The notes under the pieces: generated by a model
Seen by the model: only the letters and a program-made list of their open reading frames with translations
Told to the model about the DNA's origin: nothing
Databases searched by the model: none
Assembly (NCBI GenBank): GCA_017456555.1
Contig: JAFTJF010000011.1
Location: forward strand, 35,831 to 99,830
Length of the DNA stretch: 64,000 nt
Reading direction: 5' to 3'
DNA from: Clostridia bacterium
GTDB lineage: Bacteria; Bacillota; Clostridia; TANB77; CAG-508
Translations under genes and position numbers: made by a program
Shown: piece after piece, positions 1 to 64,000 of the stretch
How positions within the stretch are numbered: the first letter of the stretch is position 1
How the letters are laid out: each line of letters begins with the position of its first letter

Positions 1-1
1 T

Positions 2-181
2 GATAACGGAGATTTAGTAGAATGCGATGCTGAAATGCTTGCATCTGAAATCTTTTCATTAACATGCTCAGCTTTAATTTATAAAAGAAAAGCAAATTTG
101 GAGCAAATTGACGTTCAGAGAATATATAAAGAATACGAAAAAACATTATTTAATAAAATAGTAAAAAAGGTGGAAAATTAA
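2..181 (+). CDS. 3' end of an ORF entering from the left edge; helical C-terminus, possibly a TetR/AcrR-type regulator
   Basis: Frame 2 is open from the window edge to TAA at 179-181 (..IYKEYEKTLFNKIVKKVEN*). The stop lies 1 nt before the ATG of the next gene. No diagnostic motif in the 59 visible codons. Confidence 0.35.
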   Translation, partial: DNGDLVECDAEMLASEIFSLTCSALIYKRKANLEQIDVQRIYKEYEKTLFNKIVKKVEN

Positions 182-182
182 A

Positions 183-1925
183 ATGGGAGAAAGAATCTAC
201 AAAGGCTGTGATAGAGTTCACAATGTAAAAAGTTTTAAAAATCTAAAAGAAATGATAAATAATGCTAAAGAAGAATTTGGCGAAAATGCTGCATTCAAAT
301 TCAAAAATCCAGAAACAAAAGAAATGTACACAATGTCTTATAATGATTATATTGACGAAGTAAATGCATTAGGTACAGCTTTAATTAGTATTGGATTAAA
401 AGATAAAAGAATTGGTGTTATTGGTGAAAACAGATATGAATGGGAAGAAGCGTATTTATCAGTAACTTGTGGAACAGGTATTGTTGTTCCTTTAGATAAA
501 GCTTTAACAGAAAATGAACTTTTAAGCTTAATTGAAAGATCTGAAATTGAAGCCATTTTCTATACAAACAAATATACAGAAGTAATGGAAAGAGCTAAAA
601 AAGAAAATGTAGGAAAAATAAAATTCTATATTTCTATGGATTTAGAAGAAAAAACAGGAGATATTTACTCTCAAAAAGAATTAATTAGAGTTGGAAAAGA
701 CTTAATTAAAAATGGAGCAAGAAGCTTTTTAGATGCTGAAATTGATAATGATAAAATGGCAGTTATGTTATTTACATCAGGAACAACATCACAATCTAAA
801 GCTGTTATGTTATCACATACAAATTTAACAAGTAATGTTTATGATATAGGATCAATATTTGATATAAACGAAAATGATGTATTCTTATCATTTTTACCAT
901 TACATCATGTATTTGAATGTACAGTTGGATTCTTATTTGCAGTTAGTAAAGGTTCTACAATTGCATTTTGCGAAGGTATTAGACACATTGCAGATAACCT
1001 AAAAGAATTTGAAGCAACTGTAATGATTGCTGTTCCAGTATTATTTGAAAATATGTATAAAAAAGTAATGCAAGGAATTGATAAAAAAGGAAAAACAAAA
1101 ACAGTTAAATTTGGTATTAAATTATCAAAATTCTTAAGAGTATTTGGAATTGATGTTAGAAGAAAATTATTTAAAGATATACATGCAAATTTCGGTGGAA
1201 AATTAAGATTATTAGTTGCTGGTGGAGCTGCTTTTGATCCAGAAGCAGAAAAAGGATTTACAGATTTGGGTGTAGATACTTACCAAGGATATGGATTATC
1301 AGAAACATCACCAGTTGTTGCAGCTGAAAATCCAACATACCACAAATTAGGATCAATAGGAAAAACATTCCCAAGTCTAGAAACAAAAATTGTTAATCCA
1401 GATGAAATGGGAATTGGTGAATTAGCTGTTAAAGGACCAACAGTAATGCTTGGATACTATAACAACGAAGAAGCTACAAAAGAATGCATGAAAGATGGAT
1501 GGTTCCATACAGGAGATTTAGCTTACATAGATAAAGATGGATTTATATTCATAACAGGAAGAAAGAAAAGTGTTATAGTATTAAAAAACGGAAAAAATGT
1601 ATTCCCAGAAGAAACAGAAACATTAATAAATAAAATTCATGGTGTTAAAGAATCATTTGTTTTTGGAAAACCAGATGAAGAAGATGCAAATGATTTAAAA
1701 ATGTGTGTTGAAGTTGTTTTCGATAGAGATGCAATGAAATCAGAATATGGTGTTGAATCAGATGAAGAAATAAAAGCAAAACTTTGGGAAAAAATCAAAG
1801 AAATTAACAAAACAATGCCAAAATATAAATATGTTAAAGAATTAATTATTACTGAAGAAGAATTAATTAAAACAACAACTTTAAAAATTAAAAGACATGA
1901 AGAAATTAAAAAAGTTTTAAAATAA
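183..1925 (+). CDS. AMP-dependent acyl-CoA synthetase (long-chain-fatty-acid--CoA ligase type)
   Basis: RBS AAGGTGGA upstream. AMP-binding signature FTSGTTSQSKAVMLSH, plus GYGLSETS, WFHTGDLAY and GRKKSVIVLKNGKNVFP. Confidence 0.9.
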   Translation: MGERIYKGCDRVHNVKSFKNLKEMINNAKEEFGENAAFKFKNPETKEMYTMSYNDYIDEVNALGTALISIGLKDKRIGVIGENRYEWEEAYLSVTCGTGIVVPLDKALTENELLSLIERSEIEAIFYTNKYTEVMERAKKENVGKIKFYISMDLEEKTGDIYSQKELIRVGKDLIKNGARSFLDAEIDNDKMAVMLFTSGTTSQSKAVMLSHTNLTSNVYDIGSIFDINENDVFLSFLPLHHVFECTVGFLFAVSKGSTIAFCEGIRHIADNLKEFEATVMIAVPVLFENMYKKVMQGIDKKGKTKTVKFGIKLSKFLRVFGIDVRRKLFKDIHANFGGKLRLLVAGGAAFDPEAEKGFTDLGVDTYQGYGLSETSPVVAAENPTYHKLGSIGKTFPSLETKIVNPDEMGIGELAVKGPTVMLGYYNNEEATKECMKDGWFHTGDLAYIDKDGFIFITGRKKSVIVLKNGKNVFPEETETLINKIHGVKESFVFGKPDEEDANDLKMCVEVVFDRDAMKSEYGVESDEEIKAKLWEKIKEINKTMPKYKYVKELIITEEELIKTTTLKIKRHEEIKKVLK

Positions 1926-2040
1926 TATAATAATTTTTAATAAAAAACAAAAATAATATGAGAAAATATAATCTCAAATGTAAAAAAGTGAAAATTTAAA
2001 AATATATTATTTACGAAATTAAAAAATAAAATTAAAGAAA

Positions 2041-2095
2041 AGAGTGATTGAAAAAAATGTCAAAAAAACTGAATTTTTCAATTGCTCTTTTTTTA
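2041..2095 (+). terminator. Rho-independent terminator after the acyl-CoA synthetase gene
   Basis: 15-bp stem AGAGTGATTGAAAAA / TTTTTCAATTGCTCT (two G-U pairs) followed by a T-run. Confidence 0.7.
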
Positions 2096-2276
2096 TTTAT
2101 ATAATAAAATATGTAAATAGAAGCAAGAAAAAGAATGTTACATAATGTTACAAAAATAATTAAAAATGTAACAAAAATGTAATAGAAAAAAGTCGAAAAA
2201 TACTTGTAGTTTTACGGAAAACAATATATAATTACTTTAGTATTTAATTAGATTGATACGAAGGAGGTAGTTTACA

Positions 2277-3236
2277 ATGTCATTTTTTCAAAAATCAGGC
2301 ATAGTAAACGTGAAAATGGTGATCACGGAAGAAAAAATATTATCAAATATCGATAAAGTTCAAAAATTAATAAATCCTAACAGCAAAAAACAAATAGTTC
2401 AATTAGAAGACGATTCTTATTTCAAAGATTTGGTAGAATCAGTAAAAACATATTTACTAGAATATCCAAAGAAAAAGAATTTTCCAAAAAGTGTTTATAA
2501 AGCTGCTTATGATTTAGTTGAGTATGCCACAAACCAATTCGAAGAAAACACTAAAAAAATTGAAGAATTAATTAGACAAAGAGAAAAAAATATAAAATTA
2601 GCAAGTGTTTTAAGAGATGCTACAACAGCTGTTAAAGCAAGAGCTAAAAATTGGAAAGAAATCGTTAAAAAATTAGAAACTAAATATCCTGCTGATGTTG
2701 CTGAAGCTTTAACATTAATTGGAAAAAGCAAAGATAAAACAACAGAAGAATATGCAAATGCTGTTAAGTTAATAGATACAAAAGTTAATAATTTAGAATC
2801 AAACTTACATATTGAAATTGATATGGAAAGAATTGAAGATAAATCAAAAGCTTTAAGTTATATTGGAATTGAAATTGCAGAAGCTCTTAAATATATTCCT
2901 GCTCCAGTTGATGAAGTGTTAGGTGCTGGAGAAGAAACAGAAGTAGAAGAAAATATAGTTGCTAATGCAATATTAGAACCAGCTCCTGTAAAAGAAGAAA
3001 AAGTAACTCCAGAAGTTGCTGCTGCAGCTACTGTTACTGAAGAAGTAGAAGAAGTTGCTGCTGAAGTATCAACACCAGAATTAGATGCATATTTTGAAGA
3101 AACAAGATTTGAAGCAAAACCTTCATTATGGCAAAGAATCAAAAACAGCAAATTTGTTAGAACAATTAGATATATTATGCAAATTAGAGTTGTGTTAGAT
3201 TACCCAGCATTACCAGAAGGAAGAGATAACTATTAA
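2277..3236 (+). CDS. Hypothetical protein: coiled-coil N-terminus, acidic Glu/Val/Ala-rich linker, short basic C-terminus
   Basis: Strong RBS GAAGGAGG 8 nt upstream and its own terminator at 3249-3277. No family recognised. Confidence 0.6.
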   Translation: MSFFQKSGIVNVKMVITEEKILSNIDKVQKLINPNSKKQIVQLEDDSYFKDLVESVKTYLLEYPKKKNFPKSVYKAAYDLVEYATNQFEENTKKIEELIRQREKNIKLASVLRDATTAVKARAKNWKEIVKKLETKYPADVAEALTLIGKSKDKTTEEYANAVKLIDTKVNNLESNLHIEIDMERIEDKSKALSYIGIEIAEALKYIPAPVDEVLGAGEETEVEENIVANAILEPAPVKEEKVTPEVAAAATVTEEVEEVAAEVSTPELDAYFEETRFEAKPSLWQRIKNSKFVRTIRYIMQIRVVLDYPALPEGRDNY

Positions 3237-3298
3237 TAAATAAAATTAAGCTCCAGAAAAAACTGGAGCTTTTTTTGTTGTCTAAAAATACTTTTATA

Positions 3299-3351
3299 TT
3301 GACAACAGATTATATTAGAATTATAATAAACATATGAACAATTATTCATAT
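3299..3351 (+). promoter_or_regulatory. Consensus sigma-A promoter plus a 7-6-7 palindromic operator for the ArsR-type repressor
   Basis: TTGACA (3299-3304), 17 nt, TATAAT (3322-3327). ATATGAA-caatta-TTCATAT at 3332-3351 overlaps the predicted start site. Confidence 0.65.
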
Positions 3352-3386
3352 ATTCAAATATAATATATTAAATAAAGAGGTAGCCT

Positions 3387-3743
3387 ATGGATGAATTTGT
3401 AAGATGTGAAGAAGAAGTTTCAAATTTAGAAACAGTAAAAAGAGTAAAAGATAATCTTCTAAATGATGAAGAAATATTTGATTTGGCAGAACTATTTAAA
3501 GTTTTTGGAGATTCAACAAGAATGAAAATAATAAATGCTTTAATGATGGAAGAATTATGTGTTTGTGATATTGCAGAAATCACAAATTCAACTCCGTCAG
3601 CAATTTCTCATCAATTAAGAGTTTTAAAACAAGCAAAACTTGTCAAATATAGAAAAGAAGGAAAATCAGTTTTTTATTCTCTTGATGATGACCATGTAAG
3701 AGAAATCTTTGAGAAAGGTCGTGAGCATATTGAAGAAGTATGA
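3387..3743 (+). CDS. ArsR/SmtB-family metal-responsive transcriptional repressor
   Basis: Winged-HTH signature ELCVCDIAEITNSTPSAISHQLRVLKQAKLVKYRKEGKSVFYSL. Overlaps the start of the metal ATPase gene. Confidence 0.9.
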   Translation: MDEFVRCEEEVSNLETVKRVKDNLLNDEEIFDLAELFKVFGDSTRMKIINALMMEELCVCDIAEITNSTPSAISHQLRVLKQAKLVKYRKEGKSVFYSLDDDHVREIFEKGREHIEEV

Positions 3744-5943
3744 GTTTATTTTAGAGGGATTAGATTGCGCTAATTGTGCAAACAAAATTCAAAATAAATT
3801 AGCTGAAAATTCTAATTATAAAAATGTTGTAGTAAATTTTAATACTTTGAAATTATCTTTTGAATCTGAACTTGAAGAAGTAAAAGAAGAAATAGAAAAA
3901 GTTGTAAAAAGTTTAGAACCAGAAGTTGAAGTAATAGATTTACATGATAAAAATGAAAATCACGAACATCATAATGATCATGATGAAAAAGAACATGACC
4001 ATCATAAACATCATGACCATAATCATTGCGATGATAAAGAACATTCACATTGTAGTTATAATCATGATGAACATAAACACAAAGAAAATAAAAAACATGA
4101 TAAAAAGAAGAATAAAAAAGCTAAAAAGAAAAATGCAAATTTAATAAGATTGATTTGTGGAATTATTTTAATGGTAATTGCTTTAAGTGGAATTTTGCCA
4201 GAAAAAATAAATCTTGTAGTTATCGTTTTTGCTTATATAATAATGCTTTATAGAACTTCGAAAAATGCATTAAAATTATTAAAACAAAAAGTTATAGATG
4301 AAAACTTTTTAATTACAATTTCTTGTATAGGAGCTTTTATAATTGGTGAACAATTTGAAGGTTTGATGGTAATTGCATTATATGAAATTGGAAAAATTTT
4401 AGAAGAAAAAGCAATTAATAATACAAGAAAATCTATAGCGTCATTAATGGATATTAGACCAGAATATGCAAATTTAAAACATGGAAACCATGAACATAGG
4501 GTTAATCCAAATGAAGTAAATATTAATGATATTATTGTTGTAAAACAAGGTGAGAAAGTTCCTTTAGATGGTATTGTTGTTTCTGGAAATGCTAATTTAA
4601 ATACAGCTTCATTAACCGGAGAATCAACTTTAAGAGAAGTTAAAGAAAATGATAAGGTTTTATCTGGTAGCATAAATGAAAAAGGTTTAATTGAAATTAA
4701 AGTAACAGAAAAATATGAAAATAGTACTGTAAGCAAAATTTTAGAACTAGTAGAAAATGCAACAGACAAAAAAGCTAAAACAGAAACTTTTGTAAATAAA
4801 GCATCTAGAATTTATACACCAATAGTTTTAAGTTTAGCTGCTTTAGTTGGAATTCTATTACCTATATTTACAGATATTACATATACAGAAAGTATTTATA
4901 GAGCACTAATATTTTTAGTTGTTTCTTGTCCATGTGCAATTGTTATATCAGTTCCATTAAGCTATTTTTCAGGAATTGGTAAAGCTTCAAAAGAAGGAAT
5001 TTTAGTTAAAGGAAGTAACTATTTAGATGCAATAAAAGATATAAAATATATTGCTCTTGATAAAACAGGAACTTTAACAAAAGGAAAATTTGAAGTTGAA
5101 AAAATTAAAGTATATGACGAAAAATATACAGAAGACCAAATTTTAGAATATGCAGCTTTTGCAGAAAGTTTTTCGAATCACCCTTTAGCTGTCGCTGTAC
5201 TTGAAAAATATGGAAAAGTTGTTAATAAAGATAGTATAACTGATTTTGAAGAAATAGCTGGAAAAGGTCTTTCATATAAATTAGATAATTTAATTATTAA
5301 AGTTGGAAATAATGATTTAGTTAATTGTGAAGAAGAAAAAGAAATTGGAACTATTATATATGTAAAAATTGATGAAAATGTTATTGGATGCTTAATTCTA
5401 AATGACACAATAAAACCAGAAGCAAAAGATGTAATCGGAAATTTGAATAAATTAGGAATAAGCACAATGATGTTTACTGGTGACAATTTAGAAGTTGCAA
5501 AAAAAGTTGCAACAGAAATTGGAATAAAAGAAGTTAAAGCTGAAATGCTTCCAACAGATAAATATAACGAAATTGAAAAAGTAATAAAAAATAAAATATC
5601 TGGAAATGTAGCATTTGTTGGAGATGGAATTAATGATTCACCAGTTTTAGCATTAGCTGATGTTGGAATATCAATGGGAGGAATTGGTGCAAGTTCTGCA
5701 ATTGAAGCTTCTGACATAGTTATAATGACAGATAATTTAAAGAAAATTGAACAAGCAATTAATATCTCAAAAGAAACCAATAAAATAATAAAACAAAATT
5801 TAGTATTCGCAATTGGAATAAAAGTAATGGTATTAATATTAACAGTACTAGGATTATCACAAATGTGGATGGCTGTTTTTGCAGATGTTGGTGTAACATT
5901 AATTACAATTTTAAATACACTTAGAATTTTAAAAAGAAAATAA
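3709..5943 (+). CDS. Heavy-metal-translocating P1B-type ATPase (Zn/Cd/Co type) with an HMA domain and a His-rich linker
   Basis: HMA motif GLDCANCA, long His/Asp/Lys-rich tract, CPC motif VSCPCAIV, phosphorylation site DKTGTLT, hinge GDGINDSP. The exact start is uncertain (TTG 3709, or GTG/TTG at 3721-3730). Confidence 0.93.
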   Translation: MRKVVSILKKYEFILEGLDCANCANKIQNKLAENSNYKNVVVNFNTLKLSFESELEEVKEEIEKVVKSLEPEVEVIDLHDKNENHEHHNDHDEKEHDHHKHHDHNHCDDKEHSHCSYNHDEHKHKENKKHDKKKNKKAKKKNANLIRLICGIILMVIALSGILPEKINLVVIVFAYIIMLYRTSKNALKLLKQKVIDENFLITISCIGAFIIGEQFEGLMVIALYEIGKILEEKAINNTRKSIASLMDIRPEYANLKHGNHEHRVNPNEVNINDIIVVKQGEKVPLDGIVVSGNANLNTASLTGESTLREVKENDKVLSGSINEKGLIEIKVTEKYENSTVSKILELVENATDKKAKTETFVNKASRIYTPIVLSLAALVGILLPIFTDITYTESIYRALIFLVVSCPCAIVISVPLSYFSGIGKASKEGILVKGSNYLDAIKDIKYIALDKTGTLTKGKFEVEKIKVYDEKYTEDQILEYAAFAESFSNHPLAVAVLEKYGKVVNKDSITDFEEIAGKGLSYKLDNLIIKVGNNDLVNCEEEKEIGTIIYVKIDENVIGCLILNDTIKPEAKDVIGNLNKLGISTMMFTGDNLEVAKKVATEIGIKEVKAEMLPTDKYNEIEKVIKNKISGNVAFVGDGINDSPVLALADVGISMGGIGASSAIEASDIVIMTDNLKKIEQAINISKETNKIIKQNLVFAIGIKVMVLILTVLGLSQMWMAVFADVGVTLITILNTLRILKRK

Positions 5944-5951
5944 TAATAAAA

Positions 5952-5987
5952 ATACTCGCAAACCAGAGTGGTCTGCGAGTATTTTTT
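5952..5987. terminator. Bidirectional terminator shared by the ATPase gene and the convergent islet gene
   Basis: ATACTCGCAAACCA-gag-TGGTCTGCGAGTAT with one mismatch. T-run on the plus strand and an A-run upstream. Confidence 0.8.
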
Positions 5988-5992
5988 GACGA

Positions 5993-6529
5993 TTACAAGA
6001 GATAAAAAAACTCTTTGCTGCAAGGTAATTTCTTTCGACTCTCATATTTTTCGAGAAGTTCTCTCAAGTTTTCGAGAGAAATGTCATCAGAAATCCAGGC
6101 GAGTACAGGGTTTCTACTCTTGAGTTTGTTTCTTCCGAGAGTTGCATTGAAAACTGACTTGTCAGCAATGACGATTGCGTACTGACCGTACTTGGTGAAT
6201 ACTGCAATGTTCCGAATGATGTCCTCTTTTACCAGCTGATCATATGTGTTGTAAAAATCAGTTTCAGATTTCATACATTTGTCATCACCGATGAAGGACA
6301 ATGCCCAAGCAATTTTTGCACCTCTATTGGCAGGAAGCTCAGCACGAGTGATAATGGGAGGAGTCTTCAAGCCCTGAGGCAGAATGTAAAAAGCTTCTCC
6401 TAAATGTGCGGGCTGAGATAAAACTACTTCGTCATGGATTTTTGTTTGAAGGAACCGGCCGTCGAATACGGCATTGATAGATTCATTTACTCGAAATGAC
6501 TGAGGCTCTTTTGTGATGAAAATTATCAA
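5993..6529 (-). CDS. Hypothetical protein in a G+C-rich single-gene islet (family not recognised)
   Basis: The ORF in the track extends to ATG 6682, but that ATG lies inside the spacer of a consensus promoter (TTGACA, 18 nt, TGgTATAAT, about 6660-6690, minus strand). The best in-transcript start is TTG 6529, behind RBS AGGGAAAGGAA. Codon composition differs from the neighbouring genes. Confidence 0.5.
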   Translation of the reverse strand: MIIFITKEPQSFRVNESINAVFDGRFLQTKIHDEVVLSQPAHLGEAFYILPQGLKTPPIITRAELPANRGAKIAWALSFIGDDKCMKSETDFYNTYDQLVKEDIIRNIAVFTKYGQYAIVIADKSVFNATLGRNKLKSRNPVLAWISDDISLENLRELLEKYESRKKLPCSKEFFYLL

Positions 6530-6758
6530 TTTTCTATTCCTTTCCCTACAACATAGTAAGACTATGCTTTCGTTCCCAGATATATGTATTTTTTGTAAGT
6601 CTGGGCCACTTTGGTTTATGTCTAATCTGACTTTTACCGCTAACTGTGAGTTAACTTTTTTTATTATACCACAAATTAACATAAAATGTCAAAAAACATT
6701 GATTTTTAAATAAAAATACAGTATAATATTAAATGAATTTTAAAGTGAGGTATTTAAA

Positions 6759-7778
6759 ATGGAAAATAAAAAAAGAATATTAACAGGTGATAGACCTACA
6801 GGAAAATTACATATAGGACATTATTTTGGATCTTTGAAAAAAAGAGTAGAGATGCAAAATAGTGGAGAATATGAACCATATATATTAATAGCTGATGTTC
6901 AAGCTTTAACAGATAACTTTAATAATCCAGAAAAAGTTAGAAAAAATGTAAGAGAAGTTGTTATGGATTATTTATCAGTTGGAATTGATCCAGAAAAAAC
7001 AACTATATATATACAGTCAATGATACCAGAAACAGCTGAGCTTACAGTATTTTATTCAAACTTAGTTACAATAGCTAGACTTCAAAGAAATCCAACAGTA
7101 AAAACAGAAATTGCTCAAAAAAGAGATTTATTTGGAGAGAGCGTAACTTATGGATTTTTAGGATATCCAGTAAGTCAAGCAGCAGATATAACTGCATTTG
7201 AAGGTGAACTTGTTCCAGTAGGTGAAGATCAAGCACCTTTAATTGAACAATGTAAAGAAATAGTTAGAAAATTCAATAGTATCTATGGTGAAGGAATTTT
7301 AAAAGAACCAGAAATCGTTTTATCTGAAGGAAAAAGAATTAAAGGTTTAGATGGAAATGAGAAAATGGGTAAATCTTTAGGAAATGCAATTTACCTATCA
7401 GATAGTGAAGAAGAAATCACTAAAAAAGTTATGAGTGCTGTAACAGATCCAAATAGAATTAAAAAAGATGATTTAGGAAATCCTGATGTTTGTATGGTTG
7501 CTTATTATCATAAATTATTCTCAAGTAAAGAAGCTTGCTCAAAAGCATGTTCAGAATGTAAGCTTGGCGCTAGAGGATGTGTTGCATGTAAAAGAGAACT
7601 TGCAACAAATATTGTTGAATTCTTAAGACCAATGAGAGAAAAAAGAGCTTATTATGAAGCGCATCCAGAAGAAGTAGATAGAATCTTAAAAGAAGGAACA
7701 GAAAAAGCAAGAAAAACAGCAAAAGAAACTATGAAAAAAGTAAAAAAAGCTATGATGCTTGATTATTTTGAAGATTAG
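6759..7778 (+). CDS. trpS: Tryptophan--tRNA ligase
   Basis: Class I signatures HIGHYFG and KMGKS. Length and overall pattern are typical of TrpRS. Confidence 0.95.
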   Translation: MENKKRILTGDRPTGKLHIGHYFGSLKKRVEMQNSGEYEPYILIADVQALTDNFNNPEKVRKNVREVVMDYLSVGIDPEKTTIYIQSMIPETAELTVFYSNLVTIARLQRNPTVKTEIAQKRDLFGESVTYGFLGYPVSQAADITAFEGELVPVGEDQAPLIEQCKEIVRKFNSIYGEGILKEPEIVLSEGKRIKGLDGNEKMGKSLGNAIYLSDSEEEITKKVMSAVTDPNRIKKDDLGNPDVCMVAYYHKLFSSKEACSKACSECKLGARGCVACKRELATNIVEFLRPMREKRAYYEAHPEEVDRILKEGTEKARKTAKETMKKVKKAMMLDYFED

Positions 7779-7786
7779 AGGGAAGA

Positions 7787-8137
7787 ATGAATTATATAAA
7801 AAAATTATCAGATAAACCAGATTTTTCTCAAAAAGGATTAAATGGATATAATTATCAATTAGATTGCAAAGAAATTACAATTTCAGTGGAAGATGTTTTT
7901 TCTGGACATGATAAATATCATATAAATAAACGTAGTAGTAAAATTTATTATGTTCTAGAAGGAGAAGGAACATTTTCAGTAGATGGAAATATTTTTAATG
8001 TAAAAAAAGATGATGTAATAGAAATAAAACCTAATACAGAATTTGTATTTGCAGGAAAAATGAAACTTTTATTAATTATGTCACCTGGTTTTAGAGAAGA
8101 AGATGGTTTTGACGGAAAAGATAATGATTTATATTAA
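7787..8137 (+). CDS. Cupin-domain protein
   Basis: Cupin_2-like core YYVLEGEGTFSVDGNIFNVKKDDVIEIKPNTEF. Confidence 0.7.
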   Translation: MNYIKKLSDKPDFSQKGLNGYNYQLDCKEITISVEDVFSGHDKYHINKRSSKIYYVLEGEGTFSVDGNIFNVKKDDVIEIKPNTEFVFAGKMKLLLIMSPGFREEDGFDGKDNDLY

Positions 8138-9442
<1,305 letters not shown>

Positions 9443-9550
9443 TATAAAATGAGAAGAAAGTAATTGAAAAAAATTACTTTCTTTTTTTATTATAAAAGTA
9501 AAACTTTTGTTTGACAAACAAAATGTTTTGTGATAATATCTTTTTAGATT

Positions 9551-9568
9551 ACAGAACGGAAGTTCTGT
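9551..9568. promoter_or_regulatory. LexA (SOS/Cheo) box upstream of lexA
   Basis: ACAGAAC-GGAA-GTTCTGT matches the Gram-positive GAAC-N4-GTTC consensus. It lies just downstream of the promoter TTGACA, 17 nt, TAATAT. Confidence 0.85.
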
Positions 9569-9622
9569 AGAATAAATTTTCGGTAAAAAATAATATAAAT
9601 AAATGAAATGGGGTACTAGTTT

Positions 9623-10282
9623 ATGAGAAAAAAAGATCCAAATAGCTTAAATAAAAGAGAGAAAGCAATATTAAAATTTATTGAAAAACAAATAAATGCT
9701 AATGGTTATCCACCATCAGTTAGAGAAATAGGAAAAGCTGTAGATTTAAAATCAACAGCAACTGTTCATGGTTATATTGCGTCTTTAGAGCAAAAAGGAT
9801 ATATCAAAAAAGAAAGTCAAAAAGGAAGAACTTTAAAATTATTAAAAGGCGGAGCTATAGAAGGGCAACAATCTACTTTTGATAAAGAAGTTTATTCAAG
9901 TAAAGAAATGGTTGATGTACCAGTAATTGGAAAAATTACTGCTGGAGAGCCAATTTTAGCTGTTGAAAATGTAACAGATACATTCCCAATTCCTTTAGAT
10001 TTTGTTGGAACTGGAGAAAGTTTCATGTTAACAGTTAGAGGAGAATCAATGATTGAAGCTGGTATTTTAGACGGAGACTATATATTAGTTAGAAAACAAA
10101 ATACAGCTCTTAACGGAGAAATTGTTGTAGCTTTAATTGGAGACGAAGCTACTGTAAAAACTTTCTATAAAGAAAAAGATCATATTAGACTTCAACCAGA
10201 AAACTCTACAATGGATCCAATAATAGTACCAACATGCCAAATATTAGGAAAAGTATCTGGTGTGTTTAGAAAGATGAAATAA
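9623..10282 (+). CDS. lexA: LexA repressor
   Basis: N-terminal winged HTH (YPPSVREIG), cleavage region [13 protein letters not shown]24 peptidase core [10 protein letters not shown]...VKTF. Confidence 0.95.
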
Positions 10283-10304
10283 AATTCTAATTTTACTATA
10301 TATA

Positions 10305-10335
10305 AAAGAAGCTGAGTATTTTTCTCAGCTTCTTT
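10305..10335. terminator. Bidirectional terminator between lexA and mutS2
   Basis: AAAGAAGCTGAG-tatttt-CTCAGCTTCTTT with flanking A/T runs. Confidence 0.75.
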
Positions 10336-10372
10336 TGATTTATTTATTAAAAACTTGTATTGAAAAAGTATA

Positions 10373-12712
10373 TTATTTTAATTCAACAATTGTAACACCC
10401 ATTTCACCTTCACCAAATGTACCAACTCTAAATGATTTTACATGAGGATTTGTTTTTAAGAATTTATGAATACCTGCACGTAGAGCACCAGTTCCTTTTC
10501 CATGAACTATTCTTATAGTTGCAAGACCGCTTAAATAACAATTGTCTAAATATTTGTCTATTACTAAGCAAGCTTCATCAACATTTTGACCAATTACATT
10601 TATTTCAGAAGAAATTGCTTTTGCTTTGAATTCTTTTCTAGAAGAATAATCTTTTTTAGTATTTTGTTTTGATGAAGTGGAATTTGAAAGTTCCAAATCA
10701 GAAATGTCAAAAAACATTTTTCCAAGTCCAAGAGAAACTTGAATTTTTCCATCTTTTGAAATTGATAAAATAGAGCCTTCTTGATTTAATTTTTTAACAA
10801 AAACATTCATTCCAACTTGTAATTCATCTATAGATAATTGCTTTGATGCTTTTGTGTTTTGATTAACTACACTTAATTTATCAATTTTTTCATTTAATTT
10901 ATTTCTTAATTTGTTTGATTCTTTATTACTTGAAGATTTTTCAAGTTCTTTTATAATATCATTTGCATCTTCTTTTGCAGAAATTAAAATATTACGAGCT
11001 TCATCTTTGGCTTTATTTATAATATCTTTTTGTTCTTGATGGAGTTTTGAAAAATCAAATTCTAATGATTTTTTTAGCTCTTCAGCTTTTTTTGAATTTT
11101 CCAAAGTTTTTTGTTTTTCTATTTCAATAGTACGTTTGTCTTCATAAATATTTGTAAGTAATTCTTCAATATTTATTTTTTCAGAATCTATAAATTCTTT
11201 TGCTCTATTTATAATATCTTCAGAAATTCCAAGCTTTCTACTAATTGCAAAAGCATTACTTGTTCCTGGAACTCCTAATAATAATTTATATGTAGGAGAT
11301 AGGGTTTCTAAATTAAATTCAACACTAGCATTTTCAAAACCTTCTGTTACTAAAGCAAAATGTTTTATTTCAGGATAATGAGTTGTTGAAAGTGTTAAAC
11401 ATTTTAAAGAATTTAGTTTTTCTAAAATACTTATTGCTAAACTTGAACCTTCAACAGGATCTGTTCCAGAGCCCAATTCATCAATTAATATGAAACTATT
11501 TTCAGTAGCTTCTTTTAAAATATTTGCAATATTTGTCATATGAGAAGAGAATGTACTTAATGAATCTGCAATACTTTGGTCGTCACCAATATCAGCAAAA
11601 ATGTTGTCTGCAATAAAAATACTGCTTCCTTCTTTAGCAGTGATGTGAAGACCACTCATTGCCATAAGCATCAATATTCCAGCAGTTTTTAAAGTAACTG
11701 TTTTACCACCAGTATTAGGTCCAGTTATAATTAAGCAATTATAATCTTTTCCTATTGGAATATCATTTTTAACAGCTTGATTTTTGTTAAGCAGTGGATG
11801 CCAAGCATTCAATAAATTTATATATTTTTCATCATTTATAATTGGTTCTGTAGCATCTAAGCTATTTGAATATTTTGCTTTAGCAAAAATAAAATCAATA
11901 AGACCAATTAGATTAACATCATTTTCAATATTTGGAATAATATTAAAAAATAAAGAAGTTAGTTTTTGAAGAATTTTTTCGATTTCAATATTTTCTTCAT
12001 TTTTTAAATTATTTAAATCATTATTTAAATCAAAAATTGCAATTGGTTCAATAAAAACAGTAGAACCACTAGAAGAGATATCATGTATAAATCCTTTTAC
12101 ATCTTGGCGGTGTTCATTTTTTACAGGAATAACAAAACGACCACTTCTCATAGTTATAATGCTTTCTTGAACATATTTTGAATTTAAAAAGGAATTTAAT
12201 TTGTTTCTAATTTCTTGTTCTTTTGAGCGAATTGATTTTCTGATGTTTTTTAATTCGGTTGATGCATCATCGGATAAAGTATTTTCATCAACAATTGATT
12301 TTTCAAGTTCTTTTTCTATAGAAGGATTTATATATAAATTGTTAAATAACCCTTCAAGATTTATGAATTCAGACATATCAATTTCAGTTGATGTAAAATA
12401 ATCTTTTAAATTTGAAGATATGTTTAAAATTTTCTTTAAATCTAATAATTGTTTTATAGAAAGAAATAAAGAGCTATTTAATTTTTTTATATGCGGTGTA
12501 ATATCTTCAATTTCAGACATGGGAATAGAACCCTTTCTGTATAAAAGAATTGATGCTTCAGTAGTTTGTTTTAGAGCTTTTTCAATTTCTTTCTTTGAAC
12601 CTAAAGGTTTTAAGTTTTCAGCCAAATCCCTACCAACATAAGTTATAGTATGAGATTTTAAAATATTACATATTTTATTAAATTCAAATTTTTTTAATGT
12701 TTTTAAATTCAT
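10373..12712 (-). CDS. mutS2: Endonuclease MutS2 (MutS ATPase core plus C-terminal Smr domain)
   Basis: Walker A GPNTGGKTVTLKT, DELGSGTDP, and C-terminal Smr motif IRIVHGKGTGALR. Confidence 0.95.
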   Translation of the reverse strand: MNLKTLKKFEFNKICNILKSHTITYVGRDLAENLKPLGSKKEIEKALKQTTEASILLYRKGSIPMSEIEDITPHIKKLNSSLFLSIKQLLDLKKILNISSNLKDYFTSTEIDMSEFINLEGLFNNLYINPSIEKELEKSIVDENTLSDDASTELKNIRKSIRSKEQEIRNKLNSFLNSKYVQESIITMRSGRFVIPVKNEHRQDVKGFIHDISSSGSTVFIEPIAIFDLNNDLNNLKNEENIEIEKILQKLTSLFFNIIPNIENDVNLIGLIDFIFAKAKYSNSLDATEPIINDEKYINLLNAWHPLLNKNQAVKNDIPIGKDYNCLIITGPNTGGKTVTLKTAGILMLMAMSGLHITAKEGSSIFIADNIFADIGDDQSIADSLSTFSSHMTNIANILKEATENSFILIDELGSGTDPVEGSSLAISILEKLNSLKCLTLSTTHYPEIKHFALVTEGFENASVEFNLETLSPTYKLLLGVPGTSNAFAISRKLGISEDIINRAKEFIDSEKINIEELLTNIYEDKRTIEIEKQKTLENSKKAEELKKSLEFDFSKLHQEQKDIINKAKDEARNILISAKEDANDIIKELEKSSSNKESNKLRNKLNEKIDKLSVVNQNTKASKQLSIDELQVGMNVFVKKLNQEGSILSISKDGKIQVSLGLGKMFFDISDLELSNSTSSKQNTKKDYSSRKEFKAKAISSEINVIGQNVDEACLVIDKYLDNCYLSGLATIRIVHGKGTGALRAGIHKFLKTNPHVKSFRVGTFGEGEMGVTIVELK

Positions 12713-12966
12713 AAATAAAATTCCTTTTCATATTATTATACAAATCAAATATAATAATACCATAAATTTCCTTGAAAATAAAGTGATTTAGATTAGATAA
12801 TGCATATGAAATTTTTGGTTAACGAGTGTCATAATGCATAGAATTGACTATTTATGTAAAAAATTGTATAATAAATAGACAAGGTAATCCTTGTTTTTAT
12901 AGATTTCCTTTTTTTTCCACAGCAATGTGTAATATAGAGAACATAATTTAAAGGAGAGAAGAGAAC

Positions 12967-13317
12967 ATGGGAAGAATCAGAATTATTGAACCAAAGGTTG
13001 TATGCAGAATCGCAAAGGTAATGGTACCAGTAAGAAAGCCAGTTATGTTAATTCAGTCAGATAACAATGAATGGGAAGAATTCTTTATTAAAAAGAGAGA
13101 TGCAGCCAAAGACTATTCATTAAAAAAAGAGTTTGATACTTGTAGAGCTGTTATCAAGTGGGCTGAAACATGTGGCGGAAAAATCAACTATTGTGAGAAT
13201 TCGAAAGATTCTTACAAACAACCAGTTATCGAATTAGAATTCACTTTTTCTGATAAGGACTCTTACAATCGTTTTGACGAGAATTTTGATATTTGTGTAA
13301 GAGGTTCTGTGATGTAA
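12967..13317 (+). CDS. Small hypothetical protein (islet gene 1; distant paralogue of 13962-14276)
   Basis: Own consensus promoter (TTGACT 12844-12849, 17 nt, TATAAT 12867-12872), RBS AAAGGAGAGAAG, and its own structured 3' element. A hand-counted sample gives about 40% G+C. Confidence 0.55.
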   Translation: MGRIRIIEPKVVCRIAKVMVPVRKPVMLIQSDNNEWEEFFIKKRDAAKDYSLKKEFDTCRAVIKWAETCGGKINYCENSKDSYKQPVIELEFTFSDKDSYNRFDENFDICVRGSVM

Positions 13318-13325
13318 CATGTTAT

Positions 13326-13375
13326 GGGCGATTGCCCGGAAGTTTGGACCGAAACTGAGAGTTTCGGTCTTTTGC
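13326..13375 (+). terminator. Two-hairpin 3' element, copy 1 (GGGCGATTGCCC, then GACCGAAACT-gag-AGTTTCGGTC, then TTTTGC)
   Basis: Hairpins read directly from the sequence. Homologous to 14284-14340, with compensatory changes in the stem base. Confidence 0.7.
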
Positions 13376-13464
13376 ATTTTACGGTAAAGTAAAATTTGAA
13401 AGAAAATTCAAAAAGTGTTATAATATAAATGTATACACTGGTATACATGAGGGGAGAGAATAGA

Positions 13465-13722
13465 ATGACAAAACGAGACGAAAGAACTTTTAGAGAATTA
13501 AATGACAGCATTGATACATGGATCGTTATTGCTATTATGCTTGTCGTTAGATTTGGAATTCCTTATGCAATCGGATATTATGGAAATATGATAATTGCAG
13601 GTGGTTCTACAGAAGAAAATAGAATGATTGCAAGTGCATTTATGTTTGGCTCTGTAATTATTGGAAGAATTATTGAAGCGATTGTAAACCATATTAGATT
13701 GATAAAAGAAGATCGAATCTAG
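13465..13722 (+). CDS. Small two-TM membrane protein (islet gene 2, 85 aa)
   Basis: Promoter TTGAAA 13396-13401, 17 nt, TGtTATAAT (TATAAT at 13419-13424). RBS GAGGGGAGAGAA before ATG 13465. Two hydrophobic segments. Terminator CCCGG-N8-CCGGG plus T-run at 13736-13766. Confidence 0.5.
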   Translation: MTKRDERTFRELNDSIDTWIVIAIMLVVRFGIPYAIGYYGNMIIAGGSTEENRMIASAFMFGSVIIGRIIEAIVNHIRLIKEDRI

Positions 13723-13961
13723 TCTCCAGAAGAGTTTCCCGGGTAAATGACCGGGGCTTTTTCTTTTGAAACAAATACTATATATAATTTATTTTTAATT
13801 TGTCGAATTGTGTTGAAAGATAACTTAATTTAGGTATTGAAATCTTATGTTAATTGTGATATAATAATCTAACGTATAACTTTTTTATGTTATACTTCCG
13901 ACTTATCGTTTCGTAGTAATGCTTTACTATATACAAAAATACTGAAGGAGGAAGAAAGCAC

Positions 13962-14276
13962 ATGACGAATAATAGTGTAGGAAACGAAATAATAGCTCCG
14001 CGGAAAGTAGAAGTGATAAAATTGGTATCACAAAAGTGGTTGTTTACTATCACTGTTACCAAATATCCGGATTATAAGCTTTCTGAGAAGCTGAGGACAG
14101 AACTGAATCAGTTTGTTGAAAATCTCAAATGCAAACTGGTTGAATGTGGGAGCGGTACGACTCTTAAAACTCCTATAATAGCATATACAGTGAAAATCGA
14201 AAATGATGAAAATGCTGAGGAGCTCGTGAAAAAAATCAAAGAGTACATATTCGCTAACGTAGTACCTATTATTTAA
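13962..14276 (+). CDS. Small hypothetical protein (islet gene 3; distant paralogue of 12967-13317)
   Basis: Promoter TTGAAA, 17 nt, TGaTATAAT upstream; RBS GAAGGAGGAAG. Shares IIxP(K/R), ECGxG and K(Q/T)P(V/I)I..(acidic) patches with gene 1. Confidence 0.55.
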   Translation: MTNNSVGNEIIAPRKVEVIKLVSQKWLFTITVTKYPDYKLSEKLRTELNQFVENLKCKLVECGSGTTLKTPIIAYTVKIENDENAEELVKKIKEYIFANVVPII

Positions 14277-14283
14277 AAGATGT

Positions 14284-14340
14284 GGGGCGTTTGCCCAGGA
14301 GGCTAGGCTAGAACTGAAGAGTTCTGGCCTTTTGCTTTTT
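14284..14340 (+). terminator. Two-hairpin 3' element, copy 2 (GGGGCGTTTGCCC, then GGCTAGAACT-gaag-AGTTCTGGCC, then TTTTGC)
   Basis: Same architecture as 13326-13375. Confidence 0.7.
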
Positions 14341-14348
14341 TATAAGAC

Positions 14349-14385
14349 AAAAAATAAAACTTCAGTATTTCTACTGAAGTTTTTG
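14349..14385 (-). repeat. Terminator-hairpin module, copy A (AAAAAATAAAA, then a hairpin with core CAGTATTTCTACTG)
   Basis: Read on the minus strand it is a hairpin plus U-run, placed directly after the anti-sigma gene. Related to copies at 16070-16112 and 17914-17956. Confidence 0.75.
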
Positions 14386-14386
14386 T

Positions 14387-15292
14387 TTACTTTGTATCTG
14401 CTTGAAGAGTATAACCTTCAAGATTTGGTTTGGCTACATTTTCTTCTGTAACTGCATCTATTTCGAAAACTATATCTGAATAAGTATCTGCATGTATGTC
14501 TCCATATTGAACTCCAGATTTCATTCTAATTGTAATTCCAGTTTCTTTATCAATATATAATGCATTATATTTATCAAAAAGTGGTTTTATTCTATATGCC
14601 TCTTTACCATTGCATATCTCATCAGTTATTATATTGGTAAAACAAGTTAGAATAAATCTTTTTGTGTCATTTACAATTTCTTCTATATGTACAAAGTTAT
14701 TCGGAGATATTTGATAAATTCCATTTGAATCAGGAGTTTCAATCCTATAATTTTTTTCGTTTTCATATATAGCAATTCTTTCTTCTAATACATCTTGATA
14801 AATATATAATTTACTATATGTATCATAGTTTTCTTTTTCACGTAAAGGAGAAAACATATGAATTATTTCATAGAATTTTCCATCTTTATAATATATTTCG
14901 AATACAGAAGTTTGATCATAACTATGATGAGACCATATCATATGATAATTATTAAAATTATAATCTTGTTTATCCCAATTTCTTTTAAGTCTTATTAGAA
15001 TAATTGCATTTCGTACAAACGTAACCATACATATTGTTAATATCAAAATAAGAATAATAGCAATTAATTTTTTTATTTTTTTATTATATTTTTTTGCGTA
15101 TTTTATACTTTTATTAGTAACTTCTTTTTTTTCATTTTCCAAATTTTTTTTCATATTTTCTAGTGTTTCTTTGCAATCATTGCAATCATTTAAATGATTT
15201 TCAATATATTTTTGTGTTTCTTCGGAAGTTAATTCATCAATATAGCTTGGCAATAAATCTTTTATAATTTTACAATTTTCTTTATTTTCCAT
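14387..15292 (-). CDS. Anti-sigma factor (zf-HC2 type): one TM segment and an extracytoplasmic domain
   Basis: N-terminal HLNDCNDCKETL zinc-finger motif and a TM segment (IAIILILILTICMVTF). The start overlaps the stop of the sigma gene. Start taken at ATG 15292, after GGAG. Confidence 0.8.
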   Translation of the reverse strand: MENKENCKIIKDLLPSYIDELTSEETQKYIENHLNDCNDCKETLENMKKNLENEKKEVTNKSIKYAKKYNKKIKKLIAIILILILTICMVTFVRNAIILIRLKRNWDKQDYNFNNYHMIWSHHSYDQTSVFEIYYKDGKFYEIIHMFSPLREKENYDTYSKLYIYQDVLEERIAIYENEKNYRIETPDSNGIYQISPNNFVHIEEIVNDTKRFILTCFTNIITDEICNGKEAYRIKPLFDKYNALYIDKETGITIRMKSGVQYGDIHADTYSDIVFEIDAVTEENVAKPNLEGYTLQADTK

Positions 15293-15767
15293 AACTATCA
15301 ACTCCTTTCATTAATTTGCTTTTTGCTCTATAATATGTAACTCTAGCCCAGTTTTCACTTTTGTTTAATAAATCACCAATTTCTTTAAAACTAAGCTCTC
15401 CAGAGATTCTAAAAAATACAACTTGTCTGCTTGTTTCATCCAAATTATTTATTCTATTTTTTAATTCTTCTTTTTCGTCTTTTGAAACAATTATATCTTC
15501 AATACATTCATTGTATATTTGTTGTCCAATTTTATTGATATCTACATTTTTATTACTTCTTTTTAGTTCATCAAAATATAAATTTTTTGCTATTGAAATT
15601 AACCAGGTTGAAATTTTACATTCATCTCTAAACTTATTAATATTAATTACTGCTTTATAAAAAGTTTCCTGTGTTAATTCCTCAGACAATTCTTCATTAT
15701 GACTTAAATATAATAGATATTTATATACAGTTTCAAAATATTCACGATATATTTTGTCTATATCCAT
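15282..15767 (-). CDS. ECF-type RNA polymerase sigma-70 family factor
   Basis: Region 2 (ELTQETFYKAV) and region 4 HTH (LSFKEIGDLLNKSENWARVTYYRAKSKL). RBS AAAGGAGA before ATG 15767. Confidence 0.88.
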   Translation of the reverse strand: MDIDKIYREYFETVYKYLLYLSHNEELSEELTQETFYKAVININKFRDECKISTWLISIAKNLYFDELKRSNKNVDINKIGQQIYNECIEDIIVSKDEKEELKNRINNLDETSRQVVFFRISGELSFKEIGDLLNKSENWARVTYYRAKSKLMKGVDSYGK

Positions 15768-15917
15768 ATAAATTTCTCCTTTATTGTTAGACTTTTCAAA
15801 GTACATTTCGTTACATATTTTTTTATAAAGATATTTACATTATATCATATTTATAGTATATTCAATGTAAGTTTCTAAATCGTTGACGAATACTATAAAA
15901 AATAGTAAAATAAAAAT

Positions 15918-16054
15918 ATAAATTATCGTCCAAATCTTTGATTTGGTGTCGATAATTATATGCGTTAGCTGGAAATGGAGAAACCACAAACGTGGTTAGC
16001 CGATGAATATGAAAAACACATCTACAACGGTCAAATTACAGATGTGTTTTTTTT
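15918..16054 (+). ncRNA. Candidate small RNA of about 135 nt, divergent from the sigma operon
   Basis: Promoter TTGACG 15883-15888, 17 nt, TAAAAT 15906-15911. 5' hairpin at 15923-15955 (TTATCG/CCAAATC..GATTTGG/CGATAA). Terminator AACACATCT..AGATGTGTT plus T8 at 16015-16054. No convincing RBS or ORF. Confidence 0.35.
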
Positions 16055-16069
16055 ATGTCTATTTTTTAT

Positions 16070-16112
16070 AAAAAATAAAATCCAGTATTTCTACTGGATT
16101 TTGGTGCGCCCT
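16070..16112 (-). repeat. Terminator-hairpin module, copy B, carrying an 11-nt duplicate of the tRNA(CAT) 3' end (TGGTGCGCCCT)
   Basis: 43-nt block identical to 17914-17956 except for two compensatory stem positions. Confidence 0.85.
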
Positions 16113-16172
16113 TACGGGCGTTTTTGTTTATATTTCAATATGTATTAATTATTTGGAAATGAATATGGTAAT

Positions 16173-16796
16173 TTATATTTCTGGCATTGCAACCATTTCA
16201 TCTGTAATTTCTTCGTTATCAAAATAAGTATATATTGTTTCACTCCAAACTTTCACATCACTAAATACTTCGATTTTTTTTATTCTATAATTTTCTTTAT
16301 CAAAATAATAGTTAGAAGTAGGATATTTTACTATATAATAATCATCATTAACTGTTATTTTAACTCTTGGCATATTAGCATAATATAAGTCTAAAAAATC
16401 TAAAAATTCTCTAATTATAGATCTTCCATAACCTATTTTCGTATTTTCTTTAATATTAAAGAGATAAGATTCTTCTGTACTAGTATCTTCATAATGCACA
16501 TAAGTATTATCATCATTTAGACTTATTGATTTTACAATAAAGCCTTTTCTATATATATCTTTAGTAGAATATTTAAATTCATCGTTTTCTTCAAATGCGC
16601 TTGAAGCTTTGTACTCAACTTTAATATGAAAATCATTCATTGCATTATCTATATAGTAACTCATTTCACTTTGTATTCTTTTTATTATCGTATGATTTCT
16701 ATATAGCATAAGAAGTGTAAATGTTAAAACAAATATTATGATAAATAAAATTATTACAAATAAAATAGCTAAAATATTTAAACCTTTTTTCTTCAT
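16173..16796 (-). CDS. Membrane-anchored hypothetical protein (N-terminal TM, extracytoplasmic domain)
   Basis: Strong RBS AAGGAGG and an N-terminal hydrophobic anchor. No family recognised. Weak eyeball resemblance to the anti-sigma ectodomain. Confidence 0.65.
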   Translation of the reverse strand: MKKKGLNILAILFVIILFIIIFVLTFTLLMLYRNHTIIKRIQSEMSYYIDNAMNDFHIKVEYKASSAFEENDEFKYSTKDIYRKGFIVKSISLNDDNTYVHYEDTSTEESYLFNIKENTKIGYGRSIIREFLDFLDLYYANMPRVKITVNDDYYIVKYPTSNYYFDKENYRIKKIEVFSDVKVWSETIYTYFDNEEITDEMVAMPEI

Positions 16797-16931
16797 AAAA
16801 CCTCCTTAATATTTACTTTATAATAAGTATATATATTTTTGTATTTTCTGTCAATAATTATAAATATCAAACGAAGAGGCTAGAGCCCCTTCGTTTTTTG
16901 GAAAACATATGCTATAAGTCAATTATTTTTG

Positions 16932-17375
16932 TTAATTGGTAGTAACTTCCACTGTGCTAAATACCAAGGTAAACATTCCTGCTGCATCTGGATTTTGAAT
17001 TACTACTTCATATATTCCGATCGGCAAATTACATGCAATAGCACTATTAAAAACAGAACTACCGATGCTATGATTACAATGTTTCACTCCTGTTTTAACA
17101 TTGACAAAAGAAATAACAAGTCTGTTAGTACCAAAAGTTCCAGAAGTATAGTTAAAACTCTTGATATTGTTTTTTGTGATTTCGAATGTCATATCCTGAT
17201 CTGAAACGCCTTTTCCTTCATATTTAAATTCATTCGGAGTCTCATAAACTTTTGGCTCAACCAAAATTTCTTTAGAACCAGATGTGTTTTCGACTTCTGC
17301 AGCCATTGCAGGAACTGCCGAAAGCAAACAACAACAAGCCAAAATAACTGCGAAAAATGTTTTAAAAATTTTCAT
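16932..17375 (-). CDS. Small secreted protein (signal peptide ..VPAMA/AEV)
   Basis: RBS TAGGAGGA. Consensus promoter TTGACA, 17 nt, TATAAT about 100 nt upstream on the minus strand. Signal peptide with an AxA cleavage site. Confidence 0.65.
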   Translation of the reverse strand: MKIFKTFFAVILACCCLLSAVPAMAAEVENTSGSKEILVEPKVYETPNEFKYEGKGVSDQDMTFEITKNNIKSFNYTSGTFGTNRLVISFVNVKTGVKHCNHSIGSSVFNSAIACNLPIGIYEVVIQNPDAAGMFTLVFSTVEVTTN

Positions 17376-17913
17376 ATTGTCCTCCTATCATCGCATATGT
17401 TTTCCATTCTTCATAAAATAGGATATCATTAATTACTCCTAAATATGAAGAGAGTTCATTTAGAACGGAAATTATTATACTGTGAGAGTATATATATGTC
17501 AATTAAAGATGGCGAAAAGTGGCGATTTCTATATGGTCAATTATACAATTAAATATGCAAAATATATTTACAGTTTATAAGTAGATTATTGGTATATTAT
17601 TAACCATTAAAGATTTTATAAATATGGAAATATTCTTTTAAAAAACTGTAAATTTAACATTTTGAAAAAACAATGGAAAGAGTTTAAACAGAAAAAATGA
17701 CAACAAATTACCATTTATAATAAGGAAATAAATTTCCTTATTCACACAGAAACTCAAACCTGAGTTTCTATAGAAAGTAAAAAAAATACATTCCCAAAAT
17801 TGAACTTGGGAATGTAAATTAAAAAAGTTTGAGAAATTTTGTGAGAGTTTCAAAAATATCAAAAACCACAAATGGCTCTAAATGAGCCTTTCTCAGACTT
17901 CATAACTTTTTTA

Positions 17914-17945
17914 AAAAAATAAAAACCAGTATTTCTACTGGTTTT
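17914..17945 (-). terminator. Terminator-hairpin module, copy C, immediately downstream of tRNA(CAT)
   Basis: AACCAGTA-tttc-TACTGGTT with a U-run on the minus strand. The repeat block continues 11 nt into the tRNA (to 17956). Confidence 0.85.
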
Positions 17946-18022
17946 TGGTGCGCCCTCAAGGATTCGAACCTTGGACCCACCGGTTATGAGCCGGTTGCTC
18001 TGACCAACTGAGCTAAGGGCGC
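17946..18022 (-). tRNA. tRNA with CAT anticodon (elongator Met or lysidine-modified Ile2; not an initiator)
   Basis: Cloverleaf read by hand: acceptor GCGCCCT/AGGGCGC, anticodon arm ACCGG-CTCATAA-CCGGT, T-arm with GGTTCGAATCC, encoded CCA. Consensus promoter TTGACA, 17 nt, TATAAT on the minus strand at about 18040-18075. Confidence 0.9.
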
Positions 18023-18223
18023 GTCGCCTAACGACAAGATTTATTATAAACTAATAAAGTTTAGATGTCAATACTAAATTTGAATTTTTTGAAAATTATT
18101 TTTATAAAATATTGTGAACAAAATGATGCAACTAATTAGAAAATCTTAATGAAATAATTATAATATTGAGATATTTAATGAAATATGATATAAATTTTAT
18201 ATGAAATACGAAAGGTACAAAAA

Positions 18224-18949
18224 ATGAGAAAAAAATTTGTTATAATATTTTGTTTAATATTTATGATAATAACAATTGGACTATCTGTATTTATAATAAA
18301 AAACGAAACTTTGATAGAATATTATTTAAAAAATTATAATACAGATGAAATTGCTACTAAAACAGTATTTTATGCAGAAGATTTTGGGTTTGAAGATATA
18401 AAAAGTAACACAGACTTTGATAATGATGGGTTAGAAGATTATGCAGATATTGTTGAGGGAGCAAGAATCGATGCAGAGAATAAGCCAACATATAAAAGTG
18501 CATATTATGCAGGAGGATATCCTCCCGATAATGAAGGTGTATGCACAGATGTTATTTGGAGAGCATTAAAAAATGCAGGTTATTTACTAAAAGATATGGT
18601 TGATGAGGATATAAAAAACAATGTTAGTCTCTATCCAAGAGTTGAAGGAAAACCAGATCCTAATATAGATTTTAGACGAGTTCCAAATTTAATGGTTTAT
18701 TTTGAAAGAAACCATATATCTTTAACATTAGATTTAAGTGAAATAGAAGAATGGCAACCAGGAGATATTGTTGCTTTTGGGAAAGAACATGTTGGAATTA
18801 TTTCGGATAAAAGAAATGCCAAAGGAATTCCTTACATAATTCATAATGGTGCTCAAGAAAATAGAGAAGAAGATGGTTTGGAATTTTATAATAAATATGC
18901 TTGGCCAATTACTGGGCATTATAGACTAAAAGATTTGAATAGTAATTAA
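18224..18949 (+). CDS. DUF1287-family protein (membrane-anchored)
   Basis: N-terminal TM. Conserved-looking block GGYPPDNEGVCTDVIWRALKNAGY..GDIVAFG..HVGIISD, recalled as DUF1287. Confidence 0.7.
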   Translation: MRKKFVIIFCLIFMIITIGLSVFIIKNETLIEYYLKNYNTDEIATKTVFYAEDFGFEDIKSNTDFDNDGLEDYADIVEGARIDAENKPTYKSAYYAGGYPPDNEGVCTDVIWRALKNAGYLLKDMVDEDIKNNVSLYPRVEGKPDPNIDFRRVPNLMVYFERNHISLTLDLSEIEEWQPGDIVAFGKEHVGIISDKRNAKGIPYIIHNGAQENREEDGLEFYNKYAWPITGHYRLKDLNSN

Positions 18950-19017
18950 ATAAATGTAATTATGATTAAATTTAACTTGAAAAAATAATAATTAATAATG
19001 TAGTGAGGAAAAATAAA

Positions 19018-19518
19018 ATGAATTTAGAAAAAGCTATAGAGTTTATGAAACAAAAACATGGAAATCAAAAAAGAAAACAAGGAACACCTTATTATACTCA
19101 TCCACTTGCTGTTGCTGAATTGTTGAAAAGTAAAGGTTTTTCAGAAGAATATCAATTAGCTGGACTTTTTCATGATTTAATTGAAGATACAAATGCAACA
19201 TATGAAGAGATAATAGCTCTTTCAAATGAAAATGTTGCAGAAGCAGTAAGATTAGTAAGCAAAACAGATGGTTATGTAATGACTGAATATATTGGAAATA
19301 TTAAAGAAAATGATATGGCAAGAATGGTAAAAATTGCTGATAGAATTCATAATTTATCAGAATCTCCAGCAGCAAATCGTAAATTCCAAGAAAGATATAT
19401 AAAAGAGACAAAAGAATGGTTTGTAGATTTAGCAAAAGGAACTGTATTTGAAGGAGACTTAAATTCTGCTTTGGAAAATTTAATTCGAGTTTATGAGAGC
19501 GAAGGAATTGATAGATAG
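19018..19518 (+). CDS. HD-domain (p)ppGpp hydrolase-like protein (RelA/SpoT hydrolase fold, small alarmone hydrolase type)
   Basis: YYTHPLAVA...GLFHDLIEDT...KIADRIHNL. RBS GTGAGGA before ATG 19018. Confidence 0.8.
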   Translation: MNLEKAIEFMKQKHGNQKRKQGTPYYTHPLAVAELLKSKGFSEEYQLAGLFHDLIEDTNATYEEIIALSNENVAEAVRLVSKTDGYVMTEYIGNIKENDMARMVKIADRIHNLSESPAANRKFQERYIKETKEWFVDLAKGTVFEGDLNSALENLIRVYESEGIDR

Positions 19519-19778
19519 AAGAATACTTTAAACTAATATAATGTAAAAGAATATATATGCTATTATAAAAATAATTAAATGTAATAACGTTTAGTTATTT
19601 TTTTGTTTATACATCTATAGTTGTAGACGCGAAATAGAATATTTAGACCACGATTTATATTATATAATTATCGAAAAACAATAAAAAAATATTGACAAAC
19701 GAAAACAATAATATATAATGGTTATACTAAAATATAATAATTTATATTTATAAAATCTATTAAAAAGGAAGAATAAAT

Positions 19779-20243
19779 ATGGAAATATTAGGAAAAAAAG
19801 GACTAGGTAGTATATTAAAAATATTATTACAAATTGTATTAGTGTTTGGAATTGGAATATTAGTTGCATTTCCATTTATTATCTATTATGCAAATCCACA
19901 AATTAATCCAAATATTGTAATTTTTTATCCAAATGCAATTTGTCTATTATTGATTGTTTGGCAATTTATTGGATTATTTGATACTTTGAAAAAAAGTAAT
20001 CCATTTTGTGAAAACACTGTAAAAAGATTAACTTCAGCATCAAAAGTAAGTGGTGTTGCATCAGTGTTTTGGATTTTTGATTTAATATATGAAGCTTTCA
20101 TTGCTAAAGCAGTGAGTCCATTTGTTTTAGTACTTTGTTTTATGGTAATTTTATTTATTGGAGTTACTATTGCTTTATATATTTTAGCCGAATTGTTTAA
20201 ACAAGGCCTAGAATATAAAAATGAAAATGAATTAACAATATAA
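19779..20243 (+). CDS. DUF2975-type multi-TM membrane protein
   Basis: Four hydrophobic segments. Positioned directly upstream of a 68-aa XRE/YozG-type HTH gene, the usual DUF2975 context. Confidence 0.65.
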   Translation: MEILGKKGLGSILKILLQIVLVFGIGILVAFPFIIYYANPQINPNIVIFYPNAICLLLIVWQFIGLFDTLKKSNPFCENTVKRLTSASKVSGVASVFWIFDLIYEAFIAKAVSPFVLVLCFMVILFIGVTIALYILAELFKQGLEYKNENELTI

Positions 20244-20262
20244 AAAAGAGGAGGATGTAGAA

Positions 20263-20469
20263 ATGATAATTGTAAATTTAGATGTAATGTTAGCTAAAAG
20301 AAAAATGTCCTCTCAGGAGCTTGCTGAAAAAATTGGAATTACTCAAGCTAATTTATCAATTTTAAAAACCAATAAAGGAAAAGCTATAAGATTTTCAACT
20401 TTAGATGCAATTTGTAAAACTTTAAGATGTAAACCAGGAGATATATTAGAATATCGAGAAGGAGAATAA
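20263..20469 (+). CDS. XRE-family (YozG-like) helix-turn-helix regulator
   Basis: LDVMLAKRKMSSQELAEKIGITQANLSILKTNKGKAIRFSTLDAICKTLRCKPGDILEY. Confidence 0.88.
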   Translation: MIIVNLDVMLAKRKMSSQELAEKIGITQANLSILKTNKGKAIRFSTLDAICKTLRCKPGDILEYREGE

Positions 20470-20470
20470 T

Positions 20471-21907
20471 ATGATTAATATAATTATAGGTGCACTATTT
20501 TTAAGTATTTGGGCAACGATATTATTTTTTGGAAAAAATATAGGTTTATCAGTTTTACTTTTTATAGTGCCATTCATTTATATATTATTAAATATTTTAG
20601 AACAAAAGAAAAAAGTAAAATATAGAAAAGCTAAAATATTAGTTTTACCGATAGTATTGCTAGCGAGTACATATTTTATATTTAATAACAGCTTTTTAAA
20701 TAAATTAAATTTATTAGTAATTCCAATACTAATATTGATTTTAATTATGGAATTACTTGAAAAAGATTTAAAATTATATTCTAGATTTGAAAGAGTTATT
20801 GAAATTATATTTAATCCAATTAGTTATATAGATGTAACAATGAAGAAATCTAGAGAAGATATAATTTCAAAATTAAATGTTAAAGAGAAATCAAACAAAA
20901 ATTCAAATTTAACAAAAGCAATACTAATTACAATTCCTGTAGTTTTTATTGTTGTAGTGTTACTTTCAACAGCAGATGATGTTTTTGGGGAATTATTTAT
21001 AAACATTTTTAATAAAATAATAGCGTTTTTGGGTAATTTTAACTTAGGCGGGATAATAGGAAGACTAATTGTTATAGTATGTTTATTTATCTACTTTGCA
21101 GCATTTTTTGATAATCTTGTTGTAAGATATGATGATACAACAGAAAAATCTGAAAGTACTTTAAATCCGAATGATAATACAACAGTAAAATTACTTTTAG
21201 GTGTTTTAAACATTGTTTATGCAATTTTCTGTTTTATTCAAATAAAGGCGTTATTTATGAAGGTAAATATTGAAGATTATTCTTATTATGCAAGAAAAGG
21301 ATTTTTCCAATTAATGGCTGTTTCTTTTATAAATTTTATAATTATTTTAATTGCTAAAAGTTATGAAAAAAGTAAGAAAAGTAAATATGTTAATACAATG
21401 TCTATAATAATGATAATTAGTACTTTTATAATATTACTTTCTGCAGCATATAGAATGCGTATGTATGAATCAGCGTATGGCTACACTTTGCTTAGATTAT
21501 TAGTTTATGTTGCATTAGTTACTGAGAGTATATTATTAATTCCTACTATTATATATGTGATAGATAAACCAATCAATTTAGTGAAATCATATTTTACAAT
21601 TATATTAGTAGTTTATGTTTGTTTGAATTTTGTGAATTTAGAAAATATTATTATGAGAAATAATGTTGATAGATATTTTGTAATAAGTTCAATAGATTTA
21701 CCTTATCTAAAGAAAAATACAGGAACTGATGGTATAAAGCAAATAATAAGAATATTAGAAACAGAAACTGTAAATCAAGAACAAGAGGAAATTCAAAAAC
21801 AAGTTAGAGAATATGTAAAAGAAGTTCATGATGAAATTTCACCAATGGACTTTAGAGATTTTAATATTTCAAAATACAAAGTAGAAAAAATGGATGTTCA
21901 AATCTAA
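20471..21907 (+). CDS. Polytopic membrane protein (DUF4153/DUF4173-like)
   Basis: About 10 hydrophobic segments. The start lies 1 nt after the XRE stop codon. Confidence 0.65.
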   Translation: MINIIIGALFLSIWATILFFGKNIGLSVLLFIVPFIYILLNILEQKKKVKYRKAKILVLPIVLLASTYFIFNNSFLNKLNLLVIPILILILIMELLEKDLKLYSRFERVIEIIFNPISYIDVTMKKSREDIISKLNVKEKSNKNSNLTKAILITIPVVFIVVVLLSTADDVFGELFINIFNKIIAFLGNFNLGGIIGRLIVIVCLFIYFAAFFDNLVVRYDDTTEKSESTLNPNDNTTVKLLLGVLNIVYAIFCFIQIKALFMKVNIEDYSYYARKGFFQLMAVSFINFIIILIAKSYEKSKKSKYVNTMSIIMIISTFIILLSAAYRMRMYESAYGYTLLRLLVYVALVTESILLIPTIIYVIDKPINLVKSYFTIILVVYVCLNFVNLENIIMRNNVDRYFVISSIDLPYLKKNTGTDGIKQIIRILETETVNQEQEEIQKQVREYVKEVHDEISPMDFRDFNISKYKVEKMDVQI

Positions 21908-21943
21908 AAAATGATTCAAATAAACTAGAAAAAGGTATATAAA

Positions 21944-22375
21944 ATGAAAAAAATATTAAAAATTATTGAAATAATATTTTTACTAATAATTCCTATTATA
22001 TTAATTTTTGTTAATGGATGGATTGACTTTTTTGGATATGCATTAATAGTAGACGAAAAAAATAATATGATAATAAATGAATTATTAGAAGAGGAGTTTA
22101 TTAACTGTAAAAATCCTAAAATAATTATAGTAGAAAATAAATATAAAGAAGATGATATTGTAAAAATAGTAACTAATAAATTAAAAGTAGAAGAGTATAT
22201 GAGCAATTCTGAAAGTGAATTTATAAAATATATGGAAGAAAATGGAATTGATATATATGATACTTGGAATAAAATAAGATTTATTTATATTCTGGTAGCA
22301 GCAATATTAATATTTTTTAGAAAGCTTTCAGAAAATGCAGATATGTTTGGTAAATTTGAAGAAAGAGATAACTAA
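21944..22375 (+). CDS. Hypothetical membrane protein
   Basis: Same direction as the flanking genes, with N- and C-terminal hydrophobic segments. Weak RBS. Confidence 0.45.
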   Translation: MKKILKIIEIIFLLIIPIILIFVNGWIDFFGYALIVDEKNNMIINELLEEEFINCKNPKIIIVENKYKEDDIVKIVTNKLKVEEYMSNSESEFIKYMEENGIDIYDTWNKIRFIYILVAAILIFFRKLSENADMFGKFEERDN

Positions 22376-22441
22376 AATTTAATTTGAATAAACAAAATTT
22401 GTATTATTAAAAGATTTTAAAATAAATTATATTGACAAAAG

Positions 22442-22492
22442 ATATACCTAGATATACAATGTATAAAAAATACATAGATAATCTAGGTATAT
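22442..22492. promoter_or_regulatory. Nested palindromes upstream of padR (candidate PadR operator)
   Basis: Perfect 12-bp inverted repeat ATATACCTAGAT / ATCTAGGTATAT, enclosing ATGTAT-aaaaa-ATACAT (ATGT-N9-ACAT). Confidence 0.55.
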
Positions 22493-22595
22493 TTTGTTGT
22501 ATGAAAGTGCACATTCATACATAGGAAAGAAGGCCTATTTCCAAAGAATACAAAGATTTAATTTATGTGTTTTATTATCCTAAAAGGAGGTTTTT

Positions 22596-22934
22596 ATGAA
22601 AATAAATAAAGAACTTTTAAAAGGAAGTACAAGTATGCTTGTATTAAATTTATTGGCAGAAGAAAATATGTATGGATATCAAATGATTAAAACTTTAAGT
22701 GAAAAATCAGAAAATGTTTTTGAACTAAAAGAAGGAACTTTATATCCAATTTTACATTCATTGGAAGAAAACAATTTGATAACTTCATACTGGGATGAAA
22801 CAACGGGTAAGAAAAGAAAATATTATTCTATTACAAAAGAAGGAAAGAAACATTTAGATGCAAAAAAGGAAGAATGGAAAGTATTTAGTAATGGAATAAA
22901 TGATGTTCTTGGAGGTGTTTCATTTGCATGTTAA
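22596..22934 (+). CDS. PadR-family transcriptional regulator
   Basis: LLKGSTSMLVLNLLAEENMYGYQMIK...GTLYPILHSLEENNLI...KRKYYSITKEGK. Confidence 0.9.
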   Translation: MKINKELLKGSTSMLVLNLLAEENMYGYQMIKTLSEKSENVFELKEGTLYPILHSLEENNLITSYWDETTGKKRKYYSITKEGKKHLDAKKEEWKVFSNGINDVLGGVSFAC

Positions 22935-24327
22935 AGAATTTTTAGAAAATGTTTGTAATGAAATAAAGTATAAACCAATAAGAAATGATATTTCAGAAGA
23001 ATTAGCATTACATATTGAAGAAGTGAAACAAGATTATATAGCAGAAGGGATAACAGAAGATGCTGCCGAAGAAAAGGCGGTTTCGAATATGGGAGATGCT
23101 GAAGAGATTGGTAAAAAATTAAATAAGATTCATAGACCAAAATTAGATTGGATGCTTTTAATATTAGTTGCAACATTAATTGGGTTTGGGGTTTTAGTTA
23201 TATTTATAAGAGCTTCACGAGAAGCAGATACATATAGTATTAATAGAGGAATTAAATTTATAACAATTGGAATAATAGCAAGTGGCATTGTATATTTTAT
23301 GGATTATAGAAAAAGTTTAAAATATTCAAATTGGTTTTATATTATAGCAAGTTTATTATTTATTTTAACTATTTTTTCAGGGCATTCAATAAATGGTTCG
23401 CATAAATATTTATATCTACCAGGAATAGAATTTTCAACTAATTATATATGTACATATTTATATATAATTGCTTTTGCTGGATTTTTAAATAAATTTGACT
23501 ATGAAAAAAATATAGTAATTAATATAAATAAGTTCTGTTTAAAAATAAAAAAAGATATAGTAAAGATTTTTGTATTAGCAATTTTTTCATTATTCTTATC
23601 ATTGTTAGTAAATGGTGTACCAATGACACTATTAATTGCAATTTCTTACGTAATATATACGACATTTCAAATTATAAAATCAGAAAAAAATGTAAAGCGT
23701 AATTTAATAATATTATATAGTGTTATTGCTATAATTTTTATTTGTTTTTCTATTTTTGTAATAATTACAAGACCTAAAGTTTATTCTAGATTAGTCGAAT
23801 CTTCAATGAATAATGATTCAGAATATAATTTCACTCATAGATATAACGGTTGGTATGGAGTAAAAATTAATGAAGTTTTAGAGAGTGCTAATTTTACATC
23901 AGGAATTGAACAAGAAAATATGGATGTAAGTTATTTTGGATTGTTTGATGGAGGAACTTGTCATGCTCTAATAACTATAATTGCATATTATGGAACTTTA
24001 AGCTTATGGATAATAGTAGCAACTATAACTTTGTTATTTATAAAACTAATTTTAAATTGTAAGAATATTAATGATAATTATGGAAAATTACTAATAGTTG
24101 GATTTAGTAGTATAATATTATTACAATCTTTAGTGAATATTTTAGGAAACCTTAATTTAATACCATTAATGGATATAAATTTACCTTTTATATCTTATGG
24201 ATTTAATGGACTTTTAGTAAACATGTTAACAATTGCATTTTTACTATCTATATATAGAAGAAAAGATATATTATTTAAAGAGGTTAATAAAAATAAAAAA
24301 TTAAAGTTAAAAATATATTTTGAATAA
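22924..24327 (+). CDS. Membrane protein: cytosolic PadR-partner (DUF1700/permease-prefix-like) N-domain fused to an FtsW/RodA/SpoVE-like polytopic domain
   Basis: N-terminus KEFLENV..ISEELALHIEE..GDAEEIG. C-terminal LPFISYGFNGLLVNMLTIAFLLSIYR resembles the SEDS C-terminal motif. Start TTG 22924 follows GGAGGTG (alternative ATG 22900). Overlaps the end of padR. Confidence 0.6.
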   Translation: MHVKEFLENVCNEIKYKPIRNDISEELALHIEEVKQDYIAEGITEDAAEEKAVSNMGDAEEIGKKLNKIHRPKLDWMLLILVATLIGFGVLVIFIRASREADTYSINRGIKFITIGIIASGIVYFMDYRKSLKYSNWFYIIASLLFILTIFSGHSINGSHKYLYLPGIEFSTNYICTYLYIIAFAGFLNKFDYEKNIVININKFCLKIKKDIVKIFVLAIFSLFLSLLVNGVPMTLLIAISYVIYTTFQIIKSEKNVKRNLIILYSVIAIIFICFSIFVIITRPKVYSRLVESSMNNDSEYNFTHRYNGWYGVKINEVLESANFTSGIEQENMDVSYFGLFDGGTCHALITIIAYYGTLSLWIIVATITLLFIKLILNCKNINDNYGKLLIVGFSSIILLQSLVNILGNLNLIPLMDINLPFISYGFNGLLVNMLTIAFLLSIYRRKDILFKEVNKNKKLKLKIYFE

Positions 24328-24485
24328 AATATACTAGAGTTAAATGATACAGCATTTAACTCTTTTTTTTTATAAATAAAAAATTACAATAAGGTATTTT
24401 TACATAATAAAAAATATTAAGATTATATTGTTTAGATTGATAAAAAAATGATTTTATGATAAGTAATATAAAAGGAGAATAACAA

Positions 24486-25220
24486 ATGAAGAAAATTTTA
24501 TTTTGCGGAATAATTATAATATTAGTTTTTATAGTTATTGTATTTTTTATTAATTTTATTGTTGTAAAATCAAGTCAAAAACAAATTATTAGAGTTGCTG
24601 ATGCTGAAAATTTAAAAGATGTTGATTGCATAATTGTTTTAGGTGCTGGAATATGGGGAAATGGACCAAGTCCAATGCTTGAAGATAGGCTAAATGAGGC
24701 TATTTCTCTGTATAATAAAAATGTATCTGCAAAGATTGTTATGAGCGGTGACCATGGAAAAATAGATTATGATGAAGTTAATGTGATGAAAAATTATGCA
24801 ATTGAAAAAGGTGTTCCTTCAGAAAATATTTTTATGGATCATGCTGGATTTTCTTCTTATGAAAGTATGTATAGATTAAAAGAAATTTTTGGAGCTAAGA
24901 AAGTTGTTGTTGTTACACAAAAATATCATTTGTTTAGAACTTTATACATTGCAAATCAATTAGGGTTAGAAGCTTATGGTGTTAATTCTGATCCTAGAAG
25001 ATATGTTGGTGCTACATATAGAGAAATGAGAGAAATTTTAGCTCGAAATAAAGATTTCTTTGGTTGCTTATTTAATGTAAAACCAACTTATTTAGGAGAA
25101 CCAATTTCTTTAGATGGAAGTGGAGATATTACTAATGATAAGACAAATACGATTAATAATGCCGTTGAAAGTACTGATAAAAATATTACAAATGAATCAA
25201 CTTATAAAAATGAAAATTAA
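24486..25220 (+). CDS. SanA/YdcF (DUF218) family protein
   Basis: N-terminal TM, then IIVLGAGIWGNGPSPMLEDRL...VVTQKYHLFR. Confidence 0.85.
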   Translation: MKKILFCGIIIILVFIVIVFFINFIVVKSSQKQIIRVADAENLKDVDCIIVLGAGIWGNGPSPMLEDRLNEAISLYNKNVSAKIVMSGDHGKIDYDEVNVMKNYAIEKGVPSENIFMDHAGFSSYESMYRLKEIFGAKKVVVVTQKYHLFRTLYIANQLGLEAYGVNSDPRRYVGATYREMREILARNKDFFGCLFNVKPTYLGEPISLDGSGDITNDKTNTINNAVESTDKNITNESTYKNEN

Positions 25221-25302
25221 ATTATAAAAAATTAAAAATAAGTATTGACAATATCAAAAATAACCGTTATAATAAGTCATGTGCTTGAGAGAACATGCAT
25301 AT

Positions 25303-25388
25303 GGGCAGGTGGTCGAGTGGTTAATGGCACCAGACTGTAAATCTGGCCGCGAGAGCGTACGATGGTTCGAATCCATCTCTGCCCACCA
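25303..25388 (+). tRNA. tRNA-Tyr (GTA), class II with a long variable arm
   Basis: Anticodon arm CCAGA-CTGTAAA-TCTGG, T-arm GATGG-TTCGAAT-CCATC, encoded CCA. Promoter TTGACA, 17 nt, TATAAT upstream. Confidence 0.92.
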
Positions 25389-25463
25389 TTAAAATTTAAA
25401 TAAAAAAAGTGTTGACAAACAGAAAATTATATAGTAAAATAATTTTCGTCAACTAGTTAAAAC

Positions 25464-25539
25464 GGTCGCTTAGCTCAGCTGGGAGAGCATCTGCCTTACA
25501 AGCAGGAGGTCATTGGTTCGATCCCAATAGCGACCACCA
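25464..25539 (+). tRNA. tRNA-Val (TAC)
   Basis: Anticodon loop CTTACAA, T-loop GGTTCGATCCC, encoded CCA. Second promoter TTGACA, 17 nt, TAAAAT upstream. Confidence 0.92.
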
Positions 25540-25546
25540 CTTATTT

Positions 25547-25623
25547 GGCCTGGTAGTTCAGTTGGTTAGAATGCCGCCCTGTCACGGCGGAGGTCGACGG
25601 TTCGAGCCCGTTCCAGGTCGCCA
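25547..25623 (+). tRNA. tRNA-Asp (GTC)
   Basis: Anticodon arm CCGCC-CTGTCAC-GGCGG, T-loop GGTTCGAGCCC, encoded CCA. Confidence 0.92.
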
Positions 25624-25661
25624 TAAATATCTAGTTGAAAAACTAGATATTTTTTATATAA

Positions 25662-25737
25662 GGCTTCGTAGCTCAGTTGGTAGAGCAGGGGACTGAAAAT
25701 CCCCGTGTCAGCGGTTCGATTCCACTCGAAGCCACCA
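25662..25737 (+). tRNA. tRNA-Phe (GAA)
   Basis: Anticodon arm GGGGA-CTGAAAA-TCCCC, T-loop GGTTCGATTCC, encoded CCA. Confidence 0.92.
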
Positions 25738-25835
25738 TTAAAAAGATAGCAGTACTTACAAGAATGTAGGTATTGTTATTTTTTTTTATTTATAAGGAAT
25801 CGAAAAAAACCCTGCTATTAAAGCAGGGCTAAATT

Positions 25836-26909
25836 TTATTCAATTACAAATTCTGTAGAAAAGTATCTGATTCCATCTTCATAGTTTTCATATTCTTGAC
25901 TATTATCATAAACTTCTTTTATTATTTTGTATTCACCGGGTTCTAATTTTCCATAATGATTAGTCCAATCTGTTTCAATTTCACGAACACCATTTTCATC
26001 TGTAAGATATCCAATAGATACAAAGGAACCACCATTTTCAAGGTATTGCATTTCTTTCCAAGCGTTATTCACTTTTCTTTGAAGTTTAAATGATGCACCA
26101 TAAGTAAATGGTTTTTCGTTTTTATCTTTAATAACTACAGTTGCACCAAAAGGTGTTAAAGTTCCACCTTTTATTTCCATAGTAACATTTGGAGCTGTAT
26201 TATATTTGTCATTAGATGTTTGTATTTGTTTAGTAGAACTATTGTTATTTGAAGTGTTTTCAGAATTATCCAATATAGAAATTGAGTATGTTTGTAAGAT
26301 TCTAGCAGGAGCAGTTTCTTGAACAGCACCACCATATGTTATAGAAACAATATTTCCGACTTTTAAGTCATCTTTTTTTATTTCAGTACCGTTGTGATAT
26401 ATTTTGGCATCAGTTAAAGATACAGAAAAATCATATTTATGATTAATATCATTTATATTTAATCCATCAACCAAAATTGTTTTATCATTAATTTGGGTTA
26501 TTTCAGCATAAAATGTTGTTGATTCTAGGATTGCTTCTTTTTTTAATTCATCTTTGTCTATTGCATTTTCTTTATAATAAGAAATTATGTCATTTCCAAA
26601 TTGCTCATATTTGCTTTTTTCAACTTCAAAATCATCATAGCTCATAAAAAGAGGACCAATTTTTTTGTTAGTATAGAAAAGATTTCCCGGGTCACCTTCT
26701 AGTGAAATCATTGAATTATAAGAAATTACTTTATAACCTAAACCTATAAATATTTGAGTTCCACCATCTAAAACTGCAGTTTGTTTTATACAAAAAAGTG
26801 GATCTTTATCTTGAGTAACTCTACTGTAGTCGATTATAAAAAATATTGTACTTAATACTAGTATTAGTAAAACAATTGTTAATAGAAATTTTAATATTTT
26901 TTTCTTCAT
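25836..26909 (-). CDS. Membrane-anchored or exported hypothetical protein (Ser/Asn-rich linker, beta-rich C-terminal domain)
   Basis: RBS AAGGAGA, N-terminal TM or signal anchor. No catalytic motif seen. Confidence 0.65.
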   Translation of the reverse strand: MKKKILKFLLTIVLLILVLSTIFFIIDYSRVTQDKDPLFCIKQTAVLDGGTQIFIGLGYKVISYNSMISLEGDPGNLFYTNKKIGPLFMSYDDFEVEKSKYEQFGNDIISYYKENAIDKDELKKEAILESTTFYAEITQINDKTILVDGLNINDINHKYDFSVSLTDAKIYHNGTEIKKDDLKVGNIVSITYGGAVQETAPARILQTYSISILDNSENTSNNNSSTKQIQTSNDKYNTAPNVTMEIKGGTLTPFGATVVIKDKNEKPFTYGASFKLQRKVNNAWKEMQYLENGGSFVSIGYLTDENGVREIETDWTNHYGKLEPGEYKIIKEVYDNSQEYENYEDGIRYFSTEFVIE

Positions 26910-27088
26910 ACGAATTCTCCTTATAAAAAATTACAAATAAATTATATTATAAAAATAAAACTTATACAATAAATATTAGGATATAAAGTTAATAGAAAAA
27001 AGCTTAAAAGATACAAAAAATTCCCGCCTGAAGTTTTTATTCAAGCGGGAGAATACTCTTTCTTAGCGAAAGAGTGGAATTGGATATC

Positions 27089-28075
27089 CTATTTATCTAA
27101 ATCCTGACTCATTTTATTTAAAATTTCGATTGAAATATAATTCATTAAGTCTATAAATTCAGTATTATATCCAATAAATGAAGCCGAAAATGCTTCGTGC
27201 TCAATTTTGAATGTTTCACCACCATATTTTTCAAAGAATTCGTCATAACCATAGAAATAGGCTTTTAATGCGTCTTCTTTAAAAAGATTTAAGTATCGAT
27301 ATATGTTTGGAGTATAATGCTTATAACCATTGATATTGCTTGGGATATGAGCGTTTGTTGAATATGTCAATATCTCTGTCATACCTTCATCAAAAGGCAT
27401 ACCTGCATATGGAACATCAGCGGACCAGTTGGTATTTCCGTAATGTGTCAAATGTCTAAGCAGATGGATTAATTCATGAGTTGCAGTATGCTCAAAGAAG
27501 TAATCTTGTTTTTCTTTATTAACATAGATAGAGCCTTCATAAAATTGTGCAACAAGTTCGTCTTGAGTATCTGGAATTGAGAAAAAATCTGAATCTTTTA
27601 CTAAATAGAAGTTTACGTTTTTGACACACTCTTTTAGAAAGTCTTTATCAGAAAAGATTGAATAATCATCGATTAATTTATAAATTCTTTCTTTTGCTGA
27701 TGCGATTTTCTTGTTTTGAGCTAAACTAAGTTTTGAATATTTTAAGTTATCCAGGTTATATTTGAGAAGCTCAGAATTGTAAGGAAGACCTGGAAAACTC
27801 ATATCGTCTAAATAGATATTTGAATAATCTATGTTGTAAGTATAATTATAACCATAGATTTGAGCTGTATCTTCATCAACCGGTGATGTTGAGATAGTTT
27901 CTATTTGGTCGATTTCATTTGAGTCTAACTCATATAAACTTGCTGTATCAAAAAGCTCTTTTTCATAATTTACAGATTCGTCAATTGGGTTTGTTCTAAC
28001 ATCAGTAAGATATTTAAATCCGAATACAAAAACGATAACTGCCAAAATACCAATGATATTATAAAGTTTTTTCAT
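27089..28075 (-). CDS. Membrane-anchored putative zinc metallopeptidase-like protein (HExxH)
   Basis: N-terminal anchor. HELIH motif (TATHELIHLLRH) with a downstream acidic DEGMTE as a possible third ligand. Confidence 0.6.
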   Translation of the reverse strand: MKKLYNIIGILAVIVFVFGFKYLTDVRTNPIDESVNYEKELFDTASLYELDSNEIDQIETISTSPVDEDTAQIYGYNYTYNIDYSNIYLDDMSFPGLPYNSELLKYNLDNLKYSKLSLAQNKKIASAKERIYKLIDDYSIFSDKDFLKECVKNVNFYLVKDSDFFSIPDTQDELVAQFYEGSIYVNKEKQDYFFEHTATHELIHLLRHLTHYGNTNWSADVPYAGMPFDEGMTEILTYSTNAHIPSNINGYKHYTPNIYRYLNLFKEDALKAYFYGYDEFFEKYGGETFKIEHEAFSASFIGYNTEFIDLMNYISIEILNKMSQDLDK

Positions 28076-28610
28076 ATTATTACCATACCTTTCATAAAGA
28101 AAAGGTCAACAGTTACATATTAAAAGATAAAGTTAACAGTTACATATATATGAACACATAATAATATGTGGGACAAAAGTGATAAAACCTCCTTATAAAT
28201 TTTTTCTAAAAACAATTATACAACAGAAAAAGTGTTATGTAAAGTAAATAAAGTTAATATTTATTATAAGTTTTTTTGATATTTGCACTGATTATTTGTA
28301 TATTTAAGATAAAAATATTATAAATAATAAATTGAATATAAAGTTTGAAAAAATGCGAAAGTATAAAAGAGAGAAAAAAAGAGATAAAACGAGGTAAAAA
28401 GAGAAAAGAAAGGTTACAAAACTTGTTGGGAGAAATAACCAACTTTTTTTGACAAATGTTGACTTTTTTGTGAGATTAGAGTATAATATCAATGTTGGGG
28501 CGATTTACATAACCTATAATTATATTGGCTAATGTAAATTAGTAAAAAAACAATAGAATTAAAGAATTAAAATTTATAAATTTTAATTTTAGGATAGGAG
28601 GAATTCAGTA

Positions 28611-29966
28611 ATGGAAATAGAAAAAGAAGAAAACATTATCGAAGAAATTACAAACTTAATTGAAAACAAAAAAATTAAGGATTTAAGAAAATATTTAGAA
28701 TCGATAAATAGTGCTGATTTCCCGAGTATTCTAGAAGATTTAGATGATGAAAAAGTAATAATGATTTATAGATTATTATCAAAAGAAAAAGCAGTAGAAG
28801 TATTTGTAGAATTAGATCCAGATGATCAAGAAAAATTAATAAATCGTTTAACAGATACAGAAATAAAAAATGTAATGAATGAAATTTACATGGATGATGC
28901 TGTTGATTTAATTGAAGAAATGCCTGCAACTGTTGTAAAACGTATTTTGGCTAATACAAAACCAGCAAACAGAAAAATTATAAATGAGCTTTTGAAATAT
29001 CCAGATGATACAGCCGGAACATTAATGACAACAGAGTTTATCGATTTAAAAGAAAATATGACTGTAAAAGATGCTTTTGATTTCATTAAGAAAAAGGGAT
29101 TGAAAAAAGAAACTGTTTATAATTGCTATGTATTAACTGTAGATAGAAAATTATTAGGTGTAATAGATATAAAAGATCTTTTAATAGCAGATAGAGAAGA
29201 GCTAGTAAAAGATATTATGGATGAAAATGTTGTAAAAGCAAATACATTAGAAGACCAAGAAGAAATTATTAAAATGTTTGATAAATATGATTGTATTGCT
29301 TTACCAATAGTAGATCAAGAAGATAGACTAGTTGGTATTATTACTATTGATGATGCTATTGACGTATTACAAGAAGAAACAATGGAAGACTTTGAAAAAA
29401 TGGCAGCTATTGCGCCATCTGATGATACTTATTTAAAAACAAGTGTATTTAAACATGCTAAAAACAGAATAGTTTGGCTTTTAGTATTAATGATTTCATC
29501 AATGATAACAGGTGCAATTATTGAAAATTTTGAAGCAGCAATTTCTTCACTTCCAATACTTGTTGCTTTTATACCTATGATAATGGGAACAGGAGGTAAT
29601 AGTGGTTCTCAAAGTTCTACATTAACAATAAGAGGATTAGCTGTTGATGAAATTAGCACAAAAGATATTTTAAAAGTTATGTGGAAAGAATTAAGAGTTG
29701 CTCTTTTAGTTGGTTTAGCGTTAGCTATTGTAAATAGTGCAAGAATAATGATTCAATATAATGATCCTAAAATAGCTTTTACAGTTTCATTAACATTAAT
29801 GTTTACAGTTATTTTAGCCAAACAATTAGGAGGAATATTACCAATTCTTGCTAAAAAATTAAATTTAGATCCAGCATTAATGGCTTCACCACTATTAACC
29901 ACTGTTGTTGATACAGTTTCAGTTTTATTGTTCTTTACAATATCAACATTAGTATTTGGATTATAA
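28611..29966 (+). CDS. mgtE: Magnesium transporter MgtE
   Basis: MgtE N-domain, tandem CBS domains, and a TM domain with PMIMGTGGNSGSQSS. Promoter TTGACT, 17 nt, TATAAT at about 28459-28487. Confidence 0.95.
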   Translation: MEIEKEENIIEEITNLIENKKIKDLRKYLESINSADFPSILEDLDDEKVIMIYRLLSKEKAVEVFVELDPDDQEKLINRLTDTEIKNVMNEIYMDDAVDLIEEMPATVVKRILANTKPANRKIINELLKYPDDTAGTLMTTEFIDLKENMTVKDAFDFIKKKGLKKETVYNCYVLTVDRKLLGVIDIKDLLIADREELVKDIMDENVVKANTLEDQEEIIKMFDKYDCIALPIVDQEDRLVGIITIDDAIDVLQEETMEDFEKMAAIAPSDDTYLKTSVFKHAKNRIVWLLVLMISSMITGAIIENFEAAISSLPILVAFIPMIMGTGGNSGSQSSTLTIRGLAVDEISTKDILKVMWKELRVALLVGLALAIVNSARIMIQYNDPKIAFTVSLTLMFTVILAKQLGGILPILAKKLNLDPALMASPLLTTVVDTVSVLLFFTISTLVFGL

Positions 29967-30148
29967 AATAAATTTGAAAAATAGCTAATTTATATTAGCT
30001 ATTTTTTTGTTAGATTCATATATAGAATAATACATCATAAATTTATAGAAAAGCAAATATTAACATTTTATTAAATTTGTTGAAAAAAGTCGAAAAATAA
30101 CTTATAATATGAATTGTAAAATTATTATTTTAATTAAGGAAAAATCAA

Positions 30149-30742
30149 ATGAAAAAAGTATACATAGTTTTGGCACATACAGGTACAATATTATCAAGAA
30201 TTATTAAGATTGTAACTGGTGCAGAATATACACATGCATCAATTGCTTTAGATGAAGAGTTAGACCAAATGTATTCTTTTGGAAGAAAATATTCATATAT
30301 CGCTTTTATTGGTGGATTTGTTAAAGAAGGAAATACCTTTGGAACTTTTAAAAGATTTTATAATACAGAAATTAGTGTCTATGAATTAGAAGTTACAAAT
30401 GAGCAATATGAAAAAGTGTGTGAACGAATTGAATATGTAAAACAACATAAAGATGAATATAAATTTAATATATTAGGTCTAGCTTTGGCGGCAATTAATA
30501 AAAAAACATACAGAGAAAAAACATATTATTGTGCAGAATTTGTTAGAGCAGTTTTAGAAAAATCTGGAATAAGTACAAAAAAATTACCAAAAGTAATTAA
30601 GCCAGAACATTTTAAAGAACTTGATGGAGTAAAGTTAATTTATAAAGGTCTATTTAAAACTTATAAAAATAGAATTAAAAATCAAGAATTTATTGAATAT
30701 TTAAACTTTTTATTTGCTAAGAAAAATTATTCTAATTATTAA
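30149..30742 (+). CDS. Permuted papain-like (YiiX/NlpC-P60-related) hypothetical protein
   Basis: A His-containing block (AEYTHASIA) precedes a Cys block (YYCAEFV), the permuted order typical of the YiiX family. Assignment is from memory only. Confidence 0.5.
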   Translation: MKKVYIVLAHTGTILSRIIKIVTGAEYTHASIALDEELDQMYSFGRKYSYIAFIGGFVKEGNTFGTFKRFYNTEISVYELEVTNEQYEKVCERIEYVKQHKDEYKFNILGLALAAINKKTYREKTYYCAEFVRAVLEKSGISTKKLPKVIKPEHFKELDGVKLIYKGLFKTYKNRIKNQEFIEYLNFLFAKKNYSNY

Positions 30743-30892
30743 ATTTAAGATTAATTTAAGTTTATGTATATATAATATAAATGGAAAATACTTAAGATAT
30801 TACAATTAAATAATAATATTGTAATATCTTTTTTCTTAAAGATTTAACAATAAAATATATTATAAATTACAATAAAAAGGAATGATTATTAT

Positions 30893-31561
30893 ATGAGAGT
30901 GTTAATTGTCGAAGATGATAAAATATTAGCCCAAACTGTTGAACAGTGTCTTGGAAAAAAATATGAAATAGATCATGCTTATGACGGTGAAGAAGGTGTA
31001 TTATATGCAAAACAAGAAATATATGATGCAATTATTCTTGATATAATGCTACCTGTTATGAATGGTTATGATGTTTTAAACACATTAAGAAATGATAAAA
31101 TTTATACACCAGTTTTAATATTAACTGCAAAAGATGGAATAAATGATAAAATAAAAGGATTTAGAAGTGGTGCAGATGATTATTTGGTAAAACCATTTAA
31201 TAGAGAAGAATTGGTTGTAAGATTAGAGGCACTAATTAGAAGAACAAGTGGAAATTATTCTGAAAATGTATTAGAATATAAAGGACTTGTTTTAGATTTA
31301 AATAGTAGAAAAATGAGTGCCGATGGAAAAGAGATTATGCTTCAAGGTAAGCAATTTGACATGCTAGAATATCTAATAACCTCAAAAAATACTATAATAA
31401 CAAAAGAGCAAATATTTGATAAAATTTGGGGATTTAATAGTGAAACAACAACAAATGTTATTGAAGTTTATGCAAGTGGATTAAGAAAAGAATTAAAAAA
31501 AATTGGCTATGATAAATATTTAAAAACGATTAGAGGTGTGGGGTATATCTGGTCTGAATAG
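30893..31561 (+). CDS. OmpR-family response regulator
   Basis: Receiver domain (VLIVEDD..DAIILDIMLP..LTAKD) and a winged-helix output domain (IRGVGYIW). Confidence 0.93.
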   Translation: MRVLIVEDDKILAQTVEQCLGKKYEIDHAYDGEEGVLYAKQEIYDAIILDIMLPVMNGYDVLNTLRNDKIYTPVLILTAKDGINDKIKGFRSGADDYLVKPFNREELVVRLEALIRRTSGNYSENVLEYKGLVLDLNSRKMSADGKEIMLQGKQFDMLEYLITSKNTIITKEQIFDKIWGFNSETTTNVIEVYASGLRKELKKIGYDKYLKTIRGVGYIWSE

Positions 31562-31569
31562 AAGGTATT

Positions 31570-32886
31570 ATGGAAGAAAAAGAAGAATTAAAAGGTAGAT
31601 TATTAAAACTAATAATTTCAAATGTTCTAATAATTTTAATAATGTTTTTAATATTTGGTTTGTTCATTTTTTTAATGGTAAAAAACACAGTATATACTAC
31701 TGTTGATAAAGAATTATATGAAACTAGAAGACAAGTAATGGAAATAGATAATGCGATTTTAAAAAGTAATATACAAATAAAGTCAGAAGACTTTTTATTT
31801 TTTAGAAACATTGTAAAAGATTATAGGGATTTTGTGGGTGGAAAAAACTTAGTAAATCCAAATATCACAATTATTTTTAGAGATGAAAATGGAAATATAA
31901 TAAGCGGCGAAATTGGAAGGCTTGCAGAATATCAAGAAGAAATTGATTTTAATTCTAAAAATTTAGATAAGATTTATGATGAGGAAATTTCAAATAAATT
32001 TTATTATAGAGGAATTAATTTTAAAATATCATCTCAATTAGAAGGTAATGTGAGATATGCACAATTATTAATAAATGTAGATAGTGAAAGAAGACTTTTA
32101 AACGGATATTTACAAATCATTGCTTATAGCATAATTATAATAAGTGGATTATCTATAATAGTAAGCTATGTAATATCAAGAAGAAATTTAGAACCATTAA
32201 AAGAAAGTATATCAAAACAAATGGAATTTGTTCAAAATGTATCTCATGAACTAAGAACTCCGCTTACTATAATACAAGCTAAACAAGAATTATTATTACA
32301 AGAACCAGATGCAAAAATTATAGATAAATCAGAAGATATTGTATTAACACTAAATGAGACGAAGAGACTATCAAGACTAGTAAAAGATTTATTAGTACTT
32401 TCAAGAGCTGATAATAATAAACTTACTATTCAAAAAGAAAGTGTAAATATAGATGATTATATAAAAGAAATTGTTACTCCGTATGTTGAAGTTGCTGAGC
32501 TTGAAGAAAAGAAAATTATTTTTAATTTGAATTATAAAACAGATATAAAAATAGATACTAATAAAATATATTAATTAATGATAATTTTATTAGATAATGC
32601 AATAAAATATACAGAAACTGGTGACGAAATTCAAATAAATACATTTGCTAAAGACAACAAATGTGTTATAGAAGTTAAAGATTCTGGAATTGGTGTTAGT
32701 GACGAAGGTTTAAAAAGAATCTTTGAAAGATTTTATAGAGAAGATAGAGCAAGAAATCGAGAAACAGGTGGAACGGGACTTGGGCTTTCAATTGCAAATA
32801 TGATTGTTAGTGCACATGGTGGAACAATAAAAGCAAGCCATAATCAACCGAAAGGAACTGTATTTACAATAAGATTACCAAAATAA
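31570..32886 (+). pseudogene. Sensor histidine kinase interrupted by one in-frame TAA (32572-32574) between the DHp and catalytic domains
   Basis: 31570 and 32578 are in the same frame. H-box SHELRTPLT lies upstream. The N-box LLDNAIKYT starts 5 codons after the stop (..NKIY*LMIILLDNAIKY; the expected residue is Gln, so CAA to TAA). G1 and G2 boxes are present downstream. Confidence 0.8.
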
Positions 32887-33076
32887 AATGTATAAAAGAC
32901 TATTTTGATTATTCAAAATGGTCTTTTTATATATCTATACGTGTATAGTGTTGAGTGAAATTAAAATTTTGACGATGATTGGTGTGCATTTTAGCAATGG
33001 AAATTTTTGTGATTTTTAAGTTTAAAAATAAAACTTTATGAGTATATTAATAGTAATAATTTTCTTGGAGGTTTTT

Positions 33077-35515
33077 ATGGTATATAAATTCACAAAAAGT
33101 GGAGAAAAAGTTCTTGCTATTGCAAATGAGTTAGCTGTTGATATGGGACATAGTTATATAGGAACTGAACATATATTATATGGTTTAGCTTGTGAAGAAA
33201 ATGGTGTTGCAAGCAAGGTTCTAGGAAATCAAGGAATAACACCGGAAGATATATTGGATAAAATAGAAGAATTATTGGGAGCTCAAGTAAAAGAGAATTT
33301 TTCGGTTTTAGGATTTACTCCACGAACTAAAAAGATTTTAGAAAATTCATATTTAGAAGCTAAAAAACTAGCTTCTAATTTTATAGGAACTGAACATCTT
33401 TTAATTGGAATAATGAAAGAAAATGATAGTTTAGCAATAAGAATATTAAATGATTTAGATGTGGAAGCTGAAGATTTATATTCTGATATTGCTAAAACTT
33501 TAAATGAATTTGAAGAAAGCATGAACGAAATAAATCAAGAAAAACAAGAAGTGCAGAATCATAATTCAAATATGCAAAATTTAAGTCAATATGGAAACGA
33601 TTTAACCAAGCAAGCTGAAGAGGGAAAATTAGATCCAGTTATAGGAAGAAATGAAGAAACAGACAGAGTTATAGAAGTGTTATCAAGAAGAACAAAAAAT
33701 AATCCATGTTTAATAGGAGAACCAGGGGTTGGAAAAACAGCTGTAATAGAAGGTTTGGCTCAAAAGATTATTAATGGAAATATACCAGAAAATTTGAAAA
33801 ATAAAAAAGTTATAACATTAGATATAACCTCAATGGTGGCTGGTGCCAAATATAGAGGAGATTTTGAAGAAAGAGTTAAAAAGTGTTTAGCTGAAGTAAA
33901 AAAAGCCCAAGATATAATTTTGTTTATAGATGAAATTCATACAATAGTTGGTGCTGGCGCAGCAGAAGGTGCTATTGATGCTGCAAATATTTTAAAACCA
34001 TTACTAGCAAGAGGTGAAATTCAAGTTGTTGGTGCAACAACAATAAAAGAATATAGAAAATATATTGAAAAAGATCAAGCTTTAGAAAGAAGATTTCAGC
34101 CAATTTATATTGAAGAACCAAATCAGGAAGACACAATTCAAATATTAAAAGGAATAAGAGATAAATATGAAGCTCATCATAATGTAAAAATAACAGATGG
34201 AGCAATACAAGCTGCTGTTGAACTTTCAAGTAGATATATTAATGATAGATTTTTACCAGATAAAGCAATTGACTTAATAGATGAAGCATCAAGTAAAATA
34301 AAATTAAAAGCTTCTGTGGAACCAGAATATTTAAAAAATATGGAAAAAGAACTTGAAAAAACAGTAAGAGAAAAAGAAGAAGCTATTAATGTTCAGAATT
34401 ATGAAAAGGCAGCTAAATTAAGAGATACAGAAAGAAATTTAATAGAAAAGTTAGAAGAAGAAAACGAAAAATGGAAGAGTAGAAATACTAAAAAAATTAT
34501 TAATATAGAAAAAGAAGATATTGAAATGATTATATCAAGATGGACAGGAATACCAATTTACAAAATAACAGAAAGTGAAAATGAGAAATTAAAAAATTTA
34601 GAAAAGACTTTGCATAAAAGAGTAGTAGGACAAGAAAATGCAATTTCAGCAATTTCAAAAGCAATCAGAAGAGGAAGAGTAGGATTAAAAGACCCAAATA
34701 GACCAATAGGTTCCTTTTTATTTTTAGGGCCGACTGGTGTTGGAAAAACAGAATTAACAAAAGCATTAGCAGATAATTTATTTGGAAATGAAAATTCTAT
34801 GATAAGACTTGATATGTCTGAGTATATGGAACAACATTCTGTATCAAAAATAATTGGTTCACCACCAGGATATGTAGGGTATGAGGAATCTAATGGTTTG
34901 GCAGAAAAAGTAAGAAGAAAACCATATTCAGTAGTATTATTTGACGAAATTGAAAAAGCACATTCAGATATTATGAATATATTGCTTCAAATATTAGAAG
35001 ATGGAATATTAACAGATAGCCAAGGAAGAACTGTGAGTTTCAAAAATACAGTTATAATAATGACATCAAATATAGGAGCAAGAAGTATAACAGAAAAGAA
35101 GAAACTTGGATTTTCTAATTTAGAAAGTTCCGAAAATGAAGAAAACAAAGAAATAAAAACTTCTGTAATGTCAGAATTAAAAAGAGAATTAAAACCAGAA
35201 TTTTTAAATAGAATTGATGAAATTATTATTTTTAATAAATTAAATAAAGATGAAATTAGAAAAATTATAGATATTAACTTGGAAAAAGTATCAAAAAGAT
35301 TAAATACGCAAAATTATTATTTTGAATTTGATGATAGTGTAAAAGATTTGGTTGAAAGAAAGGGTACAGATAACAATTATGGAGCAAGACCAATAAGAAG
35401 AGCAATACAAAATTATGTAGAAGATAAAATAGCAGAATTCATATTAGATGGAAAAATAAACAAAAACGAAAAACATATGATATTAGTAAAGAATGAAGAA
35501 ATCTTGATAAAATAG
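33077..35515 (+). CDS. clpC: ATP-dependent Clp protease ATP-binding subunit ClpC (class I AAA+)
   Basis: Two Clp_N repeats, Walker A motifs GEPGVGKT and GPTGVGKT, UVR-like linker YEKAAKLRD. RBS GGAGG before ATG 33077. Confidence 0.92.
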   Translation: MVYKFTKSGEKVLAIANELAVDMGHSYIGTEHILYGLACEENGVASKVLGNQGITPEDILDKIEELLGAQVKENFSVLGFTPRTKKILENSYLEAKKLASNFIGTEHLLIGIMKENDSLAIRILNDLDVEAEDLYSDIAKTLNEFEESMNEINQEKQEVQNHNSNMQNLSQYGNDLTKQAEEGKLDPVIGRNEETDRVIEVLSRRTKNNPCLIGEPGVGKTAVIEGLAQKIINGNIPENLKNKKVITLDITSMVAGAKYRGDFEERVKKCLAEVKKAQDIILFIDEIHTIVGAGAAEGAIDAANILKPLLARGEIQVVGATTIKEYRKYIEKDQALERRFQPIYIEEPNQEDTIQILKGIRDKYEAHHNVKITDGAIQAAVELSSRYINDRFLPDKAIDLIDEASSKIKLKASVEPEYLKNMEKELEKTVREKEEAINVQNYEKAAKLRDTERNLIEKLEEENEKWKSRNTKKIINIEKEDIEMIISRWTGIPIYKITESENEKLKNLEKTLHKRVVGQENAISAISKAIRRGRVGLKDPNRPIGSFLFLGPTGVGKTELTKALADNLFGNENSMIRLDMSEYMEQHSVSKIIGSPPGYVGYEESNGLAEKVRRKPYSVVLFDEIEKAHSDIMNILLQILEDGILTDSQGRTVSFKNTVIIMTSNIGARSITEKKKLGFSNLESSENEENKEIKTSVMSELKRELKPEFLNRIDEIIIFNKLNKDEIRKIIDINLEKVSKRLNTQNYYFEFDDSVKDLVERKGTDNNYGARPIRRAIQNYVEDKIAEFILDGKINKNEKHMILVKNEEILIK

Positions 35516-35517
35516 AA

Positions 35518-35550
35518 AAGAACTCTCGGTTGAAACGAGAGTTCTTTTTT
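35518..35550 (+). terminator. clpC terminator
   Basis: AAGAACTCTCG-gttgaaa-CGAGAGTTCTT plus T-run. Confidence 0.8.
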
Positions 35551-35551
35551 A

Positions 35552-35645
35552 TGTGATTTGGGGACGGAGACAAAAATCATTCTTTAGCCAAAAAATTTAA
35601 AAAATGGATTTTGGGATGATTTTTGTCTCCGTCCCCAAATCACAA
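35552..35645. repeat. Palindromic MITE/REP-like element, copy 1 (29-bp terminal inverted repeats)
   Basis: TGTGATTTGGGGACGGAGACAAAAATCAT ... ATGATTTTTGTCTCCGTCCCCAAATCACA. Second copy at 46597-46681. Confidence 0.85.
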
Positions 35646-35649
35646 ATTG

Positions 35650-36534
35650 TTATTTTTTATCATAATCCATGTTTACTGGATGTACGTGGACTACTGCTTT
35701 ATCGATTTTTTCAAGTTGTTCTACATCTTTCTCTAGGTGATTTGCGAGCTTATGACTTTCATAAGTTGACATTTCGCCATCAACAGCAATTGTAAAAACA
35801 ACTAAATATTTGTAACCAACAGGAGCACAATATAAATTATAACAATTTTTAATATTTTCATGTTGTTTAACTAAATTTATAATTATTTCTTTTGTAGATT
35901 CATCTAGAGAAACATCCATTAAAACATTGTAACTTTCAATAAAAATACCAATACCAGTTAATAAAATCCAAATGGAAATACAAATACCAACTAAACCATC
36001 AACCCAATAAATACCAAAGTATCCAAATACAATTGAAATTAGAGTACAAGTTGTAACTAAACAATCATTTTTATGATCTTTATAATTTGATTTTAAAAGG
36101 ATGCTATCATATTTTTTGAACATATTTTTTGTATATAAAAATAAACTAAGTTTTGTTATTATAGTAAGAATACAAACAATTATTAGTATCCAAGAAAATT
36201 CAAAATATGATTTGTTAATTAAAGAAATAACAGAATCTGCTAATAGTTTTATTGAAACTAAAATCATTGTTATGCTTATAAATAATGAAAAAATATATTC
36301 TGCTTTTCCGTGTCCGAAATTGTGATCATTATCTTTTGGTTCACTTGAAATTCTATTTCCAATAAAAGTCATAAGTGATGCAATTATATCTGAAGCACTA
36401 TTAACACTATCTGCAATCATGGATTGACTATGAGTAAAAATACCAATAGCACCTTTTATAATTAATAAAAATATATTTCCAATAATTCCGACTAAACCAG
36501 CTTTTTTTATGTCTTTAAACTTTTTTGATTCCAT
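35650..36534 (-). CDS. Cation diffusion facilitator (CDF) family metal efflux transporter
   Basis: Six TM segments with SQSMIADSVNSASD and HNFGHGKAEY motifs, plus a C-terminal cytoplasmic domain. RBS AAAGAGGT before ATG 36534. Confidence 0.88.
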   Translation of the reverse strand: MESKKFKDIKKAGLVGIIGNIFLLIIKGAIGIFTHSQSMIADSVNSASDIIASLMTFIGNRISSEPKDNDHNFGHGKAEYIFSLFISITMILVSIKLLADSVISLINKSYFEFSWILIIVCILTIITKLSLFLYTKNMFKKYDSILLKSNYKDHKNDCLVTTCTLISIVFGYFGIYWVDGLVGICISIWILLTGIGIFIESYNVLMDVSLDESTKEIIINLVKQHENIKNCYNLYCAPVGYKYLVVFTIAVDGEMSTYESHKLANHLEKDVEQLEKIDKAVVHVHPVNMDYDKK

Positions 36535-36655
36535 TTTTACCTCTTTAAAATTAAAATTCAAATCAAATAATATCATATAATAAAAATTTTACAAGATATT
36601 GATTAAAAAAAATGTATATGTTATAATTTCTTTAGTTTTAACAAAAGAAAGATAG

Positions 36656-37003
36656 GTGTTATTTTTGATAGCAATACTAATAATTTGCATTTTAGTTACA
36701 ATGGCATTGCTTTTAGCACTTCTTGCAGTATACCAAATTAAAATGGCTGGAATGGAAGTAAATGACTTTATGTCTTTTATAAAAGCAAATGATACTCTAA
36801 ATAAATTATATGCATTTTCAATAAAATATGATAAATTAACTCCTCAACAACAAGTGTTGTTTTTAAAGGAGGCAGATACTATTTTTGATGCATTCGGAAA
36901 AGTACCAGATGCACTTTGGGAAGAAGACTATCAAAAATATATGGAAATTTTGAATAAATATAAAGATATAAAAATAAAAAGATGGGAATCTCAAGATGAA
37001 TAA
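36656..37003 (+). CDS. Small membrane-anchored hypothetical protein
   Basis: N-terminal TM segment. The start is ambiguous (GTG 36656 or TTG 36665). Confidence 0.5.
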   Translation: MLFLIAILIICILVTMALLLALLAVYQIKMAGMEVNDFMSFIKANDTLNKLYAFSIKYDKLTPQQQVLFLKEADTIFDAFGKVPDALWEEDYQKYMEILNKYKDIKIKRWESQDE

Positions 37004-37100
37004 ATCTTGAGTTCTTTTTTTCACATTTTTCCAAATTTTTCATAGTATATAAAGAAATAATTGTAATAAATTATTTAGTATAATGGAGGAAGGTGTGAAG

Positions 37101-38243
37101 ATGAAAATAAGATATTTTGATCATTCGGCAACAACGCCAGTTGATAAAAAAGTATTGGAAGCAATGATGCCATATTTTTGTGAGGAATATGGAAATCCTT
37201 CTTCTATATATAGTATCGGAAAAAAGAATAAAGAAATTATTAACATTTATAGAATGAAAATGGCAAATATTTTAGGTTGTAAAGTAAACGAATTGTATTT
37301 TACAAGTTGTGGTAGTGAAAGTGATAATATGATTTTAAAAGGAATTGCATTTGCAAATAAACATAAAGGAAACCATATTATTACAAGTAAAATTGAGCAT
37401 CCGGCAATTTTAAATACTTGTGCTTTTTTAGAAAAGTTTGGTTTTAAAATCAGTTATATTAATGTAGATTCAAATGGAATTATTAATTTAGAAGAATTAG
37501 AAAAATCTATAAATAGAAATACAATTTTAATAAGTATAATGTTTGCTAATAATGAAATTGGAACAATACAACCAATAAAAGAAATAGGAGAAATTGCTAA
37601 AAAGCATGGGATTTATTTTCATACTGATAGCGTTCAAGCTGTAGGAACAATTAATATTGATGTAAAAAAATATAATATAGGAGCTCTTTCATTATCTGCT
37701 CATAAATTTTATGGACCAAAGGGAATGGGAGCAGCATATATAAATGAAAATATACCTTTTATAAGAGTTCAAGATGGTGGGCATCAAGAAAAGGATAAAA
37801 GAGCAGGAACGGAAAATGTTCCAGGCATTGTAGGAATGGGAACTGCGTTAGAACTTGCAATTTCTAATATTGAAGAAAATACAAAAAAGATTAAAGAACT
37901 TAGAGATTTTTATGTATCAGAAATTAGTAAAAGAATAAAATATATAAAACTAAATGGAGATATGGAAAAAAGATTGCCTGGAAATGCTAACATTTCCTTT
38001 AAAGGTGTTGATGGTAGCAAATTAATAACAGAACTTGATAAAAGGGGAATCTGTGCATCTAGTGGATCCGCTTGTAGCGCAGGACTTTTGAATCCATCCC
38101 CAGTACTTCTTGCAATTGGTCTTCCAACAAGTCTTGCTAAAAGTGGATTAAGAATAACATTTGGAAAAGATAATGATTTGGAGGAAACAAAATATTTAAT
38201 TGATAGTTTAGAGGAAATAGTAGAAGGTTTAAGATATAATTAA
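37101..38243 (+). CDS. Cysteine desulfurase (NifS/IscS-type class V aminotransferase)
   Basis: PLP lysine block SLSAHKFYGPKG and active-site Cys block SSGSACS. RBS GGAGGAAGG before ATG 37101. Confidence 0.9.
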   Translation: MKIRYFDHSATTPVDKKVLEAMMPYFCEEYGNPSSIYSIGKKNKEIINIYRMKMANILGCKVNELYFTSCGSESDNMILKGIAFANKHKGNHIITSKIEHPAILNTCAFLEKFGFKISYINVDSNGIINLEELEKSINRNTILISIMFANNEIGTIQPIKEIGEIAKKHGIYFHTDSVQAVGTINIDVKKYNIGALSLSAHKFYGPKGMGAAYINENIPFIRVQDGGHQEKDKRAGTENVPGIVGMGTALELAISNIEENTKKIKELRDFYVSEISKRIKYIKLNGDMEKRLPGNANISFKGVDGSKLITELDKRGICASSGSACSAGLLNPSPVLLAIGLPTSLAKSGLRITFGKDNDLEETKYLIDSLEEIVEGLRYN

Positions 38244-38357
38244 ATCAAATTTTAGAGAAATAAGTAGAAAAATAAATTAATTTATGAAAAATGAACTAAA
38301 TTTATATTAAAGTAAAAAAGAACTGAAAGTTTAACTTTCAGTTCTTAATTTTTTTGA

Positions 38358-39269
38358 TTATTCTTTATTTGATTTTTTATCTTTAACGATATCTGACATA
38401 GCGCCTAAACTGCTAAGAGCTTGAGTTGCTTCAAATGGAATAAAGATTTTATTTGCTTCACCTTTAGCAACTTCTTGAAGTGCTTCTAATGATTTTAATT
38501 GAACTAATTTTTCATCTGGATTTGCTTTTTTGATTGCATCATAAACTCTTTGTATTTCTTGAGCTCTAGCATCAGCAACTTGTTTAATAGCTTCAGCTTC
38601 ACCAGTAGCTCTTCTAATTCTTGATTCTCTATCAGCTTCTGCATCTAAGATTGCAGCTTCTTTTCTACCTTCAGCAAGAGTGATTGCAGATTGTCTTTCT
38701 CCTTCTGCTTGAAGAATTAAAGCTCTTTTATTTCTTTCTGCGTTCATTTGTTTTTCCATTGCATCTCTGATGTCTGCTGGTGGAGTGATATCTTTTATTT
38801 CAACTCTATCGATTTTGCATCCCCAAGGATCTGTTGCTTCGTCTAAGATTACTCTTAATCTATCATTGATTTGATCTCTAGAAGAGAATGTTTGGTCTAA
38901 TTCCATTTTACCAACAATATCACGAATTGTTGTGATAGCTAAGTATTCAATACCTTTTTTCAAACTTTGAATTTCATAAACTGCTTTAGCAGGGTCTGTA
39001 ATTTTGTAGAACACTACAGTATCAATTGTGATTGTAACGTTATCTGATGTGATAACTCCTTGTGGTGGAATATCCATTGTTTGTTGTTTTAAACTAACAA
39101 CTGAACGAACTTTGTCCAAGAATGGAACAATAAATGTAAGACCAGCATCTGCTACTTTATGAAATCTACCTAATCTTTCAATAACATAAACTTCAGATTG
39201 TCTAACAACTTTAATTGTGTTATATGCAATAATGCATATAATGATAAGTAATATAAAGAAAACTACCAT
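38358..39269 (-). CDS. SPFH/band-7 (stomatin-like) protein
   Basis: N-terminal TM, SPFH core, and a C-terminal coiled coil rich in AEAE/RE. Confidence 0.92.
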   Translation of the reverse strand: MVVFFILLIIICIIAYNTIKVVRQSEVYVIERLGRFHKVADAGLTFIVPFLDKVRSVVSLKQQTMDIPPQGVITSDNVTITIDTVVFYKITDPAKAVYEIQSLKKGIEYLAITTIRDIVGKMELDQTFSSRDQINDRLRVILDEATDPWGCKIDRVEIKDITPPADIRDAMEKQMNAERNKRALILQAEGERQSAITLAEGRKEAAILDAEADRESRIRRATGEAEAIKQVADARAQEIQRVYDAIKKANPDEKLVQLKSLEALQEVAKGEANKIFIPFEATQALSSLGAMSDIVKDKKSNKE

Positions 39270-39295
39270 TATAAAATCCTCCTAATTATATTTTT

Positions 39296-39727
39296 TTATT
39301 TTGTTAATGGTTTTACTATAACTTTTACGCCTTCGATTTTTTCAACAATAACTTCTGTATCTTTAGGAATATATGTATCATCAGCAGATTTGGCAGACCA
39401 TGATTCTCCACCAACTTTAACTTGACCTTTTCCTTCAACTGGTTCAATGTCAATAGTTACTCTTCCAACTTTACCTTCTATAGAATAAGAATTTGTTTTA
39501 ACAAATGAATCTTTTGGCATAATTTTATTTACTAATGGTTTTGTTGCAAATAGTAGTATTGTTGAAACAACTAGGAAAACAATAGCTTGAACTAAGATAC
39601 TATCTACTAGAAGACTTACAACTAATGCTGCTAATGCGCCAAGAGCGAACCAAAATACAAGAAAACCCATTGTAGCTATTTCAAGGATTACAAAGGCTCC
39701 TGCAATGATTAACCAAAATTGCCACAT
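39296..39727 (-). CDS. NfeD-family membrane protein (partner of the SPFH protein)
   Basis: Three TM segments plus a C-terminal OB-fold block (GKVGRV..GQVKVGGESWSA). RBS GGAGG before ATG 39727. Confidence 0.85.
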   Translation of the reverse strand: MWQFWLIIAGAFVILEIATMGFLVFWFALGALAALVVSLLVDSILVQAIVFLVVSTILLFATKPLVNKIMPKDSFVKTNSYSIEGKVGRVTIDIEPVEGKGQVKVGGESWSAKSADDTYIPKDTEVIVEKIEGVKVIVKPLTK

Positions 39728-39983
39728 ATAAACCTCCAATCTATTCTTAAAAGAATAATAAACTTCATTCATATTATACAATATAATATGATAATATTCA
39801 AATAAATTAATAAAAATGTTACAAAAAAATAATATTTTTTCTTAATAAATTACAAAATATAATTGAAAACTAGTTTTGAGCGGTATTAGAAATTTGACAG
39901 ATAAAATTTGTGTCAAAAAATGTAGATTTTTTCAGGGGCTTATTATATAATTCAAAAGTAATTAAAAATATTGGAGAGAACAA

Positions 39984-41174
39984 ATGATTAAACAAAAAAG
40001 AAAATTAAATATGCTAAAAGTTAGACGTTGTATTATTGTTGCAGTTGCAATATTACTGTTAATAATAATTTGTATATGTGTAAAAATAAATAAAGATAAA
40101 AATAGATATAATGAATTAACAATTTTATTAAATAATGAGCTTATAGAATTATTAGAAGAACCGATAATTGATGAAAATAAAAATATATTTTTCTCAAAAG
40201 ATGATATTCAAAAATTATTTGATGAAACAATCTACTACAATGAAGCTGAAAAAGAATTAATAACAACTTACAATACTCATGTTGCTTTATTAAAAGTTGA
40301 TGAAGAATATGCTGAAATAAATGATGAAACAATAAAACTAAATGGAAAATTATATGAAGAAAAAGAAAATATTTATATTCCAATAACAGATTTAGCTGAA
40401 GTTTATGATTTAGAAATAAAATATTCACAAAAAAGTAATAGAATAATAATGGACTCAACGTTGAAAAAGAAAGTTGAGGCGACTGTAGTAAAGAGAAGCA
40501 ATGTTGAAACTAAAAAAGGTTTATTTGGAAGTAAATTAGAAAAAGTTATAATTGGTGATAAATTAACAATCATTGAAACTGATGGAAATTATAAAAAAGT
40601 TAGAACATCTTTAGGAAATATTGGATATATAAAAACTAATAAATTATCTGAAGAAAATATAGTTAGAGAAGATGTTAAATATGACAAAAAAGATATAAAT
40701 GTATATAGAAATTATTCTAATATTTCAGGAGTATATGATAATATTGAAAATGTAGATGATAAAAAATTAAATGTAGTTGTACCAACATTTTTCTATTTGG
40801 AAAAAAATAGTAAAGTTTTGGATAAAACAACAAGTACAACAGCAACATATTCTGTTTATAAAAATTGGGCTGATAATAATAAAGTTCAAATATTGCCAAC
40901 TTTTACAAATAATGAAAGTGTATCAAATAATTTACTAAGTTATTCTCAAAGAAGCTCTGTAATAAATGATTTAAAAACAGATTTAATAAAATATAATTAT
41001 ATAGGAATAAACATTGAATTTGCTACAATAAATGATGTAAATAGTTTTTATAGATTTATTTTAGAATTAGTACCTAGATTTAAAGAAGAAGGTTTACTTG
41101 TTGCAGTTACATTAAATAATAATTTGGACAAGTCTAGACTAGAAGGTGTTGTAGATTATATACTTGAAAAATAA
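39984..41174 (+). CDS. Membrane-anchored protein with stalk and SH3b-like regions and a truncated, catalytically degenerate GH18-like C-terminus
   Basis: SH3b-like GNYKKVRTSLGNIGYIK. IGINIEFA replaces the GH18 DGxDxDxE block, and the ORF stops about half-way through the barrel. Confidence 0.55.
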   Translation: MIKQKRKLNMLKVRRCIIVAVAILLLIIICICVKINKDKNRYNELTILLNNELIELLEEPIIDENKNIFFSKDDIQKLFDETIYYNEAEKELITTYNTHVALLKVDEEYAEINDETIKLNGKLYEEKENIYIPITDLAEVYDLEIKYSQKSNRIIMDSTLKKKVEATVVKRSNVETKKGLFGSKLEKVIIGDKLTIIETDGNYKKVRTSLGNIGYIKTNKLSEENIVREDVKYDKKDINVYRNYSNISGVYDNIENVDDKKLNVVVPTFFYLEKNSKVLDKTTSTTATYSVYKNWADNNKVQILPTFTNNESVSNNLLSYSQRSSVINDLKTDLIKYNYIGINIEFATINDVNSFYRFILELVPRFKEEGLLVAVTLNNNLDKSRLEGVVDYILEK

Positions 41175-41226
41175 TTTTATAGATTTTTTTGAAAATCTAA
41201 ATATACAGTAAAGTAAGGTAGATTAA

Positions 41227-42318
41227 ATGAAAAAAGTTTTAGTAGTATTTGGAATATTTTTACTAATTGTTATTTTAGGACTAGTAGGAGTATTTGCATG
41301 GTATAATACAAGTTTAAGTTCTTTAAAAGAACCAACTGGTAATGAAGAAAAAGAAGTTATTAGAATTGAAATTGAAGAAGGTATGGGAGCTTCTCAAATA
41401 GCTCAATTATTAGAAGAAAATGATATTATAAAAAGTGCACTTGCGATGAAAATTTATACAAAAATTAATGGATTATCAAATCTTCAAGCTGGAATTTATG
41501 ATTTGAGTCCTGAAGAAGATACACCAGATATTGTTTACCATATTATAAACGGTGAAGTTGCTGATGATAGTGTAAAAATAACATTTATCGAAGGAAAGAA
41601 CATGAGATGGATAGCTAAGACAATTGCTAGTAAAACTAATAATACAGAAGAAGATGTTTTTGCTTTATTAGAAGATGAAGAATATATAGATTCTTTAATT
41701 GAAAAATATTGGTTTATAACAGAAGAAGTAAAACAAGAAGATATATATTATCCATTAGAAGGATATTTACTTCCAGATACTTATGTTTTTGAAAACAAAG
41801 ATGTATCTGTAAAATATATTTTTAATGTTATTTTAAATTTCACAGAGAAATTTTTAGATACTTATAAAGAAGATATTGAAAACAACGATTTAACAATGCA
41901 CCAACTTTTAACAATTGCATCTTTAGCAGAACTTGAAGGAAAATCTTTAGAAGATAGAAAAGAAATTGTTGGAGTATTTTTCAATAGAATATATGATGGA
42001 ATGAGCTTAGGTAGTGATGTTTCTACATATTACGCTTTTAAAGTAGATATGGGAGAAAGAGATTTAACTGTAAAAGAATTAAACACAGAAAATCCATATA
42101 ATACTAGAGGACCTAATATGGGAGGAAAGATTCCGATTGGACCAATTTGTAATCCAAGTAAAAGTGCAATAGAAGCTATTTTAGACTATACAGAAACAGA
42201 TGCATATTACTTTGTTGCAGACAAAAATGGAAAAGTATATTTTACAAAAAATAATACAGAACATAATCAAATGATTAATAAATTGAAAAAAGAAGGTTTA
42301 TGGTTTACTTATGAGTAA
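41227..42318 (+). CDS. mltG: Endolytic murein transglycosylase MltG (YceG-like)
   Basis: N-terminal TM, a LysM-like segment, and the conserved NPYNTRG..GLPPGPI-type block (NPYNTRGPNMGGKIPIGPICNPS). Confidence 0.92.
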   Translation: MKKVLVVFGIFLLIVILGLVGVFAWYNTSLSSLKEPTGNEEKEVIRIEIEEGMGASQIAQLLEENDIIKSALAMKIYTKINGLSNLQAGIYDLSPEEDTPDIVYHIINGEVADDSVKITFIEGKNMRWIAKTIASKTNNTEEDVFALLEDEEYIDSLIEKYWFITEEVKQEDIYYPLEGYLLPDTYVFENKDVSVKYIFNVILNFTEKFLDTYKEDIENNDLTMHQLLTIASLAELEGKSLEDRKEIVGVFFNRIYDGMSLGSDVSTYYAFKVDMGERDLTVKELNTENPYNTRGPNMGGKIPIGPICNPSKSAIEAILDYTETDAYYFVADKNGKVYFTKNNTEHNQMINKLKKEGLWFTYE

Positions 42319-42442
42319 AACCAAAATATGTTAATAAAAAAAGGTGTATTAATTTTAATACATCTTTTTTTGTTGGTATAATAAAACGAAAAACTTGACA
42401 TAATATACAAAACTAGTGTATAATTAATATTAGTTAAATATT

Positions 42443-42744
42443 TTGCGATGAAGATGAAAGCTATCAAATACTATTTTACAGAGAAAAAACGCCACCGGCT
42501 GAGAGCGTTTTAAATAAAGGTTGATATGTGAAACACATTGGAGCAAACTTAAAATATTGTAAATTTTGTATGCAATATTTTATTTTAAAAGTGGGAAACG
42601 TTTTTACTTTAATACAAATTTGTAAATTATAAAAATACAATTTGTTATTTCCTTGGAACGTTTTCAAATAGGGTGGCACCGCGGAAGTTATGAGCTTTCG
42701 TCCCTGTAGTAATTTTACTGCAGAGACGAAAGCTCTTTTGTTTT
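42443..42744 (+). promoter_or_regulatory. T-box riboswitch leader of aspS
   Basis: Stem I start TTGCGATGAAGA, distal GGCTGAGAG, T-box sequence AATAGGGTGGCACCGCGG (42666-42684), and terminator GAGCTTTCGTC..GACGAAAGCTC plus T-run. Confidence 0.88.
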
Positions 42745-42780
42745 ATAACTTACGTCCCTATAAAAGAAAAGGAGCAAATT

Positions 42781-44547
42781 ATGAAAGGAAACATGTACAG
42801 AACATATAAGTGTTCAGAATTACGTGAAAAACACGTAGGAGAAGAAATTAAACTAGCAGGATGGGTAGACACAATAAGAGATTTAGGAGGAGTTCTATTT
42901 ATTGATTTAAGAGATCAATATGGTGTAACTCAAGTAGTAGTTTCAGGAGATGAAGAAAAAGTTGAATTTGCCTCAAAAATACCAACTGAATCTACAATAT
43001 CTGTTTCAGGAAAAGTAAGATTAAGAGATGAAGAAACAATTAACTTAAAATTAGAAACTGGAACAGTAGAATTATTTGCAGATAAAATCGAAATTTTAGG
43101 TAAAAGAACAAAAGCTTTACCATTCGAAATTGAATCAGACAGAAGTGTTAGAGAAGATTTGAGATTAGAATACAGATTTTTAGATTTAAGAGCAAGAAAA
43201 AACTTAGAAAATTTAAAATTAAGAGCTGAATTAATTCAATTCTTAAGATTAAAAATGATAGAGCAAGGATTTTTAGAAGTTCAAACTCCAATCCTTACAA
43301 GTTCATCACCAGAAGGTGCAAGAGATTATTTAGTACCAAGTAGAATGTACCCAGGAAAATTTTATGCACTTCCACAAGCACCACAACAATTTAAACAATT
43401 ATTAATGGTTTCTGGAATTGATAAATATTTCCAAATAGCACCTTGTTTTAGAGATGAAGATTCAAGAGCAGATAGATCTCCTGGAGAATTCTATCAATTA
43501 GATATGGAAATGGCTTTTGCTACTCAAGAAGATGTATTTTCAGTAATGGAAAAAGTAATGTATGATACATTTACAAGATTCTCTGATAAAAAAGTTGCAG
43601 AATATCCATTCCCAAGAATTCCATATGAGGAAGCGATGCTTAAATATGGTAGTGATAAACCAGATTTAAGAAACCCATTAGAAATAAAAGATGTTACAAA
43701 CATTTTTGAAAAAATAGATATAAAAGTATTTAATGGGAAAATCGTTAGAACAATTACACTTCCAGAAGGAGCGGCTGTAGAAAGATCTTTCTATGATGGT
43801 ATGACAGAATTTGCTATAGAAGATTGTAAAGCAAAAGGTTTAGCTTGGATAAAAATATTAGAAGATGGAGAATGGCAAGGTCCAATAGCTAAATTTATTG
43901 ATGAAGAATCAAGAAAAGAATTCATGAAACAAACAGATACAAAAATCGGAGATAGTGTATTCTTTATTGCAGAACATAAAGGAATTGTAGAAAAACTAGC
44001 TGGAGAAATAAGAAAGGAAATTGGAAAAAGACAAGGATTAATAGATGATTCAGAATATAGATTCTGCTGGATAGTAGATTTCCCAATGTATGAATTAACA
44101 GATAGCGGAAAAATTGATTTTTGTCACAACCCATTTTCGATGCCACAAGGTGGATTAGAAGCGTTAACAACTAAAGATCCATTAGATATTTATGCATATC
44201 AATATGATATAGTTTGTAACGGAATAGAACTTTCTTCTGGTGCTGTTAGAAACCATGATCCAGAAATCATGATAAAAGCATTTGAAATTGCAGGATATAC
44301 AGAAGAAGATATTAAAACAAAATTTGCTGCATTATTTAAAGCTTTTCATTATGGAGCACCACCACATGCTGGAATTGCACCAGGTGTTGATAGAATATTA
44401 ATGCTTTTAGCTGGAGAAGAATCAATAAGAGAAGTTATTGCATTTCCAATGAACTCAAAAGCACAAGACCTTTTAATGGGAGCGCCAGGAGTTGTTACAG
44501 AAAAACAATTAAGAGAAGTTCATATTAAGCTAGATATAAAAAAATAA
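42781..44547 (+). CDS. aspS: Aspartate--tRNA ligase (bacterial type, 588 aa)
   Basis: OB anticodon-binding domain, class II motifs (FRDEDSRADRSPEFYQLD, GIELSSGAVRNH, GIAPGVDR) and the bacterial insertion domain. Confidence 0.95.
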   Translation: MKGNMYRTYKCSELREKHVGEEIKLAGWVDTIRDLGGVLFIDLRDQYGVTQVVVSGDEEKVEFASKIPTESTISVSGKVRLRDEETINLKLETGTVELFADKIEILGKRTKALPFEIESDRSVREDLRLEYRFLDLRARKNLENLKLRAELIQFLRLKMIEQGFLEVQTPILTSSSPEGARDYLVPSRMYPGKFYALPQAPQQFKQLLMVSGIDKYFQIAPCFRDEDSRADRSPGEFYQLDMEMAFATQEDVFSVMEKVMYDTFTRFSDKKVAEYPFPRIPYEEAMLKYGSDKPDLRNPLEIKDVTNIFEKIDIKVFNGKIVRTITLPEGAAVERSFYDGMTEFAIEDCKAKGLAWIKILEDGEWQGPIAKFIDEESRKEFMKQTDTKIGDSVFFIAEHKGIVEKLAGEIRKEIGKRQGLIDDSEYRFCWIVDFPMYELTDSGKIDFCHNPFSMPQGGLEALTTKDPLDIYAYQYDIVCNGIELSSGAVRNHDPEIMIKAFEIAGYTEEDIKTKFAALFKAFHYGAPPHAGIAPGVDRILMLLAGEESIREVIAFPMNSKAQDLLMGAPGVVTEKQLREVHIKLDIKK

Positions 44548-44694
44548 ATTTAATTTAATAATATAAAAATTACTAATAAAATTTAATTTTTATATTAATT
44601 TTGAAAAAGCAGTTTTTCTTTAGAAAAGACTGCTTTTCATACTGTTTGGTGTAAAAGGAAACTATAATAAAATTTACAAAAAAGGAAATTTTAT

Positions 44695-44729
44695 GTTGAC
44701 AAGCAAAAAAAATCGTGCTAACATTTTAA
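44695..44729 (+). promoter_or_regulatory. Promoter of the leader-peptide / ABC transporter operon
   Basis: TTGACA (44695-44700), 17 nt, TGcTAACAT. Confidence 0.55.
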
Positions 44730-44760
44730 TATAGAAAAAATCAAAGGAGAATTATTTTTT

Positions 44761-44802
44761 ATGAATTTAGTAAAAGGTAACAAACATCATCATAAAAAAT
44801 AG
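44761..44802 (+). CDS. 13-codon leader peptide MNLVKGNKHHHKK with three consecutive His codons
   Basis: RBS AAAGGAGA 10 nt upstream. CAT CAT CAT at 44785-44793. The stop codon abuts the first of several mutually exclusive hairpin segments. Confidence 0.55.
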   Translation: MNLVKGNKHHHKK

Positions 44803-44864
44803 CTTGTGTCTTAGAATATATTAGGCACAGGCTTTTGATGATGCTTGTGCCTTTAGTGTTTTTA

Positions 44865-44915
44865 AGAGCCTTAAAGGTACTAGAATAAATCTAGAATACC
44901 TTTAGGGCTCTTTTT
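44865..44915 (+). terminator. Attenuator terminator
   Basis: 15-bp stem AGAGCCTTAAAGGTA / TACCTTTAGGGCTCT followed by TTTTT. It lies between the promoter/leader and the transporter genes. Confidence 0.75.
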
Positions 44916-45131
44916 GTATACCAAAATCAATTTTACAAATAGCGCGCAAAATAAAATTGATTTTTGCAAGTTTTATGATGAATTTAAAATTATAAAAATA
45001 GAAATATAAAAAAGAGAGGGAATTAATAAAATTCTTACTTTGGTTTTGAAATAAATTTATTTAATAGATAAATTTAGATGATAAAAAAGAAAATAAATTA
45101 TTTATTAAAAAGAAAAAATGGAGGTAATATT

Positions 45132-45932
45132 ATGAAAAATATGGTAAAAGGAATAATTGCAGTAGTTGCAGTTTTTATAATTGTTGTAGGAATATTTTAT
45201 ATGAATAGAGATACAGAAGGAAATAATGAAGATACATTAGTGGTTGGATTAGATGATAGTTTTCCACCAATGGGATTTAGAAATGAAAATAATGAAATAG
45301 TTGGATTTGATATTGATTTGGCTAAAGCAGTAGCAGAAGAACTAGGGATGGAAGTTAAATTTCAACCAATATCATGGGCTTCAAAAGAACAAGAATTAAG
45401 TTCTGGAAATATAGATTGTATTTGGAATGGATTTGCATATAACGAAGAAAGAGCAGCGACAATGACATTAACAGATCCATACATAAAAGGAGAAAACTAT
45501 TTTATATTAAAAAATGGTAGTAAAGTAACATCTCAAGAAGAATTAAAAGGAAAGAAAATAGGAGTTCAAACAGGTTCAATACAAGCACAAGACTTAGAAA
45601 AATCTGAATTTGGAAAAGCAGTAGAGATAATACAATATGGTGATAATTTAACAGCCTTTATGGATTTAGAAACAGAAGGAATTGATGCATTATTTTGTTC
45701 TAACATCATTGGAAACTATTTAATAACTTCAAAAGGAAAAGATTATGAAACTATTGCCTCAGAAAATATTACAGTATCAAATGGAAGTGTAATTGCATTT
45801 AAACAAGGTAATACAGAATTAAGAGATAAAATTCAAAATGCATTAATAAGATTAGAACAAACTGGAAGTTTAGATAGTATTTCAGAAAAATGGTTTGGAA
45901 AAGATATGATAATAATTAATGAGGTGAAGTAA
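45132..45932 (+). CDS. Polar amino-acid ABC transporter substrate-binding protein
   Basis: Signal anchor, then GLDDSFPPMGFRNENNEIVGFDIDLAKAVA..IDCIWNGF. RBS GGAGGT before ATG 45132. Confidence 0.88.
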   Translation: MKNMVKGIIAVVAVFIIVVGIFYMNRDTEGNNEDTLVVGLDDSFPPMGFRNENNEIVGFDIDLAKAVAEELGMEVKFQPISWASKEQELSSGNIDCIWNGFAYNEERAATMTLTDPYIKGENYFILKNGSKVTSQEELKGKKIGVQTGSIQAQDLEKSEFGKAVEIIQYGDNLTAFMDLETEGIDALFCSNIIGNYLITSKGKDYETIASENITVSNGSVIAFKQGNTELRDKIQNALIRLEQTGSLDSISEKWFGKDMIIINEVK

Positions 45933-45933
45933 T

Positions 45934-46584
45934 ATGAATTTAGAACAGACAATAAATGTAGCGAAAATACTATTTTCTGGAATAGGAGTATCACTTCAAA
46001 TATTTGTTTTAACATTCATATTTTCAATACCACTTGGAATTATAGTTGCAGTTCTTAGAAATTCAAAATGTAAAATAATTTCATATTTGATGAAAGGATA
46101 TATTTTACTAATTCGTGGAACTCCAATAATGCTTCAAATTATAGTTGTTTACTTTTGTCCTTATTATATGTTTAGAGTGAGTTATGACAGATTTGCCGCT
46201 ATAATAATTGCTTTTGTAATTAATTATGCAGCTTATTTTTCAGAAATATTTAGAAGCGGAATTAATAGTATTCCAGATGGACAAAAAGAGGCAGCATATA
46301 CTTTGGGATTTAATAAAGTTCAAACATTTTTCTTAATAATTTTACCACAAGTTGTGAAAATTATTTTACCATCAATGTCTAATGAGGTTATTTCTCTTTT
46401 GAAAACAACTTCACTTGCTCAAATTATTGGTGTAACAGAAATGTTTGCGTTAGCACAAAAACAAGCAAGCTATAATTTTTCAATAATTCCTTTAGTACTA
46501 GCAGGAGGTTATTACTTAATCTTAGTATTTTTCGTATCAATATTATTTAATAAGGCAGAGAAAAAATTGGAGTATTATAGTTAA
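45934..46584 (+). CDS. Polar amino-acid ABC transporter permease (His/Glu/Gln/Arg/opine family)
   Basis: EAA-loop-like block EAAYTLGFNKVQTFFLIILPQ and five TM segments. Confidence 0.92.
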   Translation: MNLEQTINVAKILFSGIGVSLQIFVLTFIFSIPLGIIVAVLRNSKCKIISYLMKGYILLIRGTPIMLQIIVVYFCPYYMFRVSYDRFAAIIIAFVINYAAYFSEIFRSGINSIPDGQKEAAYTLGFNKVQTFFLIILPQVVKIILPSMSNEVISLLKTTSLAQIIGVTEMFALAQKQASYNFSIIPLVLAGGYYLILVFFVSILFNKAEKKLEYYS

Positions 46585-46596
46585 TTAAATTGGGAT

Positions 46597-46681
46597 GATT
46601 TGGGGACGGAGAAAAAAATCATTCTTTAGCCAAAAAATTAAAAATAGATTTGGGGATGATTTTTGTCTCCGTCCCTAAATC
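46597..46681. repeat. Palindromic MITE/REP-like element, copy 2, intercistronic inside the ABC operon
   Basis: GATTTGGGGACGGAGAAAAAAATCAT ... ATGATTTTTGTCTCCGTCCCTAAATC. The central loop TCTTTAGCCAAAAAAT.. is shared with copy 1. Confidence 0.85.
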
Positions 46682-46697
46682 CTAAAGAGGTGAGAAA

Positions 46698-48986
46698 ATG
46701 AATGTTTTAGAAGTTAAAAATTTAAGTAAAAAATTTGAAAATATAGAAGTAATAAAAGATGTATCTTTTTCTGTAAAAGAAGGCGAAACATTAGTAATAT
46801 TAGGACCTTCTGGGAGTGGAAAATCTACACTTTTAAGATGCATAAACAATTTAGAAAAAATAGATTCAGGAAATATTATTATAAACGAAAAAGAAATGAT
46901 TAAAGAATATAAAAATAATAAACTAGTTTACAATGATAAAGAAATTTTGAACAAAATAAATTTAGACACAGGAATGGTATTTCAAGATTTTAATTTATTT
47001 CCACATTTATCAGTTAAAGAAAATATAACAATAAGTTTGATAAATGTTTTGAAAATGTCAAAAGAAGAGGCAAATAAAAAAGCTGATGAAGTCCTTGAAA
47101 AAATGGATTTAAAAGAAAAAGAAAATTCTTATCCGTGTGATTTATCAGGTGGACAAAAACAAAGAGTTTCTATTGCAAGAGTTTTAGCAATAAATCCTAA
47201 AATTATTTGTATGGATGAACCAACTAGTGCTCTTGATCCAGAACTTGTTGGTGAAGTCTTGAAAACTATAAAACAATTATCTAAGGAAAATAGAACAATG
47301 ATAATAGTAACTCACGAAATTAAATTTGCAGAAGAAGTTGCTGATAGAGTTATATTCATGGATGGTGGGATTATTGTGGAAGAAGGTAAACCTGAAGAGG
47401 TTATAAAAAGACCGCAAAAGCCAAGAACAAAAGAGTTTTTGAAAAGATATATTAATTTTGAGGTGAATGATTTGAAAGAATTAGATATAGAAGAAAACGA
47501 ACCAAGAGAGGTAATTGAATTTTTTAAAGAAATAAGTGATATTCCAAGAGAATCTGGAAATGAAGAAAGGATAAGAGATTATCTAGTAAATTTTGCAAAA
47601 GAAAGAAATTTAGAATATTACACAGATAAATATTTTAATGTAATTATTAGAAAAGAAGCTTCAGAAGGATTTGAAAATGAAGAAATTCTAGGATTTCAAG
47701 CTCATACAGATATGATTTGTGAAAAAATAGAAGGAAGTACACATGATTTTTCAAAAGATCCAATCAAATTATATCAAGACGGTGATTTTATAACAGCTAA
47801 TGGAACTACTTTAGGTGCGGATAACGGAATTGGTGTTGCATATATGCTTGCAATTTTAGATTCAAATAAAATCAAAGGTCCTAAAATAGAATGTATATTT
47901 ACAACTCAAGAAGAAACAACAATGATTGGCGCTAAAGAAATTGATGAATCTCAAATTAAATGTAGAAAAATGATTTCCTTAGATAATGGAAAACAAGGAA
48001 AAATGGTTATAAGCTCTGCAAATTGTATGGAATGGTTTGGTGAAATTAAAACAGAAAAAATAGATTTACTAGAAAATGATTTGACTTTATTTGAGCTTAC
48101 TTATTCTAATTTTATTGGTGGACACTCTGGTGGAAATATTGGTGATATAAAAAGAGGAAATCCTATTAAACTTGGAATTGAAGTTATAGAGAATATTGAT
48201 GAAATTTATATTCAAAGTTTAGAAGGTGGAAGCAGAGTAAATGTAATTCCAAGAGACTTTAAAATTTGTTTTTGGGCTAGAGAAAATGAATATGGAAAAA
48301 TGAAAGAAAAAGTAAATAAGCAAATTAGATTTTATGGCGAAGATGTTAATATAAAATTAAATAGGAGTGATATAAAACTAGGAAGAGAAAATAATGAGAA
48401 AGATATAGAAAATGAGCTATATGAAAATAATGATATAAACATAAAAGAAAATAATAAACAAAAAGAAATTAGAAAAGTTTATAGTAAAAATATAACTAAA
48501 AAAATAATTAATTTTGTAAATTCATTTGTAAATGGTGCAATCGAATATGATGATAACAATAATGTTGTTTTATCAGCAAATTTTGCAGCAGCAAAATGCT
48601 TAGAAAATTCTGTTAGATTTGAATATTCTTTAAGAGCAAATAATTTAAAATTGAGAGATAAATATTTAGAAAATTTGAGAAAAATTGAAAAAGAAAATGA
48701 TATAAAAATATCTTGGGAACAAGAATTAAAAGGTATTGAGCCAGATTTTGAAAATGAATTAGTAAAAAAATGTTCAATAATATATAAAGAAATTTTTGAT
48801 GAGGAAATGGAATTAAAAATTTCACAAGGTGTTGTTGAAGGTGGATTTTTTAAATACAAAATTGAAGATTTAGAATATGTATGTATTGGACCAAATACTT
48901 TTGATGTTCACAGTCCAAAAGAAAGAGTTTCTATAAAATCTATGCAAGTAACATGGGAATATATTAAAAAAATCATATTTTCTTAG
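46698..48986 (+). CDS. Amino-acid ABC transporter ATP-binding protein continuous with an aminoacyl-histidine (Xaa-His) dipeptidase PepD (M20C) in one 762-codon ORF
   Basis: N-terminus: GPSGSGKST, LSGGQKQRVSIAR, MDEPTSALD. C-terminus: FQAHTDMI, HDFSKDPI, GTTLGADNGIG, GGHSGG, GPNTFDVHSPKERV. No in-frame stop at the junction. A possible internal start TTG 47472 follows GAGGTG. Confidence 0.85.
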   Translation: MNVLEVKNLSKKFENIEVIKDVSFSVKEGETLVILGPSGSGKSTLLRCINNLEKIDSGNIIINEKEMIKEYKNNKLVYNDKEILNKINLDTGMVFQDFNLFPHLSVKENITISLINVLKMSKEEANKKADEVLEKMDLKEKENSYPCDLSGGQKQRVSIARVLAINPKIICMDEPTSALDPELVGEVLKTIKQLSKENRTMIIVTHEIKFAEEVADRVIFMDGGIIVEEGKPEEVIKRPQKPRTKEFLKRYINFEVNDLKELDIEENEPREVIEFFKEISDIPRESGNEERIRDYLVNFAKERNLEYYTDKYFNVIIRKEASEGFENEEILGFQAHTDMICEKIEGSTHDFSKDPIKLYQDGDFITANGTTLGADNGIGVAYMLAILDSNKIKGPKIECIFTTQEETTMIGAKEIDESQIKCRKMISLDNGKQGKMVISSANCMEWFGEIKTEKIDLLENDLTLFELTYSNFIGGHSGGNIGDIKRGNPIKLGIEVIENIDEIYIQSLEGGSRVNVIPRDFKICFWARENEYGKMKEKVNKQIRFYGEDVNIKLNRSDIKLGRENNEKDIENELYENNDINIKENNKQKEIRKVYSKNITKKIINFVNSFVNGAIEYDDNNNVVLSANFAAAKCLENSVRFEYSLRANNLKLRDKYLENLRKIEKENDIKISWEQELKGIEPDFENELVKKCSIIYKEIFDEEMELKISQGVVEGGFFKYKIEDLEYVCIGPNTFDVHSPKERVSIKSMQVTWEYIKKIIFS

Positions 48987-49064
48987 AAAAAAGCAGTTTA
49001 CAATAATGTTTTTTTGGTGTATAATTACTTAGTCAAAATATAATAAAAAGGGGCGTTTGATACT

Positions 49065-50567
49065 ATGAACGAAAATGAAAATAATGAAATAATTCAAACA
49101 GAAGAGGATATTAACAGATTAATGCAAATTAGAATTGATAAATTAAAAGAACTTCAAGCAGCTGGAAAAGATCCTTTTGAAATCACAAAATATGACAGAA
49201 CAGAACAATCAATGGATATAAAAAATAACTACGAAACATATGAAGGAAAAGATGTTTCAGTAGCTGGTAGAATTATGGCAAAAAGAATCATGGGAAAAGC
49301 ATCTTTTGTTACAATTCAAGATAGTCAGGGAAAAATTCAAAGTTATGTTAGTATAAATGATTTAGGAGAAGAAAGTTATAAAGCTTTCAAAACATATGAT
49401 ATAGGAGATATCATTGGAATTAAAGGATTTGTTTTCAAAACAAAAACTGAAGAAATTTCTATCCATGCTAAAGAAGTTGTACTTTTAACAAAATCATTAA
49501 GAGATTTACCAGAAAAATTCCATGGATTAAAAGATATAGATTTACGTTATAGACAAAGATATGTAGATTTAATTGTAAATCCAGAAGTTAAAGAAACATT
49601 CCTTTTAAGAAGCAAAATTTTAAAAGAAATCAAAAATTATTTAGATAACGAAGGATACTTAGAAGTAGATACACCAATATTAAACACAATTGCTGGTGGA
49701 GCTACAGCTAGACCATTTATCACACATCACAATACATTAGATTTAGATATGTATCTAAGAATTGCTAACGAATTATATTTAAAAAGATTAATAGTTGGTG
49801 GGTTTGATAGAGTATATGAAATGGGAAGAATGTTCAGAAATGAAGGAATGGACATTAAACATAACCCAGAATATACAGGAATAGAATTTTATGCATCATA
49901 CCAAGATTATAATGATATGATGAACTTATCAGAAAATATGATAAGAACAGTAGCTCAAAAATGTTTAGGAACAGCAAAAATTAATTATCAAGGATTAGAT
50001 ATTGATTTAGAATCTCCATGGAGAAGAGTTCCTATGATAACAGCTATTAAAGAAGTTACAGGAATTGACTTTAATGAAATCAACACAGATGAAGAAGCTA
50101 TCGCTATAGCAAAAGAAAAACATGTTGAAGTTGATGAATCAAAACAAAATAGAGGATATATTATAAATGCATTCTTTGAAGAATTTGTTGAAGAAACATT
50201 AATTCAACCAACATTCATTTGTGATTATCCAGTTGAAGTTTCACCATTAACAAAAAGAAAACCATCAGATAAGAGATTAGTTGAAAGATTTGAGTTATTT
50301 ATTGGTGGACGTGAATATGGAAATGCTTATTCAGAATTAAATGATCCAATCGATCAAAGAGAAAGATTTGTTGAACAATTAAGACAAAAAGAAGCTGGAG
50401 ATGAAGAAGCTAATGATATGGATGAAGACTTCTGTATGGCTATTGAATATGGTATGCCTCCAACAGGTGGAATGGGAATTGGAATTGACAGATTAGTTAT
50501 GTTATTAACAGATTCTGCATCAATTAGAGATGTAATTTTATTCCCAACAATGAAACCATTAAACTAA
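49065..50567 (+). CDS. lysS: Lysine--tRNA ligase (class II)
   Basis: OB domain and class II motifs ([28 protein letters not shown]). Confidence 0.95.
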
Positions 50568-50719
50568 TAAGATAAATAAAAAGAGAGTATGAAAAATACT
50601 TTCTTTTTTTGTATAAAATATGAGGAATTTCATTGAAAAATAAAAGAAATATTGGTATAATATGTGAGTATATTTTTAAAAATTGAGAATAATTAGAAAA
50701 GAACTAAGGAGGAAAATGA

Positions 50720-51466
50720 ATGTTTTTTGGATATAATGGTGTGAATCAAAAAGTTATAAATACATTACTTATTATTTTAGTAGTAATATCTTTTGCAAGT
50801 ATGAGTTCAGGAGAATGGTTATATTTACTTTTAACTTTACCTGCAGTAATAATAGCAATTACTTTTCATGAATTTGCACATGCTTTTGCAGCAGACAGAT
50901 TAGGAGATACTACACCAAGAAATCAAGGAAGATTAACGCTAAATCCTATTTCACATTTAGACTTTTTTGGATTTATATTAATGATGTTTGCACATATTGG
51001 ATGGGGAAAACCAGTACAAATTAATCCAAGTAATTTTAATTCAAATAAATCAAGAGGATTTTGTGAAGCAATGGTTTCTTTAGCAGGACCATTAATGAAT
51101 TTCTTTTTAGCAATAGTGTGTTGTTTTGCTTATTCAATAATATATGAATTAACAGGTGGAACATATATGAATTCAACTATTGGAGCAATTGGAATGTCAT
51201 TATTATCTATGTTAATAACTGTAAATATAGGATTAGGAGTATTTAATTTACTTCCATTACCTCCATTAGATGGTGAAAAAATATTTAGAAATATATTACC
51301 ATACAAAGCTCAAGCGTGGCTTACTGAAAATTATCAAACTTTATATATGGTATTTATGATTTTATGGATATTTGGATTTTTAGAAGTTATAGTTGCACCA
51401 GTAATTGATTTTGTTTCAAATGTTATTTTTGTGGGTGTAGACTTTTTAGTTAATTTATTTATATAA
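50720..51466 (+). CDS. Site-2 protease family (M50) membrane metalloprotease
   Basis: HEFAHAF motif inside a TM helix, and [10 protein letters not shown]. Confidence 0.85.
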
Positions 51467-51482
51467 AAATAAGGAGAAAAAA

Positions 51483-52478
51483 TTGAAAGATATTTTAGTA
51501 ATGGGAATTGAATCAAGTTGTGATGAAACTTCTGTATCTATTGTAAAAAATGGAAGAGAGGTTTTATCAAATTGCATAAATTCCCAAATAAAAATACATG
51601 AAGAATATGGTGGAGTAGTTCCAGAGATTGCATCTAGATGTCATACAGAAGTAATAAATGGAATAATGAAACAAGCTTTAAAAGAAGCAAATGTAACTTT
51701 AGACGATATAGATGCAATTGCAGTAACACAGGGGCCAGGTTTAGTTGGAGCTTTGCTTGTAGGCGTATCATATGCCAAAGGCTTAAGTTATGTAACAGGA
51801 AAACCATTAATTGCAGTAAATCATATAGAAGGTCATATTGCAGGAAATTATTTAACTCATAAAGATTTAAAACCACCTTTTATTTGTTTGATTATATCTG
51901 GTGGACATACTCATTTAGTAAATGTAAAATCTTATAATGAATTTGAGATTTTAGGAAAAACTAGAGATGACGCTATTGGAGAAGCTTTTGATAAAGTTGC
52001 AAGAGTAGTTGGACTTGGCTATCCAGGTGGCCCAAAAGTTGATAATTTAGCAAAACAAGGAAAACCAACAATAAAACTTCCAGTGACACATTTTGATAAT
52101 TTAGATTTTAGCTTTAGTGGAATAAAAACTGCTGTAATAAATTTAAATCATAAAGATCCAAATATTGATAAAGCTGATTTATGTGCAAGTTTTCAATGTG
52201 CTGTGACTGAAATGTTAACATCAAATGTGAAAAAAGCGATTAAAGAATTCTCATCAAATAAAATAGTAATTGCTGGTGGTGTTTCAAGAAATAGTTTTAT
52301 AAGAAGTTCTTTTGATAATTTAGCAAAAGAATTAAACATAAAAGTATATTATCCAGAACCGGTACTTTGTACAGACAATGCGGCAATGATTGCTGCTGCT
52401 GGATATTATAATTACATAAATGAGGAAAGAGCAGATATGAGACTAAATGCAATTCCAAATTTAAAAATAGGAGAATAA
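51483..52478 (+). CDS. tsaD: tRNA N6-adenosine threonylcarbamoyltransferase TsaD
   Basis: [25 protein letters not shown] start after AAGGAGA. Confidence 0.95.
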
Positions 52479-52490
52479 AGGAGAGTACAA

Positions 52491-52871
52491 ATGATATATG
52501 TGGTTTTTGTAGTAACTTGTGCGGTTATTGGTATAGCAGTTTTATATATAGCACATTCAAATAGTAAAAATGTTAATACAGCATTTGATGAAGTTGATTC
52601 ACAACAAATTATTAAAGAAATAGAAAAATTAGATGATATTAGTAATGGAATTGATAGTTCAAAGAAAATCATGGTTCCAGATAATGTGGATATAAATGAT
52701 TCAACTTTAAAATCAACTCAAGATATGGACTGTAAACAATATACAGTTTCTACTAATAATAAAATAACAAAAACAGTAATTGCAACAGAAAATAAAAATG
52801 ATAATGATTTAAAGGATGCAATAATAAGCGAAGAAGATAATGATGATGACGACCCAATAAAAAACATATAA
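52491..52871 (+). CDS. Small membrane-anchored hypothetical protein with an acidic tail
   Basis: RBS AAAGGAGAG and an N-terminal TM. Low-complexity C-terminus. Confidence 0.5.
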   Translation: MIYVVFVVTCAVIGIAVLYIAHSNSKNVNTAFDEVDSQQIIKEIEKLDDISNGIDSSKKIMVPDNVDINDSTLKSTQDMDCKQYTVSTNNKITKTVIATENKNDNDLKDAIISEEDNDDDDPIKNI

Positions 52872-52911
52872 TATATATGATCCTATTAGAAGATTATAAA
52901 GGAGAAAATAG

Positions 52912-53616
52912 ATGTCAATATATGTGATAGGCGATTTACACTTATCATTTTCAGTGGATAAACCAATGGATATATTTGGTAATAACTGGGAAAATCATGC
53001 TGAAAAGATAAGAGAAAATTGGATAAAACAAGTAAAAGAAGATGATACTGTCATATTACCAGGAGATTTTTCTTGGGCTACATATTTGGAAGAAACATAT
53101 AAAGATTTTGAATTTTTATGTAGTCTTCCGGGGAAAAAAATATTATCAAAAGGAAATCATGATTATTGGTGGACTACATTAACTAGTATGAGAAAATATT
53201 TGAAAGAAAATAATTTTTTAAATATAGATTTTCTTTATAATAATTCTTTTTTAGTAGAAGACAAAATAATAGTAGGAACCAGAGGTTGGGTAAATACTTG
53301 GAAGTCACAAGAAAATTATAAAATATTAAAAAGAGAAAATGACAGATTAAAACTTTCTATAAATAGTGGAAAAAAACAATTTGGTGAGGATAGAGAAATG
53401 ATAGCATTTATTCATTATCCACCATTTTATAAAGAAGCAATAATTCCAGAAGAAATAAATTTTATACAAACACTAAAAGCTAATAATATTTCAAAATGTT
53501 TTTATGCTCATCTACATGGTGAATCACATAAAGATGCAATAGAAGGAAATATAGGTGGAATAGATTATAAATTAATAAGTTCAGATTATTTAAAATTTGA
53601 TTTATTAAAAATATAA
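52912..53616 (+). CDS. Metallophosphoesterase (calcineurin-like phosphoesterase family)
   Basis: GDLHL, GDFSW, GNHDYWW and HYPP blocks. Confidence 0.8.
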
Positions 53617-53654
53617 ATTCAGATAATTATGAAATAAATGGATTAGGAGTAAAT

Positions 53655-55469
53655 ATGCAAGACAAACAAAAAAAGATTAGAAATTTTAGCATAATTGCAC
53701 ATATAGATCACGGAAAATCAACGCTTGCTGATAGAATTATTGAAATGACTGGTGCATTATCACAAAGAGAAATGGAATCTCAAGTTCTAGATAATATGGA
53801 CATTGAGAAAGAAAGAGGAATCACTATAAAATCACAAGCAGTAAAAATGAATTATACTGCCAAAAATGGTGAAACATATGAATTTAATTTAATAGATACT
53901 CCTGGACATGTTGACTTTAATTATGAAGTATCAAGAAGTTTAGCAGCTTGTGAAGGAGCGATTTTAGTTGTTGATAGTACACAAGGCGTTGAAGCCCAAA
54001 CTTTAGCAAATGTATATCTTGCTTTAGATGGTAATTTGGAAATATTACCTGTAATAAATAAAGTTGATTTACCAAACGCAAGACCAGATGAAGTAAAAAA
54101 TGAAATCGAAGATATTATAGGAATTCCTGCACAAGATGCCCCATGTATTTCAGCAAAGACTGGATTAAATGTGGAAGAAGTACTAGAAAGAATTGTGACA
54201 GATATACCAGCACCACAAGGAGATTCTGAAAGTGAACTACAAGCATTAATTTTTGATTCATATTATGATAATTATAAAGGTGCTTTAAGTTATGTAAGAA
54301 TAAAAAATGGAACTGTAAAAGCAAATGATGAAATATTATTTATGGCTACTGGAAAGGTATTTACAGTAACTGAAGTTGGTTATTTTGGTGCTGGATCTTA
54401 TGTGCCTACTGATAAATTGGTAGCTGGTGAAGTTGGTTATATAGCAGCAAGCGTAAAAACAGTTTCAGATTTAAATGTTGGTGATACAATTACATTAAAA
54501 TCAAGACCAGCAAAAGAACCATTACCAGGATATAAAGAAGCTAACTCAATGGTTTATTGTGGAATGTATCCATTAGATGGTAGTGAATATGAACCATTAA
54601 AAGAAGCTTTAGAAAAATTAAAATTAAATGATGCAGCTTTAAATTATGAACCTGAAACATCAGCTGCTTTAGGGTTTGGATTCAGATGTGGATTTTTAGG
54701 ATTGCTTCATTTAGAAATAGTAATAGAAAGATTAGAAAGAGAATTTGATATTGGATTAATTACAACTGCTCCATCAGTTATTTATCAAGTTCATAAAACA
54801 GGTGGAGAAGTAATTGAACTTTATAATCCTACAGAATTACCACCACAAACTGAAATAAGTTATATGGAAGAACCAATAATGAAAGCTGAAATAATGATTC
54901 CTAAAGAATTTGTTGGAAATGTTATGAAAGTTTGTCAAGAAAGAAGGGGTGTCTATATAGATATGAAATATTTAGATGCTAACAGAGTAACTCTTGAATA
55001 TGAACTTCCATTAAATGAAATAATTTATGATTTTTTTGATACAATAAAATCAAAAACTAAAGGATATGCTTCAGTTGATTATGAATTTAAAGAAAATAGA
55101 AGAGCAGATTTAGTAAAACTAGATTTACATATAAACAATGAAGCAGTAGATGCACTTTCTTTTATTGTTCATAAAGCCTCTGCTTATGAAAGAGGAAGAA
55201 AAATGGCAGAGAAATTAAAGAAAGTAATTCCAAGACAATTATTTGAAATTCCAATTCAAGCTGTGGTTGGTGGAAAAATAATTGCAAGAGAAACTTTATC
55301 TGCTATGAGAAAAGACGTTTTAGCAAAATGCTATGGTGGAGATATCACAAGAAAGAAAAAACTTCTTGAAAAACAAAAGAAAGGTAAAAAGAAAATGCGT
55401 CAAATTGGTAATGTTGAAGTACCACAAGAAGCATTTTTAGCAGTTCTAAAATTAGATGATGAAGAATAA
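53655..55469 (+). CDS. lepA: Elongation factor 4 (LepA)
   Basis: [27 protein letters not shown], and the LepA C-terminal domain. Confidence 0.96.
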
Positions 55470-55544
55470 ATAAAATTATTGAAAATAATAATATAATGTG
55501 TATAATAAAAATATAGTATTAAGATTGGGAAAGAGGATTATAAA

Positions 55545-56549
55545 ATGAGAGAAAGCTATAGAGATAAAAGAAATAGACAAGCAAGAATAGCTCAAGAGAA
55601 AATGGAAGCATACGAAGAAAGAAGAAAAGGACAAAGAAGAAAAAAAGATAGAAGACAAGATGAAAGACGTAGCGGAGAAGACAGAAGAGTAGCTGAAAGA
55701 AGAGCAACTCCAAGAAATGGTTTTGATAGAAGAATAGGAGAAAGAAGAGCAGATACAGATAGAAGATTTGTAGAGAGAAGATCTGGTGAAGATAGAAGAC
55801 AAAATGATGAACCTAGCGAATATGAAGATATTGTTGCAGGAAGAAATGCTGTTTTAGAATTATTAAAATCAGATAAAGATATTAATAAAATTTATGTTGA
55901 ACGTGGTGAAAGACATGGTTCAATAAATGAAATTATAGCAAGAGCAAGAGAAGAAAGAATTGTTTTAGTAGAAGTAGATTCTGAAAAATTAAATTCTATG
56001 GCTGAAAATCATCAAGGTGTTGTTGCAGTTGTTCCACCATTTAATTACTGTGATGTTGATGAAATATTAGAAATTGCAAAAAATAAAAACGAAGATCCTT
56101 TTATAATTATATTAGATGGAATAGAAGACCCACATAATTTCGGATCAATAATTAGAACTGCTGAAACAGCAGGCGTTCATGGAATAATAATTCCAAAAAG
56201 AAGGAATGTAGCAGTAAATAGCACAGTAGCAAAAGTTTCAACAGGAGCTACAGCATATGTTAAAATTGCAAGAGTAAATAATTTAAATGAAACAATTAGA
56301 AAATTAAAAGAGTCAGGTCTTTGGGTAATTGGAACAGATGGAGATGCAGATACGCTATATTATAATCAAGATTTAAAAGGACCTTTAGCTATAATAATTG
56401 GAAGTGAAGGTTTTGGAATGAGTAAATTAGTAAAAGAAAATGCAGATATATTAATAAAAATTCCAATGAAAGGTCAAATAACATCATTAAATGCATCTGT
56501 TTCAGCTGGAATTGTAATTTATGAAGCGGTAAAACAAAGAGGAAATTAA
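55545..56549 (+). CDS. rlmB: SpoU/TrmH-family 23S rRNA 2'-O-methyltransferase (RlmB-like) with an N-terminal Arg/Glu/Asp-rich extension of about 90 aa
   Basis: SpoU substrate-binding region (GRNAVLELL) and methylase motifs (LDGIEDPHNFGSIIRTAE, IGSEGFGM, IPMKGQITSLNASVSAGI). The N-terminus has repeated (D/E)RR units. Confidence 0.88.
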   Translation: MRESYRDKRNRQARIAQEKMEAYEERRKGQRRKKDRRQDERRSGEDRRVAERRATPRNGFDRRIGERRADTDRRFVERRSGEDRRQNDEPSEYEDIVAGRNAVLELLKSDKDINKIYVERGERHGSINEIIARAREERIVLVEVDSEKLNSMAENHQGVVAVVPPFNYCDVDEILEIAKNKNEDPFIIILDGIEDPHNFGSIIRTAETAGVHGIIIPKRRNVAVNSTVAKVSTGATAYVKIARVNNLNETIRKLKESGLWVIGTDGDADTLYYNQDLKGPLAIIIGSEGFGMSKLVKENADILIKIPMKGQITSLNASVSAGIVIYEAVKQRGN

Positions 56550-56593
56550 TAAATATAAAAAAAGAAACTCCACTTTTTAGTGGAGTTTCTTTT

Positions 56594-57916
56594 TTATTTA
56601 TCTATAATTGTAAAATAATCAAATTTTTCTAAAACATCATTGTTTAAACAATCTAAGTAACTTTCTAATTCGTCAATTGTGCTACAAGCTGCAATGATTA
56701 TTGGTTTAACTTGATTTTCAAATAATAATTTATTTGCATAATTTAAAGATTCAAAAAATGAAAGATTTGATTTTTCTTTTGCAAGTTTGAAAGTTTGTTT
56801 GAATCTTGAGATTGAAGTGTTTTCATAATTATCTAATGAAACTGTATATTCTTTTTCAATAATATCATTTATTGAAGAATATTTTTCGGGATTTTCTGAG
56901 AAAAAATCTTCTAAATCTAACAAAGAATAAGGTAATATTGCAATTTGAGCTTCATTATCAATAAGTAAAGTTTTTTCAGCAAAATTGATTTCAGAATCAT
57001 TTTCTACGATTACTGGTTTTGTTCCAGTAGTATTTTCTTCAACTACTTCGTCAGTAAGTGTTTCGGTTTCTGGAATGTTTTCTACTGATTTTTCAACAGA
57101 TTTTTCTTCTTCTTTTTGATATTCTTCAACAACTGTTTTTTCTTGAGCTTTTTCAGTAGATGCTTCGATAGATGTTTCTTCTGTAGTAGGTTGTTCAACA
57201 GAAGTTTCGATAACTGGTTCTGTTTTAGTAACACTTTCTTCAACGACAGCTTCAATAATAGGTTCTGTTTCTGTAATATCCTCTATAACAGTTGTTTCTT
57301 CGATTACTGATTCTATTTCAGTAATATTTTCTTTGACTACTACTTCATTTTCTTTAACAATTGTTTCAATAACATTTTCAGTTCCTACATTATTTTCTTC
57401 GATTACTTTTTTGGCAGATGTTTCAATTTCTTCTTTATTTTCTAATTTATTTTCTAGTTCTTCTGTTTTTAAATTATTTAAAGTTTCTGATTTTTTGTAA
57501 TTTAAACCAGAAAAATCAATTGAAGGAATAGATGTTAATTTATGCATAAAATCATTATAAGAATTATTTGTAGTTTCTATTTTTTCAGATAATTCTATAA
57601 ATTGATTATAGTATTTCTCGAAATCAATTATATTTAAAGATGTGGATTTTGATATATTTTCTATAAATAATTTTAATTCTATAAGTTTATCAATATTTGA
57701 TTTTATATTATCAAATATTTCTTGAACATTACTTAAGCATGAAACAAGAGCTTCAGAGTTTTCTGTATTAGTTGTATTACTAATATGATCTGAAACTTTT
57801 TCAAGATAAGAAAGTAGTGTTTTTTTGATTTCTCTTTGGTTTTCTAACATATTAGAAAGTAGAACTAACTGTTCATTGACAGTATTTTTATCAAATACAC
57901 ATTTTTGCATTGGCAT
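56594..57916 (-). CDS. Hypothetical protein: coiled-coil N-terminus, acidic T-E-x-(V/I)-I-E imperfect repeats, conserved-looking C-terminal domain
   Basis: Long ORF with RBS GGAGGAA, and a terminator at 56560-56595 shared with rlmB. Confidence 0.6.
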   Translation of the reverse strand: MPMQKCVFDKNTVNEQLVLLSNMLENQREIKKTLLSYLEKVSDHISNTTNTENSEALVSCLSNVQEIFDNIKSNIDKLIELKLFIENISKSTSLNIIDFEKYYNQFIELSEKIETTNNSYNDFMHKLTSIPSIDFSGLNYKKSETLNNLKTEELENKLENKEEIETSAKKVIEENNVGTENVIETIVKENEVVVKENITEIESVIEETTVIEDITETEPIIEAVVEESVTKTEPVIETSVEQPTTEETSIEASTEKAQEKTVVEEYQKEEEKSVEKSVENIPETETLTDEVVEENTTGTKPVIVENDSEINFAEKTLLIDNEAQIAILPYSLLDLEDFFSENPEKYSSINDIIEKEYTVSLDNYENTSISRFKQTFKLAKEKSNLSFFESLNYANKLLFENQVKPIIIAACSTIDELESYLDCLNNDVLEKFDYFTIIDK

Positions 57917-58050
57917 ATTCCTCCACTTTAATATCTAAATTATATTATAAAGTATAAAAAAATACAATAAAAATTTTATCTACTAAATAAAAAATACTTG
58001 CATTTTAAAATATAACGTGTTAAAATATTTTTGTTGAAAGAAATGAATCG

Positions 58051-58093
58051 AAACAGATTAAAAAAAAAACCCTTTTTTTAATCTGTTTTTTTT
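58051..58093 (+). terminator. Leader terminator between the promoter and the DUF1846-pyrG genes
   Basis: 16-bp A/U-rich stem AAACAGATTAAAAAAA / TTTTTTTAATCTGTTT, loop AAACCC, T8 tail. Promoter TTGCAT 57998-58003, 17 nt, TGtTAAAAT 58018-58026 lies upstream. Confidence 0.6.
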
Positions 58094-58143
58094 GTTTTTA
58101 AGCAGATGTGGAAATTAATTTAGGAAATGATGGAGGAAGAAAA

Positions 58144-59616
58144 GTGGAAATTGCATTTGATAATGATAAATATTTAAAAATTCAAAAAGAAAAAATCGAA
58201 GAAAGAATAAAAATGTTTGGAAACAAATTATATTTGGAGTTTGGTGGAAAAATATTTGATGACTACAATGCAAGTAGAGTATTACCAGGATTTAGTCCTG
58301 ATGCAAAAATTAGATTATTACAAGAATTTAAAGAAAATCTTGAAATAATATTTTGTATTAATGCTAGTAATATTCAAAAAAATAAAATAAGAGCAGATTA
58401 TGGAATTGGTTATGATGTTGAATTAATAAGATTAATAGAAAATATCCAAAAACTAGGCATTGAAATTAATAGTGTTGTTGTAACTATGTATACAGGTCAA
58501 GAAGAAGTTGAAAAATTAAAACAAACTTTAAATGACAAAAACATAAAAGTTTATATACATACACCAACAAAAGGATATCCAGATGATGTTGAAACTATTG
58601 TTAGTGAAGAGGGATATGGAAAGAATCCATATATTGAAACAACAAAAAAATTAGTTGTAGTTACTGCTCCAGGACCAAATAGTGGAAAACTTGGAACTTG
58701 TCTTTCTCAACTTTATCATGAACATAAAAGAGGAATAAAAGCAGGATATGCTAAATTTGAAACATTTCCTGTTTGGGATTTACCACTTATGCATCCAGTA
58801 AATATGTCTTATGAAGCTGCAACAGCAGATTTAGGAGATATGAATATGATAGATTCTTTTCACTTAGAAGAATATAATGTAAAAGCTGTAAATTATAATA
58901 GAGATATTTCTGCTTTCCCAATTTTGAAAAATATATTAAAAAGAATTTCAGGTGAAGATATTTACAAATCTCCAACAGATATGGGAGTAAATATGATTAG
59001 CCAATGTATAGTAAATGATGAAGTTGCACAAAATGCAGCAAAAATGGAAATAATAAGAAGATATTATGCAGCAATGTGTGATTACAAAAAGGGAATCGGA
59101 ACTGAAACTACTGTAGAAAAAATAAAAAAATTAATGAATACAGCTGGTATTTCAATATCTGATAGAGATATTGTAAAATATGCATTAGAAAAAGCCGAAA
59201 AAGAAAAAGTAAATGCATTAGCAATCAAACTTGAAAATGGGAAAGTAATAACAGGTAAAGAATCAGAATTATTAAGTGCTTCAAGTGCATTATTAATAAA
59301 TACAATAAAACAATTATCAGGAATTCCTGATGATGTATATTTATTATCACCAACAGTTTTGGAATCTATTTTTAAAATGAAACAAAAAACTTCATATAAA
59401 AGAAATTACTGTTTAAACTTACCAGAAGTTTTGATTGCGCTTAGTATTTGTGAACAAAACAATCCAATAATTGAAAAAACAATGGAAGCATTAGATAAAT
59501 TAAGAGGATTAGAAGCTCATAGTTCTTATGTGGTTTCAACAGCAGAACAAAAGGTTATAAAAAGTCTTGGAATAAACCTAACATGTGAGCCAAAACTTTT
59601 AGGATATGAAGAATAG
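58144..59616 (+). CDS. DUF1846 (UPF0371) family protein
   Basis: The N-terminus (V)EIAFDNDKYLKIQKEKI matches my recollection of the family start. GTG 58144 follows GGAGGA. The ORF in the track starts at 58108. Confidence 0.8.
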   Translation: MEIAFDNDKYLKIQKEKIEERIKMFGNKLYLEFGGKIFDDYNASRVLPGFSPDAKIRLLQEFKENLEIIFCINASNIQKNKIRADYGIGYDVELIRLIENIQKLGIEINSVVVTMYTGQEEVEKLKQTLNDKNIKVYIHTPTKGYPDDVETIVSEEGYGKNPYIETTKKLVVVTAPGPNSGKLGTCLSQLYHEHKRGIKAGYAKFETFPVWDLPLMHPVNMSYEAATADLGDMNMIDSFHLEEYNVKAVNYNRDISAFPILKNILKRISGEDIYKSPTDMGVNMISQCIVNDEVAQNAAKMEIIRRYYAAMCDYKKGIGTETTVEKIKKLMNTAGISISDRDIVKYALEKAEKEKVNALAIKLENGKVITGKESELLSASSALLINTIKQLSGIPDDVYLLSPTVLESIFKMKQKTSYKRNYCLNLPEVLIALSICEQNNPIIEKTMEALDKLRGLEAHSSYVVSTAEQKVIKSLGINLTCEPKLLGYEE

Positions 59617-59649
59617 AAAATTATATTTATAGAAAAGAGAGCGAAAAGT

Positions 59650-61257
59650 ATGAAAACAAAGTACATATTTATAACTGGAGGTGTTGTATCAGGTCTAGGA
59701 AAAGGAATAACAGCATCTTCACTAGGAAGACTATTAAAAAATAGAGGTTATAAAGTAGTTAATCAAAAATTTGATCCTTATATAAATGTAGATCCTGGAA
59801 CAATGAATCCAAAAGAACATGGAGAGGTTTTTGTAACAGAAGATGGAGCTGAAACAGATTTAGACTTAGGACATTATGAAAGATTTACAGATGTTAGCTT
59901 AAACCACAATTGCAGTGTTAGTTCAGGAAAAATATATCAAAATGTATTAACAAAAGAAAGAAGAGGAGATTATTTAGGTAAAACAGTTCAAGTAATTCCT
60001 CATGTAACAAACGAGATAAAAGATAACATATATAGTTTTGAAGGACAAGCTGATATTGTTATAACAGAACTTGGTGGAACTATTGGAGATATTGAAGGGT
60101 TAGCTTTTGTAGAAGCAATTAGGCAAGTAGGATTAGAACAAGATCCAGATGATGTTGTTTATATTCATGTTACTTTGCTTCCATACATTTCAGGTTCTTG
60201 TGAATTAAAATCAAAACCAACTCAACACTCTGTAAAAGAATTACAATCATTTGGAATAAAACCAGACATATTAGTTTGTAGAAGTGAAATAGATATTCCA
60301 GAAGATATTAGAGAAAAGTTAGCACTTTTCTGCAATGTAAGACCAGAAAATGTTATACCAAATCTTACAGCAGAAAACCTTTATGCAGTTCCATTAATGC
60401 TTGAAAAACATGGATTAGCTAAAGCTGTTTGTAAAAAATTAAGACTTGAAAAAATAGAACCACAAAATGAAGAATGGGAAAAATTAATTGAAAATATTAG
60501 AAATTTAAGTGGAGTGGTTAATATTGCTTTAGTTGGAAAATATATGCAACTTCAAGACTCTTATTTATCTGTTGCTGAAAGCTTAAGACATGGTGGTTTT
60601 GCAAATGGAGTAAAGGTCAATATTGGATTTATAGATTCTGAAACAATAACAGAAGAAACTGTAAAAGAAGTTTTAGGAGCGTATGATGGAATTTTAGTTC
60701 CAGGTGGATTTGGAAATAGAGGTATTGAAGGAAAAATAACAGCGATAAAATATGCTAGAGAAAATAATGTACCTTTTATGGGAATTTGTCTAGGAATGCA
60801 AATGGCTGTGGTTGAGTTTGCTAGAAATGTACTTGGATTAAAAGACGCAAATTCAGCCGAATTTAGTGAAACTACAGAAAATCCAGTTATACATATAATG
60901 GAAAATCAAAAAAATGTAACCGAAAAAGGTGGTACAATGAGACTTGGTAGTTATCCTTGTACTATAAAGAAAGATACTTTAGCATATAAAGTATATGGAG
61001 AAGAACATATCACAGAAAGACATAGACATAGATTTGAATATAATAATGATTATAAAGCATGTCTAGAAGCAGCAGGCCTAATTGCATCAGGAACATCACC
61101 AGATGGAAGTTTAGTTGAAATTGTTGAATATAAAAATCATCCATTTTTTATTGCAGGACAATTTCATCCTGAATTTAAGTCTAGACCTGATCGTCCAGCA
61201 CCAATTTTTAAAGCTTTTATAAAAGCAGCAAAAGAATATTTTAAAATAAAAAAATAA
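59650..61257 (+). CDS. pyrG: CTP synthase
   Basis: [16 protein letters not shown], and a glutaminase domain with GICLGMQ and HRHRFE. Confidence 0.96.
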
Positions 61258-61296
61258 AATAAGGTATTGACATTTAATATAAATGGGTATAGAATT

Positions 61297-61323
61297 TTAG
61301 CAGTCAATAAAAACGACTGCTAA
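61297..61323. promoter_or_regulatory. CIRCE (HrcA) operator upstream of groES-groEL
   Basis: TTAGCAGTC-N9-GACTGCTAA against the consensus TTAGCACTC-N9-GAGTGCTAA. It directly follows the promoter TTGACA..TATAGAAT. Confidence 0.88.
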
Positions 61324-61441
61324 TTTTATTTTATAAAATTATATCTATTATGAAGTAAAATTAAATATTAATTTTCGTTACTTAAAAAAAGTATTAAGTA
61401 ATAGTGGGGGAATAAAAAAACTCGAGGATTCATAATTTTAG

Positions 61442-61771
<330 letters not shown>

Positions 61772-61812
61772 CTAATATATTAAATAAAATTTCAAAAGAT
61801 ATTAATGAATGA

Positions 61813-63462
<1,650 letters not shown>

Positions 63463-63528
63463 AATTAAATAATTATTATAAAAGAGCACGAATAAATCGT
63501 GCTCCTTTTTTGTGTAATTTTTTATAAA

Positions 63529-63654
63529 TTAGCAGCAACCTCTACCACCGTTATTTCCACAGCAGCAGAAAAGTATAATTAAAAGAATTATAATCCAAAG
63601 ACAATCATTGTCTCCTCCAAATAATCCGCATCCACAACCTCTGTTTTCTGGCAT
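63529..63654 (-). CDS. 41-aa Cys/Gly-rich small membrane peptide (YjcZ-like sporulation peptide family?)
   Basis: Not in the ORF track (under 60 aa). Strong RBS AAGGAGGA 8 nt before the ATG. Sequence MPENRGCGCGLFGGDNDCLWIIILLIILFCCCGNNGGRGCC. Shares the bidirectional terminator at 63481-63511 with groEL. Confidence 0.5.
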   Translation of the reverse strand: MPENRGCGCGLFGGDNDCLWIIILLIILFCCCGNNGGRGCC

Positions 63655-63948
63655 AATAAAAATCCTCCTTAAATAATTTATTTTTGATTTTCTTAAAAAT
63701 CTTTTGTATGTTATATAGTATGAATTTTGAAAATAAGTGTTACTGTAATTGAAATAAATAATCTAGAAATTTATTAGATTTTTAGAATGTATTAAAAGAA
63801 AATAATTGAAAAATAAAAGTAATTTTAAATGTTTTATTTTTTTACTTGATTTTAAAAAACAAATGTTTTATAATATCTTCGAGGAAATTATTATAACAAT
63901 CAATTTTATAAAATATTGAAAAAATATATAGTAGAGGTGTTTTGAAAA

Positions 63949-64000
63949 ATGAATTATATGTGCAAATATAACTCAGAAATTGGTAATATAATAATAGTAA
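63949..64000 (+). CDS. 5' end of an ORF running off the right edge (N-terminus reminiscent of Ogt/MGMT-type methyltransferases)
   Basis: RBS GAGGTG 9 nt upstream. Only 17 codons are visible (MNYMCKYNSEIGNIIIV). Confidence 0.3.
   Translation, partial: MNYMCKYNSEIGNIIIV

Follow-up and report, generated by a model that had tools for sequence, protein, structure and literature searches.

A leader that extends from a promoter at 44696–44724 to the U run of an intrinsic terminator at 44911–44915 (forward strand of the window, the whole 64,000-nt stretch of DNA that was analysed) is very probably a ribosome-mediated leader-peptide attenuator, which would sense charged tRNA-His and control an operon for a polar-amino-acid-type ABC importer and an Xaa-His dipeptidase. 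As judged from its sequence, the attenuator most likely turns the operon on when histidine is short. The earlier note had proposed the logic of the his and trp leaders for this region, and that proposal is supported by the conservation of the leader ORF, the helices and the terminator, by a switch in folding under ribosome masks and by the link of the operon to histidine. The element represents a new and well conserved sequence family of a known kind of attenuator, with a mechanism that is classic and not new.

Architecture of the leader and its operon

All features described here are on the forward strand. The promoter (44696–44724) is of the sigma-70 type, with TTGACA at 44696–44701, a 17-nt spacer ending in TG and a TG-extended −10 element TAACAT at 44719–44724. 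The Shine–Dalgarno site AAAGGAGA (44743–44750), in which GGAG ends 11 nt 5′ of the leader ATG, precedes a 13-codon ORF (44761–44802) that encodes MNLVKGNKHHHKK followed by a stop codon; the codons CAT CAT CAT occupy 44785–44793 and the TAG stop codon (44800–44802) overlaps the first base-pairing segment downstream. Direct reading of the sequence located the promoter, the ribosome-binding site and the His-His-His ORF where the earlier note had placed them. The His-codon triplet by itself is not beyond chance (CAYCAYCAY occurs six times in the window compared with 2.5 expected), and the significance of the element derives from its structure and its conservation in relatives rather than from the triplet alone.

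Transcription starting at this promoter would produce a leader RNA of six segments. Segment 1 (44772–44793) is the body of the ORF including the His codons, and its predicted partner in the absence of a ribosome is 44835–44855, which comprises spacer, S4 and the S4 extension. Segment 2 (S2, AGCTTGTGTCT; 44801–44811) starts inside the stop codon and pairs with segment 3 (S3, AGGCACAGGCT; 44823–44833), which can alternatively pair with S4 (GCTTGTGCC; 44843–44851), the first part of segment 4 (44843–44856). The 3′ part of S4 together with its extension (GTGCCTTTAG; 44847–44856) pairs with the terminator 5′ arm to form the antiterminator. The intrinsic terminator (44864–44915; −29.2 kcal/mol) consists of a 5′ arm (segment 5; 44864–44884), a loop (44885–44889), a 3′ arm (44890–44912) and a U run (44911–44915), with the 3′ arm and the U run constituting segment 6. 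A further hairpin 3′ of the terminator (44923–44964) is no more stable than shuffled sequences (z = −0.6) and was left out of the element.

The helices listed in the earlier note were all correct when checked base by base, namely S2:S3 (44801–44810/44824–44833; 10 bp with two G–U pairs), S3:S4 (44824–44832/44843–44851; 9 bp with one G–U pair), the 3′ end of S4 with the terminator 5′ arm (44848–44856/44871–44879; 9 bp with two G–U pairs), the terminator stem (44865–44879/44897–44911; 15 bp with one G–U pair, followed by the U run) and the 8-bp complementarity between the His codons (CATCATCA; 44785–44792) and TGATGATG (44836–44843). The scheme had missed one helix, that between the ORF body (44772–44793) and 44835–44855. 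This 1:4 duplex has a free energy of −20.9 kcal/mol and is present in the minimum free energy (MFE) structure; the corresponding values are −16.3 kcal/mol for 2:3, −18.4 kcal/mol for 3:4 and −15.9 kcal/mol for 4:5. An AAAGG within the leader ORF mimics the TAAAGG of the terminator 5′ arm. The MFE of the 191-nt leader is −64.8 kcal/mol, compared with −33.7 ± 4.1 kcal/mol for shuffled sequences (z = −7.7; none of 200 shuffles equalled it).

The first gene downstream (45132–45932, with an additional in-frame ATG at 45078) encodes a family-3 (polar amino acid) substrate-binding protein, whose closest solved relatives are of the Gln/Arg type. It is followed by an ABC permease gene (45934–46584) and by a gene (46698–48986) encoding an ABC ATPase (residues 1–252) fused to an Xaa-His (aminoacyl-histidine) dipeptidase, PepD (residues ∼268–760). 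The dipeptidase domain matches TIGR01893 with 377 bits, above the cut-off, and the PDB entries 2qyv and 3mru. ATPase and PepD are also fused in L172, L175, L176 and L177 and are encoded by separate adjacent genes in L173, L178 and L179. The regulated genes are linked to histidine through the predicted fused or adjacent dipeptidase, the importer itself being assigned to the polar-amino-acid type. The operon is common in uncultured low-GC Clostridia of human, ruminant and termite gut metagenomes.

Conservation among relatives

Relatives were collected in two ways. The protein-anchored set, which is unbiased as to RNA, contains 14 loci (the window, L001–L005 and L172–L179) with binding proteins 49–88% identical to that of the window. 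A scan of genome contigs contributed five useful relatives to it; the other 75 loci found by that search are distant orthologs from spirochaetes, Fibrobacter and other groups (L006–L080), and none of the 75 has a His ORF with the leader architecture. An RNA-anchored scan of metagenomes used a core pattern that specifies no ORF but fixes the sequences of the core stems. All 14 protein-anchored loci have, 170–330 nt 5′ of the binding-protein gene, a short ORF in which HH or HHH is followed by one to four further codons and a stop. The RNA-core scan returned 91 matches, 73 of which have a His ORF that stops 0–1 nt before S2. Where sufficient downstream DNA is available, every one of these loci precedes genes for the binding protein, permease and ATPase, with PepD in addition in the HHH types. 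The upstream neighbours vary (aspS, ispD, TnpV/ArsC, acetyltransferases and a radical-SAM gene) while the operon is constant, which indicates that the element is inherited together with the genes that follow it. Abundant leader types in the collection, for example at L082 and L086, are the MRNILNNKGLNHHHR type, from human gut, and the METKIIFRNEHHKN type.

The leader ORFs of the relatives contain 13–19 codons and differ at their N-termini, with HH or HHH always in frame and one to four codons before the stop. The third His codon of the MRNILNNKGLNHHHR type is CAC, synonymous with CAT, the ORF of L176 has an in-frame deletion of 3 nt, and the L003 type keeps its His codons despite having no complementary ATGATG downstream. 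The in-frame His run, the CAT/CAC change, the in-frame deletion and the retention of the His codons in the L003 type are signs that the ORF is constrained as a coding sequence. In all types 6–8 nt separate the last His codon from S2, and in class II (L001, L173, L178 and L179) the stop codon is located 6 nt further downstream. An SD-like start is present in every class I copy that was called, which is partly guaranteed by the way in which the set was built, as the ORF-calling script accepted an ATG only with GGAG, GAGG, AGGA or AAGG in the 16 nt before it. Each of the 27 single or first copies that were examined has the conserved promoter (TTGACA or TTGACT at −35, a spacer of 17–18 nt and TAnnnT at −10) 23–39 nt 5′ of the leader ATG, with a TG extension in 23 of them. 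In two relatives, L175 and L177, attenuators occur in tandem; the units are duplicates, each with its own His run, and the second copies are not preceded by a promoter.

All five helices (1:4, 2:3, 3:4, 4:5 and 5:6) were found in each of 16 representative types, and a hairpin followed by a U run is present in each of 33 non-redundant leaders. In class II the sequences of S2, S3, S4 and the terminator differ from those of class I and every alternative pairing is retained; an equivalent of the 1:4 pairing, with a different sequence, is also seen in other leader types. Compensatory changes occur at five terminator pairs. Within the 29 class I leaders, 96.9% of the S2:S3 cells are paired, compared with 53% or less in slid registers, and the sole variable base of S3 is a G/A position opposite a U in both of the alternative helices, a constancy that the search pattern partly guarantees. 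Within class I, a MAFFT alignment shows weak formal covariation for S2:S3, S3:S4 and the antiterminator, because these stems are nearly invariant; moreover, the terminator arm of the HH types differs by a 1-nt indel that shifts the alignment out of register, so that its counts understate the pairing and show little covariation. Of the features that the earlier note proposed to look for in orthologous regions, the CAT/His run and the stop position are conserved, and covariation in the core stems is weak. The S4 extension pairs more stably with the terminator arm of its own leader (−8.1 kcal/mol) than with swapped partners (−6.35 kcal/mol), and no permutation out of 10 000 was as favourable, in a test that ignores phylogeny and in which the S4 segment was wrongly taken for three leaders.

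Proposed mechanism and alternative explanations

With plentiful histidine, the ribosome would reach the stop codon, where its footprint (about 44785–44812, assuming the sizes generally known for the 70S ribosome) would cover S2; 3:4 could then form, followed by the terminator 5:6, and transcription would stop at ∼44915. With scarce His-tRNA, the ribosome would stall while a His codon occupies its A site, covering approximately 44770–44800, masking segment 1 and leaving S2 free. Helix 2:3 would form and segment 4, now unpaired, could capture the terminator 5′ arm (4:5) ahead of the synthesis of the 3′ arm, allowing RNA polymerase to read through into the operon. The antiterminator (−6 to −16 kcal/mol) is far less stable than the terminator (−28 kcal/mol), and the switch must therefore be kinetic, with the order of folding proposed here.

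The earlier note had suggested constrained folding as a check, and folding with ribosome masks reproduces the expected switch. In transcripts ending at the decision point, with sequestration defined as pairing of at least 6 nt of the terminator 5′ arm, a ribosome placed at the first His codon leads to a sequestered arm in 30 of the 33 leaders (mean 10.2 nt), and one placed at the stop codon does so in seven of the 33 (mean 3.4 nt). An untranslated leader would form 1:4, 2:3 and 5:6 and would terminate, a default state that is taken from the full-length MFE only; the arm is sequestered in 15 of the 33 ribosome-free truncated transcripts, and termination is not consistently predicted from these.

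One alternative, which we regard as very improbable, is a terminator/antiterminator switch that is independent of the ribosome and governed by some protein, tRNA or small ligand, with the ORF being incidental. The core CTTGTGTC/GGCACAGGCT/GCTTGTGCC is almost invariant even though the binding proteins are only ∼50% identical, as could result from a sequence-specific binding partner, and GGCACAGGCT-N-GCTTGTGCC is also a palindrome at the DNA level. Such invariance is, however, expected when each base serves two alternative pairings. Even the diverged class II keeps the start codon, a His run in frame and the position of the stop relative to S2, and translation is further suggested by the replacement of CAT by the synonymous CAC and by indels that preserve the reading frame. 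Searches for known regulators also speak against this explanation. No Rfam family reached its gathering threshold in the whole window, and none gave a credible match at E ≤ 10 in 44500–45200, where the best match was the aspC motif (24 bits compared with a gathering score of 100). The His_leader family (RF00514) had no match in 44500–45200 at E ≤ 10 and none window-wide at the gathering threshold. A T-box (RF00230) was likewise considered and rejected for the leader, with no match in 44500–45200 at E ≤ 10 in the same search that found the T-box of aspS. The latter, which the earlier note had placed upstream, is real (59.9 bits, E = 1e-12) but scores below the Rfam gathering threshold of 93 bits. 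Control by HisR, the operator of which is a 20-bp palindrome cacTTTAnnnnnnTAAAgtg (PMC9413887), was rejected too: ACTTTA-N6-TAAAGT with up to two mismatches has no match in 44550–45132, and window-wide it occurs 15 times compared with 17.7 expected.

It is about as improbable that the leader is an independent small gene, for a micropeptide or small RNA, with its own terminator, and that the transporter operon has a separate promoter 3′ of this terminator. There is space for such a promoter, with ∼216 nt between the terminator and the start of the binding-protein gene at 45132, and weak promoter-like matches occur at 44963–44990, 45046–45074 and 45105–45133; matches of this kind in AT-rich DNA are not above shuffles (24 found compared with 30 expected), and the spacer from terminator to gene is as short as 30–60 nt in some relatives. 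The peptide is not conserved beyond the His run. Furthermore, the same operon follows in the whole protein-anchored set and at every pattern-anchored locus with enough DNA while the upstream genes vary, and the tandem units stand before a single operon with the second unit lacking its own promoter.

Equally improbable is a leader-peptide attenuator that reports general translation capacity or another amino acid, such as Lys or Arg, instead of histidine specifically: the His run is short (two or three codons, compared with seven in the Escherichia coli his leader) and K or R codons usually come next (HHHKK, HHHRK, HHHR and HHKN), but His is the only residue common to all variants, the residues after it also include I, N, T, S, C, E and L (HHHIN, HHTS, HHIK, HHHC, HHHKE and HHHRRSL), the operon contains an Xaa-His dipeptidase and published Firmicute His attenuators carry three to five His codons (PMC9413887).

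Leader-peptide attenuation in response to histidine, the preferred explanation, would depend on synchrony between polymerase and ribosome. Bacillota are classed as having runaway transcription, in which RNA polymerase outruns the ribosomes (PMC13323073), and a ribosome-coupled attenuator in these organisms would therefore need a polymerase pause, possibly at the S2:S3 hairpin, which is followed by UUUU. Since transcription is thought to outrun translation in this phylum, a conserved ribosome-dependent attenuator is a useful test case for synchronisation. A wider interpretation, which we offer tentatively and consider rather unlikely in its entirety, is a histidine-salvage regulon of uncultured gut Clostridia that had not been annotated before, in which an importer with the ATPase–PepD fusion would take up His dipeptides and cleave them at once, serial attenuators (as in L175 and L177) would sharpen the response and the S2:S3–UUUU pause would let coupled attenuation work despite runaway transcription.

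Relation to known attenuators

The pairings of the enterobacterial his leader (hisL; RF00514) are A:B, C:D and E:F versus B:C and D:E. The present leader resembles hisL in having a short ORF with consecutive His codons, alternating pairings among multiple segments, an intrinsic terminator as output and, as predicted, default termination without translation of the leader. It differs in the number of His codons (two or three versus seven), in having no sequence or covariance-model similarity, in its low-GC Clostridia host and in its target, which is an uptake and dipeptidase operon and not histidine biosynthesis.

His-specific T-boxes precede histidine ABC transporters of the hisXYZ type in Lactobacillales, Listeria and Peptostreptococcaceae (PMC9413887). 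Like the proposed attenuator, they respond to the charging state of tRNA-His, decide between a terminator and an antiterminator and control an ABC importer of the polar amino acid class. A T-box, however, binds the tRNA directly, whereas the present leader has no T-box signature and would use a translated ORF. A reported precedent for leader-peptide attenuation in a Firmicute is the ilv-leu leader of Staphylococcus aureus (Kaiser et al., 2018; PMC5794164), which differs in being Leu-rich, in controlling a biosynthetic operon and in its unrelated sequence. Two attenuators in series, as found in L175 and L177, recall the tandem attenuators of Salmonella mgtCBR (PMC3641672); the units of L175 and L177 are duplicates of each other and the window has a single unit.

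A further comparison is with other Firmicute His attenuators. The rarity implied by the earlier note, according to which low-GC Gram-positive bacteria normally use T-boxes for amino-acid genes, was overstated, as His-leader attenuators had already been predicted for hisZ/hisS paralogs in the Bacillus cereus group (Naville & Gautheret, 2010; PMC2965389) and for his operons in Peptostreptococcaceae, Lutispora and Erysipelotrichales (Ashniev et al., 2022; PMC9413887). These belong to the same phylum and likewise have three to five His codons just 5′ of an attenuator hairpin, together with a terminator and an antiterminator as its alternative. On visual inspection, the leaders of Terrisporobacter and Clostridioides difficile are also similar in that the stop codon lies within a ...CTTGTAA... 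arm, with ...ACAAGCC... and ...GGCTTGTAG... repeats after it. Common ancestry is nevertheless not supported by nhmmer searches with the family profiles against three full published leaders, in which Acetoanaerobium gave the best value (E = 0.28, not significant) and Lutispora and Terrisporobacter gave no match. Leader-peptide attenuators predicted in Firmicutes are few, and the present family, which is well populated and not represented in Rfam, adds over 30 distinct leaders of two RNA classes to them. It also gives an operon of the generic 'amino acid ABC transporter' type a predicted regulatory and functional annotation, namely induction by histidine starvation. The published elements precede histidine biosynthesis operons (all 17 attenuator-controlled operons in the table of Ashniev and coworkers are his operons; PMC9413887), whereas the present one precedes genes for an ABC importer and PepD, and the proposed assignment would thus extend leader-peptide attenuation from histidine biosynthesis to histidine acquisition.

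The leader element and the operon downstream

The element lies in DNA with a G+C content of 26.9%, downstream of aspS (42781–44547) and the terminator-like hairpin of that gene (44605–44637). Direct reading gives a promoter (TTGACA, a 17 nt spacer and TG-n-TAACAT; 44696–44724), a Shine–Dalgarno (SD) site AAAGGAGA (44743–44750) and a 13-codon leader ORF at 44761–44802, encoding MNLVKGNKHHHKK before its stop, with CAT CAT CAT at 44785–44793. These features are as the earlier note had described them, and the five pairings claimed there each held in a base-by-base check: S2 (44801–44810) with S3 (44824–44833) over 10 bp, S3 with S4 over 9 bp, the S4 extension (44848–44856) with the terminator arm (44871–44879) over 9 bp, the terminator itself (44865–44879 with 44897–44911) over 15 bp followed by a U run, and CATCATCA with TGATGATG over 8 bp. 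The observation is thus confirmed. The leader has a folding energy of −64.8 kcal/mol, compared with −33.7 ± 4.1 for shuffled sequences (z = −7.7). In the minimum-free-energy fold, which includes the terminator, the ORF body (44772–44793) pairs with the spacer, S4 and its extension (44835–44855) and surrounds the S2:S3 hairpin; this additional pairing had not been listed in the note.

The genes downstream encode a family-3 substrate-binding protein (45132–45932), an ABC permease (45934–46584) and a 762-residue protein (46698–48986), followed by lysS. The N-terminal 252 residues of the 762-residue protein form a polar-amino-acid ABC ATPase, and residues ~268–760 form an Xaa-His (aminoacyl-histidine) dipeptidase, PepD (TIGR01893, 377 bits, above the cut-off; PDB entries 2qyv and 3mru). 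The dipeptidase ties the regulated genes to histidine, which is consistent with a His-specific sensor. The binding-protein ORF also has an in-frame ATG at 45078; position 45132 is the likely start because a strong GGAGG SD site precedes it.

Several other features were observed elsewhere in the window. A T-box-like leader precedes aspS (42439–42708; 59.9 bits in a local search, E = 1e-12, against an Rfam gathering score of 93); it was not picked up at the gathering threshold, carries the conserved T-box sequence AAUAGGGUGGCACCGCG and has an unusually long insertion in its terminal region. A cluster of four tRNA genes is located at 25303–25734 on the + strand and a single tRNA gene at 17949–18022 on the − strand.

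Conservation of the leader among relatives

Searching for homologs of the binding protein gave many relatives, largely metagenome proteins, the few named ones being from `Clostridia bacterium' MAGs. The five closest loci in the species-representative genome collection (L001–L005; binding protein 49–71% identical) all contain a short ORF 170–220 nt upstream of the binding-protein gene that ends in HHH or HH followed by 1–4 codons (MKSQIFLNQLHHHRRSL, MKNVNLGYNHHHKK, MRNILNNKGLNHHHR, METKIIFRNEHHKN and METKIIIRNEHHKI). A short ORF of this kind is likewise present in all eight loci obtained by exact protein look-up (L172–L179; 67–78% identity); 75 orthologs that are more distant (spirochaetes, Fibrobacter and other groups) all lack one. 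Upstream neighbor genes vary among loci, and the element is therefore linked to the downstream operon.

A metagenome collection was also scanned with the RNA core only (CTTGTGYC-N-GGCACARGC-N-GCTTGTGCC), the ORF not being part of the pattern. In 73 of the 91 matching stretches, a short ORF with two (HH) or three (HHH) His codons terminates 0–1 nt before the first element, and wherever sufficient downstream DNA was present this ORF precedes genes orthologous to those of the binding protein, permease and ATPase, with PepD also downstream in the HHH types. The other 18 matches are GC-rich, lack the ORF and appear unrelated. Ten short metagenome contigs (L091, L097, L105, L107, L108, L110, L121, L124, L140 and L171) share a near-identical GC-richer element, CTTGTGCCAGTGGCACAAGCACAACCTGTGCCAATGTGCTTGTGCC, without a His ORF, which we regard as a chance match to an unrelated repeated or conserved sequence.

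Leader peptides include ...KGNKHHHKK, MRNILNNKGLNHHH[RSC] and M..K.I.FRNEHH[KT][NSI]; lengths and N-termini vary and the His run is in frame in all. In one type a synonymous change makes the third His codon CAC, and one His codon has been lost by in-frame deletion in L176. Of the copies examined, the 27 that are single or first in a pair are all preceded by a TTGACA-type −35 element (TTGACT at one locus), a 17–18 nt spacer and a TAnnnT −10 element, with a TG extension in 23. Two loci contain two complete His attenuators in series upstream of one operon (L175, 4040–4185 and 4240–4387; L177, 4080–4229 and 4250–4395), each unit with an SD site, a His ORF, S2, S3 and S4, and a terminator. Neither second unit has a promoter of its own, and the ORFs of these units lack the AAAGG (KG) mimic described below. 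This tandem arrangement, for which Salmonella mgtCBR offers a precedent (PMC3641672), is a minor variation.

The ATPase and full-length PepD are fused in a single ORF in the window and in L172 (5969–8164), L175 (6104–8290), L176 (5963–8074) and L177 (5967–8156); in L173, L178 and L179 the dipeptidase gene is separate and adjoins the ATPase gene, and in the fetched DNA of HH types PepD is absent. The fusion, of which a literature search found no report, suggests a coupling between import and the hydrolysis of a substrate that contains His.

At many loci with a window-like RNA core (class I), an AT-rich palindrome with a GC-only core (AAACTGGCCAGTTT, AAAATTGGTCGCGACATTTT, GTCGAC or GGCGCC; GCGCGC in the window) lies between the terminator and the binding-protein gene. 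It occurs ~10–17 nt after the terminator in L004, L005, L090, L094 and L146 and is also present in the L003 and L082 types; in HH types the palindromes are perfect over 12–20 bp. The weak window copy (44923–44964) is no more stable as RNA than shuffled sequences and does not match the HisR consensus; a second regulator may use the palindrome as its operator.

Alternative pairings and ribosome position

The leader can be divided into the ORF body (segment 1), S2 (2), S3 (3), S4 with its extension (4) and the terminator 5′ (5) and 3′ (6) arms. Window duplex energies are −20.9 (1:4), −16.3 (2:3), −18.4 (3:4), −15.9 (4:5) and −28.4 kcal/mol (5:6), and all five pairings are present in 16 of 16 representative leader types. 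In the divergent class II leaders (L001, L173, L178 and L179), S2 (AGCTTGTAACTA), S3 (CGTAGGTACAGGCT), S4 (CTGTGCCTACGATAG) and the terminator arm (CTATTTGTAGG) are all unlike those of class I, yet every alternative helix is retained: A-U replaces G-C at one pair of S2:S3, S3:S4 is kept via different flanking pairs and the S4 extension (CCTAC..ATAG) complements the new arm. Within class I, three arm variants, CCTTAAAGGTA, CCTTATGGTA and CCTTACGGT, have the matching extensions TGCCTTTA, TGCC-TAAGG and TGCCG..AAGG, respectively. The ORF includes a mimic of the terminator arm that pairs with the S4 extension (AAAGG in KG types and TTAG in FRNE types, named by peptide letters). The last His codon is 6–8 nt from S2 in all types, and the class II stop codon is 6 nt further downstream.

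Counted from the first base of the P-site codon, a 70S ribosome covers positions from about −12 to +15 nt. When the A site is occupied by the first or second His codon, segment 1 would be covered and S2 left free; a ribosome at the stop codon would cover S2. We folded 33 non-redundant leaders that ended immediately upstream of the terminator 3′ arm, masking the positions covered by the ribosome. With the ribosome at the first His codon, 30/33 leaders had ≥6 nt of the terminator 5′ arm sequestered (mean 10.2 nt); with it at the stop codon, 7/33 did (mean 3.4 nt). This matches the stall-versus-stop switch proposed in the earlier note. RNAalifold on 29 class I leaders returned S3:S4 and the terminator, with compensatory changes at five terminator pairs. 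In named-structure counts, 96.9% of S2:S3 cells and 87.8% of antiterminator cells were paired (≤53% in slid registers), with shuffle values close to those observed, so that the counts indicate conservation without covariation in sequences mostly retrieved by a pattern fixing these bases; near-invariance is expected because each base must meet two alternative pairings, and is not statistical proof of structure. In a swap test that ignored relatedness and used a wrong segment in three leaders, own partners gave −8.1 against −6.35 kcal/mol for permuted ones, and no permutation out of 10 000 matched the observed energy. Since the terminator exceeds the antiterminator in stability, the decision must be kinetic; polymerase might be synchronized with the ribosome by pausing at the S2:S3 hairpin, which UUUU follows. 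Bacillota have been assigned to the runaway transcription class (PMC13323073).

The start codon, frame, His run and stop placement are kept despite sequence divergence, and a T-box, any other Rfam family and a HisR operator are all absent; both points make a ribosome-independent switch unlikely. A signal other than histidine is also unlikely, as His is the sole invariant residue. That the ORF is an independent small gene is unlikely given its constant linkage to the operon, the unconserved peptide, terminator-to-gene spacers of only 30–60 nt in some relatives and the promoter-less second copies. The interpretation as a ribosome-mediated His attenuator is supported and probably correct.

Relation to known attenuators

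Among Firmicutes, bacilli have predicted His leader peptides ahead of hisZ and of a hisS paralog (PMC2965389), and further predictions place such peptides before the his operons of the B. cereus group, Peptostreptococcaceae, Lutispora and Erysipelotrichales (PMC9413887). For S. aureus, there is a report of a leader-peptide attenuator that is Leu-rich (PMC5794164). No similarity was found between the window leader and the Rfam his leader (RF00514). We file the attenuator as a new sequence family within a known mechanism, because it follows the same logic as the enterobacterial his leader, profiles of the family did not detect the published Lutispora, Terrisporobacter and Acetoanaerobium leaders, and its target is an uptake and dipeptidase operon, whereas the published Firmicute attenuators (PMC9413887) precede his biosynthesis operons.

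Follow-up and report, generated by a model that had tools for sequence, protein, structure and literature searches.

A candidate histidine-salvage operon combining a leader-peptide attenuator, an ABC importer and a PepD dipeptidase in uncultured gut Clostridia

A stretch of Clostridia DNA of 64,000 nucleotides (the window) encodes what is probably a histidine-salvage operon under ribosome-mediated transcription attenuation, which would import and hydrolyze Xaa-His dipeptides. The operon spans positions 44696-48986 with all parts on the + strand: a promoter, a leader open reading frame (ORF), mutually exclusive hairpins with an intrinsic terminator, and genes for a substrate-binding protein (SBP), a permease and a 762-aa fusion of an ABC ATPase to a PepD dipeptidase. 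An earlier note on this DNA had proposed a His-codon leader attenuator, a binding protein, a permease and an ATPase joined to a dipeptidase, and all four parts are present at or beside where it had placed them. The relatives that carry the operon are uncultured MAG lineages. The hosts are abundant uncultured gut Clostridia of ~27% GC, sampled from humans, mice, rabbits, chickens and ruminants.

The operon is preceded by a sigma-70-type promoter (44696-44724) with a -35 TTGACA (44696-44701), a 17-nt spacer with a TG extension and a -10 TAACAT (44719-44724). The promoter scored 10/12 along with the TG, and equivalent TTGACA...TATAAT promoters lie upstream of the leaders in loci L091, L096, L098 and L103. 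Next comes a leader unit (44743-44802) made up of an RBS, AAAGGAG (44743-44749), and a short ORF (44761-44802; MNLVKGNKHHHKK) with three tandem His codons at 44785-44793 and its stop at 44800-44802, the arrangement of a regulatory leader peptide. Counting both strands, the 64-kb window has only six in-frame copies of CAYCAYCAY, and just the leader copy lies in a short ORF that has an RBS of its own and is flanked by a promoter and a terminator. Among related PepD-linked operons in GTDB species, counting only those with enough upstream DNA, a His run is found upstream of 39 out of 39. The same is true of 15 out of 15 metagenome matches to a leader-RNA pattern that was built without the His codons, and scanning with that pattern recovered this operon type alone. 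The co-occurrence of leader, transporter and PepD in other genomes, on which the earlier proposal depended, is thus borne out by all 39 loci and by the metagenome matches.

The His codons themselves appear to be conserved as codons for His. Synonymous CAC is used in the leaders of L084, L087, L092 and L095, and the codons stay invariant even though, in 13-19 of 33 sequences, the nucleotides opposite them are unpaired. Against the reading, there are only 2-3 His codons per leader. The regulatory codons are for His in all of the >50 leaders, which fall into two structural classes of His attenuator that are sometimes in tandem; the second class (..FLNQLHHHRRSL) has another sequence with the same topology. 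Species with SBPs just 57-87% identical all keep the leader ORF with its RBS and His run, as well as the pairing segments.

The leader RNA is predicted to fold with -66.4 kcal/mol (z = -8.9), and 0 of 200 shuffled sequences were as stable. In the minimum free energy structure, leader-coding nucleotides 44773-44792 pair with 44836-44854 as an anti-antiterminator (44773-44854), which encloses an inner hairpin, A:B (44801-44811 with 44823-44833). Segment B has an alternative partner in segment C (GCUUGUGCC, 44843-44851). Over 33 sequences, 86% of cells in the outer anti-antiterminator helix are paired and 95% in A:B. The antiterminator (44847-44880) pairs GUGCCUUUAG (44847-44856) with UUAAAGGUAC (44871-44880), the latter belonging to the 5' arm of the terminator. 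This pairing was seen in a fold that ended before the terminator 3' arm and had a ribosome mask at the first His codon; its 9-bp core is paired in 88-100% of the 33 sequences, which bear on it by conservation only, with no compensatory change among them and all changes G-U/A-U neutral. Folds masked by a ribosome switch between antiterminator and terminator, and a mask at the third His codon plus 13 nt gave B:C, not the antiterminator.

The intrinsic terminator (44864-44915) is a hairpin of 21 bp (44864-44884 with 44890-44912) with a U-run (44911-44915), lying after the leader and ahead of the SBP gene. A generic terminator scanner missed it because of an internal bulge and loop. It shows compensatory double changes at six pairs (36 cells), and 94% of its cells are paired. 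The antiterminator excludes this terminator, and the upstream pairing that overlaps the ORF excludes the antiterminator. Given the conserved His run, the compensatory changes in the terminator, and the conserved antiterminator and anti-antiterminator pairings, the His-codon leader attenuator that had been proposed is supported. Rfam has no family matching the leader RNA, and His_leader (RF00514) gave no match at the gathering score or at E <= 10. Missing from the earlier note was a further conserved 5' UTR of ~215 nt between the terminator and the SBP gene. It includes a second hairpin (44923-44964) with an AU-rich stem (44923-44935 with 44952-44964) and, in its loop, the sole GCGCGC of the window (44942-44947). 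The hairpin is found in 25 of 30 class-A loci, with stems that vary and a loop with a self-complementary GC-rich 6-mer. Control beyond the attenuator, via this conserved UTR 3' of the terminator, is possible.

Downstream, a family-3 SBP, a HEQRo-type permease and a motif-intact ATPase in one operon make up an ABC importer of the polar-amino-acid (PAAT) family. The SBP (45132-45932; 266 aa; PF00497, E = 2.4e-39) has an N-terminal membrane anchor, no lipobox Cys and a remodelled alpha-amino subsite. The permease (45934-46584; 216 aa; PF00528) is of the polar-amino-acid (HEQRo) type, with 72 bits to the HEQRo permease domain TIGR01726 (cut-off 42.2). The ATPase domain (46698-47462) makes up residues 1-255 of the fusion, with PF00005 over residues 20-177; its Walker A, signature, Walker B and H-loop are intact and invariant among the compared sequences. 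The modelled ATPase resembles ArtP (2OLJ) with a TM score of 0.95 and 52% identity, and MetNI and MalK are among the structural neighbours of this half. Inserted in the permease-ATPase spacer is a palindromic repeat element (46590-46685) that does not belong to the conserved operon and has a second copy at 35552-35645; in close relatives the spacer at this point is 18 nt long.

The ATPase::PepD gene (46698-48986) is a single uninterrupted ORF of 762 aa, in which the PepD (M20C aminoacyl-histidine dipeptidase) domain covers residues 263-762 and the stop codon (47484-48986). Residues 269-760 match TIGR01893 (aa-his-dipeptidase) with 377 bits, above the cut-off of 343.75; the score for the E. coli PepD equivalog NF011600 is 187 bits, under its cut-off of 991. 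Residues 562-590 are a disordered insertion specific to the window. PepD uses H80, D119, E150, D173 and H461 as metal ligands, D82 and E149 in catalysis, and H219, N260 and R369 in its lid (PMC6271292). The metal ligands map to H336, D375, E406, D429 and H738 of the fusion, the catalytic pair to D338 and E405, and the lid residues to H476, N515 and R646, with all ten catalytic and substrate-binding residues invariant in 14 sequences. The N-terminus of PepD is on the side away from the active site (PMC6271292), which makes a fusion at that end sterically plausible.

The gene order SBP-permease-ATPase-PepD is constant in every locus, and PepD always comes directly after the ATPase, fused to it in 25 of 51 loci and as a separate adjacent gene in 26. 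PepD is tied to the transporter with its active site intact. The ATPase joined to a dipeptidase described earlier is accordingly correct for the window but not universal. Similarly, a family specificity for Xaa-His had read too much into the family name; E. coli PepD is a broad-specificity dipeptidase, and PepD enzymes also cleave non-His dipeptides. The PepD domain is a putative Xaa-His hydrolase. Among 1.84 billion representatives, a single 50%-identity cluster has the ATPase-PepD architecture, and in the literature we searched, no importer ATPase joined to a cytoplasmic dipeptidase is described.

The binding protein had been considered uninformative about specificity, but its pocket and relatives do carry such information. 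Pocket roles were transferred by alignment from E. coli GlnBP (1WDN), with sequence and numbering checked; there we take R75 to contact the carboxylate, and T70 and D157 the alpha-ammonium group. The window SBP keeps the Arg (R107) and has A102 and S190 in place of the Thr and Asp. In all 41 PepD-linked SBPs R75 is kept, T70 is changed to A/G, D157 to S/G and Y185 to a small residue, and neither the window SBP nor any of the 41 has the Arg, Asp and Ser/Thr of a pocket for free alpha-amino acids. A sister clade has the same leader, a canonical pocket and no PepD; its SBPs keep S, D and Y in 120/120 cases, and the alpha-amino Asp and Ser/Thr are also kept in 14/14 other relatives and 4/4 PDB proteins. 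The pocket change is clade-specific. The pocket positions D41, D42, W82, N99, G100, Q146 and S149 are the same in both clades, and in the sister clade the leader precedes the transporter and then hisD (TIGR00069, 556 bits). The best natural solved relative of the SBP is the His-binding protein 4OHN (PDB). In NCBIfam, both the SBP and the permease rank a little higher with cystine and glutamine binders than with HisJ, and the HisJ, HisM and HisP equivalogs are far under their cut-offs. With the alpha-amino side chains lost and the carboxylate Arg kept, an N-substituted histidine, for example Xaa-His, is the probable ligand, and PepD would then hydrolyze it. Of the two substrates proposed before, histidine or His-dipeptides, the latter is favoured since the alpha-amino subsite is lost only in PepD-linked operons, and the 4OHN relative binds His.

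From these computed parts, their conservation and the alternative pairings, we infer how the operon would respond to His, what it would bind and what it would hydrolyze. Transcription would start near 44731 and a ribosome would read the 13-codon leader. With plentiful His-tRNAHis, the ribosome would proceed to the UAG stop and cover segment A, leaving B to pair with C; the terminator could then form, ending transcription at ~44915. If the leader is not translated, the leader-coding RNA would sequester segment C, likewise resulting in termination. When His-tRNAHis is scarce, the ribosome would stall on CAU-CAU-CAU and hairpin A:B would form, freeing segment C (GUGCCUUUAG) to pair with the terminator 5' arm and allowing RNA polymerase readthrough. 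The readthrough transcript would encode the binding-protein-dependent importer of the polar-amino-acid family, whose SBP would have descended from a histidine-type binder by losing alpha-amino-binding side chains while retaining the carboxylate arginine. Its cargo would most likely be histidine acylated on its amino group, that is Xaa-His dipeptides, among them possibly carnosine-like ones, and the cytoplasmic PepD domain on the ATPase would cleave the dipeptide to release histidine. The overall interpretation in the earlier note is supported on this computational basis, all of the comparative predictions it named having come out in its favour.

It may be that the operon instead encodes an ordinary HisXYZ-type importer of free His, PepD being a co-regulated general dipeptidase for peptides from other systems and the fusion a means of co-expression only. 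The family usually carries free amino acids, the closest natural solved relative binds His, and the PepD-less sister clade has a canonical pocket under the same leader, so that there are clearly cases of free His being imported under this leader. However, we think it rather unlikely for the PepD-linked operons, as their 41 SBPs all lack the alpha-ammonium Asp and Ser/Thr retained throughout the sister clade, the other relatives and the PDB proteins, and the strict coupling of the pocket change to PepD would be left unexplained. The slightly better NCBIfam scores of cystine and glutamine binders, and the non-His dipeptides among PepD substrates, could point to another N-substituted amino acid or small peptide without His as cargo (Cys-Gly, gamma-glutamyl compounds or opine-like), the His leader then being a general starvation link. 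Such a cargo seems improbable, since His is the regulatory codon in every leader of both structural classes and the part of the pocket for the side chain does not differ from that in the sister clade adjoining hisD.

Whether PepD acts on the cargo at all may also be questioned, as importer ATPases with a regulatory domain at the C-terminus are well known and MetNI and MalK are neighbours of the ATPase half. PepD could then be a C-terminal regulatory or sensor domain conferring trans-inhibition by His or dipeptide, as in MetN or MalK. The invariance of the metal-binding and catalytic residues, seven in total, and of the three in the lid speaks against this, and a free-standing PepD in half of the loci ill suits an obligate regulatory domain, making a purely regulatory PepD quite unlikely. 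Least credible is that the leader is a chance ORF and the hairpins an ordinary aspS terminator or sRNA, with no attenuation. Although no Rfam family matches, aspS already has its own terminator at 44605-44637, the conservation of ORF, RBS, His run and pairings extends across species with divergent SBPs, and the pattern scan yielded this operon type only; we consider such an explanation very improbable.

Nearest to the proposed Xaa-His salvage operon among known systems are the HisXYZ transporters, which HisR or a T-box controls, and the His attenuators that precede his operons. HisXYZ* likewise has a binding protein, a single permease and an ATPase in one His-responsive operon and, if it is an importer of the polar-amino-acid family, shares the family as well; leader-peptide attenuation, the added or fused PepD and the dismantled alpha-amino subsite distinguish the operon described here. 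In Firmicutes, the HisXYZ* histidine ABC transporter is controlled by HisR or T-box(His) and is often the sole His-regulated locus in His auxotrophs (PMC9413887). Like the enterobacterial his leader (RF00514), the leader here is short and translated with tandem His codons, has exclusive anti-antiterminator, antiterminator and terminator hairpins, and would sense charged tRNAHis by ribosome stalling. It has 2-3 His codons where the enterobacterial leader has 7, and differs further in an additional inner hairpin, A:B, with a three-way competition (A:B / B:C / C:3), a Clostridia host, and an importer rather than biosynthesis under its control. Ashniev et al. 2022 reported candidate His attenuators with 3-5 His codons, a terminator and an antiterminator in the Bacillus cereus group, Peptostreptococcaceae and Erysipelotrichales, taxa without HisR and T-box control (PMC9413887). 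All 17 attenuators in their table are upstream of his biosynthesis operons, unlike the transporter operon of another lineage here, and that paper mentions neither PepD nor any dipeptidase (PMC9413887).

Compared to PepD structures 3MRU and 2QYV, the dipeptidase domain has the same fold (TM 0.81-0.86) and keeps all metal, catalytic and lid residues at ~25-35% identity, but is fused N-terminally to, or encoded directly after, an ABC ATPase and has the insertion at 562-590. Peptidase-containing ABC exporters (PCATs), with an N-terminal C39 protease, also unite transporter and peptidase in one polypeptide, though for export. Streptococci have a family-3 binding protein, GshT, and an importer of the polar-amino-acid family, TcyBC. 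The uptake of glutathione by the cystine ABC importer TcyBC via this dedicated binding protein (Vergauwen et al. 2013, as cited in PMC9239160) is a precedent for a family-3 SBP feeding a peptide to an amino-acid ABC importer, with glutathione as cargo and, in the system as cited, no linked peptidase or leader-peptide control. Transporter and cargo peptidase are also encoded together in S. aureus GisABCD-Ggt (PMC10355420), unfused and for sulfur nutrition. The combination of leader-peptide control, importer and fused PepD was not found described in the literature.

These features could be read jointly, which we offer as a conceivable but doubtful whole. The importer and dipeptidase would be one machine, with a PepD dimer below the ATPase dimer, in which Xaa-His is cleaved on leaving the permease (transport-coupled hydrolysis) and the freed His may feed back on the ATPase. 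An amino-acid SBP would have been turned into a dipeptide binder by deletion of its alpha-amino subsite. These operons and those of the PepD-less sister clade would jointly form a large undescribed family of uptake-controlling His attenuators in AT-rich gut Clostridia, and the 5'-UTR hairpin with its self-complementary GC hexamer could make RNA-RNA or RNA-protein contact.

The two structural classes of His attenuator, absent from Rfam and sometimes in tandem, would bring uptake, in addition to biosynthesis, under leader-peptide control in Firmicutes. It is unusual for an importer ATPase to be fused to its probable cargo enzyme, and the coexisting fused and split forms are ideal for testing what the fusion contributes. 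The two clades offer a matched pair for studying binding-protein evolution, an amino-acid binder and a probable dipeptide binder with four pocket positions differing. The operon suggests that uncultured gut Clostridia obtain His from dipeptides that end in His, such as carnosine or products of protein digestion, a candidate nutrient route that could aid the design of culture media and the prediction of cross-feeding.

The operon lies downstream of aspS (42781-44547) and the terminator of that gene (44605-44637) and upstream of lysS, which has a promoter of its own; its neighbors in the window are housekeeping genes, with no his genes among them. A sigma-70-type promoter (TTGACA, 44696-44701; TAACAT, 44719-44724; 17-nt spacer with a TG) precedes a ribosome-binding site (RBS), AAAGGAG (44743-44749), and a 13-codon leader ORF (44761-44802) encoding MNLVKGNKHHHKK, whose three His codons occupy 44785-44793. 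The structural genes code for a family-3 solute-binding protein (SBP, 45132-45932), a permease (45934-46584) and, as a single uninterrupted ORF, a 762-residue ATPase-PepD fusion (46698-48986). Residues ~1-255 of the fusion are an ABC ATPase, and residues 269-760 score 377 bits against TIGR01893, the NCBIfam aminoacyl-histidine dipeptidase model (cut-off 343.75). ORFs and profile matches thus confirm the parts and coordinates given in the earlier note. The 113-nt permease-ATPase spacer, only 18 nt long in close relatives, contains a ~95-nt palindromic element (46590-46685; GGGACGGAGA...TCTCCGTCCC; -42.5 kcal/mol, z = -5.5) with a second, near-identical intergenic copy at 35552-35645; it resembles a small REP/MITE-like insertion within the operon.

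The leader RNA folds at -66.4 kcal/mol (z = -8.9), a stability far above that of shuffled controls. An outer helix pairs the leader-coding segment 44773-44792 with 44836-44854, and inside it sits a hairpin, A:B (44801-44811 with 44823-44833). Alternatively, segment B can pair with segment C, GCUUGUGCC. An antiterminator can form between GUGCCUUUAG (44847-44856) and UUAAAGGUAC (44871-44880), the latter belonging to the 5' arm of the terminator, a 21-bp stem (44864-44912) followed by a U-run. In ribosome-masked folds, a ribosome placed on the first His codon yields A:B together with the antiterminator while the 3' arm of the terminator has yet to be made; one placed on the stop codon yields B:C and leaves the terminator arm free. 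Masking at the third His codon plus 13 nt gives an ambiguous fold, the stall geometry being uncertain. In an alignment of 33 class-A leaders, six terminator pairs show compensatory double changes (36 cells), and 94% of the terminator cells are paired. For the outer helix the paired share is 86%. The 9-bp core of the antiterminator pairs in 88-100% of these sequences, its changes being G-U/A-U neutral only. Leaders of a second class, class B (ending ..FLNQLHHHRRSL), differ in sequence and have the same topology. Rfam scans of the window and leader region returned only tRNAs and sub-threshold noise, with no family for either class, and the leader falls outside Rfam His_leader. A generic terminator scanner, whose sole match was the aspS terminator, missed that of the attenuator.

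Uncultured gut Clostridia, Candidatus Scatovivens among them, carry the PepD-linked operon in 44 species-level genomes. A short ORF at the equivalent position carries HH or HHH in 39/39 loci with sufficient upstream DNA, and in the same 39 the leader, transporter and PepD occur together, as the earlier note's proposal had anticipated. A metagenome scan using a leader-RNA pattern from which the His codons were purposely omitted recovered 15 loci, each with a His run just upstream (15/15), and the transporter is present in every one of these that has downstream sequence. The His codons do not vary, even though the positions they pair with are left unpaired in 13-19 of the 33 sequences, and some leaders use the synonymous CAC; therefore, the constraint acts on coding. 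Fold stability, the switch between masked folds, covariation and the conserved His run together support the His-codon attenuator first recognized from the sequence, and we predict that this is very likely a His-specific attenuator. In five loci (L006, L009, L010, L014 and L026), two complete attenuators, each a His-run leader ORF plus terminator, lie in tandem upstream of the SBP gene, the second leader of L014 reading HYH; the layout recalls T-boxes, for which tandem copies have been reported in His transporter operons.

The 215-nt untranslated region (UTR) after the terminator carries further conserved elements. Between the terminator and the SBP RBS lies a second hairpin (44923-44964) with the loop GCGCGC (44942-44947), the only occurrence of this hexamer in the 64-kb window. 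The hairpin is found in 25 of 30 class-A loci (L001, L004, L005, L011, L016, L017, L020, L029, L035, L037, L040, L041 and others) and is absent from class-B and tandem-attenuator loci. Its AU-rich stem varies among species with compensating changes, the arms being swapped in L004, and the loop is always a GC-rich self-complementary 6-mer between A's (GCGCGC, GGCGCC, UGCGCA or GUCGAC); in loci of the sister clade, whose operons have the same His leaders and no PepD, it reads CUGGCCAG. In several loci the 5' arm takes in the terminator U-tract. Stability is weak in most loci (z = -1.4 to -3.5), reaching -7 in L041. A HisR operator does not account for the hairpin, as the published consensus cacTTTAnnnnnnTAAAgtg does not fit, nor do HutP-type UAG repeats, because UAG is missing from many loops. 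The strand asymmetry of the A-rich loop flanks suggests an RNA feature, and the resemblance to a kissing-loop dimerization hairpin is offered only as an idea. A conserved pyrimidine-rich motif 40-100 nt ahead of the SBP RBS reads AAATTCTTACTTTGGTTTTGA in the window (45028-45049) and has counterparts in L001, L004, L020 and L096, with ..TCTCTTAAA.. or ACTCTCTT as variants elsewhere; frequently placed in a small hairpin, in its loop or 3' arm, immediately before AAGGAGG, it may act in translation or in transcript stability.

The gene order SBP-permease-ATPase-PepD is kept in every PepD-linked locus. The best 120 protein matches, all full length, suggested that the fusion is universal; a frame check ruled this out, the genes being fused in 25 loci and split in 26 (L106 is one example), with PepD then a separate gene 0-150 nt downstream. 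The sole difference in several split loci is an in-frame stop in the linker (L003, L008, L020, L021, L024), whereas others have different frames or an overlap (L007, L022, L025). Close relatives, and likewise the leader classes, mix fused and split states, a pattern that implies either repeated fusion and fission events or readthrough of the stop codon. The fused architecture forms a single cluster among 1.84 billion representatives at 50% identity; an apparent second, protein entry P0242, was rejected as a tandem double ATPase.

By family test, the enzyme half in the window is a member of the PepD subfamily. Alignment to PDB 3MRU, which reproduced the published numbering of metal-ligand, catalytic and lid residues (PMC6271292), showed that the residues mapped to the metal ligands H80, D119, E150, D173 and H461, the catalytic D82 and E149, and the lid residues H219, N260 and R369 are invariant in 14 diverse homologs. 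An AlphaFold model of the fusion has two confident modules (pLDDT 85.7) joined by a flexible linker (residues 255-257), and its pTM of 0.58 makes it reliable for the domain folds only, the inter-domain geometry being untrustworthy. The PepD half matches PepD structures with TM 0.81-0.86 and the ATPase half matches ArtP/HisP with TM 0.90-0.95; no solved chain in this comparison spans both. Exporters with fused proteases are known; our literature search found nothing relevant on an ATPase-dipeptidase fusion or a carnosine importer. From the conserved gene order and catalytic residues, PepD would almost certainly be functionally part of the transporter. Two insertions were also seen. An Asn/Lys/Glu-rich segment in the PepD lid region (fusion residues 562-590; 48381-48467), predicted to be disordered (pLDDT 32-38), is absent or far shorter in most homologs. 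In PepD-linked operons the ATPase has an insertion of ~30-45 residues (..IINEKEMIKEYKNNKLVYNDKEILNKINLD..; residues about 55-90, 46860-46970 in the window), which is missing from 703-residue fused variants such as protein entry P0100 and from the 210-residue ATPases of the sister clade.

The window transporter is a PAAT importer by family test, and its SBP has its best natural solved relative in 4OHN (E = 1.2e-38), a Streptococcus pneumoniae protein described as histidine-binding. The family was aligned to E. coli GlnBP, whose sequence was checked against 1GGG/1WDN (one residue different). In GlnBP (1WDN), we take R75, T70 and D157 to be the residues holding the ligand backbone, and carry these roles to the SBPs by homology. 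In 41 PepD-linked SBPs, R75 is Arg throughout (41/41), T70 is replaced by Ala/Gly, D157 by Ser (once Gly), Y185 by a small residue and S120 by Gln (40/41). The corresponding residues are Ser/Thr at T70, Asp at D157 and Tyr/Phe at Y185 both in 14 relatives without PepD from a genome scan (Ala/Ser/Gly at S120; Arg at R75 in 13/14) and in four PDB proteins (Ser/Gly at S120; Arg at R75). In this alignment the window SBP lacks the defining alpha-amino-acid pocket. The pocket changes and the 4OHN match contradict the earlier view that the SBP gives no specificity by itself. An Rfam scan found no His T-box upstream of the 14 PepD-less relatives, and the two T-boxes in these loci are downstream of the ATPase gene and serve other genes; these loci are uninformative on the ligand. 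The SBP N-terminus (45132-45230) has a hydrophobic segment without a lipobox cysteine, and the protein is probably held by an uncleaved signal anchor rather than being a lipoprotein.

The operon is assembled from known kinds of element. The HisXYZ* ABC transporter is under HisR or T-box(His) control and is often the sole His-regulated locus in auxotrophs (Ashniev et al. 2022, PMC9413887). That study, in which PepD is unmentioned, has a table of 17 Firmicutes genomes with His leader-peptide attenuators, every one of which lies ahead of a his biosynthesis operon, whereas the attenuator in the window precedes an importer operon. Gis-Ggt is an example of an importer-plus-peptidase locus (PMC10355420) and, as indicated by a reference in PMC9239160, a dedicated binding protein in GshT-TcyBC enables a cystine ABC importer to take a peptide. 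In the literature searched, His leader-peptide control of a Firmicutes transporter was not found tabulated, nor was the combination of a His attenuator, importer and PepD found described.

The sister clade suggests how this combination may have arisen. L091, a locus from the leader-pattern scan, has the leader scaffold of PepD-linked loci with a canonical pocket, and the T70, D157, Y185 and S120 positions are Ser, Asp, Tyr and Ala in all of its 120 closest relatives. Sister-clade operons have MNLNIIIKNEHHKI, MKIEVIFRNEHHKN, METKIIIRNEHHKN or a class-B leader, encode a plain ATPase of 210-213 residues and are without PepD; in one lineage (L103, L104) hisD directly follows the transporter, 39 nt past the ATPase gene. 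The clade is large, one SBP cluster alone occurring on 88 contigs, and a hisC-like fragment lies upstream in L091. The remaining pocket positions (D41, D42, W82, N99, G100, Q146 and S149) are identical between the two clades. On the simplest reading, the ancestor would have been a His importer controlled by a His attenuator, and the PepD-linked clade would have retained the side-chain and carboxylate subsites while opening the alpha-amino subsite. Such a pocket would imply a ligand that is His with a substituted amino group, so the PepD-linked SBP may bind Xaa-His, the substrate class that gives PepD its name. On the strength of these sequence comparisons, we lean modestly toward Xaa-His as the cargo.

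Follow-up and report, generated by a model that had tools for sequence, protein, structure and literature searches.

The locus analysed here, within a 64,000-nucleotide stretch of DNA (the window), is best understood against several described systems, each of which it resembles in part. The importers of the Art(QN)2/ArtP and HisP type (PDB 4yms, 2olj, 1b0u) share its nucleotide-binding domain (NBD), 46-54% identical over the aligned fold with TM 0.92-0.97, and also its operon partners, a family-3 substrate-binding protein (SBP) and a single HEQRo permease; their ATPases, however, end at about 240-260 residues, whereas the ATPase of the window runs on into an enzyme of 500 residues. This enzyme has the catalytic-plus-lid fold and the seven active-site residues of the PepD dipeptidases of Vibrio alginolyticus (3mru) and Haemophilus somnus (2qyv). 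Known PepDs are free cytosolic homodimers, while the one in the window is tethered to a transporter subunit and bears a 31-residue lid insertion predicted to be disordered.

Small regulatory domains are known in ABC importer ATPases: MalK, MetN, ModC and OpuAA have an extra C-terminal domain after the NBD core, and the extra domain here would similarly come to lie below the dimer of NBDs and could itself form a dimer. The domains of those proteins are small regulatory folds (TOBE, NIL/ACT-like, CBS) and not enzymes, and the C-terminal part of the window protein has the M20 peptidase fold instead of a TOBE or NIL/ACT-like one. A transporter and an enzyme of the same pathway are found in one polypeptide in IrtAB (siderophore-reductase domain) and in the PCAT exporters (C39 peptidase). 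These have an exporter fold and an N-terminal enzyme, whereas the window encodes a type I importer with the predicted enzyme on the separate ATPase subunit; in Pfam the polypeptide has no C39 match and no transmembrane domain, and its peptidase is a C-terminal M20 domain. Two products are made from one ORF by in-frame internal initiation in infB (IF2 alpha/beta), clpB and cheA, which have in common with this locus a conserved in-frame Shine-Dalgarno (SD) sequence and start-capable codon inside the ORF; unlike in those genes, the internal start of the window is a relic of a once-separate gene, whose use we infer from sequence conservation.

Full-text literature yielded nothing relevant on an ABC ATPase-dipeptidase fusion or an enzyme-fused importer, in line with an earlier note on this DNA, to whose author no such fusion was known, and the literature on Scatovivens is taxonomic or ecological only. 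We found no description of an ABC importer ATPase joined to a complete catabolic enzyme.

Results

The fused gene and its two halves

A single ORF of 762 aa extends over 46698..48986 on the forward strand, as the earlier note had read it: the ORF listing, the profile matches and a junction free of stops all agree. With a G+C content of 27%, and with 94 stops in one alternative frame and 105 in the other over 762 codons, an open frame of this length in the gene is far beyond chance. Its features are the following.

46685-46694: ribosome-binding site AAAGAGGTGA of the ATPase gene
46698..47450, forward: ABC nucleotide-binding domain of the polar-amino-acid importer type, residues 1-251 (family, PDB and fold matches)
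47451..47501, forward: linker, residues 252-268, taken to be the old intergenic sequence, now translated (aligned codon by codon with split loci)
47460-47466, forward: relic SD GAGGTGA (SD statistics, split-locus comparison)
47472-47474, forward: relic or internal start TTG, 5 nt after GAGGTGA (same junction comparison)
47472..48986, forward: M20C Xaa-His dipeptidase (PepD) domain of 504 codons if counted from the internal TTG (TIGR01893, fold match)
48375..48467, forward: species-specific N/E/K-rich insertion in the lid domain of PepD, about 31 residues long and with disorder predicted (pLDDT 34-38), missing in most aligned relatives

The Pfam model ABC_tran matches residues 20-177 with 125.8 bits (cut-off 25), the ATPase profile models stop at residue ~252, and in a fold search the NBD superimposes on ArtP 2olj with TM 0.97. 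The Walker A motif GPSGSGKS (G36-S43), Q96, LSGGQ (149-153), D173/E174 and H206 are invariant in the alignment of 62 fused proteins. All the NCBIfam equivalogs with a named substrate score under their cut-offs (TcyN 293/406, GlnQ 288/379, HisP 258/466, ArtP 229/369). In the second half, residues 269-760 match NCBIfam TIGR01893 (aa-His dipeptidase) with 377 bits against a cut-off of 343.75, corresponding to profile positions 3-474 of 478, and the fold matches to 2qyv and 3mru have TM 0.78-0.88. Residues H336, D338, D375, E405, E406, D429 and H738 align with H80, D82, D119, E149, E150, D173 and H461 of 3mru, which we take to be the di-metal ligands and the catalytic Asp/Glu; the seven are invariant or nearly so among the 62 sequences. 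With dS up to 0.9, dN/dS ranges from 0.03 to 0.14 in the NBD and from 0.08 to 0.35 in PepD, values that indicate purifying selection on both. Invariance of the catalytic and metal residues is what an enzyme would show, and both halves look catalytically intact; the description of two full-length halves in the earlier note is borne out by Pfam, NCBIfam, the folds and these residues.

An AlphaFold model of the fusion monomer has a mean pLDDT of 88, with both domains confident and a flexible linker (pLDDT <50 at residues 255-257), and a pTM of 0.60, which corresponds to no defined domain interface or orientation. The fused copy is the only PepD match in its genome (G000). The automatic name of the fused proteins is just 'beta-Ala-His dipeptidase', so the transporter half is hidden in annotation.

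Distribution and persistence of the fusion

Five independent contigs, from NCBI, Logan and ENA assemblies, encode exactly the window protein, and other assemblies contain five more near-identical variants, each of 762 aa. Within the genus Candidatus Scatovivens (75 species genomes, gut MAGs), 16 genomes have a fused frame of 706-768 aa; in 5 species of the genus, and in 15 species loci overall, the two genes are split, and these species do well in that state. More than 110 protein clusters have the same fusion (120 among the matches listed have both Pfam domains, at 54-100% identity), and among 1.84 billion representative proteins the architecture is limited to one 50%-identity cluster. Of the readings offered in the earlier note, that of a genuine transporter-hydrolase fusion is the one upheld by a frame conserved in 16 species of the genus and in these metagenomic clusters; the orthologue search did not find two separate genes in all close relatives, the outcome which that note had named as speaking against it. 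The ATPase-PepD fusion is real and conserved.

Some candidates were set aside. Loci L059, L063, L069, L079 and L093, which appeared as cross-junction matches, turned out to encode a normal PepD that is neither fused to an ATPase nor next to one; the 624-aa protein P0122 proved to be a tandem ATPase and P0131 a permease-ATPase rather than PepD fusions.

ATPase and pepD genes adjoin each other in 28 loci, all of one clade, and more distant PepDs have no adjoining ATPase. In an unrooted tree of 31 loci, well-supported branches force at least 4 changes between the fused and split states; since the tree is unrooted, fusions and fissions are not separable in this count. The fused state has been kept over pairs with dS of 0.5-0.9 and throughout whole subclades of 9 species. 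It has persisted through speciation, and has been gained or lost at least four times.

Junction and origin of the linker

The junction reads AAA AGA TAT ATT AAT TTT GAG GTG AAT GAT TTG AAA, without a stop, and the peptide across it is YINFEVNDLK. On the sequence, the elements picked out in the earlier note lie where it had placed them: GAGGTG at 47460-47465, an in-frame TTG at 47472, and a TGA in each of the other frames (47459-47461 and 47464-47466). Codon 254 is TTT (47457-47459, F254), at the position where split relatives have TAA. The layout in sister species is that of two adjacent genes, with the ATPase followed by TAA, an SD and the ATG of pepD. In several of the split sisters both genes are in the same frame, 12 nt apart, so the linker of the fusion corresponds to a translated intergenic ribosome-binding site; the split loci L022 (TAT ATA AAT TAA AGG AGG ATT AAT ATG), L032 and L040 match the fused junctions codon for codon. 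By this comparison the fusion arose by stop-codon loss, and the idea of a lost ATPase stop in the earlier note is right as an evolutionary origin, not as a defect.

Two types of junction can be recognized among the relatives, a stop substitution and a 1-nt indel. The proposal that one nucleotide inserted or deleted separates the fusion from two coupled genes does not hold for the lineage of the window protein, where the change is a base substitution in an in-frame stop codon, but it does hold for a junction in a sister clade (L043 versus L036/L038). In some relatives the linker has expanded to 53-87 residues, in frame and stop-free. With a random stop probability of 0.107 per codon, a run of 70 stop-free codons has P ~0.0004.

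Relic ribosome-binding site and probable internal start

An SD of 5-9 nt together with ATG, TTG or GTG is kept in 17 of 22 fused loci, against a background of 2.65% for SDs of at least 6 nt. Where the start position encodes Leu, 4 of the 5 loci use TTG (10% TTG usage), and where it encodes Val, all 3 use GTG (8.5% usage). The amino acids that span the SD vary (KE, EV, EGD, LGD, KGE), and the G-rich core stays. Counting clusters, ~109 of 118 keep M, or L/V encoded by TTG/GTG wherever the DNA was read, with 6 of the 9 Leu clusters unread. A start in frame with a properly spaced SD is therefore conserved in the relatives, and what had looked to the earlier note like a normal intercistronic site is the conserved relic of the old pepD start, probably still used.

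The persistence of the old SD and of a start-capable codon in ~90% of fused lineages suggests that a free PepD of 57 kDa is probably still made, by internal initiation, beside the 86-kDa fusion. Both SD and start codon have been lost in the fused lineages L102, L105 and L106, and internal initiation is thus dispensable; part of their retention elsewhere could be phylogenetic inertia.

Operon and histidine context

The genes and signals upstream of the fused gene are the following.

44696-44724: promoter-like TTGACA-17-TAACAT, 5' of the leader mini-ORF (promoter scan)
44761..44802, forward: leader mini-ORF MNLVKGNKHHHKK, then stop, with three His codons at 44785-44793 and with an SD, AAAGGAG, ahead of it (sequence)
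44864..44917, forward: terminator hairpin and U5 of the His attenuator (RNA fold)
45078..45932, forward: family-3 SBP with N-terminal membrane anchor (NCBIfam, PDB matches)
45934..46584, forward: single permease of 216 aa, HEQRo 3-TM family (TIGR01726, 72 bits against a cut-off of 42.2)
46597..46681, no strand assigned: 26-nt inverted repeat that forms a REP/MITE-like palindrome, an insertion between the permease and ATPase genes

The RNA of 44755-44925 folds with -64.5 kcal/mol (z = -9.2 relative to shuffles), and in the fold a GAUGAUG further downstream is base-paired to the leader His codons. A short ORF with adjoining His codons, alternative hairpins, and a terminator with its U-run thus precede a His-related operon, which is the arrangement of a His attenuator; nearly all of the relatives, whether fused or split, have a His-rich mini-ORF ahead of the gene for the binding protein. 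This context fits the Xaa-His dipeptide specificity of the predicted PepD.

Translation of the SBP probably starts in fact at the ATG of 45132, which yields 266 aa, the length found in the relatives, where SBP_bac_3 is called at the same position. The SBP matches the NCBIfam models of the Lys/Arg/Orn, cystine, Gln and His types, all under cut-off, and its closest PDB chains (AncQR, 4ohn, ArtJ) are mixed Arg/Gln/His binders; from its sequence it looks like a binder of single amino acids. Since it does, the imported molecule may differ from the substrate of the dipeptidase, and in that case tethering may bring no kinetic benefit. The permease is presumably a homodimer; BPD_transp_1 is found in the permeases of the relatives, in which SBP and permease precede the ATPase in the same order and the permease-ATPase spacer is only 13-34 nt.

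A search for hisD gave 0 of 41 genus genomes versus 14 of 14 controls. We infer that the genus is a histidine auxotroph and that the operon serves histidine scavenging.

Discussion

These results can be interpreted with considerable confidence as follows: stop loss in a His-regulated four-gene operon would have created a bifunctional gene for import and histidine release, in which the internal start was kept. The ancestor would have had a His leader attenuator followed by the genes for binding protein, permease, ATPase and PepD, with the ATPase TAA, a 12-nt spacer holding the pepD SD, and the pepD ATG all in one reading frame. Change of the TAA to a sense codon (now TTT, F254) would have joined the two genes, and the former ribosome-binding site would be translated as a 17-residue linker. 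By its predicted domains, every ATPase subunit of the importer ends in a complete Xaa-His dipeptidase. A shortage of charged tRNA-His would open the attenuator, and the auxotroph would then make SBP + permease2 + (ATPase-PepD)2 and import histidine or a histidine-containing compound, while the tethered dipeptidase, 1:1 with the motor, would split Xaa-His dipeptides on the cytoplasmic side of the membrane and so free their histidine. As PepD is a dimer, free PepD may pair with the tethered form. The coupling of import to hydrolysis at the membrane, proposed in the earlier note, is a hypothesis.

The fusion could also be a tolerated accident, a possibility that deserves weight even if we think it less likely than not: an in-frame TAA-SD-ATG lets any stop substitution fuse the genes, and the fusion would be near-neutral because both termini are free, so that the state drifts with no functional gain. 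The minimum of four state changes among the 31 loci, the great similarity of the split and fused sisters L022 and L023, and the lack of a predicted interface are all consistent with such drift. It is harder to reconcile with a fused state held over the divergences and subclades given above, with linkers in which many codons are one step from a stop, with stop-free linkers of 53-87 residues in a gene of 27% G+C (P ~0.0004-0.01), and with 16 fused against 5 split species in the genus.

Somewhat more doubtful is a true transport metabolon, in which the importer would take up Xaa-His dipeptides (carnosine-like, Gly-His) and the tethered PepD would cleave them at the permease exit; hydrolysis would then pull uptake, in an ABC importer resembling group translocation. 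Transporter and dipeptidase are indeed joined in an operon under one His attenuator, and 16 species have them in a single polypeptide; the ATPase-pepD adjacency is peculiar to the clade, and the genome has no second PepD. Against this, SBP, permease and ATPase are all of the polar-amino-acid family, and split relatives manage without tethering. To our knowledge, the solved members of that family bind single amino acids.

A regulatory appendage appears improbable. Here the PepD domain would sense histidine or dipeptide and throttle the ATPase by trans-inhibition, as in MalK/MetN, with hydrolysis secondary. PepD is indeed placed where the NBDs of MetN, MalK and OpuA type hold their regulatory domains (these NBDs are listed by the fold search), and, as in 3mru, PepD is dimeric like those domains; yet its catalytic and metal residues are all invariant, and the predicted structure gives no evidence of contact between the domains.

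There is very little to be said for recoding, in which programmed frameshifting close to the junction, for instance +1 at TTT TTG A (47436-47442) and from there into TGA, would normally release a separate ATPase and leave the fusion as a minor product: both alternative frames stop right at the junction, but a canonical slippery heptamer is absent, the TTT-TTR-AAA motif is accounted for by the conserved FLK of FLKRY, common to unfused ATPases, and the slip would cost conserved C-terminal residues. Finally, an assembly or sequencing error, which the earlier note had allowed for, or a stop lost recently in this genome alone, as a lesion, can be discarded. A TGA in both other frames within 8 nt of the junction does mean that one miscalled base could hide a stop, but the identical protein stands on five independent contigs beside five near-identical variants, the fusion is shared by the 16 species and >110 clusters, and both halves are under purifying selection.

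Returning to the bifunctional gene of the His-regulated operon, the birth of this fusion illustrates how an in-frame stop-SD-start can become a linker by one substitution, with the old ribosome-binding site kept inside the new ORF. The fused and split sister species are a natural experiment on whether a transporter gains in nutrient capture when an enzyme is tethered to its motor, and the long-discussed idea of a 'transport metabolon' is testable on them. It is rather unlikely that the complex is a true import-hydrolysis machine, with the ATPase dimer clamped by a dimeric dipeptidase that cleaves a His dipeptide at the permease exit, and/or with the dipeptidase, when substrate or product is bound to it, feeding back on the motor; if it were, uptake, hydrolysis and regulation would be coupled in one complex, a natural ABC-importer 'transport metabolon'. 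For the organisms themselves, the operon would be the sign of a strategy for scavenging histidine, in a genus of uncultured Clostridia of the animal and human gut that is auxotrophic for it.

A single reading frame for ATPase and dipeptidase

The earlier note had read an ABC transporter ATPase and an Xaa-His dipeptidase (PepD) as a single 762-codon ORF, and the sequence bears this out: one ORF crosses a stop-free junction (AAA AGA TAT ATT AAT TTT GAG GTG AAT GAT TTG AAA), where the GAGGTG, the in-frame TTG and a TGA in both other frames are all found as described.

Features of the fused ORF
46698..48986, + strand: ATPase-PepD ORF, 762 aa, single ORF (ORF listing)
47460-47465, + strand: GAGGTG at the junction (sequence)
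47472, + strand: in-frame TTG at the junction (sequence)

The gene is A+T-rich (G+C of the window, 26.9%) and its alternative frames contain 94 and 105 stops; chance does not account for a frame that stays open this long. The two domains read in the note are confirmed by Pfam (ABC_tran at residues 20-177, Peptidase_M20 at 333-760) and by TIGR01893 (aminoacyl-histidine dipeptidase, NCBIfam), which matches residues 269-760 with 377 bits against a cut-off of 343.75; the NCBIfam polar-amino-acid ATPase models stop at residue ~252.

The possibility of an assembly error, also raised in the note, is rejected because the identical protein was assembled on 5 contigs, drawn from NCBI, Logan and ENA, and the fusion recurs in more than 110 of the 120 protein clusters listed and in 16 genus genomes. 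There are five further 762-aa variants. The clusters were retrieved with a junction-spanning query, residues 150-400; all of the 120 listed except P0063 (449 aa) have both Pfam domains, with full-length fused clusters of 700-785 aa, two truncated ones (P0112, 642 aa; P0119, 631 aa), and a lowest identity to the window protein of ~54% among the fused clusters listed. The search for orthologues of the same architecture was successful in 16 of 75 same-genus species genomes: in 15 the frame stays open for 706-768 aa across both domains, and in one more (G016) the fused ORF is cut by the contig end. An unfused orthologous pepD is present in 5 of the 75, and the gene is absent from the remainder. 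The carriers, Candidatus Scatovivens and 'uncultured Clostridia', come from the gut of chickens, rabbits, mice, humans and ruminants. Nor do all close relatives encode two separate genes: in species-representative genomes, 28 loci have a close ATPase next to pepD, 13 fused and 15 split, while more distant PepDs (≤36% identity) have no adjoining ATPase. The fusion is real, recurrent and lineage-restricted, with natural split controls.

Origin of the junction

Several split loci match fused junctions codon for codon.

Junction codons at two related loci and in the window
L022, split: TAT ATA AAT TAA AGG AGG ATT AAT ATG GAA AAA TTA
L023, fused: TAT ATA GAT ATA AAG GAG AAA AGT ATG GAA AAA TTA
Window, fused: TAT ATT AAT TTT GAG GTG AAT GAT TTG AAA GAA TTA

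This match, together with the in-frame TAA-GGAG-ATG layout seen also in L032 and L040, indicates that the linker is a translated intergenic ribosome-binding site; F254 (47457-47459) is placed by the sequence at the old ATPase stop and L259 (TTG) at the old pepD start. In a second junction type, the two genes overlap at ATGA in split locus L043 and are joined in its sisters L036 and L038, the difference in length being one nucleotide. When the two domains from 31 loci are concatenated for a maximum-likelihood tree, well-supported branches force at least 4 changes between the fused and split states, gains and losses being indistinguishable because the tree is unrooted.

Integrity of the two halves

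None of 62 fused proteins departs from Walker A, the Q-loop, LSGGQ, Walker B/E174 or H206, and H336, D338, D375, E405, E406, D429 and H738 align with H80, D82, D119, E149, E150, D173 and H461 of the PepD structure 3mru, which we take to be the metal ligands and catalytic residues. In fused pairs with dS of 0.1-0.9, the ATPase has a dN/dS of 0.03-0.14 and PepD one of 0.08-0.35. Judged from such comparisons, both halves are working genes.

AlphaFold2 predicts both domains confidently (mean pLDDT 88), and pLDDT falls under 50 nowhere except linker residues 255-257 and an N/E/K-rich insert (560-590); the pTM of 0.60 indicates that the modelled inter-domain orientation is not fixed. With the halves matched separately in Foldseek, PepD resembles 3mru and 2qyv (TM 0.78-0.88) and the ATPase resembles ArtP 2olj (TM 0.97); no PDB chain spanning both was found.

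The species-specific insert of ~31 residues (48375-48467) lies in the PepD lid domain and is predicted to be disordered (pLDDT 34-38); it is absent in most relatives and present in the 762-763-aa variants of the window's species group. In one fused subclade (L003, L024, P0047-P0076; 703-710 aa) 26 residues are missing from the stretch of the ATPase that separates Walker A from the Q-loop (residues ~62-87 of the window protein), all motifs being otherwise kept.

A relic start site within the fused gene

In 17 of the 22 fused loci for which DNA was available, the old start is still an ATG, TTG or GTG with a Shine-Dalgarno (SD) sequence of 5-9 nt (AAGGAG, AAAGGAGG(T), GAGGTGA, AGGTGAT, AAAGGA) in front of it; among other in-frame positions, only 2.65% have an SD of at least 6 nt. 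Leu at the old start is TTG in 4/5 loci, against a TTG share of 10% among the Leu codons of these genes, and Val is GTG in 3/3 (usage 8.5%). The residues encoded over the relic SD vary (K-E, E-V, E-G-D, L-G-D, K-G-E) around a constant G-rich core, which points to selection on RNA, not protein. About 109 of 118 clusters have Met at the old start, or Leu/Val reading TTG/GTG wherever DNA was read, DNA having been read for only 3 of the nine Leu clusters and 6 being known at the protein level only; P0029 (locus L102), a Leu cluster with DNA read, has TTA. Three lineages (L102, L105, L106) have lost both SD and start, so the relic site is not indispensable. In the window lineage the start changed from ATG to TTG and the SD from GAGGAA to GAGGTG, a better SD. 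It is therefore likely that free PepD is still produced by internal initiation. The fused copy is the only pepD in this genome.

The operon and its histidine leader

Features upstream of the operon
44696-44724: promoter-like site (promoter scan)
44761-44802: leader mini-ORF MNLVKGNKHHHKK, ending in a stop and preceded by an SD (sequence)
44864-44917: terminator (RNA fold)

The leader RNA is strongly structured (-64.5 kcal/mol, z = -9.2), its His codons pairing with a downstream GAUGAUG. A His-rich mini-ORF precedes the gene for the substrate-binding protein (SBP) in nearly all fused and split relatives with enough flank, ending, before the stop, in ..GNKHHHKK, ..LHHHRRSL or ..NHHHR. In L025 and L028 two or three lie in tandem (in L028, for example, MTNIFKGNKHHHKK and MRNILKSNIHHHKK, each closed by a stop), which suggests duplicated leaders. 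Substrate-specific models for the importer all score below cut-off; the closest solved binding proteins bind single amino acids.

At the 5' end of the SBP ORF (region 45078-45140), the true start is probably the second ATG (45132; MKNMVKG..., 266 aa; relatives 262-267 aa); the N-terminus is a hydrophobic anchor that has no lipobox cysteine. A 26-nt inverted repeat (46597-46681; arms 92% complementary, 33 nt apart) takes up most of the 113-nt permease-ATPase spacer, which is only 13-34 nt in relatives; the repeat is apparently a REP/MITE-like palindrome that entered the operon recently and, as an mRNA hairpin, could shift the ratio of permease to ATPase-PepD expression. The operon is flanked by aspS (42781-44547) and lysS (49065-50567), tRNA-synthetase neighbours found also in several relatives (L102, L104, L105).

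Is the fused state maintained by selection?

The fused state extends over whole subclades and over pairs at dS 0.5-0.9. In some lineages (L026, L034, L035, P0062, P0112-P0115) the linker has grown to 53-87 residues, K/R/E-rich (..KKRYIKRK..), in frame and stop-free; with a stop chance of 0.107 per codon, 70 stop-free codons have P ~0.0004. The P0112 linker contains EDMMENNEDATKKKIKK twice, an internal duplication. Such persistence, the long open linkers and the genus tally (16 fused, 5 split) argue for selection, whereas the split relatives, which clearly function, and the frequent changes of state argue against it. On balance, we infer that the fusion is tolerated well at the least, with selection probably favouring it mildly.

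Relation to known systems and proposed mechanism

Small C-terminal regulatory domains on ABC importer ATPases (MalK, MetN, OpuAA), cargo-processing enzymes fused to ABC transporters (the reductase domain of IrtAB, the C39 peptidase of PCAT) and in-frame internal starts (infB, clpB, cheA) are all related in kind, but the present locus belongs to none of these groups. Of 1.84 billion 50%-identity representatives, P0074 was the single cluster to match both domains; the next candidates, a tandem ATPase and a permease-ATPase, were discarded. No description of an ABC ATPase-dipeptidase fusion was found in the literature searched, and NCBI annotates one fused member automatically as 'beta-Ala-His dipeptidase' only.

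Direct channelling of the imported molecule to PepD, and regulation of the ATPase motor by PepD, were treated as rival or novel cases. So far nothing indicates that the enzyme-motor fusion alters the working of the transporter. What is seen is one polypeptide with a motor domain and a dipeptidase, each of them intact, in a conserved arrangement under His-attenuator control. By analogy with Art(QN)2, the complex would consist of SBP, (permease)2 and (ATPase-PepD)2. PepD is presumably a homodimer, as in 3mru, and its dimer would hang below the ATPase dimer on a flexible tether of 17 residues, releasing histidine from dipeptides beside the membrane in 1:1 ratio with the motor, with additional free PepD from the internal start.

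A search for hisD detected none in the window's genome or in 41/41 genus genomes, with detection in 14/14 controls, so the genus is very probably a histidine auxotroph. It is physiologically sensible that a His-starvation signal should turn on both an amino-acid importer and an Xaa-His dipeptidase.
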